Positions 1-64,000 of a stretch of 64,000 nucleotides of DNA are shown in pieces; position 1 is the first letter of the stretch, and each line of letters starts with the position of its first letter. Source of the stretch: Macrostomum lignano. Lineage: Eukaryota. The stretch is taken from positions 744,001 to 808,000 of the forward strand of contig NIVC01000292.1 in NCBI GenBank assembly GCA_002269645.1. The letters run 5' to 3'. Position numbers and translations under genes: made by a program. The notes beneath the pieces are model-generated. The model was not told the DNA's origin and did not search any database. It worked only from the letters and a program-made list of their open reading frames with translations.

Positions 1-3000
1 TTCCATATTCACCTATTCAGGTATTCAAGGTGGGCGCCCAGCTGCTTGCGCAAAAAAATAAGAATATTTTGCAAGGATGTGGGGTGTTAAATTGGGGAAG
101 ACAGCGCCGGCAGAGATGCGGGAGTGAGCACAGGTGAGAGAGCGAGAACATAACGAAGCCCTGAACTCAGGTGTGGATGTGGAATCACTTATCACAGCGG
201 GCGGCCCCTTTAGTTTTTTATAGTTGAGCTCATGCTCACAGAAGAAGAGCGCACTTAATTTCCCCGGCTCCCATCTGGTTTGAGCATTGGTGAGCTCGGC
301 AGTTCGGTAAAATTTGCGCCTCATTTGATGGCACTGGCTGGTTGCTACCTCAGGCTCGGCGCCTCGACTTGACGAATGCGTTATTAAATATTAACGCCGC
401 ATTTTATTGGGACGGCAAGCAGTCGCGGGGCCAGAGTTGGAAAAGCCACCACAGCGATACAAGTCGAGAGACAAATGCGCACATAAGCACACTTGGAGCA
501 ATGGCGAGATCAATAAGCCGAGCGTGCCGTACGCAACCCTTAGCCGAATCCGAGAAGTCAAAAATAGAAAACTCATTCATATTCGAAGGCGAGGCAAGAG
601 GCAAGCAACTTTTACTCGGATCAATAAACGGCTCAATTTGGGATTAACGAGTGAAAAAGGAAAACACTTTATTTCGCTTTATCAAGCGTAACGCCTGAGA
701 TGAGATATGAATACCTGGGTAACTATTTGTCTGTTATAAACCCCGGTCGCATATGTTTAATTGCCGAGGGAATTCCCGCAGAACCGCAAAGGCGCAGACA
801 GAGCCTGCAGTGGCCACCCATCTTGCTAGCTGTGCTCAGGCTGTGTGCTCAGCTCTTTTGTTGTTTTAATTAGCTAGGCAGTATATATTTTCTCACATTC
901 GCACCAGCGAAAACTAGAGTCTGTTCTCAATTCTGTTGCATCTAATTCTCAACTAGCTCAATAGCTGCTGGAGGCTCAAGGGACCCTTAGTCGTGAAACA
1001 GCGTGCTTTATGGACACATGACATCTTTGCCGCTGTCAGGCCTGTCATATACTTGCTACTTAAATGCCTTCATCTTATCAGAATGTCAGACTCCCCAGGT
1101 AGCCCAGGTATAGCACGTGAAAATTTTGTTTGGGTCTCATCTCATCTCACCGCGTTTATGTGCATATTTTCAATTAGTTTTACAAGATTATATCTCTATG
1201 AATTTTATTAGGCCATGACACACGAAAGCAGGTGCGAAAAAGGTGGTCACAGAGACAGGCAATAAACAAGTGCGCTTTTGCACTTTTCTACTGGAGAAAT
1301 ATTCTTTGTTTCGCGAGGCATATAATCAATCTAGTTCCTTCCTTTGTTTGCAAAGTTTATTCCAAGTTTTTCGAGTGCCTGTCTGAGCCCTCGGCCCGTT
1401 TATGATTTTCAAGCTCCCCCAGCTCTCCATCCAGGGGGCGGCTTCTCAGCACTGGGCAGTGATCTAAGTTTGCTCAACTGCAATACTGCATCGCAAAAGC
1501 TTTGGAAAAGAGCAAACAATTAGGCCTGTTGCGTGACTCACAGTCACAGGTGACTCACAAACGAATCGAGTAAAAACGCCTCACTTACACCCCCTCTGAG
1601 CCCCGGAGACCGGATGGAGAGGCAGCTGAAGAATCGAGAGGGAGAAATTGAGCACTTGGGCCTTCCTATTACGGATTTCAGGTCCGTGATTTATGTCCAA
1701 CTCGGCTGAGAAGCTATGCTTATGCTATACATATACAGACTGCGAGACTGTCACTCGGGTCTCTGACCCTGTGATTTACATAACAAGCCCAGGCCTTCCC
1801 AATTTCCGTTGAAATTCTCAGAAAAGAGCCAGCCAGTGTTATTGGGGCAAAAGCGGGGAACTGGGAAAGGTGTAAATAGGACAGACAGACAGACAGAATA
1901 AATAGAATTATTAATTTATTATGCATCACAACTCACCTTGCAACAGGTAGGCCTGCACAATTAGCAGCAGTAGCAGCTTCAATAATTTAGCCGGCATAAT
2001 AATTTATTATCAATGATATAATTATCAAGGGTGCAGTGCTCAATCTGTGAAGAGGACCTGCGCAATGCTTTTGTTAGCTTGGCAGGCGGTCAGTGGGGAG
2101 GCATCTGCGACCACTTCGGCTGGCGAAGCGCGGATGGATTGGGCTCTGCTTGTGTTGACTGTTGTTTGTTGTTGATTGCGCGAGACGCAACGCGGACCCA
2201 GCCAAGTCAAGTTTTAAGAGGCAGACAGACAGACGGGCTGGCAAAACAGGACTTTCCCAAGTTTGGCCTTGGCTGGGCGATGGGCGTGGGGTTCGGGCTG
2301 TAATAGGAGAGCCCCAGCCACCCCAGCCCACCCACCCCCACCAGCCAATCCGATCGGCCCAGCCGGCCACGCCCAATAAAAGTGAATCTCCAAAGTCAAA
2401 CCGAAGCGTAGGCTGCCCGTGCTACTTGTGAGTAGGCAGGCTGGCGCCGGACGGAGGGCAAGGGGTGAATTCGTCTAGTACTCCATTAAAGAAGACAGAG
2501 AGAGAGTAAGGAAAGAAGAGGGATCGCTTCCCCTATTTGGGGAGAAATCTCGCCTATTCAGACGGGCACGCGCTGCTGCTGTGGGTAGGGAAAAAAATTC
2601 CAATTTCCCCTACAGCGGGCGGGCGTGACTGGCCCCGGCTTTTTCAGGCCCTGCCGAAAATTGATTTCCCCACCGCGTTTCGCTTGTTGAAAGAAAAGGG
2701 AAAGTTGCGACCCGGGCGCTGGGGGGGGAGCCGGTGGGGGTGCGGGCGCTGAGCTCAGTCGAAAATAAAAAAACGTAAATGATTTGTGTGACAGACAATA
2801 GCTGCTTTCAGCCTTGCAATTTTGTTTGGGACCTGCGGATTTCCCTATCTCTCTCTGCTGCTACCTGTGCACCTTACCTGACCTGCCTCACCCATATCGC
2901 GCACCTGCATAGGCTGCATTCATTAAAATTTGGACTGCGTGACTGAGACGGAAATGAACAAAAACTTGCGACTTTGCAGTTTGCACCAACTGCAGAATTT

Positions 3001-3124
3001 CCTGACCTCAAACTGGAGTCGCTCTGCTTATCCTCGCTCTGCCTCGGCCGGACTCTCATCCTCATGTGGTCAGTCCGATCTCCTCTCTCATCTATTATCC
3101 ATCTGCTCCACTTTTATCAGATCT

Positions 3125-3810
3125 CGTGCCTTGAGCCTTTCTCACCTGTCCTCTCTCACCTGTCCTCTCTCACCTGTCCTCTCTCACCTGTCCTCTCTCA
3201 TCTGTCCTCCCTCACCTGTCCTCTCTCATCTGTCCTCCCTCACCTGTCCTCTCTCACCTGTCCTCCCTCACCTGTCCTCTTTCGCCTGTCCTCTCTCATC
3301 TGTCCTCTCTCATCTGTCCTCCCTCACCTGTCCTCTCTCATCTGTCCTCCCTCACCTGTCCTCTTTCGCCTGTCCTCTCTCATCTGTCCTCTCTTATCTG
3401 TCTTCTTTAAAATGTCCTTCCTTATCGGCCTGTCCTCTCTTGCCTATCTTATTATTCTCTCACCTGTTCTCTCACCTGTCTTTTTTCCCTTGTCCTCTCT
3501 CACCTGTCCTCTCTCATCTGTCCTCTCTCACCTGTCCTCTCTCACCTGTCCTCTCTCATCTGTCCTCTCTCACCTGTCCTCTCTCACCTGTCCTCTCTCA
3601 TCTGTCCTCTCTCACCTGTCCTCTCTCACCTGTCCTCTCTCATCTGTCCTGTCTCATCTGTCCTCTCTCACCTGTCCTCTTTCATCTGTCCTCTCTCATC
3701 TGTCCTCTCTCATCTGTCCTCTCTCACCTGTCCTCTCTCACCTGTCCTCTCTCATCTGTCCTCTCTCATCTGTCCTCACTCACCTGTCCTCTCTCACCTG
3801 TCCTCTGCGC
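3125..3810. repeat. Tandem repeat, 14-bp unit TCACCTGTCCTCTC with variants
   Basis: Unit read directly in the sequence; explains the LSSLTCP-type ORFs at 2930 and 2974. Confidence 0.95.
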
Positions 3811-4261
3811 CTGTTCTTCTCTGCCTGATTTCCCACACTTCATTCTAGTTGCATATCGCAATCAAGCTGAATTATTAGAAACAAGAATGCAGAAAATATT
3901 TCTAATTTCCACGGCGCACCGCAGCTGCGCAAAAGCGCGCCGAAATTTGCTACAAATAAATTTTTTCAACCTCTCGAATTTAATTTCTATCGTTTCCGAC
4001 TTTTTAAACCCGGTGGAATCTGCGCACCAAAAATTGAAAACCTACGGCCGGCTCCTGACCCACCTCTCGAAGCTCATTGAAAAATGGGACAATTTTAATC
4101 CTAGAGCGCCGCTGTATTGAGCTTCAAATGCACTCAAGTGGCGCCGCAAATTTTCTGTTGAATTGACTGTCTGACCCGCGTTATACTACTCGCCTAATTC
4201 TAACAAGTAGAAAGTTGCGCTTTTATAGTGCTTTTTAAAAAGAATTACTGAAATTCAAAGA

Positions 4262-4650
4262 ATACAGGGCAGCTGGTGCTGCGGTGTCGATCAGGGAGGT
4301 CCGGTGGTGCTCCACAGCGCGGTCCCGCTCCGGAGAGTCCAGAAGGTGGATGGTCGTTCGCCCGGTAGCCCTAAGGTAGGCGAGTCTGAAAACGTCCGAA
4401 AGGTCCGGGTTTGGGCCGAGGTAGGTGAGCCTGTCCTGAGTAAAGGCGGGGCAGTCACAGATGAAAGTGCTCCGCATTCTCGACACAGGAGAGGCAGAAT
4501 GGGCATTCCTCTCTGCGGATTTTCCCTGGAAGGTGACGATGCCTGGCAAAACAGCCATTCCCGGAAGGGCCTCCGCCCTGATGTACCTGCGGTTGAGTCC
4601 AAGCAGGGCTCTGCGGAGGGCGGGCGATCAAATGTACTCAAGTATTTTCA
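4262..4650 (-). mobile_element. Decayed 3' fragment of a non-LTR retrotransposon pol ORF (C-terminal CCHC knuckle)
   Basis: Joining minus frames across two frameshifts gives LLGLNRRYIRA..SGNGCFARHRHLPGKIRREECPFCLSCVENAEHF/ICDCPAFTQDRLTYLG. This contains CX2CX8HX4C followed by CPA...R...LG, typical of the end of I/Loa/R1-like pol proteins. Confidence 0.65.
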
Positions 4651-5655
4651 GTTTAATTGCCTGACCTACGTTATACTACTCGCCTAATTCTAAAAAAGTA
4701 GAAAGTTGCGCTTTTATTGCGCTATTTTATCCAAATCACTGATATTTAAAGTCGATTGCTTAGTTCTATTCGTCAAAAGGAATTGGGGCTCTGCAGGGAA
4801 ATTGTGGCTCGGGCCCTAAGCAACAACAATTAATAAATTTGCTCTTTCACTAATTCGATTACCTTCGTTTTAAGAAGCTAAAACTTTCCTATTTAACGAG
4901 ATGCATTGTTCATTCGACTAGTAGTCTGTAGCGAATATTAGCGCTAAACTTATTCAATCAGGGCTGGTTAGAGAGCTCATTTAGAGCACCTCACCAGTTA
5001 ACTATAAGCTGTAAAAGCTGTGTGTCAGCCCGCATTTTCCAGCTGCAAAGCCGAACTCCGAGACGGGGCCACAAAAGCAGTTGATGAGGCTGGGTTGCAG
5101 CAGCATAGATTCTCTGCGGTGAGCGCAGAGAATGAGGTTGAGTTGAGTTACAACCGCAGAGAGAGGAGAGACGCACCCATACAGCCAATTTGGTAATATC
5201 CATGGAGTCTGAAAAGCCAACCTCATTGAAGAACAGAACTGAGTTACAGCTGCGGCCTGCTCAACCCAGTTGCTTCATCAAAAACTCCACGGCCTTGTGT
5301 GCGAGCTGAGTACAGCTCTCTCTCTCTCTCTCTCTCTCTCCCTGAGTCACAGCCCCCACCCTAGTCCAACACAAAGTTCGAGCGAGAGCATCGAACAGAA
5401 AAATTTGCAGATCTTTTTTCCACTTATATAGCAGGAGCAGCCACAGCGGAACACTGGGAGACCTCGGCAGCCACAGCGGAAGCAGCAATAACTGCAGCAG
5501 AACTTCAGCCAGAGCATGCAGCGAGATGTGGACAATTTTCAGGGCCAGTTCGGGGTGAGTATCTGCTGCTCTAAACACAGCGCTAAGCAAACAGAGGTGC
5601 TCTGCTGTCAAAAAGCAGATGTAGAGAACAGATCAGATGAGCTTGAAGCAGAGCC

Positions 5656-8600
5656 ATGAGCACTTTATCCAGCTCCATTCACTCGTCCGCTGAACTGCAG
5701 AGTCTGGTGAGGACCATCGAGGACCGAGTTGACGACCTGGTGGCCCAGGCGAAGGTGGACCGGCAGCTGCAGCAGCTGAACCCGCAAGAGACCGAGGCAG
5801 TTTGGTCGGACAAGCAGGTGAGTTTGAGGGGGGGGCATAACAAAGCCGAAAAATCACAACTCCGAAAAGCGCTTTCCATCATAAACCCGAAAAATCACAA
5901 ACCCGAAATATCATAACTCCGAAAGTTCTAGCAATGTCCAACACTGTTTCAGTTTTCGGAGTTATGACTTTTCGGGTTTATGATATTACGGGTTTATGAT
6001 GTGCGTTGCTATAAATTTCGGAGTTGTGATATTTCGGGTTCGTGATATTTCGGGTTTGTGATATTTCGGGTTTGTGATATTTCGGGTTTGTGATATTTCG
6101 GGTTTGTGATATTTCGGGTTTGTGATATTTCGGGTTTGTGATATTTCGGGTTTGTGATATTTCGGGTTTGTGATATTTCGAGTTTATGATGGCGACCCAG
6201 TTTGAGCCATGGACTTAATGGGGATGCCAACTTAGTCCCCTGTACCCCTAGATCCCTAGACCTAGACCCCTAGATCCCTAGACCTAGACCCCTAGATCCC
6301 TAGACCTAGATCCCTACATCCCTAGACCTAGACCCCTAGATCCCTAGACCTAGACCCCTAGATCCCTAGACCTAGACCCCTAGATCCCTAGACCTAGATC
6401 CCTACATCCCTAGACCTAGACCCCTAGATCCCTAGACCTAGATCCCTACATCCCTAGACCTAGACCCCTAGATCCCTAGACCTAGATCCCTACATCCCTA
6501 GACCTAGATCCCTACATCCCTAGACCTAGATCCCTACATCCCTAGACCTAGACCCCTAGATCCCTAGACCTAGATCCCTACATCCCTAGACCTAGATCCC
6601 TACATCCCTAGACCTAGATCCCTAGATCCCTAGACCTAGACCCCTAGATCCCTAGACCTAGATCCCTAGATCCCTAGACCTAGACCCCTAGATCCCTAGA
6701 CCTAGACCCCTAGATCTCTAGACCTAGACCCTTAGATCCCTAGATCTAGACCCCTAGATCCCTAGACCTAGATCCCTAGATCTCTAGACCTAGACCCCTA
6801 GATCCCTAGACCTAGATCCCTAGACCTAGATCCCTAGATCTCTAGACCTAGATCCCTAGATCTCTAGACCTAGACCCCTAGATCCCTAGACCTAGATCCC
6901 TAGATCTCTAGACCTAGACCCCTAGATCCCTAGACCTAGATCCCTAGACCTAGATCCCTAGATCTCTAGACCTAGATCCCTAGATCTCTAGACCTAGACC
7001 CCTAGATCCCTAGACCTAGATCCCTAGATCTCTAGACCTAGACCCCTAGATCTCTAGACCTAGATCCCTACATCCCTAGACCTAGACCCCTACATCCCTA
7101 GAACTAGACACCTAGATTCTAGAACTAGACACCTAGATCCTAGACCTAGACCCCTAGATCCCTAGAACTAGACCCCTAGATCCCTAGAACTAGACCCCTA
7201 GATCCCTAGACCTAGACCCCTAGATCCCTAGACCTACTCGTAGATCCCTAGAACTAGACCCCAGATGTAATGAAATGCTACTATTTTAGTAGAACGTGAA
7301 AATTCGTTTCTTAGAAAATCTTTGCAAGTAGGTCTGTTAATATGGCTTTCTTTGAGGGGAGCGCAGAGCATCTCAGCGATAAGCACGTGTTGCTCTCGCA
7401 CCAGGACCCACTGGTTCGACATTCATTTTAAGCTTGCGTGCTCAAAAATTCGCCCCAGGGGGTTGTCGTGCGATTCACAGCCAGGATGAAGGCCAGACTC
7501 CAAGGCAAAATATATTTTACATACCTGAAAATTAGAAAGTCAGGGCTGCTGTACACACTGTGTGCACGAGTTCGTGCCTGCGTGCGTGCACTCGCGTGTG
7601 CTCAGGAGGCAGTGGAATGGGCAGAATCGCCTCAGCGCCGAAGGCGTTGCGCCAGGGTGCCTGCAGCCCTCCTGCAGCCATCATCTCAGCTCGAAATTTT
7701 CCTTTCGAGTCGAGTCGTCCTTTGTGTAAAAAATAACACTCTGAGGCTCCAACCGCACCGCAGAACTCCCTGGCCGCTCTGAAGTCCGATTGGGCCCGGG
7801 TGAAAAACCTGGCCAAATGCCTGGACAGGCAAATGGAGCACCAGTCCAACTATCACCTGGTAATGCGGGGCCGTCTGGCAAAGGTGGAGTGAACAGGAGT
7901 AGAACAGGAGTAGAACAGGAGTAGAACAGGAGTAGAACAGGAGTAGAACAGGAGTAGAACAGGAGTAGAACAGAAGTAGAACAGGAGTAGAACAGGAGTA
8001 GAACAGGAGTAGAACTGGAGTAGAACAGGAGTAGAACAGGAGTAGAACAGGAGTAGAACAGGAGTAGAACAAGAGTAGAACAGGAGTAGAACAGGAGTAA
8101 GACAGGAGTAGAACAGGAGTAGAACAGGAGTAAGACAGGAGTAGAACAGGAGTAGAAAAGGAGTAGAACAGGATACTATGCACCACCCCCGCAGTTCTAC
8201 CAGACGCTCAAGGAATACCAATCCAGCTTGGAAGCCGCATTCGCTTCCTTCCGGACAGCCCTGGCCGGACAAAATTTCTCGGGCACCAAGGACGAAGCCA
8301 AGTGGCTGTTCGAGCAGATGCAGGTACGGGGCCTGCGTGTTGACTGGACTTTTAACTACTTGTCTCCTGCATGCAACTGTATCCATTTCCAATTTGTTTG
8401 ATTCTTCAATCCCAAAAAATGTCCAACAGTCCCAAAGTCTCTCCAACAGTCCCAATGTCTCTCCAACAGTCCCAATGTCTCTCCAACAGTCCCAATGTCT
8501 CTCCGACAGTCTTAATGTCTCTCCAACAGTCCCAATGTCTCTCCAACAGTCCCAATGTCTCTCCAACAGTCCCAATGTCTCTCCAACAGTCCCAATGTCT

Positions 8601-11600
8601 CTCCAACAGTCCCAATGTCTCTCCAACAGTCCCAATGTCTCTTTAACAGTCCCAATGTCTCTCCAACAGTCCCAATGTCTCTTCAACAGTCCCAATGTCT
8701 CTCCAACAGTCCCAATGTCTCTCCAACAGTCTCAATGTCTCTTCAACAGTCCCAATGTCTCTTTAACAGTCCCAATGTCTCTCCAACAGTCCCAATGTCT
8801 CTTCAACAGTCCCAATGTCTCTCCAACAGTCCCAATGTCTCTCCAACAGTCCCAATGTCTCTCCAACAGTCCCAATGTCTCTCCAACGGTCCCAATGTCG
8901 CTCCAACAGTCCCAATGTCTCTCCAACGGTCTCAATGTCTCTCCAACAGTTCCAATGTCTCTCCAACGGTCTCAATGTCTCTCCAACAGTTCCAATGTCT
9001 CTTCAAAAATCGCAAGTTCTAACTGTCAAAAAGTCAACGCTTTGCTCCCAACAACAATTAAATTTCCTCAGTCGCTCATCACGGCGGTGCTGCAGTGGTG
9101 GCAGCGCATCGACAGCCTCATCATTCAGAGCCGCAAGGTGCTGCCCATGGCCGCCCGCCTGGGACCGCTGGACATGAAGCGGCCGGGCAAAGTGCTAGTG
9201 GACTTTGAGACGAAAGAGGTGGGTTATTGAGCGGGTGGGTGATTGAGTGGGTGGGTGATTGAGTGGGTGGGTGAGTGAGTGGGTGGGTGAGTGAGCGGGT
9301 GGGTGATTGAGTGGGTGGGTGAGTGAGCGGGTGGGTGATTGAGTGAGTGGGTGAGTGGGTGATTGAGTGGTTAGGTATTTGTCTGGGTAGTCGTACCGGG
9401 TGATGGTGTGGGTGACGGTGTAAAAACGATGATAATTAGCTCTCACCTGAAATTCTCCCGCATCTCGCAGCTGACTCTGAAGGCCAACGACGACGTGTTC
9501 GTGGTGGACACCTCGGACCGCGACTCCTGGACGGTGGAGACGACCCGCGGCCAATCGATAAGCCTGCCGTCGATGTGCATCGCCATCAGCGGCCCGGACC
9601 CGGAGGTGATGGAGCGGTCGCTGTCGGTGCGCACCTTCCTGCTGGCGGACTGGACCGCCACCCTCAGGGAGGTCGGCCGGGCGTTGGTGAGCTTCACGCT
9701 CAGCGTCTTCCGGCTGGCGCGGACGGCTGAGGTAGGCAATGGGGAACCCGTAGCCGTTAAAGTTTCCCATGGGGATGGGGAGCTGGGTCCGAGCCCTATC
9801 AGATGGGTATCTGAGTCGGAGATGGGGATCTGAATCGGAGAGATGGGGGTCTGAGTGGGGGGATGGAAATCTGAGTCGGGGAGATGAGGATCTGAGTTGT
9901 AGATGGGGATCTGAGTCGAAAATGGGGATCTGAGTTGGGGAAATGGGGATCTGAGTCAGGGAGATGGGAATCTGAGTCGGAGATAAGGATCTGTGTCACA
10001 GATGGGGATCTGAGTCGGGGAGATGGGGATCTGAGTCGGGGAAGTGGGGATCTGAGTCGGAGATGGGGATCTGAGTCGGGGAAGTGGGGATCTGAGTCGG
10101 AGATGGGGATCTGAGTCGGAGATAAGGATCTGAGTCGGAGATGGGGATCTGAGTCGGAGATAAGGATCTGAGTCGGAGATGGGGATCTGAGTCGGAGATG
10201 GGGATCTGAGTCGGAGATAAGGATCTGAGTCGCAGATGGGGATCTGAGTCGGGGAGATGAGGATCTGAGTCGGGGAGATGAGGATCTGAGTCGGGGAGAT
10301 GAGGATCTGAGTCGGGGAGATGGGGATCTGAGTCAGAGATGTGGATCTGAGTAGGAGGAGGGGAATTAAGTTTGGCTGTTTGTGCAGGACTGTCTGATCC
10401 CGAATCCTCCCACACTCTCAGGTGGATCTGCCAACCGAGGACAGCCTGGACGGTCGCGAGCTCGAGCCCCTGCTCGGCGTGATGGAGAAGCTGCTGCAGA
10501 CCTACTGGGCGAAGAACCCTGAGTTCTCTGACATGGCCGAGCGCATCAGCAAGGCCCGGGTGTCGCTGGCGATCTATGATGACGCGCAGGACATCGACGA
10601 CTGCACCCACATTGACATCAGTGAGCGCGGCTGGCTGGCGAGATTTGGCCTGCTTTTTTCTTACTTTCTACTGTAAGCAGGATAATGGGAAAGCGACTTT
10701 CCGCCCGCAGACACGCTCTTCCTGCAGCTCAGCCCGCTCGCCATAACGGGCTCCAACTCCGAGGAGTCCGGCGGCGTGACCCAGAAGATGCTGACGCTGC
10801 TGATGCGCAAGTATCAGGAGCTACTCAAGTACTGGGAGGTGTACAAGGTGCTGGTGGAGACCTCTAACGATCCCAACTACTTCTGGATGATGGAGGAGTT
10901 TCAGAAGCTGCGCTACATCAACGTGACCGAATTGCTGAAGTACGTCTGACTGACTGACTGACTGACTGACTGACTGACTGACTGACTGACTGACTGACTG
11001 ACTGACTGACTGACTGACTGACTGACTGACTGACTGACTGACTGACTGACTGACTGACTGACTGACTGACTGACTGACTGACTGACTGACTGACTGACTG
11101 ACTGACTGACTGACTGACTGACTGACTGACTGACTGACTGACTGACTGACTGACTGACTGACTGACTGACTGACTGACTGACTGACTGACTGACTGACTG
11201 ACTGACTGACTGACTGACTGACTGACTGACTGACTGACTGACTGACTGACTGACTGACTGACTGACTGACTGACTGACTGACTGACTGACTGACTGACTG
11301 ACTGACTGACTGACTGACTGACTGACTGACTGACTGACTGACTGACTGACTGACTGACTGACTGACTGACTGACTGACTGACTGACTGACTGACTGACTG
11401 ACTGACTGACTGACTGACTGACTGACTGACTGACTGACTGACTGACTGACTGACTGACTGACTGACTGACTGACTGACTGACTGACTGACTGACTGACTG
11501 ACTGACTGACTGACTGACTGACTGACTGACTGACTGACTGACTGACTGACTGACTGACTGACTGACTGACTGACTGACTGACTGACTGACTGACTGACTG

Positions 11601-14519
11601 ACTGACTGACTGACTGACTGACTGACTGACTGACTGACTGACTGACTGACTGACTGACTGACTGACTGACTGACTGACTGACTGACTGACTGACTGACTG
11701 ACTGACTGACTGACTGACTGACTGACTGACTGACTGACTGACTGACTGACTGACTGACTGACTGACTGACTGACTGACTGACTGACTGACTGACTGACTG
11801 ACTGACTGACTGACTGACTGACTGACTGACTGACTGACTGACTGACTGACTGACTGACTGACTGACTGACTGACTGACTGACTGACTGACTGACTGACTG
11901 ACTGACTGACTGACTGACTGACTGACTGACTGACTGACTGACTGACTGACTGACTGACTGACTGACTGACTGACTGACTGACTGACTGACTGACTGACTG
12001 ACTGACTGACTGACTGACTGACTGACTGACTGACTGACTGACTGACTGACTGACTGACTGACTGACTGACTGACTGACTGACTGACTGACTGACTGACTG
12101 ACTGACTGACTGACTGACTGACTGACTGACTGACTGACTGACTGACTGACTGACTGACTGACTGACTGACTGACTGACTGACTGACTGACTGACTGACTG
12201 ACTGACTGACTGACTGGCAGCGTCTGCAGATGATGTCGCGCTCCAGTCGAGGGCGTCCCGAGCCGGTGGTGACCCCGTCGGGCTCGAGCAGGACCTGGAC
12301 ATGCGGCCAGAGGACAGCCTTCGCCTGATGGAGCCGGCCCCATCCCTAGCATCTGGCGCTTCATCGCGGGTGCTCATCGATGCCACGGACGGGCGGACAT
12401 TCGTACAGCCGGAGCAGAAGCCGCAGGTCGGCCGGGAGGTCACCGCGGAGCTCATCGTGTCGGACCCGGACTCGACGGCTGAGAGTGAGCTCGGTTTGGT
12501 TTTGGCCAGCTGGCCACCAGATTATTCGGGTGTCAACCAACTTATTCGGGTAGCAACCAACTTATTCGGGTAGCAACTAGATTATTCGGGTAGCAACTAG
12601 ATTATTCGGGTAGCAACCAGATTATTCGGGTAGCAACCAGATTATTCGGGTAGCAACCAGATTATTCGGGTGTCAACCAGATTATTCGGGTAGCAACCAG
12701 ATTATTCGGGTAGCAACCAGATTATTCAGGTAGCAACCAGATTTCGGGTAGCAACCAGATTATTCTGGTAGCAGCCAGATTATTCGGGTAGCAACCAGAT
12801 TATTCTGGTAGCAACCAGATTATTCGGGTAGCAACCAGATTATTCGGGTAGCAACCAGATTATTCGGGTAGCAACCAGATTATTCGGGTAGCAAATCCAG
12901 ACCCAAAAGCCCTGCTCAAGCAGCTCACCTGTAAACCGGCTCTCCAGACGCTTCGAACGGCGACGCCGCCCCGGAGCAGCCGGAGCAGCAGGCCAGCTTC
13001 ATCAGCACGGCCAGCCTTCAGGTGAACTTGGAGGAGGCAGCGGAGCGGCCGCCAACCCCGGCTGGCTCGGAGGTGTCGGCGGTCAGCAGCGGAGTCCGAC
13101 AGCGCGTGGCGGCCCTCGGGCGCAGCGTCAGCAACGCCAGCAGCGTCAAGGAGGCGACGGCCTCGCCAGTCAGGAGTGCCGAAGTCGAGGAGTTCAAGCG
13201 GGACGAGGTCGAGGAGAACTCCCGGATGGTCATCAGCGGCGTGGTGGACACCCTGGACGGGACCATGCTGTCCATGCAGGACGCCATTGAGCGGGGCATC
13301 ATCCACTCGGAGTCTGGGTCCTACCTCAACAGGGCCAAGAACGTCTGGATCCCCATTCCTGTGGCCGTGGCTGAAGGTCAGCTCACCGATGCTCGACAGA
13401 ACTGGAATCCAAGTTGATGAATCCCCGATCACATCATCAGATCCCGAATCATGTCACCAGATCCCGAATCATGTCACCAGATCCCGAATTCCCAGATCCC
13501 GAATCCCCAGATCCCGAATCCCCAGATCCCGAATCCCCAGATCCCGAATCCCCAGATCCCGAATCCCCAGATCCCGAATCCCCAGATCCCGAATCCCCAG
13601 ATCCCGAATCCCCAGATCCCGAATCCCCAGATCCCGAATCCCCAGATCCCGAATCCCCAGATCCCGAATCCCCAGATCCCGAATCCCCAGATCCCGAATC
13701 CCCAGATCCCGAATCCCCAGATCCCGAATCCCCAGATCCCGAATCCCCAGATCCCGAATCCCCAGATCCCGAATCCCCAGATCCCGAATCCCCAGATCCC
13801 GAATCCCCAGATCCCGAACAATCTCATCTCATCCCATCGAGCAATCTTCGATCCCCTCCCCAGATCCCAAATTGCAATTCCTGCATCCCGGACCCGCAGG
13901 TTTAATCCAGGTGGAGCGCCGGACAGAGGAGCGGCAGGAGGTGAAGAAGCAGCAGGTGTACGGCATCCTCACCATCAAGGGAGGCGGCGGCGGCGGCCGG
14001 CCGTCCTTCGTGGTGACCGCCGTGCACGACAAGCTGCGCCGCTCCAAGCTGACCCTGGCGGAGGCGCAGCAGAGCGGCCTGGCCGACGACTCGCTGACGA
14101 AGTTCCTCGACACGGAGCGGGACGAGTGGCTGGAGCTGAGCAGCGCAGCCGACCGCGGACTCATCGAATACGACGTCGGGCCAGCGAGCGGCGGCGGCGA
14201 CAGCAGCGACGGCGGGGAGGTCAGCTACGTGGTGTACAGCGTCGTGGACGTCGCCGGCAAGACGAGCGTCTCGTTCAAGGAGGCCCGCGAGCGCGGCCTG
14301 ATCAACGCCGAGGATGGCGCCTTCGTCAACAACGCCACAGGCGAGCGCCTCGAGCTGGAAGACGCCGTCAAGCGGGGATTCCTGAAGGCCGACCGGGTCA
14401 CGGGGCCGGTGTCACAGGTGGCTGGCGCCGAGGAGCGCGTGGTGGTGAACCGCCTGCGCAACGCCAAGAGCCGCATGCGTGGAGCTGTCAGAGCGATGAG
14501 AGGCTTCGGAGGGAACTGA
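5656..14519 (+). CDS. Plakin-family protein (spectrin-like plakin segment with SH3 insert, C-terminal plectin repeats), multi-exon
   Basis: Exons 5656-5817, 7764-7859, 8195-8323, 9072-9218, 9471-9731, 10422-10620, 10711-10939, about 12221-12484, 12948-13376, 13900-14519, with GT-AG ends. Phases are consistent at every junction except the (GACT)n intron. Peptides [30 protein letters not shown] and [45 protein letters not shown] match the plakin SR-SH3 pattern. [21 protein letters not shown] and [48 protein letters not shown] match plectin repeats. Confidence 0.8.
5826..6200. repeat. Foldback-like element: 16-bp units (GATATTTCGGGTTTGT) in inverted arms
   Basis: Left arm 5835-5925 carries reverse-complement units (AAATCACAAACCCGAAATATC); right arm 5950-6190 carries forward units; lies in plakin intron 1. 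Confidence 0.75.
6247..7262. repeat. CTAG-rich tandem repeat, 22-bp unit CCTAGATCCCTAGACCTAGACC
   Basis: Read directly; plakin intron 1. Confidence 0.95.
7890..8172. repeat. Tandem repeat, 11-bp unit GAACAGGAGTA
   Basis: Read directly; plakin intron 2. Confidence 0.95.
8423..9005. repeat. Tandem repeat, 20-bp unit CCAACAGTCCCAATGTCTCT
   Basis: Read directly; plakin intron 3. Confidence 0.95.
9229..9372. repeat. G/T-rich simple repeat, (GAGTGGGTGGGT)-like
   Basis: Read directly; plakin intron 4. Confidence 0.9.
9800..10350. repeat. Tandem repeat, 19-21-bp unit GATGGGGATCTGAGTCGGA
   Basis: Read directly; plakin intron 5. Confidence 0.95.
10946..12216. repeat. Pure (CTGA)n tetranucleotide microsatellite, about 317 units
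   Basis: Uninterrupted array from just after donor GTACGT to just before GCAG; explains the SQSV ORFs. Confidence 0.98.
12515..12897. repeat. Tandem repeat, 20-bp unit ATTATTCGGGTAGCAACCAG
   Basis: Read directly; plakin intron 8. Confidence 0.95.
13438..13818. repeat. Tandem repeat, 15-bp unit CAGATCCCGAATCCC
   Basis: Read directly; plakin intron 9; explains the RSRIP/PDPES/QIPNP ORFs. Confidence 0.95.
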
Positions 14520-14521
14520 CT

Positions 14522-14855
14522 TTATCCTCCCTGATCCTCTGATGAGGACTCTGGGACTCCATCCTCCCTGATCCTTTGATGCGGACTCTGGGACTCCATC
14601 CTCCCTGATCCTTTGATGCGGACTCTGGGACTCCATCCTCCCCTGATCCTCTGATGCGGACTCTGGGACTCCATCCTCCCTGATCCTCTGATGCGGACTC
14701 TGGGACTCCATCCTCCCTGATCCTCTGATGCGGACTCTGGGACTCCATCCTCCCTGATCCTCTGATGCGGACTCTGGAACTCCATCCTCCCTGATCCTTT
14801 GATGCGGACTCTGGAACTCCATCCTCCCTGATCCTTTGATGCGGACTCTGGGACT
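14522..14855. repeat. Tandem repeat, 37-bp unit CTGATCCTCTGATGCGGACTCTGGGACTCCATCCTCC, starting right after the plakin stop
   Basis: Read directly; antisense ORFs show a 37-aa period (3 x 37 nt). Confidence 0.95.
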
Positions 14856-15829
14856 TGGGATCGAACTGAAATGCTAACAAACCAAAGTTTGCATTGGTCA
14901 TTTAGCCCTAAGTGTCTCAGCTTCTTCGTATCCTTCTCCATCGTGATTATTGCTTAATCCTTCATTATTAACCCAAGTCCATTCGCGCTAATCCTTTGCT
15001 TGCGAAAAAAATTGATAGCAGCCTACACGTACGCACACCAATTAAAAGTTGTCCATTTTTAGCAAATATTGCAGACTTTAGTAAAGCTAAACATACAACT
15101 TATAAAAACGCTTAGACAATTTTATTTGCTTTTCCTCGCATTTCTACTTACAGTAGACGTTGAGAACCTGTGAAGAATTTTAGCGGACACTGCATCGAAA
15201 TCCACTCCAACAACAGCCTGGCATGCATCTCAAGAGCTAAAGGAAAAAACCTGGGCGTTAGTCACCGGCAAATCCCCTACTGCTCCACCCAAAAATCCCC
15301 CAACCCTCCTCAGTTCCCCAGTTCAATCTCCGGCAGTTCCTCTGGCTGGCTACTCATATCAATTCCATCTTATATCAGATTTCTGAATTTTTTCTTTCCT
15401 AAAAGCAAGAAAAGCTGGGGAAAACCAGCAGGCAGGCAAGCGGAAGCAGCAAGGGCAACATTTTGCTTCTCTAAGCAGAGCTGGGCATTAATGCCCACAC
15501 AGAAATCGTTCGCGTGCCTCCCAGCCCTGAAATCGGCTTCGAAAAAATGAAATCTGCTTCAATTTCCGCTTCAAGCAATTAAAATGTTGCGACTGCCCCC
15601 CATTCATTTCTGCTTCTTCGAGACAGAACTCGTGACTCACCCTCTTGAAGCCGGAAAATGAAAGCCGGGCCTCCCCGCCTCAGACTGACGACCCCGGCTC
15701 GGACTTCTCTGTCAGCACCTCCGCCCGGCACCCTTCCTCTCCCGCCTGCGACTATCCAGCCCTGCTGTCTCAGCACCTTCCTCATGTCGCTCCTGTCCAC
15801 TCTCATATTGATTCTGCCGTAATGTCCAT

Positions 15830-16420
15830 CTCATCCCCTCTCATCCCCTCTTATCCCCTCTCATCCCATCTCATCCCATCTCACCCCCTCTCACCCCCTC
15901 ATCCCCTCTCACCCCTTCTCATCCCATCTCACCCCCTCTCACCCCCTCTCACCCCATCTCATCCCATCTCATCCCATCTCACCCCCTCTCACCCCCTCAT
16001 CCCCTCTCACCCCATCTCATCCCATCTCACCCCCTCTCACCCCCTCTCACCCCATCTCATCCCATCTCACCCCCTCTCACCCCCTCTCATCTCGTCTTGT
16101 TCCCTCTCATCCCATCTCATCCCCTCTCACCCCCTCTCATCCCATCTCACCCCCTCTCACCCCCTCTCACCCCCTCTCACCCCCTTTCATCCCATCTCAT
16201 CCCATCTCACCCCCTCTCATCCCCTCTGATCCCCTCACATCCCCTCTCACCCCCCTGATCCCCTCTCATTCCCTCTCATCCTCTCACCATATCTCGTCCT
16301 CTCTCATCTCCTCTCATCTAATCTCATCCCCTCACATCCCCTCTCACCCCCTCTGATCCCCTCTCATTTCCTCTCAGCCTTTCTCATCTTCTCTCATCCT
16401 CTCTCATCCGCTTTCATCCC
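15830..16420. repeat. Pyrimidine-rich repeat (CCCATCTCA / CCCCTCTCA units)
   Basis: Read directly. Confidence 0.9.
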
Positions 16421-17109
16421 CTCTGACCCCACCTCGTCCCTTATTCGATGTGCTCTCCTTGGCCTCCCAAGCGCAGTCTTCCCTATTAATTTCTTATTCC
16501 TTCATCTAAAATCCCAACTCCGCTTTCGAATCCCCATTGAGCAGTGCGCACTGTTGACAGACTCACCGCAGCCTGGCAGGAACAAAGACTGCAGGCCCGG
16601 CCGCAAAAGCCAGGGTGACACAATCAATGCATCCGCATGCCGAGCAATGCCGTTCTCAGCCCAGGCAGCTTCTCGCGTTTGCCCAGTGACTCATCTTTTT
16701 CGATTCCCAAAACTCTCCCACCGCTCAATAGTGTTCCCCGTCCCCAATTGATTCCAGGCCAACTCAGCATCGTCAATCCACAGTTCCGAGCACTCCATCT
16801 GTCACACTCAAGCTGTCACTCACTTGCATTTCTTTGTGCTGCGCTGCATAACAAGCGGAATGCATTTGCTCTATTGAATCAGCCTCTGAGCCACTCATTG
16901 CTCTGTCTGCCTGTCATTCCCAACCCCTGCCTGTCAAGCTTATCAGTGTGCGCTGCTCTCGTGCTGCCTGTCGCTCAGCCAATTTTTTTATCTGCGAGAC
17001 AGGCAGGCAGGCAGGCATGCCGAGCATCGATCGGCGCTCCGAAGCTGGATGGAACTTTTGTATACATGTACCGATTCCTTCTGTTTGATGGCTCATGGGC
17101 TGTCGTATC

Positions 17110-17595
17110 CGTCCCTCTCCTTCTTTTCCCTCTCCTTCTCCCTCTCCTTCTCCCTCTCCTTCTCCCTCTCCTTCTTTTCCCTCTCCTTCTCCCTCTCCTT
17201 CTCCCTCTCCTTCTCCCTCTCCTTCTCCCTCTCCTTCTCCCTCTCCTTCTCCCTCTCCTTCTCCCTCTCCTTCTCCCTCTCCTTCTCCCTCTCCTTCTCC
17301 CTCTCCTTCTCCCTCTCCTTCTCCCTCTCCTTCTCCCTCTCCTTCTCCCTCTCCTTCTCCCTCTCCTTCTCCCTCTCCTTCTCCCTCCCCTTCTCCCTCT
17401 CCTTCTCCCTCTCCTTCTCTCACTCCTTCTCCCCTCCTTCTCCCTCTCCTTCTCCCTCTCCTTCTCCCTCTCCTTCTCCCTCTCCTTCTCCCTCTCCTTC
17501 TCCCTCTCCTTCTCCCTCTCCTTCTCCCTCTCCTTCTCTCACTCCTTCTCCCCTCCTTCTCCCTCTCATTCTCCCTCTCCTTCTCCCTCTTCTTC
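17110..17595. repeat. Polypyrimidine repeat, 12-bp unit TTCTCCCTCTCC
   Basis: Read directly; explains the EG/SP/LP ORFs. Confidence 0.95.
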
Positions 17596-17997
17596 TATCA
17601 CTCCTCCTTTTTAGTCTCCCTCTCCATCTTCCTTACGTCTCTACCCCCGTCTCGTCCTCAGCATTCGTCATCCCCGGCTCCAGAAGCCCCCTGCTTTGAA
17701 TTAAGCGTTGGCTGCCCCCGAGACTCCTCCATCAAACTCGAGCGTTCAATATAAAGCTCCATTGAAGAGGCAGCTCCATCGCGCAGACAAAGCCCTTCTC
17801 TCTCTTATCTGTGTCAGCCCCCTCCCTCTCCTCCACTACTTCATCATCTGCCATTTCTTATTCTCCAGTGCCCCTCTTTCTTTCTCAGAAATCCAATAAC
17901 TCCCAGCATTTCTAATATTATTAGCAACCTCCTTGGTCTACTGACTGTGTGACAGTCTGTGTCAAGGCTTGCTAATATGGCACTACGCTCCTACATT

Positions 17998-18925
17998 GGG
18001 GGCGCTTTCATATCTCCGAAATTTCAAATCTTCGGAATTTCATATCACTAAAATCTCATATCTCCGACAAGCTTAACCCTAACCCTAACGGAGACATGAA
18101 GTGTCGGAGTCATGAATTGTCGGAGATATGAAATGTCGGAGATATGAGGTGTCGGAGTCATGAAGTGTCGGAGTCATGAATTGTCGGAGATATGAAGTGT
18201 CGGAGTCATGAAGTGTCGGAGTCATGAATTGTCGGAGATATGAAGTGTCGGAGATATGAGGTGTCGGAGTCATGAAGTGTCGGAGTCATGAATTGTCGGA
18301 GATATGAAGTGTCGGAGTTATGAAGTGTCGGAGTCATGAATTGTCGGAGATATGAAATGTCGGAGTCGTGAAGTCTCGGAGTCATGAAGTGTCGGAGTCA
18401 TGAAGTGTCGGAGTCATGAAGTGTCGGAGATATGAAGTGTCGGAGATATGAAGTGTCGGAGATATGAAGTGTCGGAGATACGAAATGTCGGAGATATGAA
18501 GTGTCGGAGATATGAAGTGCCGGCGAAATTAAATGTCGGAGATAAGAGGTGTAGGAGATATGAAGTGTCGGAGATATGAAGTGTCGGAGATTTGAAGTGT
18601 CGGAGATATGCAATGTCGGAGATACGAAGTGTCGGAGATATGAAGTGTCGGAGATATGAAGTGTCGGCGAAATGAAATGTCGGAGATACGAAGTGTCGGA
18701 GATATGAAGTGTCGGAGATATGAAGTGTCGGCGAAATGAAATGTCGGAGATAAGAGGTGTCGGAGATATGAAGTGTCGGAGATATGAAGTGTCGGAGATA
18801 TGAAGTGTCGGCGAAATGAAATGTCGGAGATAAGAGGTGTCGGAGATATGAAGTGTCGGATATATGAAGTGTCGGAGATATGAAATTTCGTAGATATGAA
18901 GTGTCGGAGATAAGAGGTGTCGGTG
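17998..18925. repeat. Asymmetric foldback-like element: 16-bp unit ATGAAGTGTCGGAGAT with a short inverted arm and a TAACCC spacer
   Basis: About 4 inverted units at 18007-18069 (CATATCTCCGA), TAACCCTAACCCTAAC at 18074-18089, then a long forward array. Confidence 0.75.
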
Positions 18926-20064
18926 TTGTGCAAGGGGCTGCTTTTCGTAGATATGAAACTCCTGCTCCACTGCATGCAGAATGTGTAACTCAACCCGGCA
19001 AAACTCATCTATAAGATTTGTCAATCCGAGGCAGAGCTGTTTGCCAAGTCACACCCATGGCGCTCGGATACCGTGTATGCGTGCGGGCTGGGTTACGTAA
19101 TCAGGTCGCATCGTCTGGGTGCTCAGCGCCCCGGCCCCACCCGCGCCTCGCTCTCTATATACCCTCCCTTGGCGGGGGAACACTCTCTCCTGCAAACACT
19201 TGAGCATGCAACTCCTAACAACAGAATTAGTTTCTGTGAGCTGCTCCTGCAAATTAGCGACTTGTATAATAGCTGCAATGGCCAAGCCTTGTTAAATAAA
19301 CTAAAACTAATTAATTAACAGGGCCTGTTTAACCAACTGCTTCAGATTCTCAATTGCCTGTGCATGTCAATTTTATGCTTTAAAGGTATAAGCAATAAAA
19401 TATAGATTATATTAAGCCATCCGCTAACAGTTCCCAAATCCCATATTAGCTAGCATAGCTAGTTGAAATCCCCATAACTTCCTGGGCTTATCGCTCGCGT
19501 CCCATCTGTCAAAGAGCCCGCAGCAGCAGCAGGCACAGCATGGCCCAGCTGCATTATTGCAGGCTTGCCTGGGGAGGCTGACTCACTCACCTTACCGCCC
19601 CTGAGCCTCCCATGCCCCCCCCAGCATCCCCGCAAGCGTTGTATTATTTACGCAAGGGGGATTCTGGTCTGGGGGGTTTGGGCAGTCAGCCTGGCCCCTA
19701 CACCTCCCGCATAAGCTGATTAACACCCAGTTAAACCCTGGATCCTGCCATCATCATCATCATATCTCCCATGCAGGCTCCATCCATGGCTGCATGGTTT
19801 GGCCTGACCTTGCAGTGACTGCAGACTGGCCACAAACTGCCTTCTTTCTTTTAGCTCGAGTGATCCTCAAAAGGCTGATAAAATTCTGCTTTGAGAACCG
19901 CTCAGTCCATGCAAAAGGTCCGGGTCGCATTTCAAGTCAGTTGTCGTCTTCAATAATACTCAGAAAAATCAATTTTACTTTGTTACAGATCGTGCCAGAA
20001 AGATAAACTACAGAGACATGTTGACGGTCTCCTGCGGGGTTTATTGAAGGCTTCCGGGCAGTTG

Positions 20065-20720
20065 CTTGAGATGTTAAAGATCATGGGGGATTGCTTGAGA
20101 TGTTAAAGATCATGGGGAATTGCTTGATGTTAAAGATCATGGGGAATTGCTTGATGTTAAAGATCATGGGGAATTGCTTGATGTTAAAGATCATGGGGAA
20201 TTGCTTGAGATGTTAAATATCATGGGGGAATGCTGCGATATCAAAGATAATGGGGGATATTGCTGAGATATCAAAGATTATGGGGGATATTGCTGAGATA
20301 TCATATATTATTATGGGGTGTATTGCTTAGATATCAAAGATTACATGGGGGTATTGCTGAGACATCAAAGATTATGGGGTGTATTGCTGAGACATCAAAG
20401 ATTATGGGGTGTATTGCTTAGATATCAAAGATTATGGGGGTATTGCTGAGATATCAAAGATTATGGGGATATTGCTGAGATATCAAAGATTATGGGGATA
20501 TTGCTGAGATATCAAAGATTATGGGGATATTGCTGAGATATCAAATATTATGGGGGTATTGCTGAGAAATCAAAGATTATGGGGATATTGCTGAGATATC
20601 AAAGATTGTGGGGATATTGCTTACGAGCTCAAATACTTCACTCCACAAAGTAGATATCAAAGATTATGGGGGAAATTGCTGAAAATCTTTGGCTCTTGGG
20701 GGTTGCTGAGATGCCAAGGG
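20065..20720. repeat. Tandem repeat, 27-29-bp unit (GGGGAATTGCTGAGATATCAAAGATTAT family)
   Basis: Read directly; diverged relatives at 50830-51420. Confidence 0.9.
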
Positions 20721-22158
20721 TCAATTGGAAGTTGTTGGGAGGGCCAAGCATCAAAGAGAGAGTTTATATGATTGCCATGGCTTGAAGAAGGATATTTTGG
20801 GCTGGACAGCCGGCTTTCATGGCCATGATGCTTTTTGGCTTTTTAAACATCATTTTCATCAGGAAACTACAATACTTCATAACAACAATGACTGTACAAA
20901 AAGTCATGTAATTTGTTAAAATTGATTCCCTTCTCTGCATGACAGGCTGACATGTGACCAGGTGTGCGGTTATTCGAGTGTAATTGCAGCAGGTCACTGC
21001 ATGGTTGTGCTGCATTCGAGTTATTCTAAATCAGGTTATTGTTCTGTGCCCCTGGATCTTATCAAAGCTTGCACCGCAAGAGGCCACATGGGTATTGAGA
21101 GCAATGGCTAAAATTAGGGCAAACAAATAGAGTCAAAGGAAGACCATGCAGGCTTTCATGCACAAGCAAATTGTTTGTAGCGAAAATATAATACAGTAAG
21201 ATGCGAAATGTGAAAAAAAGCAGCAATTCTGTGTGCAGATCTTCCCCCGATTCACTCGACAAAATGCCCATGCAACAACTTTTGTATATAGACAGGCTTA
21301 ATGGCTGTTTATCTGGGTCAGTCAGTTTTATCTCCGTTCTCTGCGGCTTTGGTCTGCAGTCTCCCCTGCAGCAGATTATTGTTGAGACTTGCGCGACTTC
21401 AGCTGTAGTTTAGGGGTCCGGAAACATCTTTTACCACAAGGGCCGGATAAGGAATCCAGCTCATGGCTGCGGGTCAGGTGAGAGAGGGAATAGGAGATGA
21501 GAGGGGAGAGGGGAGAGGAGATCTGGGAGAGCGGGCCCCTGAGCTAGTTCCATTGCTACAGCCTGCATGGCCTGGAGATCGGGGAGGAGCGGCCCCTGAG
21601 CTAGTTCCATTGCTACAGCCTGCATGGGCTATATTTGACTCTGTCTGTGCTCTCTCTATGCGATGAAGCCTCAAGGGAAGCATTCTGGGAACTAGGCTGA
21701 CGTGAGGAGACTCTGGGAGGGAGAGGAGTTGACGGGCAGTGGCTCTAGTGGGAGAGGAGGCTGGTCGAGTCTTGCCCCAACGAGCCAAAGCAGTCGATCG
21801 GGAGGCAAATGGAAAAACTTTCATCCCGAGCGAGAGTGCTTTTTCATTGATTTTTTGAACTCGCCCCTGTTCTGGAGGTTCGTTTTTTTTGTCAATTTTT
21901 TTGGGTTTTTACTTATTTAATTGTACATGTATTTTCTCTTTATTTAATGTACATGAGCCAACCCCCCTCGATTTGCTAACCCCACCCCACGTTAAATAAT
22001 AATTAAAAAGGGCGTGATTTTTGGTCAGCGTGTTTTTTTACTAACTTGGTTGTTTTGTTTGCCTGCGCGAGAACGCAGAGGTATTGAAGGCTACAAACAT
22101 CCGATTTTCGCCTACTTAATTATTTTTCGGTTTTTGAAGAGTTAGTCGATTTAACAAC

Positions 22159-22176
22159 TGGTAGCAGAGCGTGGTT
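22159..22176 (+). other. Primer-binding site TGGTAGCAGAGCGTGGTT, complementary to the initiator tRNA-Met 3' end
   Basis: Begins 2 nt after the 5' LTR; TGGTAGCAG is the established iMet PBS start. Confidence 0.8.
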
Positions 22177-22181
22177 CAAAA

Positions 22182-25100
22182 ATGCAAAAGGACGGAGAAG
22201 AATTCGAGTCGAACTACCCGCCGGCTGACGAGGAAGAACGCAAGCTGATGGACGCGAAGGCCGCCAAGACGAGGGCCAAGGCCGCATTCACCAAAGGAAG
22301 AAACCGGCTGGTACAACAACTCGCTGCTGGTGGTCAAGACGGCGCCGAAGTACAACAGCAAGCGACTCTCATGGAGAAGCTATTCGAGGCGGTGACAACT
22401 GAGCTGGAGAAGCTGTTGGAGCTCGCCGGAAACGACCTGCCACTGCGTCGCCAAACGATCAAGGAGCTGGAGAATGCTGAAAAGGACTACGGTGAGACTG
22501 TGGGTCTGATGACCGAGTTCTGGAAAGATCGTAGCAGAAGCGAAGCAGCTGAGAGGGAGGAACAGGATCGCTTGGCGGAGTCTGAAGAACAGCAGAGGCG
22601 TGAGGAAGAGCAGCGAAAAGTGCAAGCCGCAGAGCACAGAGCGCTGGAGTTGGAAGAGGTGCAGAGAGAGCTAGAGAGAGACTATCAACAACGGCATGAG
22701 CAGTTGGCAGAGGAGCTGAGGCGACTGAAAATTGTTACTGGCAGCACTAAGGCAGAGAGCCCGTGTGAAAGGGCAAGCCCAGGTTCAGGTTTGGCTGAAC
22801 AGTCGATTGGGGCTGAGGTGGGTGTAAGCGCTGCGCCAGACAGGAGTGAAAAAGCTGATTGGACTGCCCACGAAGGGGGGTCAGGCGAGCGATCGATAAA
22901 ACAAAACCCTGCACCCAGGCCAGCCACCTCACAGTCAGCCAGTGTACAGTCGCAACTCAGAGAGCCAATCGTTCAGCAGGAGTGTACACAGAGGGTGAGA
23001 GAAGAAGCGGAGAGGCAGGTCAGTCAGGACATGTGGCGGCAATTGCAGCGGGTGGCGATTCCCAGTTTCTCAGGTGATAAGCGTCAATACGAAGGGTGGA
23101 AGGCGGCCTTTTACGCGTGTGTAGATGCTGCACCCTCCTCTCGAGTGTACAAGCTATTGCAACTGAGGCAGTGTCTGCAGGGCGATGCGCTAAAGCTAAT
23201 AGCCAACCTAGGGCATTCTGAATTTGCGTACAAGGCGGCTCTGGATAGGTTGGAGAGAGAATATGGAGGAGAGAGGCGCCGGCTGGTGCTAGTGTTGGAG
23301 GACCTGGACCGTTTTCGGCCCATTGTGACGGAGAGTGCGCCTCAGTTGAAGAAGCTGGCTGATCTGGTGGATGTAGCGGTTATCAATCTGATGGAGGCGG
23401 GTCGTGAAGCTGAACTAGACAGCAATGGATTGCTTCATCTTCGCGTGCAAAAGAAATTGCCGACTGACACCCTGGCACGGTATCACCGATGGGTCGGGGA
23501 GAATGGCAGAAATGACACGCTCAGCGCTCTTCATCAATGGCTGCTGCGGGAGGCTGAGTATCAGACGGTTGCTATGGAGGCAGTGCATGGAGTTGCGGCA
23601 CAGAATGGGCCAGGAGCAGGGAAGATGGAGCAAAGTAAGAAATTCAGCGGGATGCAGCGCACGGAAACAGCTCGAACGCATTTTGGCGCTGTCGCGGAGT
23701 CAACGAGAGCCGATGAGCAGCGCAAGAAAAACTGCCGTGTCTGTGAAGGAAGCCATGGCGCCTGGGAGTGCCCGAAGTTTGCGGAGATGGATGTAGTGAA
23801 GCGATGGGCCGTTGCTCGTGAGAAGAAGCTGTGCTTTCATTGTCTCGGCGTCAATCACTCTGGTTTAGCTTGTCGGCGGTCTAGAACCTGTGGCGTAGAT
23901 GGTTGCCAGGGAAAACACCATCGAATGCTTCACCAGAAGCGGGAGCCGAAACCAGCAGCTGCAGTGACGAGAGGCGGCGAAGGAGAGGCACGAAAACCCG
24001 CGGAGGACATATCAGCGGCGACGAAGAAGGAGCGCACTATGCTGGCCGAAGTCGTAAAGGAAACTGCGTTGAGGACGGTGCCGGTAATATTGGTGGCTGG
24101 TGAGCGCCAAGTTCGGATCAACGCGTTGCTTGATGATGCGAGTACGCGCACGTACCTCAATGCGGACGTAGCAGCAGAGCTGGGACTCGAAGGTAAACTT
24201 CAGCGCATAAACGTTAAGGTGCTCAACGGAGGAGTCGAGTCGTTTGAAACAGCGCCTGTAGAGGTGACAGTCCGGAGTGTCGATGCAGCGTTTGAGACAA
24301 AAATTGTTGCTTTCACAGCGGAGAAAGTAACCGGCGGAATGAAGGCAGTTGATTGGAGTCAACTGGCGGAGCACTGGGCGCATCTGAGAGGCATTCCGTT
24401 TGAGTCAACATCAAGCCGGAAAACGGTTGACATGCTCATCGGTGTCGACAATGCCGAGATGCATCTGGCTTGCAAAGAAGTCTGTGGAATGCCAGGGGAA
24501 CCAATAGCTCGACTGACTCCTATTGGATGGACCTGCATCGGGCAGTTAGGTTCGGATGAGGGAAGTAGCAAGAGCGGGGAATCGTTCCTCTGCCACGAGT
24601 GTCAAGATCAGGTCGACAGTCAGGTTCGAAGGTTGTGGGCGATCGAGGAAGTTCCTGATGTAGCTGAGCTGAACCGCGAAAGAGGGACGTTAACTGCGGA
24701 TGAGCAGCATGCTGTGGCGGTAGTCAAGGAGTCGATGTCGGTGGTGGAAGGAAGATATCAGGTAGCCATTCCATGGAAGTCTCAAAATCGTGCTCTGCCG
24801 AGCAATCGTGAAGCTGCGGAACGCAGACTGATCAGCACGGAGAAGCGACTGCAGAGGAGTGAAGGATTGCCAAAAGCGTATCAGGAGGTGTTGGAAGGCC
24901 AGTTGGAAAAAGGTTATCTCAAGAAGGTCGAAGACAGCAGTGAGCTTCAAAACACCGAATGGTACCTGCCGCATTTTCCGGTAATCAGAGAAGACAAGGA
25001 CACCACCAAAGTCCGTATCGTGTTTGACGCTTCCGCGCGCTGCCAAGGAGTGAGTCTCAATGACGTCATCCTTCCAGGACCGAAGCTTCAGAACGACCTA

Positions 25101-27974
25101 TTTCAAGTGCTCCTTCGATTCCGTCGCGGTCCAGTGGCAATCGTTTGCGACATTGAAGAGATGTACCTTAGAATTCGCCTCAAGCCAGAAGATCGGCGCT
25201 ACTTTCGATTTTTGTGGCGAGACAGGAACGAAACGGGCAAACCTGAGGTATTCGAGTTTCAGAGTGTCGTTTTTGGAGTTAATTGTTCGCCGTTTCTTGC
25301 TCAGTTCGTTTCGCAGGAGCATGCTAGGAGTCATCAGGAAACTTTTCCAAGAGCGTCAGAAACCATTCTGAAGTCGACCTACATGGACGACAGTTTGGAC
25401 TCAGTGAGCAGCGTCCATGAAGCTATCCAGTTGCGCCGCGAACTGACAGCTCTGTGGGAAAAAGCCGGCATGCGTGCGAGAAAATGGATGTCGAACGCGT
25501 CTGAGGTGTTGGAGACAGTAGCTCCGGAGGATCGAGCGGTGAAAGCGCAGCACGTGCTTCGTGGAGAAATGGCGACGTCGAAGGCGTTGGGAGTGACTTG
25601 GACAGCCAATGATGATATGCTCGCGATCACGGGAAATGCAGGTGCGAAGGAAGTGTCCGTTGAGTCGAAACGACAGCTGCTCAAGCGCGTTGCGATGGTG
25701 TTCGACCCATGCGGGTTTCTGAGTCCATTTACAATTCGCGGGCGAATTCTTCTGCAGGAGATTTGGCAGAATGGAGCGGATTGGGATGAGCCCTTGGACC
25801 AGCAAGTTGCCGCGAAGGCTACGCAATGGGCAGCGGAGATTGAAGAGTTGAGCATGCTGAAAATTCCACGATGTCTATGGCCTGATCCTACCAAAAAGGC
25901 AGTGCTACACGTCTTTGTGGATGCATCTCAGGTGGCTTACGGCGCGGTAATCTATCTCAGGAGCGCCACAAGCCTGGACAAAATCTGTGTTCGTCTTGTA
26001 GCCGCAAAAGCACGTGTAGCTCCATTGGCAGCATGCAGCATCCCCAGACTCGAGCTCATGGCGGCGGTGCTTGGCGTGCGACTCGCCCAGACGGTGGCAG
26101 ATGCGCTCGATTTAGACCTGAGAGAGTCGGTGTTCTGGAGTGACAGTGCAAATGTGCTCTGGTGGCTTCGAGGTCGCAGTAGAATTTTCAAGCCGTTCGT
26201 AGCAAATCGTGTTGCGTTCATTCAGGAGGCGGTGAAGACTTGTCAGTGGCGTCACGTGCCGACCGATCTGAACCCCGCTGATGCCGTATCGCGAGGCTGT
26301 AGCGCCAAAGACCTTTGCCAATCAGCGGTCTGGAGCGCGGGACCAGAGTTTCTGCTGCTAGATGAGGATGGCTGGCCGGCAAGGCTAGTTCCGACATCGG
26401 TTGACGGAGATCAAGAAGTTCGGCGAGAGGCGAGCAAGAGTAGTAAATCGGCGGCCGTAACTCTGTTGTCGAACGACACCACAGACAACGATTGGCGTTT
26501 GAATCCAGAGCGATTTTCGAGCTACCGCAGGCTGCGTAGCGTGACAGCATGGGTTCAGCGCTTCATCAGTAATTGCCGACTTCCGCGAGATGAGAGACGA
26601 CTTGGTGACCTCGAGGTCGAGGAGCTGCAAGAAGCTGAGGATCGAATCCTACGCGTGGCTCAGGAAGAAGCTTTCAAAGCAGAAGTTCAGCAGGTGCGTA
26701 GGGGAAAGCCAGTCTTCTCCAGCAGTCAGCTTCGCTGTCTCCAACCATTTCTTGATGAGGACGGACTGCTGCGAGTGGACGGAAGACTGAAGTTCGACCA
26801 GAATCTGTCATATCAGTCCAAGCATCCGGTCATTCTGCCGAGGCGAAGTTGGGTCACGAAGTTGTTGGTGAAGCACTATCACGAAGATCAAGGACATGGC
26901 GGAACAAACCAGACGCTGGCAGCGATGTCGACGAAGTTTTGGGTAGTCGGTGGGCGCGAAGCCATTCGAGAATGGGAGAAGGAGTGCGCGCGATGCAGAA
27001 GGCAAAAAGCAGGACCGGAGGTGCAGCAGATGGCGCCGCTGCCAGAGGCCAGGCTGAAGAACTCTCTCCGAGCGTTCAGCTTTGTGGCAGTCGACTTCGG
27101 TGGTCCGTTTGAAACGGTACAAGGGCGCGGAAGACGGCGAACGAAGAGGTATTTGGCCCTGTTCACCTGTTTGGAGACGAGAGCCGTGCACCTGGAAATG
27201 GCGTACAGCTTGGATTCTGACTCATTTCTGAATGCTTTCGCGCGCATGATCAACCGTAGAGGCCGGCCACTCGAAGTTTACTCCGATAACGGCGGCAACT
27301 TTGTCAAAGGCGAGCGAGAACTACGAGAATTCGAAAACGAGCAGCAGAACAAAATCCAGAGAGCGGCAGCTGAGCGCGGCATCAAGTGGCGCTTCCAGCC
27401 TCCGTCGGCGCCCCATTTCGGCGGCTCCCACGAAGTTATGGTTCGCGCCGCTAAGCGAGCTGTGCGCGCCATCCTTAGCAACGCTGACATCACCGACGAA
27501 GAGCTGCATTCCGCCTTCACCGGTGCGGAAGCGCTCATCAATTCCAGGCCGTTGACATACCAAACCGCAAGCCCAAAGGACGACACGCCGTTGACGCCAA
27601 ACCATTTCTTGCATGGACAGCTGGGTGGTGACTTTGCTACGGAAGTCTCGACCGAGGTCAGCCGCGACCCGCGCCGGCGGTGGCGACGTGTCCAAGAGCT
27701 GGTGCGGCACTTCTGGCACCGATGGCTGCGTGAGTGGGTGCCAAGACTCAATGCCAGATCCAAGTGGGTCAAGGAGCAGCCGGATCTCGCCGTCGGCGAC
27801 ATCGTCTTGGCGCTACGAGCGGATGCGCCTCGAGGACACTGGCCGCTCGGGCGAGTTCTCGAGGTATTTCCTGGACGAGACGGCCATGTGCGCGTGGCCA
27901 AGGTGCGGACTGGCGGTGGGACAGTGCTGCGACCCGTGACGAAGTTGTGTCTGCTGCAGCGAGGTGAACAGTGA
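22182..27974 (+). CDS. BEL/Pao Gag-Pol polyprotein, 1930 aa, uninterrupted
   Basis: Gag with three Cys/His knuckles (CRVC..H..WEC, CFHC..H...C, CGVDGCQGKHH), protease (ALLDDAS), RT (DIEEMYL, YMDD), RNase H (LHVFVDAS, IPRLELMAA), integrase (H-X6-H..C-X2-C, VDFGGP, YSDNG, HEVMV). Confidence 0.97.
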   Translation: MQKDGEEFESNYPPADEEERKLMDAKAAKTRAKAAFTKGRNRLVQQLAAGGQDGAEVQQQATLMEKLFEAVTTELEKLLELAGNDLPLRRQTIKELENAEKDYGETVGLMTEFWKDRSRSEAAEREEQDRLAESEEQQRREEEQRKVQAAEHRALELEEVQRELERDYQQRHEQLAEELRRLKIVTGSTKAESPCERASPGSGLAEQSIGAEVGVSAAPDRSEKADWTAHEGGSGERSIKQNPAPRPATSQSASVQSQLREPIVQQECTQRVREEAERQVSQDMWRQLQRVAIPSFSGDKRQYEGWKAAFYACVDAAPSSRVYKLLQLRQCLQGDALKLIANLGHSEFAYKAALDRLEREYGGERRRLVLVLEDLDRFRPIVTESAPQLKKLADLVDVAVINLMEAGREAELDSNGLLHLRVQKKLPTDTLARYHRWVGENGRNDTLSALHQWLLREAEYQTVAMEAVHGVAAQNGPGAGKMEQSKKFSGMQRTETARTHFGAVAESTRADEQRKKNCRVCEGSHGAWECPKFAEMDVVKRWAVAREKKLCFHCLGVNHSGLACRRSRTCGVDGCQGKHHRMLHQKREPKPAAAVTRGGEGEARKPAEDISAATKKERTMLAEVVKETALRTVPVILVAGERQVRINALLDDASTRTYLNADVAAELGLEGKLQRINVKVLNGGVESFETAPVEVTVRSVDAAFETKIVAFTAEKVTGGMKAVDWSQLAEHWAHLRGIPFESTSSRKTVDMLIGVDNAEMHLACKEVCGMPGEPIARLTPIGWTCIGQLGSDEGSSKSGESFLCHECQDQVDSQVRRLWAIEEVPDVAELNRERGTLTADEQHAVAVVKESMSVVEGRYQVAIPWKSQNRALPSNREAAERRLISTEKRLQRSEGLPKAYQEVLEGQLEKGYLKKVEDSSELQNTEWYLPHFPVIREDKDTTKVRIVFDASARCQGVSLNDVILPGPKLQNDLFQVLLRFRRGPVAIVCDIEEMYLRIRLKPEDRRYFRFLWRDRNETGKPEVFEFQSVVFGVNCSPFLAQFVSQEHARSHQETFPRASETILKSTYMDDSLDSVSSVHEAIQLRRELTALWEKAGMRARKWMSNASEVLETVAPEDRAVKAQHVLRGEMATSKALGVTWTANDDMLAITGNAGAKEVSVESKRQLLKRVAMVFDPCGFLSPFTIRGRILLQEIWQNGADWDEPLDQQVAAKATQWAAEIEELSMLKIPRCLWPDPTKKAVLHVFVDASQVAYGAVIYLRSATSLDKICVRLVAAKARVAPLAACSIPRLELMAAVLGVRLAQTVADALDLDLRESVFWSDSANVLWWLRGRSRIFKPFVANRVAFIQEAVKTCQWRHVPTDLNPADAVSRGCSAKDLCQSAVWSAGPEFLLLDEDGWPARLVPTSVDGDQEVRREASKSSKSAAVTLLSNDTTDNDWRLNPERFSSYRRLRSVTAWVQRFISNCRLPRDERRLGDLEVEELQEAEDRILRVAQEEAFKAEVQQVRRGKPVFSSSQLRCLQPFLDEDGLLRVDGRLKFDQNLSYQSKHPVILPRRSWVTKLLVKHYHEDQGHGGTNQTLAAMSTKFWVVGGREAIREWEKECARCRRQKAGPEVQQMAPLPEARLKNSLRAFSFVAVDFGGPFETVQGRGRRRTKRYLALFTCLETRAVHLEMAYSLDSDSFLNAFARMINRRGRPLEVYSDNGGNFVKGERELREFENEQQNKIQRAAAERGIKWRFQPPSAPHFGGSHEVMVRAAKRAVRAILSNADITDEELHSAFTGAEALINSRPLTYQTASPKDDTPLTPNHFLHGQLGGDFATEVSTEVSRDPRRRWRRVQELVRHFWHRWLREWVPRLNARSKWVKEQPDLAVGDIVLALRADAPRGHWPLGRVLEVFPGRDGHVRVAKVRTGGGTVLRPVTKLCLLQRGEQ

Positions 27975-30900
27975 CTATTGACTTATTGTTAAAATGGACT
28001 TTTCGATGCTAAACAAAACTTTTCAGATATGTAGTTTTTTGACGGCTAGTTTATGGTGTTTGGAATTATTTATCTTTTTCGTGTCATTATTTGCCGTTTT
28101 TTTGCTCCTAATAGCTGAAGTGGTGATGGATTGCTTATTTTTGCGTATTTTGTGTTTTTTTATTTTGAGTAAAAAGACTTTGTTGCTTGCTTGAATGCGA
28201 GTTCTTTTGGCAGATTTTGTGCTTTGATTTTTTCATATGTTTACAGTAGGGATTATTTAAGTTTTCAAGACATTTTTATCCCGTGTTATTTCACTAATTA
28301 TCGTTTGAGCAGTCTTTGAGTTCGTTTGTGTTCGTTTTTTAGTAGAGATTTTTGTGTTGGCTAGCGACGGAAGTCAAGGGTTATATTTAACTATTTTTGA
28401 GCCCAATTAACACTTCACATTGCATGCATTCGTATTGTTACTCTCTGCTTTCGCGCTATTCATTTTTTTGGTTACAGAACTTTACTGTTTTTTTTCAAAT
28501 TATGCTTGCAACCGTTTCAATTGCACAATTGCACCTTTTTCAATTAATTGTACCTAAGTTTCTGGGAGGCGATTTTTTTCTGCTTTTTTGCTGATTGGCC
28601 CCAATCAGGAAGGGGGGAATGTTCTGGAGGTTCGTTTTTTTTGTCAATTTTTTTGGGTTTTTACTTATTTAATTGTACATGTATTTTCTCTTTATTTAAT
28701 GTACATGAGCCAACCCCCCTCGATTTGCTAACCCCACCCCACGTTAAATAATAATTAAAAAGGGCGTGATTTTTGGTCAGCGTGTTTTTTTACTAACTTG
28801 GTTGTTTTGTTTGCCTGCGCGAGAACGCAGAGGTATTGAAGGCTACAAACATCCGATTTTCGCCTACTTAATTATTTTTCGGTTTTTGAAGAGTTAGTCG
28901 ATTTAACAGCCCCTAGGGAACCCGAGTTCCTCTCTCCCTCTCTCGACTCTCCTCTTTTTCGCAATTAGCGAGCAAATCGGTTCACGAGCCACTCACTCAC
29001 TGCATGCAGGTGAACGAAGGCACAAAAGCATTCAGGGGCTGCACTTCTGCGGCCTGTAGACATTTCCAATGCCATTAGAGTTTGCAAGGCCCGCGCGCGC
29101 GATGGGGCCTTCAGGTTCTGTATATGTAAGCTTTTGTGGCTGGAAGCGAAGTCTGTTCGACTTCTTCTTTCTGTGCGCTAGTTGCCATTGCCACGCTCTC
29201 GGGGCAATAAACAGCGCACTGGGGGGCATATCGAATTTCTGCTTCAGAGGGCAATTATTGCTTCTATTGAATTCTACCCAGCCAGACCTTGGCAGCGGAG
29301 AACTTTGGAAATTCTCCCATCCCATGCAACAACACTCTTCTGTTCCCAATTCTCCGTCCCAGCCCAACGATAATCTGCCATACAGGCCTGTGTAATTCTA
29401 TAATCTCCTTCTTTCTTTTCTCCCTAGCCGCCGGATCACATGATTTGGCGGTCCCGCTGCGCTCAAATCCCTGGCTGGGAAAGCAGTCGTTTATGCGTCA
29501 GCCTCAAGCACCTTCATACCTTTACGTGACCCCCCCCGCTTTTTCTTTTCACTCAACGCCAAGTCCGGAAGAAGGTGGAGGGGATCGGCGCCCACCCACC
29601 TTGCAAAGCCGCTGCCCACCCCATCTGCCACCCCTCGTTAAATTCTGCGCCGCCACGCGCATTTAACAGAAATTTTTTCATGAAATTTTGGGGAACAAAG
29701 CCACCCCTCTCTCGAAAGTCGCCATCGTCCCCATTTTTGGGGCTTTCTTTGTTTCCCCACGGGCCCCTTTGTTATTATTCTTCTCACTGAAAGCGGCACG
29801 TGTTTCCCCAAAACTTCCCATTGACTAGAGCTCAGGTGAGTGGGGAGCTCAAGGCCACGGATACGCCTGTGCAGTCAGCTAATGGGCTGAGTTTGAGTTT
29901 TTAGTCATTCGCCAAAGCGTTTGCTAAAACTCACTAGCTGGTCCAGTGGTCCCATTTTCAAGTCAACAAATGCCGCACAGTCTCAGGTTTCTCGTGCCTA
30001 CTGCATGGGCACGGCCAATTAACCTGGCATAATAATGAGCAGGCGGACACCAATTAGGACTAGGAGGCTCAAAAAAGACTGTTAGTTGGGTCTGAGTCCT
30101 TTTGGCTGACGGTTGTAACAAACATTGAAATGCTTATTTGGTTCTAGCTTAAATTTAAATTAGTTTGCGGCAATTGTATGGCCAGAGTTTCTTTATAAGC
30201 TTGAAAACATGTAAGGTCCCAATTGAGTCTGATCTTCAATATGTGAAGGCAAATCAATAAACAGGACTGGATGAGTAAGCCAAAGAAAGGCTCCATCCTC
30301 AGCCTCTCCACCTCCTCCTTTCCTTCCTGTCTTAATGCAAGTTCTATTTCTCTTTTCTTCGGCTTGAGCCTCTCTGGCTTTGGCTGTTCTCGGCGGGAGG
30401 GCCGAATTGGGGTGGGTGGGGCTGGTCGTTATAAAATTAGTGTTTCCCTCTCTTTCCCATGAGCCGGGCCCGTGCTATAGAATCTAATGTACATCAAAGC
30501 TTTCTTGGGCTTTCCCCCTCACTCTGGAATGATGGAATATAGAAGAAGGGGCAGAACGTTCAAGCCACAGAGGGGGAGAGAAAAATCGGGGTCTGTGGGC
30601 AGACTGGTAGGAAAGCGTAGTCATGACAGCGCTGGGGCAATCAGCTGTTTGGTTTGAAATAGCTTGAATCAGCTGACCGACCTTGGGCACGAGAAGGCTT
30701 CTTATTGGTTGGGGCTTCCCCCCACTGGCTATGACTATATAAGCGAATGCTCTTCCGTTCCCCGCCAGTGTCACTGCTGAGTTGCGCCCCAAGAACGAAA
30801 CCGCTAGTTTATTAGTTAGGATTTCCTTTTCTTATTTCTTTTCTAGCAGAACTGAAATGGATTGCTAAAACTGGCGATTTAGCTTCATCCATCCCAGCCC

Positions 30901-31065
30901 GAAAGTCTTTCAATACACACACTGTGCACTAGCAACTGTTGCCAGTTCAAACCAGTCAGTTATTTAGTCTTTAAGATTTAGAATTCAGATCACCCTTTTC
31001 ATCTAGAATTTTTTAATTCGTAACTCAGCTACCGTTACCATACCAAGAGTTTTACTACATCTGTC

Positions 31066-34000
31066 ATGGTCCAAAATCTGTCAAAAATGTCTGCGCGCTC
31101 GGGCATCACGGCTTCCAATGTCGTCATGAACAACAGCAGCGGGTCAACGGGCGGCCGCTGCGAGCGCCGGTCGAGGCGGAAGCGCATGAAGAAGCGCTCG
31201 ACACCCGAGATTGCCGCCGACTGGTCCAAGGGCAACAAGGAGGCCAGGCGGAGCGAGTCCCAAATGTTCTGCCACCTGGCGGAGTCGCCGGCTAGCTCTG
31301 AGGATAACAGCGAGATAGAGATTCCGCACTCGGTAAGGCTAAGAGAAATATCCTGTTATAGCGTTTTACCCTGTTTTACCCGGCAATCTCGACTTAATTT
31401 CTCTATGCTTTACCCTTGCCCTTGGCCTTAGTATCTACTGAACTTCAGCTTGTTAGCGCCAGATATCATGGTGGGTTTTCCTTCGCTCTCTGCCTTACCC
31501 TCGGGTCTAGCATAACATAAGGCAAAGACAAACTTGCACAGTGCATACACAACACTTTTAGTAATAGCAAGCAATAGTAAAGCAATCCGTCACTCAACCT
31601 CTCCATTGCACGTTGGAGGCGGTGGGCAGAGACGTCGTGACTGGCATAAATTCGATAATATAATACCTGTGCCATATGGGTTGGGGGAGGGGGCTGTGCC
31701 TGTGCCCGAGCTCCCTATTCAAAAACCCCAATGAGCAATGAGGGGCTTGTCCTGCGTGCGACCTTTGGACTAGACAGACACACACATGTCACGTGGCTCT
31801 GACAGAAACGATGGGGTTTTGGATTGGAACCAAGACGGAGATCGGATCCACCTGGGGTGGGGAAGATTTGCCGAACAAAGAAGACCTTTCATTTTTAAGC
31901 TTATTCTGAACTAACTGGTCCAAGTTTTCGAAGTCACTGCCTGCAGTCCCTGCAGATAGTAACCTGTAGCTAGCCTAGCTATGCCTAATACGTGGCTTCT
32001 GCTTTGTCGCTTGCACAAATAAACAGAAATCCTGCCCCAGAGGCTCTTGTCATCATTAGCATACTTTCTCTCTTGACTGCGGGACCGGCCCGGGCGTAAA
32101 TATTTCAGCAGACCAAAAACCAGTTAACTGACAAAGAATCCCTATCACCTAAAGGTTAAGACTATGCTTTTTCCCACTATCTCATGTCCAGCTGCATCAG
32201 CAAATAGATTGTATTGTTGCCAAGGAAATATTGTGCAATTACTTTTTATTATTCACTTGCCCCAATTTTCAGACCAATGTTGGCGTTAGTCCCTCTTTGC
32301 CGAAGGATTTCGAGGAGAATCTGGAAAAGCTGCTAGACAGCGAGCTGTTGTACCATCCGAAGGCCGATCCGCTGTTCCGCATCAATGCGGTGAGTCACTT
32401 CACTGACATTCCAGCCCTATCTATAATGAAATGAATCGGTACTTTCCACATTGATTATGCTAATTAATTCAAAAAACCCAACTTCAATTTATTTCAGGCC
32501 TGCGAGGACAAAGTTGATGCCATACTGCGCAATGAGGCCATATTCAACCTGCGCTTCCTGCACAAGTTCTACAACCTGGCGCCGGAGTGCTTCGCTCATG
32601 CCGTGAACATCTCCGATCGTTTCATAATGAAGATCAAGGTAAGAAAGCTTTCTACAGTTAAAAACTTCACATAATTATTATATTAATATACGCATCTAAT
32701 TATGCCACTAATTGTCCTTTACTTGATCATTATTTCAGGTTAAGCCAAAGTACATGGCCTGCGTTGCAACAGCCGCCTATCTGATCGCCTGCAAGATGAT
32801 CGAGGACCCAGAGGTAAGCTTTGCTTGCAATTTGCATCACATGACCAAGTTAATTGACTTCTTATCTTACCAACTTTATTGGTCCCCGCGACTTGTTCAG
32901 TTCAATTTAGGTTTGAGCCTCTGACTTCCTTTGTGCCCGTCTTATAATGACCGCCTCAGTTCGCTTGTTTATTGGCTTGCACTTTTATTATCCGTCCTCG
33001 TGTTAGGGCAGCGCACAGCATGGGAGGCATTGCTATTTCAGTGCCCTGTGCAAATAAAATGGCACGTCGGGAGTGACGGCCCATCGCGTCTCACGCCTCC
33101 CCCCCCCCCCCCCTACTGTTTTTTGGTTCGGCTGAACTGAACTTTCAACCGAACGCAGATCGGAGTGTGGCTTCCTTTCTATGTACTGACGACCCCATCT
33201 AGTCCTCCCCCTATTCATTTAGCAGTTAAAGTTTCGACTGGGCTTGTTGTGGGCTGAGTGTGGACCGTGTGTGTGTGTGCGGGAGCCAAATGAGTCACTT
33301 TAACACCCGGTCTGCGCCTGTAGCTTCACTAGTGGAAATTTTATTGCTAAAAATAGGCACAATAATTCTAGAATATTCTCTGAGATTCCCCCTTTCCCCA
33401 AAGAATTCTATTGAACAAGAGATTTTTAGCGTGTTGAACCAAATATAGAAGTCTGCTATTTAATAAAGGAGTTTCCCCTCTGCCTCGTCAAATTTTCTTT
33501 TTTTCTAGGCTAAATCTAATAACTAAAGGTTGACCAGAAATCTGGGTTTATACACTCATTCTAAAAATAGGACCTGGTCACCTTTAAAAAGATACACTGA
33601 ATCTAAATTTTAAGACGAAGATCATTCATTTTATTACTTTTCAGGACTGGCCATCGCCAGAGAAGCTGGTCAGCGTTGCTCGTTGCGGCGGCTCTCCCAG
33701 CGATCTGGAGCGCATGGAGGGCATTATTCGGACTAAGCTGGCGACCCCATCGTGCCTCCAATGGAGCTGGCCGTCACTCCGCTGCACTTTCTGCAGCTGC
33801 TGCAGCCGCTTTTCCCCAGCGCCAAGAGCTACCAGCGAGCTATTGGCGACCTGGAGATTTGCCTGTGCTCAGTGGCCGTCTACAGTTTCCGGCCCGCCGT
33901 GTTGGCCCTGTGCATCGCTGGCCGCTACCTGGACGACTGCGACTCCGCCGCGATCGCCTTCATGAAGAAGAGGCTGGAGGTGAGAAAGCCAGGAAGCAAT

Positions 34001-34350
34001 AAATGTTAGGTCGAATGTTAGATCAACATTTTTGGGATCGTGACATTGTGTCCCAGTCCCACCTATCATTAACGTCAATCGGCCGTAAAAAGGTTATCCC
34101 CGAATATCCCTGTAACCCGCCTCAGGTGTCAGACAGCGACCTGTCCGTGTGCTCGGCCCACCTGGAGGTCGAGAGCCGCCGGGTTCAAAACCGCAGCCCG
34201 GCGCCGCGCACCCTGGTCTGGCAGCTCAGCCGCCGCACCATCAGCAACCTGCAGAAGCCGTCGGCCGCCGCCCAGGCCTCCCTGCTGGACCCGATCCGCG
34301 AGGACTGGCTGGAGGAGGACAACCTGGACATCGGGCGCCTGTTCGACTGA
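31066..34350 (+). CDS. CycG: Cyclin G-like protein (cyclin G/I group), with one apparent 1-nt frameshift
   Basis: Exons 31066-31332, 32273-32389, 32498-32638, 32739-32813, 33645-33979, 34126-34350, all GT-AG and phase 0. Motifs FAHAVNISDRF, VKPKYMACVA, SDLERMEGII, TPLHFLQ and LVWQLSRRT match cyclin G. Exon 5 is 335 nt, one short of frame. A probable non-coding exon ends at the donor at 29837. Confidence 0.85.
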
Positions 34351-36399
34351 GTCTGGGATTTGGGATAAATATCCCCCCCAGACAGCTGCAGCCTCCTGAA
34401 AAATGGAATCTGTGTTTATTTCTTGTTTCTTAGCCCTCTGCCTCTCTCACGTCTCTGCTTCTGTCCGCTGCTGCTTGCGCACTGCTGTCAATTGCTGTGT
34501 ATTTTGCTTCTTGTCTTCTGCTTGCTGTGCTGTTTGTTGGCTCCCGCGTCTCTCCCCGATATCTCAAAGCTCGAAAGAAGAAAAAGAAGAAAAATGCAAC
34601 TGCATGCTTTTTTTCTGTGTACATTTTCTATTTTGCACCGCTCCGTCTGTATGTTAATAACTGTGGCAAAAAATCCAACAAAAATTGTGATAAAATATTC
34701 CGGTCCCGTCAGTACTCGAAGCCAGCTGGCTTGCTGCAACATGTCTTTATGTATTTATGTTAATTAGCTAATTAGCGTACTCAGGATCAGATATTCTCAA
34801 GATGCCCGACTGTTCCTGATGATGGAGCTCGCCACTCCCTCCTGCTGTACTCTGTTGCTGTTCCCTAACTGCTGTTGTGTTTTTAGCCATCTCCTGGGCC
34901 GGCCTGTTCACAGTTTTCAGACAGTTATTCACTGTTCCGTGTTGCTTTTGTCTTCTTTTACTGCTTGCCATTTGCGACACAGGCGGCGCAGCACAAATTA
35001 GCCCCGAGAGCTTTCCCGACCTGTTCAAATCTGCTTCACGATAATAAGTTCTTGTCGGCCTGCGTTTTTTGCTCCACAAGTTGCTTTGATGCACTGCAAA
35101 TGTTTTCCCCTCTGTCCTGTTTGTCCAAGGGCGGCCTGAGTGCAAAAGCTGAGTCGGCGGCGGTGCTCAAGAGCTGAGCAGGGGGGGGGGGGCAGCCCCC
35201 CTCCATCCTCCCGACGCCACGAGTCTGCCACGTGTAAATAGTGGAAAAATCCCCTATATCCTGTTATTGAAATCCCCAAAAAGGTTCACAATGTCTAACA
35301 GAACTCCGAAGCTGAAATTCCCCAAGTGGGATTTGAGTCGCTATACCTATAAGGATTTTAATCCCCGTGTCCAGTTCTGTAACATATCCCAAAATCTATA
35401 TCTGAAAAGGAACTTTAAGAATCCCTGGACTGAGATTCTAATCCTTTACTTAATTAATAAGATCCCTAAAAAGTGATGAAATCTGGGATCAGAGCGCTCG
35501 CGGCCCCTCAAATATTATTAATTATATTGTTACTATAAACTCACAGAGCATTTACTTATTATTATTACTAATCCGATATCGCTGTGCCTGTCTGAGTGAC
35601 AGGGTGCCTCTACTCTCCTAAGCACCGATAGTTCTCTTTCTAAGAAAACTATATAATCTTTTTTAAACGAATAATTAATTGATTTGCTGTTTTTTAGTTT
35701 TTGTTTAAGTCTGCTAAGTCAAAGCATATCAACGTGAGACTGCGACCCCTTGAGTTTTAGTATTTTTCTCTACTGAAGCGTGTAATAACTATAATAATAA
35801 ATATTTTTATACCTGAACTCATCTCTTTCAGTCTGGTGGCCCAGCCGAAGCCAACAAGCATTCGCTCCCCGCCCCTCCATATTCGCTCTTCTCTTATCGT
35901 TGTCCTGTTGTAAAAAAAGCAAATAAAATTTGCAAAAATCTAAAAAGAGAAACTCATGCTTTCTCAAATATATAGTATTATTACAGTGCTGCAGCAGCTA
36001 GCTATATAAGCAAAATGCTTTTCCAAAGCAAAAATATCATTGCAGTGTCCTTCGGCTTCCTTTCTTTCTTTTCTACTCGTATTTTGCCCTCTGCTATGAC
36101 GAAACCCTCCGTATTTGTTGTGTTTGCAATTCTCTGATGCTAAAAATAGAACTGCCGTCACGGCCGCCCCCGGCCCCCATGCGTGCCATCCCATGCAGCT
36201 CTGCAGTGCCTCCCCAGCGGGTAGAGAGAAAAGGGGGGAGATCTTAGTTCGGTTATTTGGCTGAGCAAAATGCAATTTAATAGTGCTTTGCTGGGGTATT
36301 CCTCTGCATTCCTATGGTAGTGTTTTTAATAATCATTCTACTCGTACTCAAATTTTGAGCTGAAAACTCGAATCGTTATACACGGATAATATTTTTTAT

Positions 36400-36835
36400 T
36401 CACAGACCCGATGTTTCATTCACAGACCCGATTTTTCATTCATAGACCCGATGTTGCATTCACAGACCCGATGTTTCATTCACAGACCCGATTTTTCATT
36501 CATAGACCCGATGTTGCATTCACAGACCCAATGTTTCATTCACAGACCCGATGTTTCATTCACAGACCCGATCCTTTATTCACAGACTCGATTTTTCATT
36601 CACAGACCCGATCCTTTATTCACAGACCCGATGTTTCATTCACAGACCCGATGTTTCATTCACAGACCCGATCCTTTATTCACAGACTCGATTTTTCATT
36701 CACAGACCCGATTTTTCATTCACAGACCCGATGTTTCATTCACAGACCCGATCCTTTATTCACAGACTCGATGTTTCATTCACAGACGAGTTTCATTCAC
36801 AGACACGATGCTTCATTCACAGACCCGATATTTGT
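36400..36835. repeat. Tandem repeat, 20-bp unit CACAGACCCGATGTTTCATT
   Basis: Read directly. Confidence 0.95.
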
Positions 36836-38803
36836 TTCACAGAAGTAACTTCGAAACCTCATTCACTAGACCCAAATCTTCACTCACTTTTCTCCCATTC
36901 AACTCAGCCCCTCACCCAGCCTCGCACGCATCTGTTGCCACAGCTTGCATGCCACGAAGCAAAGCGAGTATCGAGTTCTCAGTTTATTTATTACTCAAAC
37001 TTGTAAACTTGGGCGGGACCATAAAACACCGAACAAAATTCCAGTATAAGGTCAGTGAGCGGTTTTAGGTGGCTGCAGAATGGTCTGATGTAACTATAGA
37101 ATATTGCATTGGGTCCCGTGGGCGGGCGGGGGGCGCCACCCGAGTCCTTGAGTCGGTCTTCTTGTGCAGCAGCAGTTTGACCCACCTGAATGCGTGAGAA
37201 TGCGAAAGCTCGATGAGAAAGAGCTCTGCGTGCGGTTCGGCCGCCCCCCCCCCCCCTAGTCTCGAGACGGTGGGGTGGCGCTTGGCTGTAAAGCTCGTAA
37301 ACAAGAAAACAGTATTGTATTGTATAAACTGCTTCAGCAGAAATTAAGAAGATTGCCCTGCCCAGGGGGCTCACCCGGCAAAATAATGACTTGAGTCCAG
37401 TTGAAAAGTGCAGCCAAGGCAGACTGGCGGGTCCGCAGCCTCAGGTGACGCTCGTTAATCATAGTTCAACTTCTGACGAAATTTCTAAAAATATGCATGG
37501 TATCTGGCATCCACACCTGAGAGTTTTGGTACCTTTTAATAAGGAGGCACAGAAATAGATAAAAAATGCTTTTTTATCTGTCTTAATGTCATTTATTAAA
37601 TTAGAAACACGTCAGTTTAAATTTTAGCCTTACTTATTTCACTAAAAGCTTGGATTGTGTAGGTTTTAAAAATGGACTTAGTGCAGGCTGTGCAGCTTCC
37701 ATACAGAGCTTATGGTGGCTATTTTTGAGCCGGCTTCTCAGCATGGGAGGATTTGGGAGTGTTGGGCTGGGGGATTTGCAGCACTGCATTGCTCGGCAAT
37801 TGATTCATTGATCCCCAGACTGCGCAGGCCATGAACTGCAATGCACAGCCCTGAGCATGCTGGCATGGGGTTCTGCTGTCAGTGTGAGCTGCAGCTCCAG
37901 TTGAAATTTATGGCCCTGCAGCCGACTGCCCAGGGCAGCCCTGATCCCCTCTATAGGGGATTAAAGTATGGAGTCAAAGTCAAGATTAAACAAAGATATG
38001 GAGCCTGACAAATGTAAAGAAGCTATTTTTGATAAATAATTAACTTAGCTACACGGGACATCATTCTCACAATTTCCTACTATCAGCATAAAGTCAGTAG
38101 TAATGCGCAAAAATTGTTCTGCGCGAGAAACAAAAAATTTATTAAAATTTTACTATTTTAGCAGTAAAATCATTGTTTTGTCTTCTCATTGTTCTAGCCG
38201 AAAGCCATTTTTATGATTTTTTCGGCACGGGACATTGTAGCTCGTACGTAAGATATAATATTAACCTTACAATCCTTATTTTATAAACAAAAAACCAATT
38301 CATACCTAAAGATGAACATTGAGTCTGCCCGCTATCAAAGGCAATTACAAATTGAAAATGAAAATCTCCATTTTCCGTAGCGTATTTTTCGGTAACAAAG
38401 GCCTTCCAAAATTTTCCTTGAAACGAAGTTTCCAGTCCTACTTGAGTAGTCCTTGAGCAGAAGAAATTCAATTTTCGGGATTGAAAAGCTGAGATCAGCA
38501 CCTGCTGCTTCCATGTGAGAATCAGTCGGTTGCCACCTGCCTGATCGAACTTGACTCTCTTGCTGACTGACAGCTCCAGTCGAAAAGGGAACAAAGGAGG
38601 AAGGAGCGCAGTTCGTGACAAGAGTCGAGTTTCACTCTTAAAAAAGCTTCTCCTTAGGGAAATATCCGATTCGGTAAAAATTGAAGAATTTTGCAGGCTT
38701 TCTTCCGATCATCAAAGGACAATTCGGAAGTGACGAATTTAGAACGAGTATATTGGGTAGATAATTACCTTTGAATTCCAGAACGAAATTTCCGAGGCAT
38801 TAC

Positions 38804-39458
38804 TGACTCAGTGAGGAATTGACTCAGTGAGGAATTGACTCAGTGAGGAATTAATTGACTCAGTGAGGAATTGACTCAGTGAGGAATTGACTCAGTGAGG
38901 AATTGACTCAGTGAGGAATTGACTCAGTGAGTAATTGACTCAGTGAGGAATTAACTCAATGAGGAATTAATTGACTCAGTGAGGAATTGACTCAGTGAGG
39001 AATTAATTGACTCAGTGAGGAATTGACTCAGTGAGGAATTGACTCAGTGAGGAATTGACTCAGTGAGGAATTGACTCAGTGAGGAATTGACTCAGTGAGG
39101 AATTGACTCAGTGAGGAATTGACTCAGTGAGGAATTGACTCAGTGAGGAATTGACTCAGTGAGGAATTGACTCAGTGAGGAATTGACTCAGTGAGGAATT
39201 GACTCAGTGAGGAATTGACTCAGTGAGGAATTGACTCAGTGAGGAATTGACTCAGTGAGGAATTGACTCAGTGAGGAATTGACTCAGTGAGGAATTGACT
39301 CAGTGAGGAATTGACTCAGTGAGGAATTGACTCAGTGAGGAATTGACTCAGTGAGGAATTGACTCAGTGAGGAATTGACTCAGTGAGGAATTGACTCAGT
39401 GAGGAATTGACTCAGTGAGGAATTGACTCAGTGAGGAATTGACTCAGTGAGGAATTGA
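38804..39458. repeat. Tandem repeat, 16-bp unit TGACTCAGTGAGGAAT, about 40 copies
   Basis: Read directly; nearly invariant. Confidence 0.97.
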
Positions 39459-39544
39459 CACAATAAGAAGTTGACTATGTGAGGAATTTAGTTACATTTA
39501 GTCATCAGGTTATTTATAACATTTATTCTGTATTATAATAACAG

Positions 39545-39712
39545 TAAACAGCTAACAACAAAGGATTATAGCAGCTAAATCAAAGGATTATAACAGCTAA
39601 ATCAACGGATTATAACAGCTAAATCAAAAGATTATAACAGCTAAATCAAAGGATTATAGCAGCTAAATCAACGGATTACAACAACAAAAAGTAAAGGATT
39701 ATAACAACTAAA
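39545..39712. repeat. Tandem repeat, 22-bp unit ACAGCTAAATCAAAGGATTATA
   Basis: Read directly. Confidence 0.85.
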
Positions 39713-39793
39713 ATTTGATTACTGTAACAATAAACAGTAAAAATTTACAAGAGACAAAAGGTGTACAAGAGGTTCTAAAAATTCAAGAAACGG

Positions 39794-41007
39794 TCACTTC
39801 TTCCTTCCCGTCGCCGCCTCGCTGGTTGAGGCGTCCCGGCGCGTCGTCGAAGCGGCGCTCCGGTGCTGCGATCGAGAGGCTCCCCCGGACCGGACTTCCG
39901 GTAGTTCGTAGGCCACGGCTCGCTGCCGACTGCCGCTGCGACCGCGGCCGCGGCAGCGGAGCAGCTGCGTGGCGGCCTGCTTGAACTGGGCGCTGCGGGA
40001 CAGCAGCACGAAGACGCTGACGCACTGGTTCACCAGGGCCAGGCACATGCTGGAGTAGGCCAGGTTGGCCAACCTAGTTATGTAATTCTCATTCCGAAGG
40101 ATGTCCATCGTATCCAGAGCCACCTCCAAGATCGGACGGACGATCATCAGCGGCGCGTGCAGCACCAGGTAGATGCAGCCGAGAATGAGCACGATCATAG
40201 TCCCGCTCATGTCGCTTCCGCCCGGCTGTGGCTGTCCAGAGGTCAGGGCGCTGCGTTTCCTGAGCACAGTGGCAACCTTGTAGATGAGCACCAGGTCCAG
40301 CACAAGGATCACGAGAATGAACAGTGTGGGAGGATTGGAGACGATAGTCGTGAAAAACATCATGAACATCCGGGACTGCGGCAGGTGGTAGCAAGAAACG
40401 AAGGCAGCTCCCCGAGCGTATATGTACTGATGCCCGGTGAAGACGATGTTCGGCACGCAGGCGAGCGCTGCCACGAGCAGGCTGAGCAGCAGGGCTCCTC
40501 CGGCCCAGCGCCGGCCCACCTGCTTCATAGCCAGCGGTCGCAGCACCACCAGCACCCGGTCGCTGACCAGCACCAGGAGCCACAGGCAGGTCAGCAAGTG
40601 TAGAAAGTTCGTCAGGCCCTCGACGCTCTGCAGGCGATGTCGCTGAGGTTGTACAGCATGAAGGACACCCGGCCTTTGGTCAGCCACGGGAGGCCTTTGT
40701 TCACCAAGCCGAACATTCCGCCATTGACAACCAGCGACAGCAGGTCCGCAAAGGCGATGCAGCCGAGGTACAGGTTCTGCCTGGTGAGCGGCCGAAGGCG
40801 AGCCAGCATGACCACGGCAACCAGGATGTTTCCCACGGTTCCAACCAGGAGCAGCACTGGCATGACTACGGCAGACAGAGCTCCGGACACGATGGACAGG
40901 ACGCAGTTGGTCATGCGAGAGACCTTCCCGCTGGCGCAGTCTCTCACCATTCCCAGGCCGCTCTCAAGAAACTGCACTCGCAGCGGGGCGCTGACATTGA
41001 CGTTCAT
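39794..41007 (-). CDS. Class A (rhodopsin-like) GPCR, intronless, with a 1-nt frameshift near 40617 (pseudogene or sequence error)
   Basis: TM1 GN, TM2 LGCIAFADL, C3.25, SDRV at the DRY position, 7 hydrophobic segments. ORFs 40612-41007 and 39794-40687 join as RASRGLTNF if one base is added to the C-run, matching the paralog's RAARGVTNV. Confidence 0.85.
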
Positions 41008-41326
41008 TGTTCAACCGCTTTAGGCTTCAGATTGCATGGATGGCAGGTTTTCTGTTTCTTCCATCCACTGCAACTCATTTTATCTATAGTTAGGCGGCTC
41101 CGTCCTGATGTTCAAGAATCTTCGTTGATTCGTTTGAGATATCGACCAATGGTGGCTCAAGTTCCAAGCTGAACTCTGCCTCCGAGTCTTGAAGCATTCG
41201 AAGTAGAAGCTAGATGCACAAAAATGTGCTTATGGTTTGTAAGCCTATACTACTGCTAGTAGCCAGTGCTATGAATGACAATTTTAGCTTCTCCTGACGA
41301 GACTTTAAGGGCGATGATTCTTCGTA

Positions 41327-41860
41327 CTGGGATGGCGCTGTGCTGAGATGGCGCTGTGCTGAGATGGCGCTGTGTTGGAGTGGTGCTGTGCTGGGATGGC
41401 GCTGGGCTGGGATGGCGCTGTGTTGGAGTGGTGCTGTGCTGGGATGGCGCTGGGCTGGGATGGCGCTGTGTTGGAGTGGTGCTGTGCTGAGATGGCGCTG
41501 TGTTGGAGTGGCGCTGTGCTGAGATGGCGCTGTGCTGGGATGGTGCTGTGCTGAGATGGCGCTGTGTTGGAGTGGCGCTGTGTTGGAGTGGCGCTGTGTT
41601 GGAGTCGCGCTGCGCTGAGATGGCGCTGTGATGGAGTGGTGCTGTGCTGAGATGGCGCTGTGCTGGGATGGTGCTGTGCTGAGATGGCGCTGTGTTGGAG
41701 TGGCGCTGTGTTGGAGTGGCGCTGTGTTGGAGTCGCGCTGCGCTGAGATGGCGCTGTGCTGGGGTGATGCTGGGGGTTACGCTGGGTGATGCTGAGGTGC
41801 TGGGTTGATGCTGAGGTGCTGAGTTGATGCTGGGTGATGCTGTGGCGATGCTGGGGTGAT
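41327..41860. repeat. Tandem repeat, 16-bp unit GAGATGGCGCTGTGCT
   Basis: Read directly. Confidence 0.9.
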
Positions 41861-42334
41861 GCTTTTGGGCTGGTTCTTCAGGGATATTTTCAGTTCACAA
41901 GCGTAGGTGACTTTCCTTCGCCACGGGGCAATTAAAGTAGCTTGAAATAGCCCGTATTAACGTGAAAAGGTCGGCATGACAGCGCAGAATATGACATGCT
42001 CCGACTTTGAGCAGATTCGATGGGGTTGCGAGGGCGATTATTCTTCAGAAACGTTTTGTGAAATTGGAAACTCTTTAAAAAGCATAGAGAGGATGAAATT
42101 CTGTTGGCCCAAAGGCAAGCTATGAATGCCATTTGCTACTCAAGTGTGTTTAAATTTAGAATGGATTTTCTTCCCCAGAGTTTCTGCATCACTTGCGCAA
42201 GTTCGCCAGCTTATTCAAGCACTTAGGATTTGGAATTCTGAGCGTCATCGCTCCTCGGTCAGGAGAAACCGTCTGCTCTGCACACCCGGATGCTTTCGGT
42301 CGATTGAGAAATTTCTGTATTGAAAACGCTGTAT

Positions 42335-42420
42335 TGAAGCTGGTGTTGCATTGCAGCTGGTGTTGCATTGCAGCTGGTGTTGCATTGCAGCTGGTGTTGC
42401 ATTGCAGCTGGTGCTGCATT
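42335..42420. repeat. Short tandem repeat, 17-bp unit TTGCAGCTGGTGTTGCA
   Basis: Read directly. Confidence 0.85.
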
Positions 42421-43150
42421 CATTCAAGACCTCTGTGCAAAGACGACCTTAGTAGTCCTTGCTGATTTGGCTCACACGACTTTTCCGGTGTTTTAAGTCT
42501 CCCGAACACGACTGTTAACTGAACCTTTCCTTTGTAACTGAGACTAATGTTGCATGCTCATCTTAAAAAAACTCGAAGTCTATTCGTGTTTCTCAATTCG
42601 AGTCAAAGCTGCACGAACAATATTTGAGAAGTCTTCAACTCGAATCCTTGCTTGGCATCCAATCCGGAAAAAAACTAGCGCAGAACAAAGAAAATTTCGT
42701 GCACTTGGGGATGGATAAGGGATTTCAGTTCCTCCTTAGAACTTCTGCTTTAGATTTTTTTATTAGCTATGAGCTAGATTCCTTTCCGGTAGATTTAGGT
42801 GAAAGTACAATCTGGACTCCAGAAAATTAATAATTAATGATTAATAGGATTAAAGCTGATGGGGTTTAGCAGTGTCACAGAGCCAGCAACAGATTCGTCA
42901 GTTCACAGGGGCTCGGAACTCTGCCACAGATCAAGGTGCACGCGTACACAGAGACGTACACGAAGGCACACAGCTTAGAGAGGGCCTTAGATACTGGCCC
43001 TTCATTTGCACATCCCTCGACAACCCCCAGGCTCGACAACACAGCGGATTTTGTTCCGTTATTTTAGGGTGCAATTATAGAAATCTTGGTGTGCGTGCGG
43101 GTGCTCGCTAAAAGTACAACGGAAAATCTGTTGAATCTGTCAGTTGTCGT

Positions 43151-44401
43151 TCAACTCCGATCAGCCGGAGCTTCGGTGCCACGGCTTGCCAAGGCAAGAT
43201 TCGCCATCGGGATCGGCGGTCTCAGACTGACAGCTGCTGACGCCGTGTTTCGGCGCCGGGACTGACAAGGGTTCCCAGACTGGAGCTCGGGAACACCGTA
43301 GGATGAGCATCTTCTCCTCGGGCCATCGCCACCGCCGCTGCAGTGTAGCAGCTCCTTGGCGGCCTGCTTGAACTGTGCGTTGCGGGACAGCAGCACGAAG
43401 ACGCTGACGCACTGGTTCACCAGGGCCAGGCAAATGAAGGCGTAGTTCAGATTCCCAATCACGGAGATACGACTCAAATCTCCGTTGCGGCCGAGATTGT
43501 CGAAGGCGAATTCCAGCATCGGCCTGGCAACAATCAGCGGTGCGTGCAGCGCCAGGTACGCGCACCCGATGATGAGCACCACCACAGTGCCGCTCGTGGC
43601 CGCGCCCCTGGCCTGCTGCTGGCCGGAGGTCAGGGAGCGCCGTACTTTGAGCGCAGAGCTGACCTTGTAGATCAACAGCAAGTCCAGCAGCAGGATGATG
43701 AAGATGAACACTGTCGGAGGATAGGAGACGATCAGCGTGTAGAACAGCATGAACTCACGGGCATGCGGAGCCGTGTAGCAGTAGATGAGCGCGGTGCGAG
43801 GAAAATAGACGTATTGGTGGCCTGTCAGCAGACTGCTTGGCAATGCGATGAGCACCGTGCCGAGCAGGCTGAGCAGCAGGGCTCCTCCAGCCCAGCGCCG
43901 GCCAACCTGCTTCATGGCCAGCGGCCGCAGCACCACCAGCACCCTGTCGCTGACCAGCACCAGGAGCCACAGGCAGGTCAGCACCTGCAGTACATTTGTT
44001 ACTCCTCGCGCAGCTCTGCAGCCGGCATCGCTCAGGTTGTAGAGCATAAAGGACACTCGACCTCTGGTCACCCACGGCAGGCCCTTGTTCAGCAGACCGT
44101 TGAATATGCCGTTGAAAACCAGCGATATCAGGTCCGCGATGGCGATGCAGCCGAGGTACAGGTTCTGCCTGGTGAGCGGTCTCAGCCGAGCCAGCATGAT
44201 GTGAGCTACGAGCACGTTGCCCAGGACTCCAATGAGCAGCAGCAGCGGTACGAGCACAGCTGACAAGGCTCCAGATACGATGGACAAGGCGCATGTGATC
44301 GTCCGGGAGGCCTGTCCACTTTCGCAATTGGCCATCATTCTCATTCCCGTCTCCAGGAACCGCATCCGCAGCTCGCTGCTCGCATTGCCGCCGTCAGTCA
44401 T
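43151..44401 (-). CDS. Class A GPCR, intronless, intact (about 416 aa from the ATG at 44401)
   Basis: Seven TM segments; GVLGN, LGCIAIADL, SDAGC, SDRV; close paralog of 39794-41007. Confidence 0.9.
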   Translation of the reverse strand: MTDGGNASSELRMRFLETGMRMMANCESGQASRTITCALSIVSGALSAVLVPLLLLIGVLGNVLVAHIMLARLRPLTRQNLYLGCIAIADLISLVFNGIFNGLLNKGLPWVTRGRVSFMLYNLSDAGCRAARGVTNVLQVLTCLWLLVLVSDRVLVVLRPLAMKQVGRRWAGGALLLSLLGTVLIALPSSLLTGHQYVYFPRTALIYCYTAPHAREFMLFYTLIVSYPPTVFIFIILLLDLLLIYKVSSALKVRRSLTSGQQQARGAATSGTVVVLIIGCAYLALHAPLIVARPMLEFAFDNLGRNGDLSRISVIGNLNYAFICLALVNQCVSVFVLLSRNAQFKQAAKELLHCSGGGDGPRRRCSSYGVPELQSGNPCQSRRRNTASAAVSLRPPIPMANLALASRGTEAPADRS

Positions 44402-44879
44402 GGTGGAGGTGGTTCTGCTCTGTGCTCTGGCAGACAAACTGACAAAGGCAGACAGACGCTATTTACTTGGGTTACTCGCCATTTTTTTCGTGGAATCGCC
44501 CAACCAATCATGAGTGAGTTTGTTGAGAGTTCAGGACCTCCTCTGGTACGATTGAAAACCACTAATGACTATATGAGCGTATCTCTTATACTATAACAAT
44601 AAACATTACTTAAGAATGCAATAGCACTTTACACCGGACAGCTTCATCCTGACTCAATGGGGCAAAACACGAACCCTAAATTTCATAAACAGTTAATACT
44701 TTAGATGCTAAGAAATTTCGGGTTTACGGAATTTAGAGGAAGTGAAAGATGTCAAAAAATCGTTTTTAGGCCTTAGTGTGAAATTTCTGGGGTTGTGAAA
44801 TTTAGGGTATATCACATTAGGGGTTATGATAATATCAGGGGCTCTGTAGACACCCCATTACGAAATATGCATTACCTCG

Positions 44880-45530
44880 TATAGAGGCTCCTTTGCAAAA
44901 AGATAGCAGTTGGATCAGAGTGTAACTGACAACAAGCATCAAGTCCGAAATCACTGTCAAGGTTCGCATGCAGGTTCAATCTGGAGATATCGGTTCGAGC
45001 AGGAAAGGGTGGGAAAAATGAAAAAGTCGGAGTTGAGTTACACTGAGATGCATCCAAAAACAGAAATATTGAATATTTCCAGATTTATGAACCGGGACAA
45101 TGCGCGGAAAAAAGTCGGTTTCTGCATTTCTGAGCTGCCATCATGCCATGTATCCGGAAGAGATCCTTGGACGAGAAGTGATTCACAGAGCATATCCGCC
45201 CAGGTGAATCAGAGCGCATCAAATAAACATTCTGCACAGGGATCTGAATGGTGATAATTCTATTCTGACAGAGGCATTGCCAAGATCATCGGTTGGTTTT
45301 GTCTCAGCTTGAAATGACGTACCAATATTACGAGCTCAAGGACCAGAAGTTGCCGGACTGAATCCACAACTTTGAGATGCTGCCTCTGTCGAGAGGAGCT
45401 TTGTCGAATGCTTATCGTTACTATATGATGAAGAACCCGAGCGAGCGAGCTGACGTTTCTGAGCTGTTGAAACGCGAGCTCCTAATGGATGCGACGTCAT
45501 CAGTAAGGCCGTAATATTCCTACAAAACAG
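44880..45530 (+). pseudogene. Decayed protein-kinase domain, related to the kinase exon at 63754
   Basis: Across frames, with stops: RGSFAK (G-loop remnant), TVKV (subdomain II), ILHRDLNGDN at 45229-45258 (VIb), DRGIAKIIG (VII), KNPSERADVSELLK (XI), in the correct order. Confidence 0.65.
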
Positions 45531-46061
45531 GGGGCAGCTGCGTATGCCGGGTACTTGATGTCGCTTCAAAAGTACCTGAATTAACAATAGCAAACACTTC
45601 TTACCTGCGTAACCTGTCTCTCGTCTCTCATGTACCTGCAAGAGAGCTTTCTGAACTCGCGTAACTCAAAGTACTTGTATGTAAGTCGGACTTCAAATAA
45701 AAAGTTCTCAGTTTTGTTATCCAATCTCTCAGCTTCGGCACTGCTAGAATACGCATGGAGCAGTCATGCGTTTTGTATTGGCATCTTCACAGGTTCACAA
45801 GTCCACTAAGTGTTCCAATGCATTCCTTGCGTTGCTTTGTTCTCCTTCCTGCGGTGCCAAAATGAATGCCTGCGGTGCCTAAATCAGTGACTGCGACACC
45901 AAAATAGAGTGACTGCGGTCATTATGCTCTAAAGTACGTATAATCTTCTTATCAAGTGGTAAAAGCACGAGGGTCTTGCTTATTGACTGGCGGAAAGCTA
46001 GAATCAGTGGGGAATATGTTTCATACCCCCATTTCCCAGACACCTTTGTCCAGACACCAAA

Positions 46062-46460
46062 TGCAAGCAGTTGCATTTGACATCCTGCAAGCAGTTGAAT
46101 TTGACATCCTGCAAGCAGTTGAATTTGACATCCTGCAAGCAGTTGAATTTGACATCCTGCAAGCAGTTGAATTTGACATCCTGCAAGCAGTTGAATTTGA
46201 CATCCTGCAAGCAGTTGAATTTGACATCCTGCAAGCAGTTGAATTTGACATCCTGCAAGCAGTTGAATTTGACATCCTGCAAGCAGTTGAATTTGACATC
46301 CTGCAAGCAGTTGAATTTGACATCCTGCAAGCAGTTGAATTTGACATCCTGCAAGCAGTTGAATTTGACATCCTGCAAGCAGTTGAATTTGACATCCTGC
46401 AAGCAGTTGAATTCGACATCCTGCAAGCAGTTGAATTTGACATTCTGCACGCAGTTGAAC
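46062..46460. repeat. Tandem repeat, 24-bp unit GCAGTTGAATTTGACATCCTGCAA
   Basis: Read directly. Confidence 0.95.
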
Positions 46461-46673
46461 TCATCTACATAATCCAATGAAAAGGAAAGGCACTGATGAA
46501 ATAATAATGAAAAAAAAATAAAAAAAAACAATAATGAAATGCAACCAATGAAAGGTAATGAAAAGGCACTTCTACATTATTCTGTGTTTGTCCCAGGTTG
46601 ATATAGATATCGAGCATCGAGCTCCGGCTGCTGAGTTCCTCGAGCTTAAGGCGAGGGCAGCTGTGGTCGTGGC

Positions 46674-46676
<3 letters not shown>

Positions 46677-46713
<37 letters not shown>

Positions 46714-46714
46714 C

Positions 46715-46770
<56 letters not shown>

Positions 46771-46793
46771 CAGTAGTAGTAGTAGTAGTAGTA
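46677..46793. repeat. (AGT)n microsatellite
   Basis: Read directly. Confidence 0.95.
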
Positions 46794-47405
46794 TTAGAAA
46801 TCAATCAATAAAGTCACCACAATCTCTTTCAAGAAAGTGTCACACATCTTGTAAGATCCTGATGCGCTGGGACAAGATCTGCTAAGATAGGGTGAACAGG
46901 TTCTTCTCTAGGGAGGCAGTTATGACTATTTATTTAAATATAACGTCCGCATTCTGCATCTGGACTCTAATATACGTATCAACATATATTAATCCAATAA
47001 AGCGTAATTGAATGTATCACTGCTTTTTATTAGTACGAGTATATAACAGATTTATTCAAAAAGGAACGAGCTTACGATTGATGCTCGTGACGATTAGTTT
47101 GATTGAAAATTAGTGTAGAGTTCTTGAGAGTTACGAGCGTACATCTACGTCTTACACACAGGAGGGTAAATAAAGATTTGGATTTGAAAGGTAACAGTCG
47201 CCATCGAACCATCCTTAACTAAGGAATAATAGCTGAAGCGTCCAGAAGACATCATGAATTTAGGGTTCGCAAGGACTTCGTATTTAACAGAACACCGACA
47301 TTCACCGAGATTTAAAAGCTAAATTTGAGATACTGAATCTGAATATTGCTGGTTACTGTTAAATAATACGAGCTATTTGCCAAAAGTTCAGAGATCTGCC
47401 ACACC

Positions 47406-49031
47406 TCAGATGCCAAGTAGAAGAGCCAGCAGAGCGCACAGACAGTCAATGATGGACAGCAGGATCAGACAGAAGTGCAGGACTCGCCACGGCCTCGACA
47501 GCAGGACATTATCACCAGGATTCCCTATGGCATCCCGCACCACTCCAGCGGTGCTGAAGCCGCGGAGGTCGCTGCAGCGGCCCCAGAAGGAGAACGGAAC
47601 GCGGAACAGAAAGGCGAATATGGCGAGCAAAAGTGCGCAGACGGGTGGTAGCAGCAGCTTGATGAGGCCTCTTAGTGGGATAAATTTCCTGAAGGCATGG
47701 AGATACTGAGCTCGAAGAGCGTTCAGCGGGACAGTGTGCAGCAGCGAGATGAGCAGGCTGAGCAGCAGGGCGCTGCGACAGGCCCGGATTCCCCTGCTGT
47801 TGATCGGAGAGTCGCTTTCTCTGGGGCCGGGCCGGATTTCCTCGCCGTCGATCCGAGAGTCGCTTTCGCTGGGGCCGTGCCGGATTCCTCCGCCGTCGAT
47901 CCGAGAGTCTCTTTCCCTGGGGCCGGGCCGTCCGCCGTCGATCCGAGAGTCTCTTTCGCTGGGGCCGGGCCGGATTCCTCCGCCGTCAATCCGAGAATCT
48001 CTTTCCCTGGGGCCGGGCCGTCCGCCGTCGATCCGAGAGTCTCTTTCCCTGGGGCCGGGCCGGATTCCCCCGCCGTCGATCCAAGAGTCTCTTTCCCTGT
48101 TGCCGGGCCGGATTCCCCCGCCGTCGATCCAAGAGTCTCTTTCCCTGGGGCCGGGCCGTCCGCCGTCGATCCGAGAGTCTCTTTCGCTGGGGCCGGGCCG
48201 GATTCCTCCGCCGTCAATCCGAGAATCTCTTTCCCTGGGGCCGGGCCGTCCGCCGTCGATCCGAGAGTCTCTTTCCCTGGGGCCGGGCCGGATTCCCCCG
48301 CCGTCGATCCAAGAGTCTCTTTCCCTGTTGCCGGGCCGGATTCCCCCGCCGTCGATCCAAGAGTCTCTTTCCCTGGGTCCGGGCCGTCCGCCGTCGATCC
48401 GAGAGTCTCTTTCCCTGTTGCCGGGCCGGATTCCCCCGCCGTCGATCCAAGAGTCTCTTTCCCTGGGGCCGGGCCATTCGCCGTCGATCCGAGAGTCTCT
48501 TTCCCTGTTGCCGGGCCGGATTCCCCCGCCGTCGATCCAAGAGTCTCTTTCCCTGGGGCCGGGCCGGATTCCCCCGCCGTCGATCGGAGAGTCTCTTTCG
48601 TCTGAAAATTTAATTCTTCAGAGTAGTAAAAGAATTCAATGTAACAAAGTTCAAATTAAAGGCAGCTAACCTTCCTCGCGAACGGTAGTCACACAGCAGC
48701 AGGAGGTGCTGAACACAATCAGTACGCCTAGGAGCAGAATGCCTGCAATCACTACGAACAGAATGTACAGCGGTTGCAGATGGCTGATGGCTGCGGTGCA
48801 GTCTCTGTCAGAGCAGGAGCAGTGAGATGTCAGCTGCTCAGGACACGTTACGTTAAAGGTCAACGTCTGTAGCTCCGAGGCAGCGGTGCAATCTAGCACG
48901 AACTGCGACAGGTACAAAATCATGACACCTGGAAGGATCAGCCAGCTGCCCAATCGTTTTTGAAAGGATTCAGCGTTGCGGCCTTCAATAGCAGCTTCGA
49001 TTGCTTCAGGTATTTTGGCGGCCACTTCCAT
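47406..49031 (-). CDS. Unrecognised multi-pass (about 5 TM) membrane protein, copy A, 518 aa, with 18 in-frame coding repeats
   Basis: Exon 1 49031-48671 (361 nt), 69-nt GT-AG intron, exon 2 48601-47406 (2+1194 nt); frame stays open; intron position and both ends conserved in copy C. Confidence 0.75.
47790..48600. repeat. Coding minisatellite, 42/48-bp units, 18 copies
   Basis: Units GCCGTCGATCCGAGAGTCTCTTTCCCTGGGGCCGGGCCG(GATTCC); all lengths are multiples of 3; units 3-7 are duplicated as 8-12. Confidence 0.95.
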
Positions 49032-49647
49032 GATTAATTATTTGAATTCTATTGCAAAGATACCTAAAATGTAGTTTATTAAATTCACTGACGAGTTTTC
49101 AGTCAGTTCCTAGATAATCCAAACTGTTCTGTTATAAACTGCAGAGCTGCAGGGCAAGCATGTCTGTACTGCTATTTTCAGTCATTGCGTTTGGTTTCTC
49201 CGTCAACCGCCGATTTTCGGAGTTGAACCGGGGCATCATCTGCGTACAGCAGGAAAACATGGAACTGCGTGTGTGCAGCAGTTGTGCGCAAATCTTTCTG
49301 CGACTATCCTTTTCCAAGAAATTTCACTAGTCTTCACCAACTAATAGCTGGGGTTGCATTATAAATGTATATAATACCGGTTTATCGAGAAATTATCCGT
49401 CCTACTAAATTAGTGTTTATCACAATGCTCAAATAAATCTAATACTATAATTCTGTCACCAAGTTGTGTTGGTGGTGTTAGTTCTCTGTCAGAATAATCC
49501 CACCGTTGAGTCACCAAGCCGTGGTAGCTAGGTGTTCATTTCTCTCTTTAAATCCTAAAATGTGAAAAATCATAGAAGCGTCATGTAAAAAATCACAGAA
49601 GCGTCATGTAAAAAATCATTGAAGCGTCATGTAAAAAATCATAGAAG

Positions 49648-50619
49648 TGTAGTGAGCCGCTAGTTAATGGTTAGGCGTCGCCCTTGTCAGCTGTTCCCTC
49701 GCCCTCGCCGCTGCCGCTGGTCAGCTTCCCGCCCCCCTTTTGTCTGCCTGTTGTCGCCCGCCCTTTTGTCGCTCTGTTGCGTCTCTGTTCTCAGCCCCCA
49801 GCCTCTCGGCTGTGAGCTGTCTCTGTTTCGCCCCCGTCCCGTTTTCCCTGTCTTGTGAGCAAGTCACATGACAGTTCTTGCGTTCTTTGAGTCTTAAAGT
49901 GCAGTAAGCATGTTTACTGCACCCGTTGGCCCTGTTTACCGGGTGAGTCACGTGCTTTCGGACCCCTCCCTTCTCTAAGGAGAGGAGTGACTCATGTTGC
50001 TAAAAATAGCAACTGAGTCACAGCCGCGTGTACTCTGGCCGGGGACCTCAAGTGACGTCAGTTCTAAAAATAGAACAATCACGAGGCCTTCCGCACGCTT
50101 GTACCCTGCCCAAGACTCTCGAGTGACGTCAGTTCTAAAAATAGAACGAGTCACAAGGTCTTGAGCGCGGGCGTTTCCCGGCTATAAATAGGAGCCCTCT
50201 CCGCCTTGTTTCCGTCAAGGAGTCTTCTTTCTGTTCAACCTCGAGTTCTACGTCTGCGCGTGACTAAATCCCGAGTGTCCGAGCCTTTGCGCATATTGAT
50301 TCTATTCCTATTGCTCCGACTGAAACCTGACCAAGTCAACCCAAGTCTACGAGAGGCTAACTCAGCCCTCCCTCTACCATCCTAGCCCGGCAGGTACTGC
50401 TGACGAGACGCCCTATTCGTTGCGCTCTAAATCTGCACGCTGTGCTGTGTTCGTTGACTTCATTATTTCGTTCCGACGGGAAGCTCACCTCACCGAAGGC
50501 CGAGACCTGAAGGAACTGGTGGCAGCACTACCTACGCTACTAAAGTTAAGAAGGCTTCTAAGTGAGATGACGGAGCCCAAGTCACTGCGCTGTACAGCAG
50601 GACAACCACACGTACAACA
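49648..50619 (+). mobile_element. Solo LTR, 972 bp
   Basis: TGTAGT...ACAACA termini; 4-bp TSD GAAG at 49644-49647 and 50620-50623; interrupts a tandem array; internal TATA box at 50183. Confidence 0.85.
49988..50191 (+). promoter_or_regulatory. LTR enhancer/promoter cluster: AP-1, MEF2-type and CRE sites, then TATA
   Basis: TGACTCA 49988, CTAAAAATAG 50000/50064/50135, TGAGTCA 50014, TGACGTCA 50053/50124, TATAAATA 50183. Confidence 0.6.
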
Positions 50620-51793
50620 GAAGCGTCATGTAAAAAATCATAGAAGCGTCATGTAAAAAATCATAGAAGCGTCATGTAAAAACTAATGAAAGTGTCATTT
50701 GAGAAATTATAGCTCGTAGAAGCGTCATGGAAGAATAAAAGAAGCGTCATGTAAAAATCAAAATAAGCGTCATGTCAGACATAAAAGAAGTGCCATGTAA
50801 AAAGTAAATGAAGCTTTTGTGCTGTGCTGGGGAGAATTACTGAGATGTCAAGGCTTACGGAGAATAACTGAGATTACGGGGGGAGGGTTTCTGAGATGTC
50901 AAAGCAAACGTCAGAAGCTACTTCAAAGTACATGTAGTTTGCTCAATTTTTTTATTACATTCTTTGTTGGCTCGTAACGGGGGGGGCTGATAGAAGAAGA
51001 GTCATGTAAAAAAGAAAAGAAGCACTATGTATACATAAAAGAAGAGTCATGTCGAAGTTAAAAAATTCATTTGGGAATTGCTACGATGTCAAGGGTTGGA
51101 GGGAATCGCTATAGTGCTGTGATGCTTAAAGAAGGAATCACTAAAATATCAAGGCTTAGGGGAGAAGAATTGCCGAGATTTCAAGGCTTTAGGTTGGGTT
51201 AAAGTTAGGTTTAGGTTAGTTTTGGGTTGAGGGTTAGATTTTAGCGGGTTTCAAGGTTAACAGGGGATTTTTCAGATGGTTTATGGGGGGCATCGCTAAC
51301 ATGTCAAGGCTTACGGGGGGAATAGCTGAGATTTCAAGGGGGGAGTTGATATGCTAAGGCTTGTGGGGGGATTGCTGACATGTTAAGGCTTACAAGGGGT
51401 TGCTGAGGTATAATGCAAAGAGACGCTTACATGTAGTTTATTAAAAAAACTTGTACTGCATTTTTTGGCTCCCCAACGGGGGGCGCTGATTGCTAGTTTC
51501 TTCTAAATTTAGCTTACTGCTGAACTGGTAACGTCTCATATAAAGTCGGTAGCGTATTATATACTACTAGCCTGAGCGGTCTTAGGACACTGTACTTTTA
51601 TCCTATCCTATGTATCACAACTCGCCTATTGAGGTTTTCTCTCTCAGTCCTGAGGCGTTACCGGGATCAGAGGGTCACGGCTTTCACTCTGGTAGGTTTT
51701 CTGCCCTTAGGCGAGTTTTCAGATCCCCGGGTCCGGATGTTCTTACCCTTTGGTAGATGTTCTGACTTCTAAGACGATTTCTTAGATTCTAAA

Positions 51794-54700
51794 TGTCGTA
51801 TCGCGTGACTCAGCGGGTGTACATTGAGTACACTCGCCGTTTTATTTTATCGATTGACTGACAATGCTTCATTGAGCGTGACTAGTGTGTGCGTTCTTTT
51901 AAAACCCCTTGTGCTTTTATGCATCAATTATTCTTACGTTCGCTTGTTACCAAAATATAAAAGTCGTGTAGTGAGCTCAGAGCTCAATACTTTTTGATTT
52001 CTCGCACTAACCACTATAGAGTTGTTTTAGTGGCGACGAGGATTGTGGCTGAGCAATGCCTAACCACGCAATCGGAGAATATGAGGACTCCGAGGAAACC
52101 TGGGATGAGTACCAGGAGCGTCTGGAGCAACATTTTCTGGCACAGGACATCACCGACGAAAGTAAAAAGAGGGCCACCCTGCTGAGCGTCTGCGGTAGGA
52201 AAACCTTCCAGTTGGCCAGAAGCCTCTGCTCTCCAGCCAAAGTCGCGGACAAATCCTATGCCGAAATATGCAAGCTGCTGAGCGCTCATTTCAACCCAAG
52301 GCCGAGTGAGATCATTCAGAGGTTCCACTTCAATAACCGAGTTCAGCGCCCTGGAGAGTCGGTGGCAGAGTTCCTTGCGGAGCTGCGGAAGCTGGCGGAG
52401 TTCTGCAATTACGGCGGCAGCCTGTCTGACATGCTGCGCGACAGGCTGGTGTGCGGCATTGCGGACCAGCAAATCCAGCGCCGGCTCCTGATGGAGGCCG
52501 AGCTGACCCTCGATACTGCAAAACAGATCGCGCAAGCGGGCGAGTCAGCAGCCAAAAACTGTCAATCGCTGGGCTCAGCAAAACCTGCGGCAGTGACATC
52601 GGCATCGTCAGCGACAGAGAGCGACTCCGTGCTTCGAATGGAACGACAGCGACCGCAAGACAGCCGTCAGTCTGGAACAGAAGGCCGGCGGCGCTGTTTC
52701 CGCTGCTTGTCGACTCGCCATCCGGCAGCCAAATGTCCCTTCGCGGACAAACGCTGTTTCAACTGCAGCAAAATTGGGCACACCGCGAAGGCATGCAAGG
52801 CGGGGACACAGCACATGCAAATGCACCAGCTGGTTGACCAGCAGCCTTCAGACAGCAGCTCAGCTCAGGCCGCCGAGCCGCCCAGCCCAGCCGAGGTCGC
52901 TTATCCCTTCTACCATCTGGGTGCTGACCGATCGCAGGCCAGGTTTCCTCCAATCGTGACCTCTGTCTTCATCGAGGAGAAGCGATTCGAGATGGAGGTG
53001 GACACGGAGGCATCCGTATCGCTGATGTCCGAACGTACGTTCAAGGAAAACCTGGGAGGCCGGATGTCTCTGTCTACGTCAACGGTTCAGCTCAGTACGT
53101 ACACCGGTCAAACCGTCCGTGTCCTCGGTCAGCTCTTCGTACGCGTGCGAGCTTCGCAAGGTTCGGCCGAGGAACAGCTGCCGCTGCTGGTTGTCGCCGG
53201 TTGTGGTCCGAGCCTCCTTGGTCGAGACTGGCTACACCGCCTGCGGCTGGACTGGCAATCTATCAAGCGGATGGAAGAAGCTGATCCAGCCAAGGAGTTG
53301 CTACAGGAGTTCTCAGAAGTCTTCCAAGGTTTGGGCGAGTTCAGCGGCAAGCTGGTGTCCATCAGTCTGAAGGAGAACGCCAGACCAAGGTTCTATAAGG
53401 CGCGGCCGGTGCCGTTTGCGCTGCGCGAGAAGGTTGAGCAGCAGCTGCAGAAGGAAATCGACCAAGGAATCCTGGTGCCGGTCAAAAATTCCGACTGGGC
53501 GTCCCCGATCGTGCCGGTAATGAAGTCCGACGGCAGCGTGCGCATCTGTGCTGATTTCAAGCAGTCGGTCAACGCAGCTATCCGGCCTGAGGCTTACCCG
53601 CTGCCGAACATCGACGAGCTGTTTTCACGCTTGGCTGGCGGTAAGAAGTTCTCAAAACTGGATCTGAGCCAGGCATTTTCGCAGCTTCCCCTGGATGAGG
53701 ATGCTCAAGAGCTCTGTACCATCAACACCTCGCTGGGACTTCTTCGCTACACCCGTCTGCCTTTCGGCGTGTCGATCGCCCCCAGCGTGTTTCAGCGGGT
53801 GATGGACAGCTTACTGCGAGGAATTCCGCACTCTGCATCCTTCATCGACGATGTCATCATCACAGGCGAAGACGACGCCAGTCACCTCCGCAACCTGAGA
53901 GCAGTTCTGAAGGTCTTCAAGGAGTCCGGGCTGACCTTCAAGCTTGAGAAGTGCACCTTTTTCAAGGACGAAGTCACATACCTAGGCCACCGCATCGACG
54001 CCGAAGGGCTGCACCCGCTGGACGATAAGGTTCGAGCTGTGCTGGACGCGCCTGCACCGACTAACACGACTCAACTGAGGAGCTTCTTGGGCCTCATCAA
54101 CTACTACGGCAAGTTTTTGCCAAATCTCTCTAGTGTTCTGGCCCCGCTGCACAGGCTCTTGGAGAAGAACTCAAGGTGGCAGTGGGATCGCAGCGAGGCG
54201 GACGCGTTCAGCGAGGCAAAGCAGCTGCTCACGCACCCCAGCGTCCTAGTCCACTATAACGCTGCAGAAGAGCTCTACCTGGAGTGCGACGCATCGCAGT
54301 ACGGGCTCGGTGCCGTCATATTCCACCGTCGGGACGGCATGGACAAGCCGATCGCGTACGCTTCGCGCAGCCTCAGCTCAGCAGAGAAAAATTACCGCCA
54401 GCTGGAGAAGGAGGCCTTGGCGCTGGTTTTCGGTGTGAAAAAATTCCATCACTATCTGTTTGGTCGGGAGTTCAACCTGTTGACCGACCACCGGCCGCTT
54501 CTCGGCCTTCTAGGACAAGAGCGACCGCTTCCAGCCCTGGCTTCCGGCCGAGTCCAACGATGGGCGTTGCTGCTGACCGCGTACCGGTACCGTCTTGTAC
54601 ACCGCAGCGGGGTCTCCATGCTCCGAGCAGACGCCTTAAGCCGCCTTCCTGCATCAGCTGGCCCTAAGGAAGTTCCGGTGCCTCCAGAAGTCGTGCAAGT

Positions 54701-56250
54701 GATGGACTGCCTGGACGCCAGGCCGGTGACTTCATCAGACGTGCGCACCTGGTCCCGCCGCGACCCTACATTGTCACGCGTAATTCTTTACTGTCTCTCG
54801 GCCTGGCCAGACCGAGATTCCTGGACTTCCGATAGGGTGCCCTTCGGGAAACGGCACCAGGAATTGTCAGTTCAAGACGGCTGCGTTCTCTGGGGCAGTC
54901 GTGTCGTCATTCCTGAAGTCGGCCAAAGCCGCTTGCTCGACTGCCTGCATGTTGGACACCCTGGAGCATCCCGGATGAAGTCGCTTGCCAGAAGTTACAT
55001 ATGGTGGCCGGGCATGGATCGTGACATTGAGGCCAAGGCAGCAAGCTGCACGGACTGCCAGAAGTACCAGCGAGCCGGACCTGAAGCTCCGCTGCAGCCA
55101 TGGCCGCTAACGGCAAGGCCTTGGTCGAGAATCCACGTCGATTTTGCCGGTCCCGTCCAAGGTCGGATGCTGCTGGTGGTGGTCGACTCCTTCTCAAAGT
55201 GGCTCGATGTGTACGTGACGACAGCGACGACGACCTTCGCTTCGAGTTCGACGCCTTTTGTGCCAAGAACGGAATTCGCACATCCGCACGCCACCCTACC
55301 ACCCGGCTTCCAATGGCCAAGCTGAGCGAGCAGTGCAAACTGTTAAGAACTCCCTGAAGAAGCAGGCCAATGACGGCGGCTCCCTGGAGATCCAGCTGGC
55401 CAGATTCCTGCTCAGCTACCGTACTACACCGCATCCAACGACGGGAGTGGCACCGTGTGAGCTGCTGATGCACCGGACGCTGCGTAGCCTGCTCGACGTA
55501 CCGAGGCCAGACATCGCCAAGCGAGTTCTCGAGAGCCAGGAAAAGCAGAAGCAGCAGCACGACTCGGGCGCACAAAGACGAGTCTTCGAGGAGGGCGAGG
55601 CGGTGTTCGTTCAAGACTTTAGCCGCGGGAACGAGCGAACCTGGACATCGGCTATGGTGGTCGGCAAGGAGGGCAGCAACTGGTACAAGTGCATTCTGCC
55701 GAACAACCGGATGGTGCGGCGGCACACAGAACAGATGCGAATCGACAAGACTTCCCAGCGGCCTGGGCCGCTGCAGACGAATCCGGAATTTAGCGGTGAG
55801 CTCAGGCCTCCACTACCGCAACCGTTGGTTCCGCCGCCACCGCCACCGTCGCCGCCGCCGCCGCCGCCAACGCCGCCGCCAACGCCGCCGCCAACGCCGC
55901 CGCCACCGTCGCAGCCTCGACCGCTGCAACTTCCAGATCAAGGACCAGCACAAGCTCTCAGAAGATCAAGCAGAGCTCGATCGATTCCCGTCCGCCTAAA
56001 CTACGATGGGAGAGGTGTCGTATCGCGTGACTCAGCGGGTGTACATTGAGTACACTCGCTGTTTTATTTTATCGATTGACTGACAATGCTTCATTGAGCG
56101 TGACTAGTGTGTGCGTTCTTTTAAAACCCCTTGTGCTTTTATGCATCAATCATTCTTACGTTCGCTTGTACCAAAATATAAAAGTCGTCTAGTGAGCTCA
56201 GAGCTCAATACTTTTTGATTTCTCGCACTAACCACTATAGAGTTGTTTTA
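51794..56250 (+). mobile_element. Ty3/gypsy LTR retrotransposon (Mag-type), full length but defective
   Basis: LTRs at 51794-52029 and 56016-56250 (4 differences by eye); 5-bp TSD CTAAA; PBS TGGCGACGAGGAT at 52031-52043 (tRNA-Ser GCU-like); PPT GGGAGAGG at 56008-56015. Confidence 0.95.
52056..56049 (+). pseudogene. Gag-Pol of the Mag-type element, disrupted in the integrase
   Basis: Gag EYQERLEQHF, two CCHC knuckles, protease VDTEAS, RT FIDD, RNase H ECDAS, integrase HVGHPG..CTDC and HVDFAGP. Then a deletion of the SDNG segment near 55235 and frameshifts near 55243 and 55280 before PYHPASNGQAERAV. Confidence 0.9.
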
Positions 56251-57289
56251 CTAAATCTAATAGGTCTCGTTATAAACGGTTTACTCTCCCAATCTTGGGG
56301 CTATTCTTATGTCACTATCTACGACTCAAAATAAGTAACACGAGAGTAAGCACTAGCTCCGAAGCTGATTATCAGTTTCGTCTCCAAATTAGAATAGTTG
56401 AAGTATATCAGAATAGCTCGAATGATCGAGAGAAGAAACAAGGATTGAAACCGAGTTTATTTCATTTGCCTTACAGCTGGCGGAGTTCCAAAAATGAAAA
56501 GTTCTAGCAAAACTATACATTAAAAACGAAGCCCCTATTGCAAATATACTATATAATCTATTATAATATCTAATATTCAATCAGTACTCAACGATTCGAG
56601 ATAAATAAAGTGACGTGCATTTAGACAGTAAAAATCACAGATACTAAATTTGTATTTTTAAACTAAATGATGTGCTTACTATCTATAACTAAAACTATGG
56701 AATTACCGTTAGTACAATGTGCCCCTGGTGTTCCAGTGCCCTAGCTCCAGTGCCCGAGCTGCAAGACACTGTTGGCTACTGATTCTAAGCCCAAAACGTC
56801 ATTATTAATGATCGAGAGAGGAATCCTGGCTTCCTTCACGGATTTACTGTCTATCACGACTCACTGACGCATCACGTTTATATGTCTAGGCATCACATCT
56901 TAATTTCCCCTGGGACTTCCCCCCTTTTTCTTTGGTCTCGACTGTTTGGGGACTGGCACTTGGCAATTTGCCCTTCCGCTTCCCACTGCAACACGCTTTA
57001 TTCAGTCAAGCACTGTTGAGACTGCTCCTCGACAAATGACTAAGAGAAAGCAAGGCTAAGAATTGATTAAAACGAGAACAAAAGAAAAGCAGGTTAACAT
57101 TTTTTTGGTCCTCGCGCTCCACTGCCGGTATACTTATACCATTTTAAATGTATTTCCACTGGTTCGCGTTTAGTGCAATAACGTACTGGTATGACATATT
57201 AAAACAAATTTTACAGCATAACAAAGTGAGAAGCTTTTGGCGGGAAATTAATTAGCAGAATGTCAGTATTTTTGTCAGCCAGGTATATA

Positions 57290-57500
57290 ATGGTGCTTTT
57301 GGTGCCTCTGGTACTTCTGCAGCTTCTGATATCTCTGGTACTTCTGATATTTCTGGTACTTCTGATATTTCTGGTACTTCTGATATTTCTGGTACTTCTG
57401 GCACTTCTGGCACTTCTGGCTCTTCTGGTACTGCTGGCACTTCTGGCTCTTCTGGTACTGCTGGCACTTCTGGCTCTTCTGGTACTGCTGGCACTCCTAC
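57290..57500. repeat. 9-bp-unit repeat (GGTACTTCT / GGCACTTCT)
   Basis: Read directly; the paralogous array at 59110-59720 is expanded. Confidence 0.9.
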
Positions 57501-57601
57501 TGTTAAAGCGCCATTTTGTAGCTCAAAAGACACAAACTTAAAATGCAGAGCTCCTGGTTACGAGTATTTTCATTTAGTTTAAAAGTTTATTTGATTCATT
57601 T

Positions 57602-58402
57602 TGTGGTGTCTGGCCTGTTGAGTGCTCTTGCACTTTTTGAGTTTTTTCCGTGCTCCCTAGGCGGCCATCCCCGGACCAGTTCTGGCTGCCCAACCAGGCA
57701 GAACTGGTTGGGGGTCGCCCGGCACGGCTTGTGTCTTTCCCCGCGGCGGCCACTGATTGGCTGGGCCTGTGAGTTTGCGCTTTTCGCTCTAGCCCCCATT
57801 CAGTCAGATCTGCTCGGCGGGCACGCTGATTGGCTGAGAGGTCATTTCTTTTGTTGGGCGTTTCTCTCTTTCACACTGTCTGCCCCTCTACCCTGTTTCA
57901 AGCGAGCCGTGTCTAGACGGTCTCTTACTGCGAAGACTCAATTTATTGCATGCCAAGTGGCCAAGTGGTCAAGTGCTAGCGATATTCGAACGAGCTTCGC
58001 AGCTTCTGGCACCGGTAAGACCCCGAGTTCATTCACTTATTTAGCTTTTCTGAGGCCTTGCCGTAGCAGTGGTTCCATGGCTAGAGCGTCATCACGCCTG
58101 CGACTGTGACCACTGCAGCACAGCAGCGTTGTATAATTATTGTAGTACTGTACCGGTTACTTTATATAGTGTGTACAACCTACAGTATCGAAACTAGAAG
58201 CACTCGAGAGTGTCACCACACCTCGAGCTGCAGCGTGAACTCGGAGTGTCACAACACCAGACGGAGCAACCTATTATCGCAGAGCGTCGCCACGCCTGCT
58301 CGTATCCATACAAGTACCAGACAGAGTGTCACTACGCCTGTTATATTACGTATAACATATTGTACCTTGGACTGGGCACTCAAACCGACCCGGGTTACGA
58401 CA
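57602..58402 (+). mobile_element. Solo LTR, 801 bp, carrying a spliced-leader sequence
   Basis: TGTGGT...ACGACA termini; 4-bp TSD ATTT/ATTG (one mismatch). The duplicated segment shows the empty site: TTCATTTGATGCGTGTGCCA at 59822-59842 versus TTC[ATTT]...[ATTG]GATGTGCTTGCCA here. CCAAT boxes (ATTGG) at about 57756 and 57829. Confidence 0.8.
57906..57952 (+). other. Flatworm spliced-leader (SL) exon sequence embedded in the LTR
   Basis: 57915-57952 AGACGGTCTCTTACTGCGAAGACTCAATTTATTGCATG equals the last 38 nt of the Macrostomum SL as recalled from memory (not database-checked). It shows the flatworm SL hallmarks: 5' CCGT...ACGG hairpin and 3' TTTRTTGCATG ending in ATG. Confidence 0.8.
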
Positions 58403-58688
58403 ATTGGATGTGCTTGCCACTTTGCAGAAATATTTTGTTATCTGTTAACTGTTGTCACGACTAGTCAAGAACAGTCGAGGATTAGGGATTTAGGTCGGGA
58501 TTCCGTCCGAGCACTATCATAGGACGGATACTAATGTATACCAGATGAACTTAGAGCACGCATTAGGCATATTTAGCAGAACACTGACATTCACCGAGAT
58601 TTAAAAGCTAAGTTTGAGATGCTAAATCTGAATATTGCTTATTATTGTTAAATAATATTTGCCAAAAAGTTCAGAAAAATGCCACAGC

Positions 58689-59004
58689 TCAGATGCCAAT
58701 TAGAAGAGCCAGCAGAGCGCACAGGCAGTCAATGATGGATGGACAGCAGAATGAGACAGAAGTGCAGGACTTGCCACGGCCTCGTCCAGAGGACACCGGC
58801 GTCATCAGGATTCCCGATGGCATCGAGCACAACTCCAGCGGTGCTGAAGCTGCGGAGCTCGATGCAGCAGCCCCAGAAGGAGAACGGAACGCGGAACAGG
58901 AAGGCGAATATGGCGAGCAAAAGTGCGCAGGCGGATGGTAGCAGCAGCTTGATAAGGCTTCCTAGTGGGACAAATGTCGTGCTGCTGCCAGTAGAAGCTG
59001 CCAT
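58689..59004 (-). pseudogene. Copy B of the 5-TM membrane gene, deleted and frameshifted
   Basis: Keeps only LIKLLLPSACALLLAIFAFLFRVPFSFWG...RPWQVLHFCLILLSI; CCAT duplication near 58735 shifts the frame; exon 1 and the ALLLSLL helix are missing. Confidence 0.8.
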
Positions 59005-59109
59005 TTGCTCAATAATTTAAAAAGGCAGACTGACTATAAGGCACAGTTTAAAGCTGATGGGGTTTTGCAGTGTCCACGGAGCCAGCAACTTCAACTGTCA
59101 AGCTGAAGT

Positions 59110-59720
59110 TCTATTGGCACTTCTGGCCCTTTTGGCACCTCTGGTTTACTGGTTACTTCTGGCACTTCTGGTACCTCTGGAACCTTTTGGTACTTCTGAT
59201 TACTTCTGGCACTGCTGGCACTCGCACTCCTTTGGTACTTCTGGTTACTTCTGGTTTCTTCTGGTTACTTCTGGTTACTTCTGGTTTCTTCTTCTGGTTT
59301 CTTCTGGTTTCTTCTGGTTTCTTCTGGTTACTTCTGGTTACTTCTGGTTACTTCTGGTTACTTCTGGTTACTTCTGGCACTTCAAGTACCTTTGGTACTT
59401 CTGGCACTTCTGGTACCTCTGGAACCTTTTGGTACTTCTGATTACTTCTGGCACTGCTGGCACTCCTTTGGTACTTCTGGTTACTTCTAGTTACTTCTGG
59501 TTTCTTCTGGTTACTTCTGGTTACTTCTGGTTACTTCTGGTTACTTCTGGTTACTTCTGGTTACTTCTGGTTACTTCTGGTTACTTCTGGTTACTTCTGG
59601 TTACTTCTGGTTACTTCTAGTTACTTCTGGTTTCTTCTGGTTACTTCTGGTTACTTCTGGTTACTTCTGGTTACTTCTGGCACTTCAAGTACCTTTGGTA
59701 CTTCTGGCACTTCGTGGTAC
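59110..59720. repeat. 9-10-bp-unit repeat (GGTTACTTCT / GGTACTTCT)
   Basis: Read directly. Confidence 0.9.
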
Positions 59721-60408
59721 AATACTTCCGGTACTCCTACTGTTGAAGCGCCATTTTTTAGCTCAAAAGACACAAAGATAAAGTTTTGCACAGGCAGAGC
59801 CTTGATTAGGAGTATTTTCGTTTCATTTGATGCGTGTGCCATTGTGCATAAGTAGTTATTATTTATATCACTTTTTAGCAACCTTACTTGAAGGAAAGGT
59901 GCTGTCACGACTAGTTAAGAACAATCGGGGATTTGGGATTTGGGTCGGGATCTCCTCCGAGCAACTATAGAATTTTAGGTTCGCATGAAGTCGTGAGTAA
60001 CAAAATAGTGGCATTCACAGTGATTTAAGAGCTAAGTTTGAGATACTGAATCTGAATATTGCTGGTAATCTTGAAATAAATGAGAGAACAAACATTAACT
60101 TGTTTTTATTTACTTAAATTCAATTGCCAATGCATTTCGACTTTGTAGGTCATCGTCAGGGCAGTAGTGAAATTAAAAATTTTAATAAACAGTTGAATAA
60201 ATATACCTGTAATAAGTTGATTACACAATATAAATTAATGTACGTAGTTTTCAATCGAAACAAGTTCTAACACACGGTGCAGTAGCGTACACTCCAAGCT
60301 AAAACACGCTGAGTTGGCGGCACCCCCCATCTTTGATGTACATAGCCTCTAAAGCGAGCAACTCTACCAGGATCTTGAAAGAATCTTTAAGTTCAGAGAA
60401 CTGCAGCC

Positions 60409-61306
60409 TCAGATGCCAATTACAAGAGGCAGCAGAGCGCACAGGCAGTCAATAATGGACAGCAGGATGAGGCAGAAGTGCAGGACGCGCCACGGCCTCG
60501 ACAGCAGGACATTGTCATCAGGATTCCCGATTGCAGCCCGCACCACTCCAGCGGTGCTGAAGTCGCGGAGGTCGCTGCAGCGGCCCCAAAAGGAGAACGG
60601 AACGCGGAACAGGAAGGCGAATATGGCGAGCAAAAGTGCGCAGACGGATGGTAGCAGCAGCTTGATGAGGCCTCTTAGTGGGATAAATTTCTTGAAGGCG
60701 TAGAGATACTGGGCTCGCAGAGCGTTCAGCGGGACAGTGTGCAGCAGCGAGATGAGCAGGCTGAGCAGCAGGGCGCTGCTGCCAGCCCGGATTCTCTTTA
60801 GCTGTTGATCCTTGAGTCGCTTTCGTCTGCGGCCGGGCTGGACTCTCCTGTTGCTGATCCGTAAGTCGCTTTTGTCTGCAAATTTACTGCTTCAGGGTAA
60901 TAGAAGAATTTAATGTAACAAAGCTCAAATTAAAAGGCAGCTAACCTTCTTCGCGAACGGTAGTTACACAGCAGCAGGAGGTGCTGAACACAATCAGTAC
61001 GCCTAGGAGCAGAATGCCAGCAACCACAACAAACACAATGTACAGCGGTTTCAGATGGCTGATCTTGGCGGTGCAGTCTCTGTCAGAGCAGGAGCAGTGA
61101 GATATCAGCTGCTCAGGACACGTTACGTTAAAGGTCAACGTCTGTAGCTCCGAGGCAGCGGTGCAATCTAGCACGAACTGCGACAGGTACAAAATCATGG
61201 CACTTGGAAGGATCAGCCAGCTGAACAATCGTTTCTGAAAGGATTCAGCGTTGCCATCTTCAACAGCAGTTTCGATTGCTTCGGGTATTTTGGCTGCCAC
61301 TTCCAT
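60409..61306 (-). CDS. Unrecognised multi-pass (about 5 TM) membrane protein, copy C, 275 aa
   Basis: Exon 1 61306-60946 (361 nt), 70-nt GT-AG intron, exon 2 60875-60409 (2+465 nt); open frame; close to copy A apart from the repeat. Confidence 0.8.
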
Positions 61307-62256
61307 GATGAATTGAATTTCTATTTCAGTGATAACTGAACTGCGGTTTAATAAATTCACTAAAGAGTTATCAGTTAGTTTCTAGGTAATCCAACCCGTT
61401 CCCATTATAAATTATAGAGCTTAAGGCATGTATGTCCGGCCTCCGTACAGCTATTTTTAGGTATTGCGTTTGGTTTCTCTGTCAACCGCCGATTTCCGGA
61501 GTTGAAGCCGGCATCAACTGCGTACAGCTGGCAAGCATTGAACTAAGCGTGCATGTTTTGCGCGCAAGTCTTTCTGCGACTGTCTTTTTCCAAGAAATTT
61601 CACTGGTTTTCTTTATCTGGTGACTAGGATTGTATTATACATGTATACGATCTAAAATGTGCAAGTTATCCAGAAATTATCTGTCCAAGTAAATTATAGT
61701 TTTATCAGTATTCAACGATTCGAGATAAAGTACGAGCTAAGTGTTGTGCATTTAGACAGTAGGAATAGCCTGTGCCAAAGGGGTTTTGCTCTTTTATTTA
61801 ATAAGCTGCACTGACTATAAGGCACCGCTTAAGCCTCAGTTGCGCACGGCAGTTTTTTCCGTTGCGGCTGGGTGTCAGATGCTGCAAGTCAGTCGATTTG
61901 TTCCGACACACGGCTGTAAAACCCGCTGGTTGGCTATGCAAAATTCTATTTGCCTGCCCATTTTGCCAGGCACAATGGCAAGAGTTGAAATTAATTAGCT
62001 CCTTATTAATGCATCCTACCAGCCCTGCCGAAGCTCATGCGCGCAGAGACGTTGAATGCACAGTACGAGCTAAATTGCCCACCAAGATGCACATGCCAAC
62101 TTCGGAGGCAGATGTTAAGCGTTACGGCCAGAATAGCTCAACTAGCCTTAAACTATACAAATAAACACCGGTGTTTAGCTCAAAGCATTTTTAAAAAAGC
62201 AGCTCAGCTCACAACTCACATATTTTTTTCTTGTCGAAACTCTACATTGAGACTCG

Positions 62257-64000
62257 ATGGAGGCCAACTTAATAGCGGCTCTGGAGACCGGAGACAGCGA
62301 GCGACTGCTGTTCCTGTGCTGCGAAGTCGGCTCCAACATCACCCTGACTGTTGGCGGATATCGTGAAGGCAGAGTGGAGCAGACCCTGGTGCACCACATC
62401 GCATGCAGGACCAACAGTCCGCACTGCCTGGAGATCCTGATCCACCGGTTCGGACCGAGTTGTCTCACCTGCAGGAACCAGTACAACCAGATGCCGGTGC
62501 ACCTGGTCGCGCTGGTCCAGGATGAGACCTGGCTGCCCATGATTCTCACTGCTGCCGGCAGAGACTGCTTCAACCAGCCCGGCCAGTTCGGCCGGACAGC
62601 TGTGCACGCGGCCGCCTCGAACGTACGGACGGGTGCGGTCTTTGACTGGCTGATCAGAACGTGCGGGCGCGACTGTCTCGCCGTTCAGGACGACTACGAA
62701 GACACTCCCGTGCACCAGGCCGCCATGAAGAGGGACTACCGGTCCATGGAGCTCATCAAGTCGCTGATCGGTCCTTCTGTCTTCTATTTCCAAGGTCGAT
62801 GCCAGCGAACTGCCATCCACTGCGCCGCCATGAACAAACAGGACAACTCGAGTCTTAAGTGGCTGGTCGGTGAATGCGGCAGCGGCTGCCTGACTCTGAA
62901 GGACGGCCAGGGCAGCACGCCGCTTCACCTGGCTGCGCTCTACCAGAGGGCGGACTCGCTGCAGTTCCTCGCTGACCAGGTCGGCACGGAGGCTTTCTCA
63001 GCCAAGAACAACAGCGGGTGGACGGTGGTGCACCTGGCTGCGCAGAATACAGTGAGCGACTCCGCTCTCGCCTGGTGCATCAGCAACTTGGGCCCGCACT
63101 GCCTGGTCGCCAGCGACTCACGTGGCCGAACACTAGCTCACCTGGCCGCTCAACACCAAAGTGTGGAATCGTTGAATCGCATTAAGGACTCGCTTGGCCC
63201 ATCGGCTTTTCAGCTTCCTGACAGCGAGGGAAACTCGGCGTCCAACTACGCTAGAAGGAACAGCAGGAGTAGCCAGGTGCTCAGCTGGATGACGCAGACG
63301 CAGAATCAATTTCCAGCGCAGGAACCGTCGCTGGGATTGGATTCGAAGCTGCCAATCAGCACGTACTCCGATTCCGCCTCCCCCATGCAGAGCGGATTGG
63401 ATTCGAAGCTGCCAATCAGCACGTACTCCGATTCCGCCTCCCCCATGCAGAGCGCGGCCAGCGTTGTTCAAGTGAGTAAAAATCGACGCGATGACAGCTC
63501 AGGTACAGCCGTCTCGCCGGTTTCTGGAGCTTCAGCAGCTTCTGCCTCACAACCGGGACGAAGAAGCTCTCAGATGGAGCGTTTAGCCACGCATTCGGGA
63601 CGCCAAGGCTCGGAGCAGCCGCCTTCGCTCTCAAATAGAACGTCATCAGAGTATTCGTACGTCTGAGAACAAATTTGAACATGCTTCGATTTTAACCATT
63701 CTACGAGCGTACGTTACTTCCAAACTAAAAAACATCAACTTTCGCTATTTTAGGTGCCCACCGGAACTGGATCCAAGCTTTGCTAGCTGGAAATTTATTC
63801 TAGACGGTGGCAAGAAGCACCCAATCGGAAGGGGCGGCTTCGGCAAGGTGTACAAGGTGCTGACTGACAAGCTTCAGACGGTGGCCGTCAAGATTGTCAA
63901 GCTCAATGACACCAAGAACCCCACAAAGCTTGCAAAGGCAATTGAACGCGAGAGGCTGGGCATTGAGATTCTGAAAGGCATTCGACACTTGAACATAATG
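62257..64000 (+). CDS. Ankyrin-repeat protein kinase (about 9 ANK repeats, Ser-rich linker, kinase N-lobe); runs off the window end
   Basis: ANK motifs (GRTAVHAAA, GSTPLHLAA, GWTVVHLAA) at 35-36-aa spacing; donor GTACGT at 63657 (phase 2), acceptor at 63753; next exon reads IGRGGFGKVYK..VAVKIV..E..IRHLNIM. Confidence 0.88.

Follow-up and report, generated by a model that had tools for sequence, protein, structure and literature searches.

Spliced leaders fixed inside the LTRs of three retrotransposon families of the flatworm Macrostomum lignano, with probable capture and renewal through reverse transcription of trans-spliced RNA

Leader sequences linked to mobile elements have been reported from several groups of eukaryotes that employ spliced leader (SL) trans-splicing. 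In parasitic flatworms, 597 partial-leader loci linked to mobile elements (LTR and LINE) were discarded as false SL genes and ascribed to the integration of trans-spliced retrotransposon transcripts (PMC12582326). In dinoflagellates, relict tandem SLs are explained by the model of Slamovits and Keeling, in which genes pass through repeated trans-splicing and reverse transcription (PMC3229502). A different case is that of an LTR donor that takes over a trans-splice acceptor (PMC4558846). In the free-living flatworm Macrostomum lignano, one 35-nt SL with eight gene copies has been reported, and this leader is common to about 30% of the host genes (PMC8629364). The LTR retrotransposons of M. lignano have been curated into 137 families, in a study whose main text contains neither 'splic' nor 'leader' (PMC12801592). 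Here we analyze an SL sequence inside a solo LTR of M. lignano, located in a 64,000-nt stretch of contig NIVC01000292.1 (hereinafter the window), together with its relatives across the genome, and find the SL to be fixed in LTR families from two superfamilies, three families in all.

The window insertion (positions 57602-58402, plus strand) is a solo LTR of a Ty3/Gypsy subfamily, denoted B here, as indicated by its TG and CA ends, the family loci with 4-bp duplications of their own and a linked coding copy. The element is 801 bp long and is flanked by a near-perfect target-site duplication, ATTT (57598-57601) and ATTG (58403-58406), which agree in 3 of the 4 letters compared to 4 of 4 at most other family B sites. 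The empty target site described in an earlier note on this DNA is indeed present: in a local duplicate 2 kb downstream, a single ATTT (59825-59828) is found with both flanks joined. The LTR sits within one unit of this duplication (57200-61000), the units of which are 69-77% alike and include a short coding-like segment on the minus strand as well as a 9-10-nt microsatellite. Inspection by eye additionally revealed a separate gag-pol frame, Gypsy-like and 1090 aa long (52053-56049, plus strand), and a 471-aa frame with ankyrin-like repeats (62251-63666, plus strand).

Within the LTR, two CCAAT boxes in reverse orientation (57756-57760 and 57829-57833, minus strand) are followed, on the plus strand, by the junction of an approximately 85-bp deletion (57897/57898, identified from a BLAST break at LTR positions 296/297 and from the family sequences) and by the embedded SL unit of 47 nt (57906-57952), which consists of a 5' hairpin with an element-type 6-nt loop and the published 35-mer (57918-57952). 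Further downstream are a duplicated 8-mer (57953-57968) that replaces the AATAAA segment of other family B copies; the downstream copy (57977-57993) of a 17-nt repeat that, when family B copies are intact, occurs on either side of the SL insert; a splice-donor-like GGTAAG (58014-58019) that is similarly placed in families A and C and could serve a subgenomic mRNA; and a 3' part (58141-58402) that is approximately 85% shared with the SL-less sister subfamily A. The SL unit starts 77 nt past the second CCAAT box, close to the 75 bp given previously; however, this spacing appears to be a lesion of the window copy because the deletion between 57897 and 57898, which is common to all three assembled copies of this insertion, removed the TATA box, along with the 5' part of the predicted R. 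The AATAAA of family B is missing from the same three copies as well, and the window copy, a decayed solo LTR without TATA and AATAAA, is likely to be inert.

The segment 57918-57952 is identical to the published M. lignano SL in 35 of 35 positions (PMC8629364), so that the leader match proposed in the earlier note holds. The SL alignment score in the window is 76, compared to a maximum of 30 among 500 shuffles, and the exact 35-mer occurs 43 times in the genome assembly (G000) whereas its reversed control does not occur at all. At least 87 intact SL RNA genes are present in the genome, with seven leader variants (four loop types and three main 3' types) in separate arrays. In these genuine genes, a hairpin begins 10 nt before the published 35-mer and GTAAG follows the leader; the M. 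lignano leader appears to be 45 nt long. The SL genes fold into a donor hairpin, a U-rich Sm-like site and two further hairpins (z -4.0), whereas the window segment 57906-58020 has a different fold (z -2.1) and no U-rich site. The window unit retains the hairpin stem with a 6-nt loop that is absent from all seven SL gene variants, and no GT donor directly follows the leader, as had been noticed before. Thus, although the leader sequence is the same as in an SL RNA gene, the unit lacks the donor, the Sm-like site and the SL RNA fold, lies outside any array and can be ruled out as an SL RNA gene; an Rfam scan of 57500-58500 yielded no match near the gathering score. Two other loci (L033 and L049) contain the 35-mer followed by GT, yet are unlike SL genes both upstream and downstream. 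Many SL genes are interrupted in the leader by an element of approximately 450 bp that ends in AAC repeats and is flanked by a 15-nt duplication (L288:60-520; also L037, L038, L040, L042-L044, L046 and L048); an 832-aa ORF is located within the 14.5-kb repeat unit. We take this element to resemble SL-targeting non-LTR elements such as NeSL.

The perfect match in the window copy has to be viewed with caution at its last letters. At 57934, 57944, 57950 and 57951, the letters of L002, another assembled copy of this insertion, are those typical of the family, so that its SL ends in GAG rather than ATG, and the remaining copy (L003) carries two SL units. In run X19, the coverage of which is DNA-like, a single contig of depth 46 (45 at the right flank) bridges 57898-58029 with five other letters, including T57951A; this contig shows the GAG form in reads but contigs drop variants, so that the ATG form may coexist. 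A same-length 7-nt patch restoring ATG is found in one of the 30 family C LTRs, the SL depth in the RNA-like run X1 reaches about 4 million, and RNA-read polishing has been applied to a published assembly of M. lignano (PMC5730564). We are inclined to believe, somewhat more than not, that the last letters of the window SL are an assembly patch. The perfect match may accordingly be absent from the DNA of the animal, and some other host-perfect units (L020/L021 and L139) may be patches too; the family-level result is independent of this match. Assembled copies of one insertion also differ from each other in that they contain either two SL units or one hybrid unit (L017/L027, L020/L021/L026 and L003/L001/L002), which points to a collapse of units either once the insertion was in place or during assembly. 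At SL-bearing LTR loci, both SL searches and assemblies polished with RNA reads can be misleading.

The genome search for family B, in which the best 40 of 393 candidates were scored, provided 30 loci that, together with later ones and after grouping by flanks, represent 15 insertion sites, most of them with 4-bp duplications (G000:C2252 matched the B-type pattern but was excluded because the fetched stretch contained no LTR match). One or two SL units are present at all 15 sites, ruling out a one-off insertion. Where the promoter is intact, as it is in 14 loci, the distance from a TATA-like box to the SL downstream of it is 86-94 nt; the SL follows 18 nt behind a hexamer, ACTAAA or ACTAAC, in 14 loci and is itself followed by AATAAA. 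The hexamer is non-canonical, and the limits of R and U5 are those suggested by the motifs. Transcription by Pol II is expected to start about 30 nt after the TATA box and, since 86-95 nt separate the TATA-like box from the SL in B and C, the predicted start would be located approximately 55-65 nt before the SL. In intact B copies, the SL thus is likely to lie inside R, near the poly(A) signals, and not at the RNA start. This arrangement argues against both the placement of the SL at the U3/R boundary and the SL-headed transcripts made without trans-splicing that had been proposed for the window LTR; moreover, the terminal ATG of the SL is lost at 13 of the 15 B sites.

A family B insertion at G000:C94, which is interrupted, includes a primer-binding site, a gag start and the RT, RNase H and integrase domains in Gypsy order, and is 92% identical over 3.7 kb to the pol region of subfamily A. 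No 3' LTR was detected within 20 kb of it, and no two-LTR family B element was found among the loci examined (the best 40 of 393 candidates and further searches). Subfamily A (PR-RT-RH-IN order) is abundant and young, and the SL is present in none of its 10 elements compared (alignment score 16 versus shuffle maxima of 29-30). The two subfamilies have gag, pol and, within the LTR, only the 3' part in common, whereas the U3-R regions are unrelated and the primer-binding sites, presumably for two types of tRNA-Lys, differ (L061:1227-1246 versus L079:1518-1540); the difference between A and B is best described as a putative LTR swap. The tree of family B, constructed from the 3' LTR part (24 rows; L151 was dropped because its end is missing), is star-like, so that the order of captures is not resolvable from it. 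The Gypsy families A, B and C all possess an extra ORF downstream of pol with an N-terminal DnaJ (J) domain (L081:7679-8674 and L098:6894-7859, Pfam E-values 6e-18 and 1e-12; a broken copy in L062), which is 31% identical between A and C; 'DnaJ' is not mentioned in the main text of the curated survey of LTR families (PMC12801592).

Two additional families share this feature. Family C, another Gypsy family, was found through paired SL matches 7-8 kb apart; its pol shows 45% amino acid identity to that of subfamily A. The SL is present in both LTRs of all nine full-length elements checked, with LTR pairs 98.4-99.9% alike, and in 30 of 30 LTR loci (best 40 of 189 candidates scored). It is identical to the main host SL in 43 of 45 positions, starts 95 nt past the TATA box and 19 nt past AATAAA, and is bracketed by a 5-nt duplication that comes after CAG; in 29 of the 30 LTRs, it ends in AAT rather than ATG. 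Family D belongs to Bel/Pao (Pfam Peptidase_A17 and DUF1759), with 5-bp duplications and LTR pairs that are 97.8 and 100% alike. In 30 of 30 loci (best 40 of 106 scored), an SL-derived segment that retains ATG is located in what is likely U5, 13 nt from the end of the LTR, behind a GU-rich tract and with no hexamer 20 nt upstream. Thus, the carriage of the SL by both LTRs of full-length elements, suggested as a check for the window family, is observed in the related families C and D but could not be seen in B itself. At one D locus (L177:1057-1080), a uORF of seven codons starts at the ATG of the SL and terminates within the primer-binding site, ahead of the gag ATG. When relatives of D were searched with the non-SL part, the SL was found in 19 of 23 loci, the other four being cut short or interrupted. 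In 12 of 13 loci from Bel/Pao lineages that diverge by up to approximately 0.3 changes per site, 0-3 edits separate the last 21 nt of the SL from the host, compared to 4-11 for the first 24 nt, a count that is biased by the choice of four of the best-conserved loci with an SL pattern. Families B, C and D account for nearly all non-gene SL copies among the matches listed. Because subfamily A has no SL and C and D are distant, this distribution would require at least three captures, or else a loss in A combined with continual renewal.

Several loci contain traces of repeated capture. At seven B sites, a second SL unit is located upstream of the first. In six of the seven tandem loci compared, ATG is retained in the upstream unit, the 3' end of which is of host type, with 0-2 edits over the last 21 nt, whereas the downstream unit lacks ATG and shows 4-6 edits; the pattern in L003 is mixed. 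Between the units, the spacer duplicates LTR sequence located directly behind an AG that precedes the old unit, namely 14 nt after TAG at six sites (TAG|CGATAC) and 3 nt after AAG at one (AAG|CGA). Such a product would be expected if trans-splicing had used this AG of the element RNA as its acceptor and if the new leader, at the end of strong-stop DNA, had then annealed to the old one at the 3' end of the RNA. Simple slippage is ruled out because it would yield two alike units, whereas the upstream units have host-type loops and ends. In one D insertion, the SL is identical to that of the host in 44 of 45 positions, with a private change in all four LTRs, and the insertion nests (support 100/99) among copies in which the 5' half of the SL is degenerate; it represents a reversion to the host SL. 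The most informative trace is a B insertion, represented by five assembled loci, in which an SL ending in ATG is followed by 54 foreign nt. This insert matches a host dihydropyrimidinase-like gene (five loci; TIGR02033, E-value 7e-54) in 58 of 66 nt, and the match begins exactly after TTTCAG, 71 nt before the start codon; the donor was found by BLAST, two pattern searches having retrieved only the five LTR loci. The insert thus contains a spliced host junction bounded by homology inside the element. An SL-UTR join of this kind exists only in a trans-spliced mRNA and, judging by the join itself, the dihydropyrimidinase gene is presumably trans-spliced.

The next 16 nt of the same host UTR match the segment behind the SL throughout family B, AATAAA included (12-15 of 16 nt, 15 loci). 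The dihydropyrimidinase mRNA could be either the first donor and the source of the poly(A) signal of the family, or a chance homolog that guided a later switch; the star-like tree does not discriminate between the two. All four joins with a visible source follow an AG, compared to a local AG frequency of 0.063 in a rough, after-the-fact count. Taken together, the SL is fixed, the joins fall at an AG and at the SL 3' end, a host piece is present, and later units are more host-like than earlier ones. Separately, SL-headed copies of an RT-bearing LINE-like family were observed (L148, L161, L163, L165, L167, L168, L170 and L172), the SL being joined at no fewer than three positions, two of which come after CAG.

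We consider it quite probable that the SL was captured by a template switch of the reverse transcriptase onto a trans-spliced RNA and was renewed several times, since the embedded SL pairs with any new leader. The origin by reverse transcription of trans-spliced RNA that had been put forward for the window copy is supported by the joins and by the host-UTR insert; as for the donor, a trans-spliced RNA is upheld, but in addition to the element RNA favored previously, a host mRNA is possible. Initially, minus-strand synthesis would copy an SL-capped RNA, either that of the element or a co-packaged host mRNA, up to the cap and would jump to the 3' end of the element near the poly(A) site, so that the SL would come to lie 18-19 nt after a hexamer of the poly(A) type, the arrangement seen in B and C. 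The SL of family D is not explained by this step, given its position near the LTR end and the missing hexamer. The SL would then be passed into both LTRs. In family B, the AATAAA just past the SL, the segment around which resembles the dihydropyrimidinase 5' UTR and possibly derives from it, would put the SL in R, so that the strong-stop DNA of any SL-capped template could anneal: the embedded SL would share 45 nt of homology with each of the SL-capped RNAs of the particle, and annealing through it would give rise to tandem units, reversions to the host sequence and capture of host 5' UTRs. In the element RNA, the SL would lie within the 5' leader, away from the cap. The jump, the co-packaging of host mRNA and the R/U5 limits are what we infer from these arrangements. 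Among the five joints listed from the contigs of four runs, none is at an element LTR acceptor, a sample in which absence is not demonstrable; RNA-like runs cover the LTR in contigs, which neither rank expression nor show starts.

The mechanism proposed here covers origin and mechanics and is compatible with the SL being a neutral scar, that is, an accidental capture that hitch-hiked with expanding lineages and was re-copied as a by-product, of no use to the element. We give this reading nearly even chances: the older B unit has decayed to 8-15 edits from the nearest host type, the 5' half of the SL in D is decayed too, family A thrives without the SL, and the SL-headed copies of the LINE-like family demonstrate that captures of this kind are common in M. 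lignano; but the 5' hairpin stem in B is kept while the loop varies, there is no clean SL-less relative among the 23 D loci, and ATG is lost in both Gypsy families. Alternatively, the SL could be kept by selection because it rescues strand transfer for those genomic RNAs that have undergone trans-splicing by the host and would otherwise lose their 5' R. This possibility, to which we assign roughly one chance in three, is consistent with fixation in three families, two of them with near-identical LTR pairs, with the strand-transfer products through the SL and with the host-like last 21 nt in Bel/Pao, as well as with the SL capping of approximately 30% of Hydra TE transcripts (bioRxiv 2024.03.13.584568) and the avoidance by Cer1 genomic RNA of its SL1 site (PMC3315495). 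It is weakened by the abundance of the young SL-less sister A, by the origin of nearly all listed non-gene SL copies from just three families, compared to the 137 curated ones (PMC12801592), by the likely position of the SL at or beyond the poly(A) site in C and D, and by the Bel/Pao sample itself, in which the SL-based choice of loci, or the requirements of integration or priming at the LTR end, may account for the conservation. A still broader proposition, which seems to us unlikely, is that LTR elements of trans-splicing animals convergently adopt the SL as a universal R, which rescues trans-spliced genomes and recombines with thousands of SL-capped mRNAs, such that regulatory parts of the LTR, in the present case a poly(A) signal of a dihydropyrimidinase 5' UTR, are harvested under selection from host messages.

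The other explanations fare worse. The proposal of the earlier note that the SL marks the transcription start and yields SL-headed RNA that mimics host mRNA without trans-splicing appears improbable to us. The SL is complete at 45 nt, 5' hairpin included, and the near-identity of the family C unit to the main host SL would suit such mimicry, but in B and C a poly(A)-type hexamer is located between the distant TATA-like box and the SL, the window spacing is a deletion artefact, ATG is mostly lost, and the SL of D is next to the LTR end. Furthermore, a Pol II start at the SL would carry m7G rather than the trimethyl cap. Capture at the DNA level, or gene conversion, from the tandem SL RNA genes might be suggested by the number of these genes and by the loop variants that LTR units share with them; it is very improbable, given that no LTR unit runs into GTAAG or holds upstream DNA of an SL gene, that the joins come after AG, and that the SL-host UTR fusion occurs only in spliced RNA. 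Finally, polishing with SL-rich RNA reads probably affected the last letters of the window copy, to judge from L002, the X19 contig, the ATG patch in family C and the depth in X1, but as an account of the whole finding an assembly artefact is barely conceivable: the family-wide units have private changes and agree between paired LTRs, and neither 60-nt tandem units nor a host UTR that is 12% diverged from its gene are what such polishing would write.

SL trans-splicing should be harmful to an LTR element inasmuch as it replaces the 5' R that is needed for strand transfer, and making the leader a part of the LTR is one outcome of this conflict. The genome of M. lignano records strand transfers through the SL, one of them onto a host mRNA, and thus provides rare direct fossil evidence of host messages serving as templates inside retrotransposon particles. 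An embedded SL would give elements a recombination handle on many SL-tagged host messages. We predict that the same anatomy will be found among the hundreds of SL-bearing repeat loci that were set aside in parasitic flatworms, and also in nematodes, cnidarians and tunicates.

Retroviruses capture host mRNA by template switching between co-packaged RNAs, and the likeness to the present case is that a piece of spliced host mRNA is written between short homologies; the difference is that here one of the homologies is a widely shared leader, rather than a chance match or read-through, and that the piece lands in the LTR. Among retrotransposons, Frame, Cutfield and Poulter are said to have described in 2001 a C. 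elegans BEL element that captured part of SL1; such a capture would lower the novelty of the bare observation but not that of the renewal or the host-UTR capture. The impression in the earlier note that nothing of this kind had been described for LTR elements therefore stands for the anatomy and the host-mRNA capture, neither of which we found in print, but there is partial precedent. A literature search confined largely to freely accessible papers found no description of an SL fixed inside LTRs. The retro-capture of SLs as such is known; the fixation in the LTRs of three families, the anatomy, the renewal and the capture of host mRNA appear to be new.

Retrotransposon RNAs are substrates of trans-splicing in C. 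elegans (Cer1; PMC3315495) and Hydra (bioRxiv 2024.03.13.584568) as well, but an SL encoded in an LTR is not reported in the available text of these studies, and in Cer1 the genomic RNA skips the site whereas the spliced RNA is trans-spliced. The loci of parasitic flatworms resemble those of M. lignano in the association of partial leaders with mobile elements and in the origin by retro-integration, but the available account describes no placement within LTRs, family-wide fixation, re-capture or host-mRNA donor (PMC12582326). The dinoflagellate relict SLs are similar in that leaders are in tandem, with the newest one upstream, the joins at AG and the older ones decayed; there, however, it is entire genes that pass through the cycle, and the older SL is truncated at an AG within it (PMC3229502). 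In M. lignano, no whole retro-copied gene follows the leader: the host piece comprises only 54-70 nt, and full-length units lie inside the LTR, where they seem to have been placed by strand transfer.
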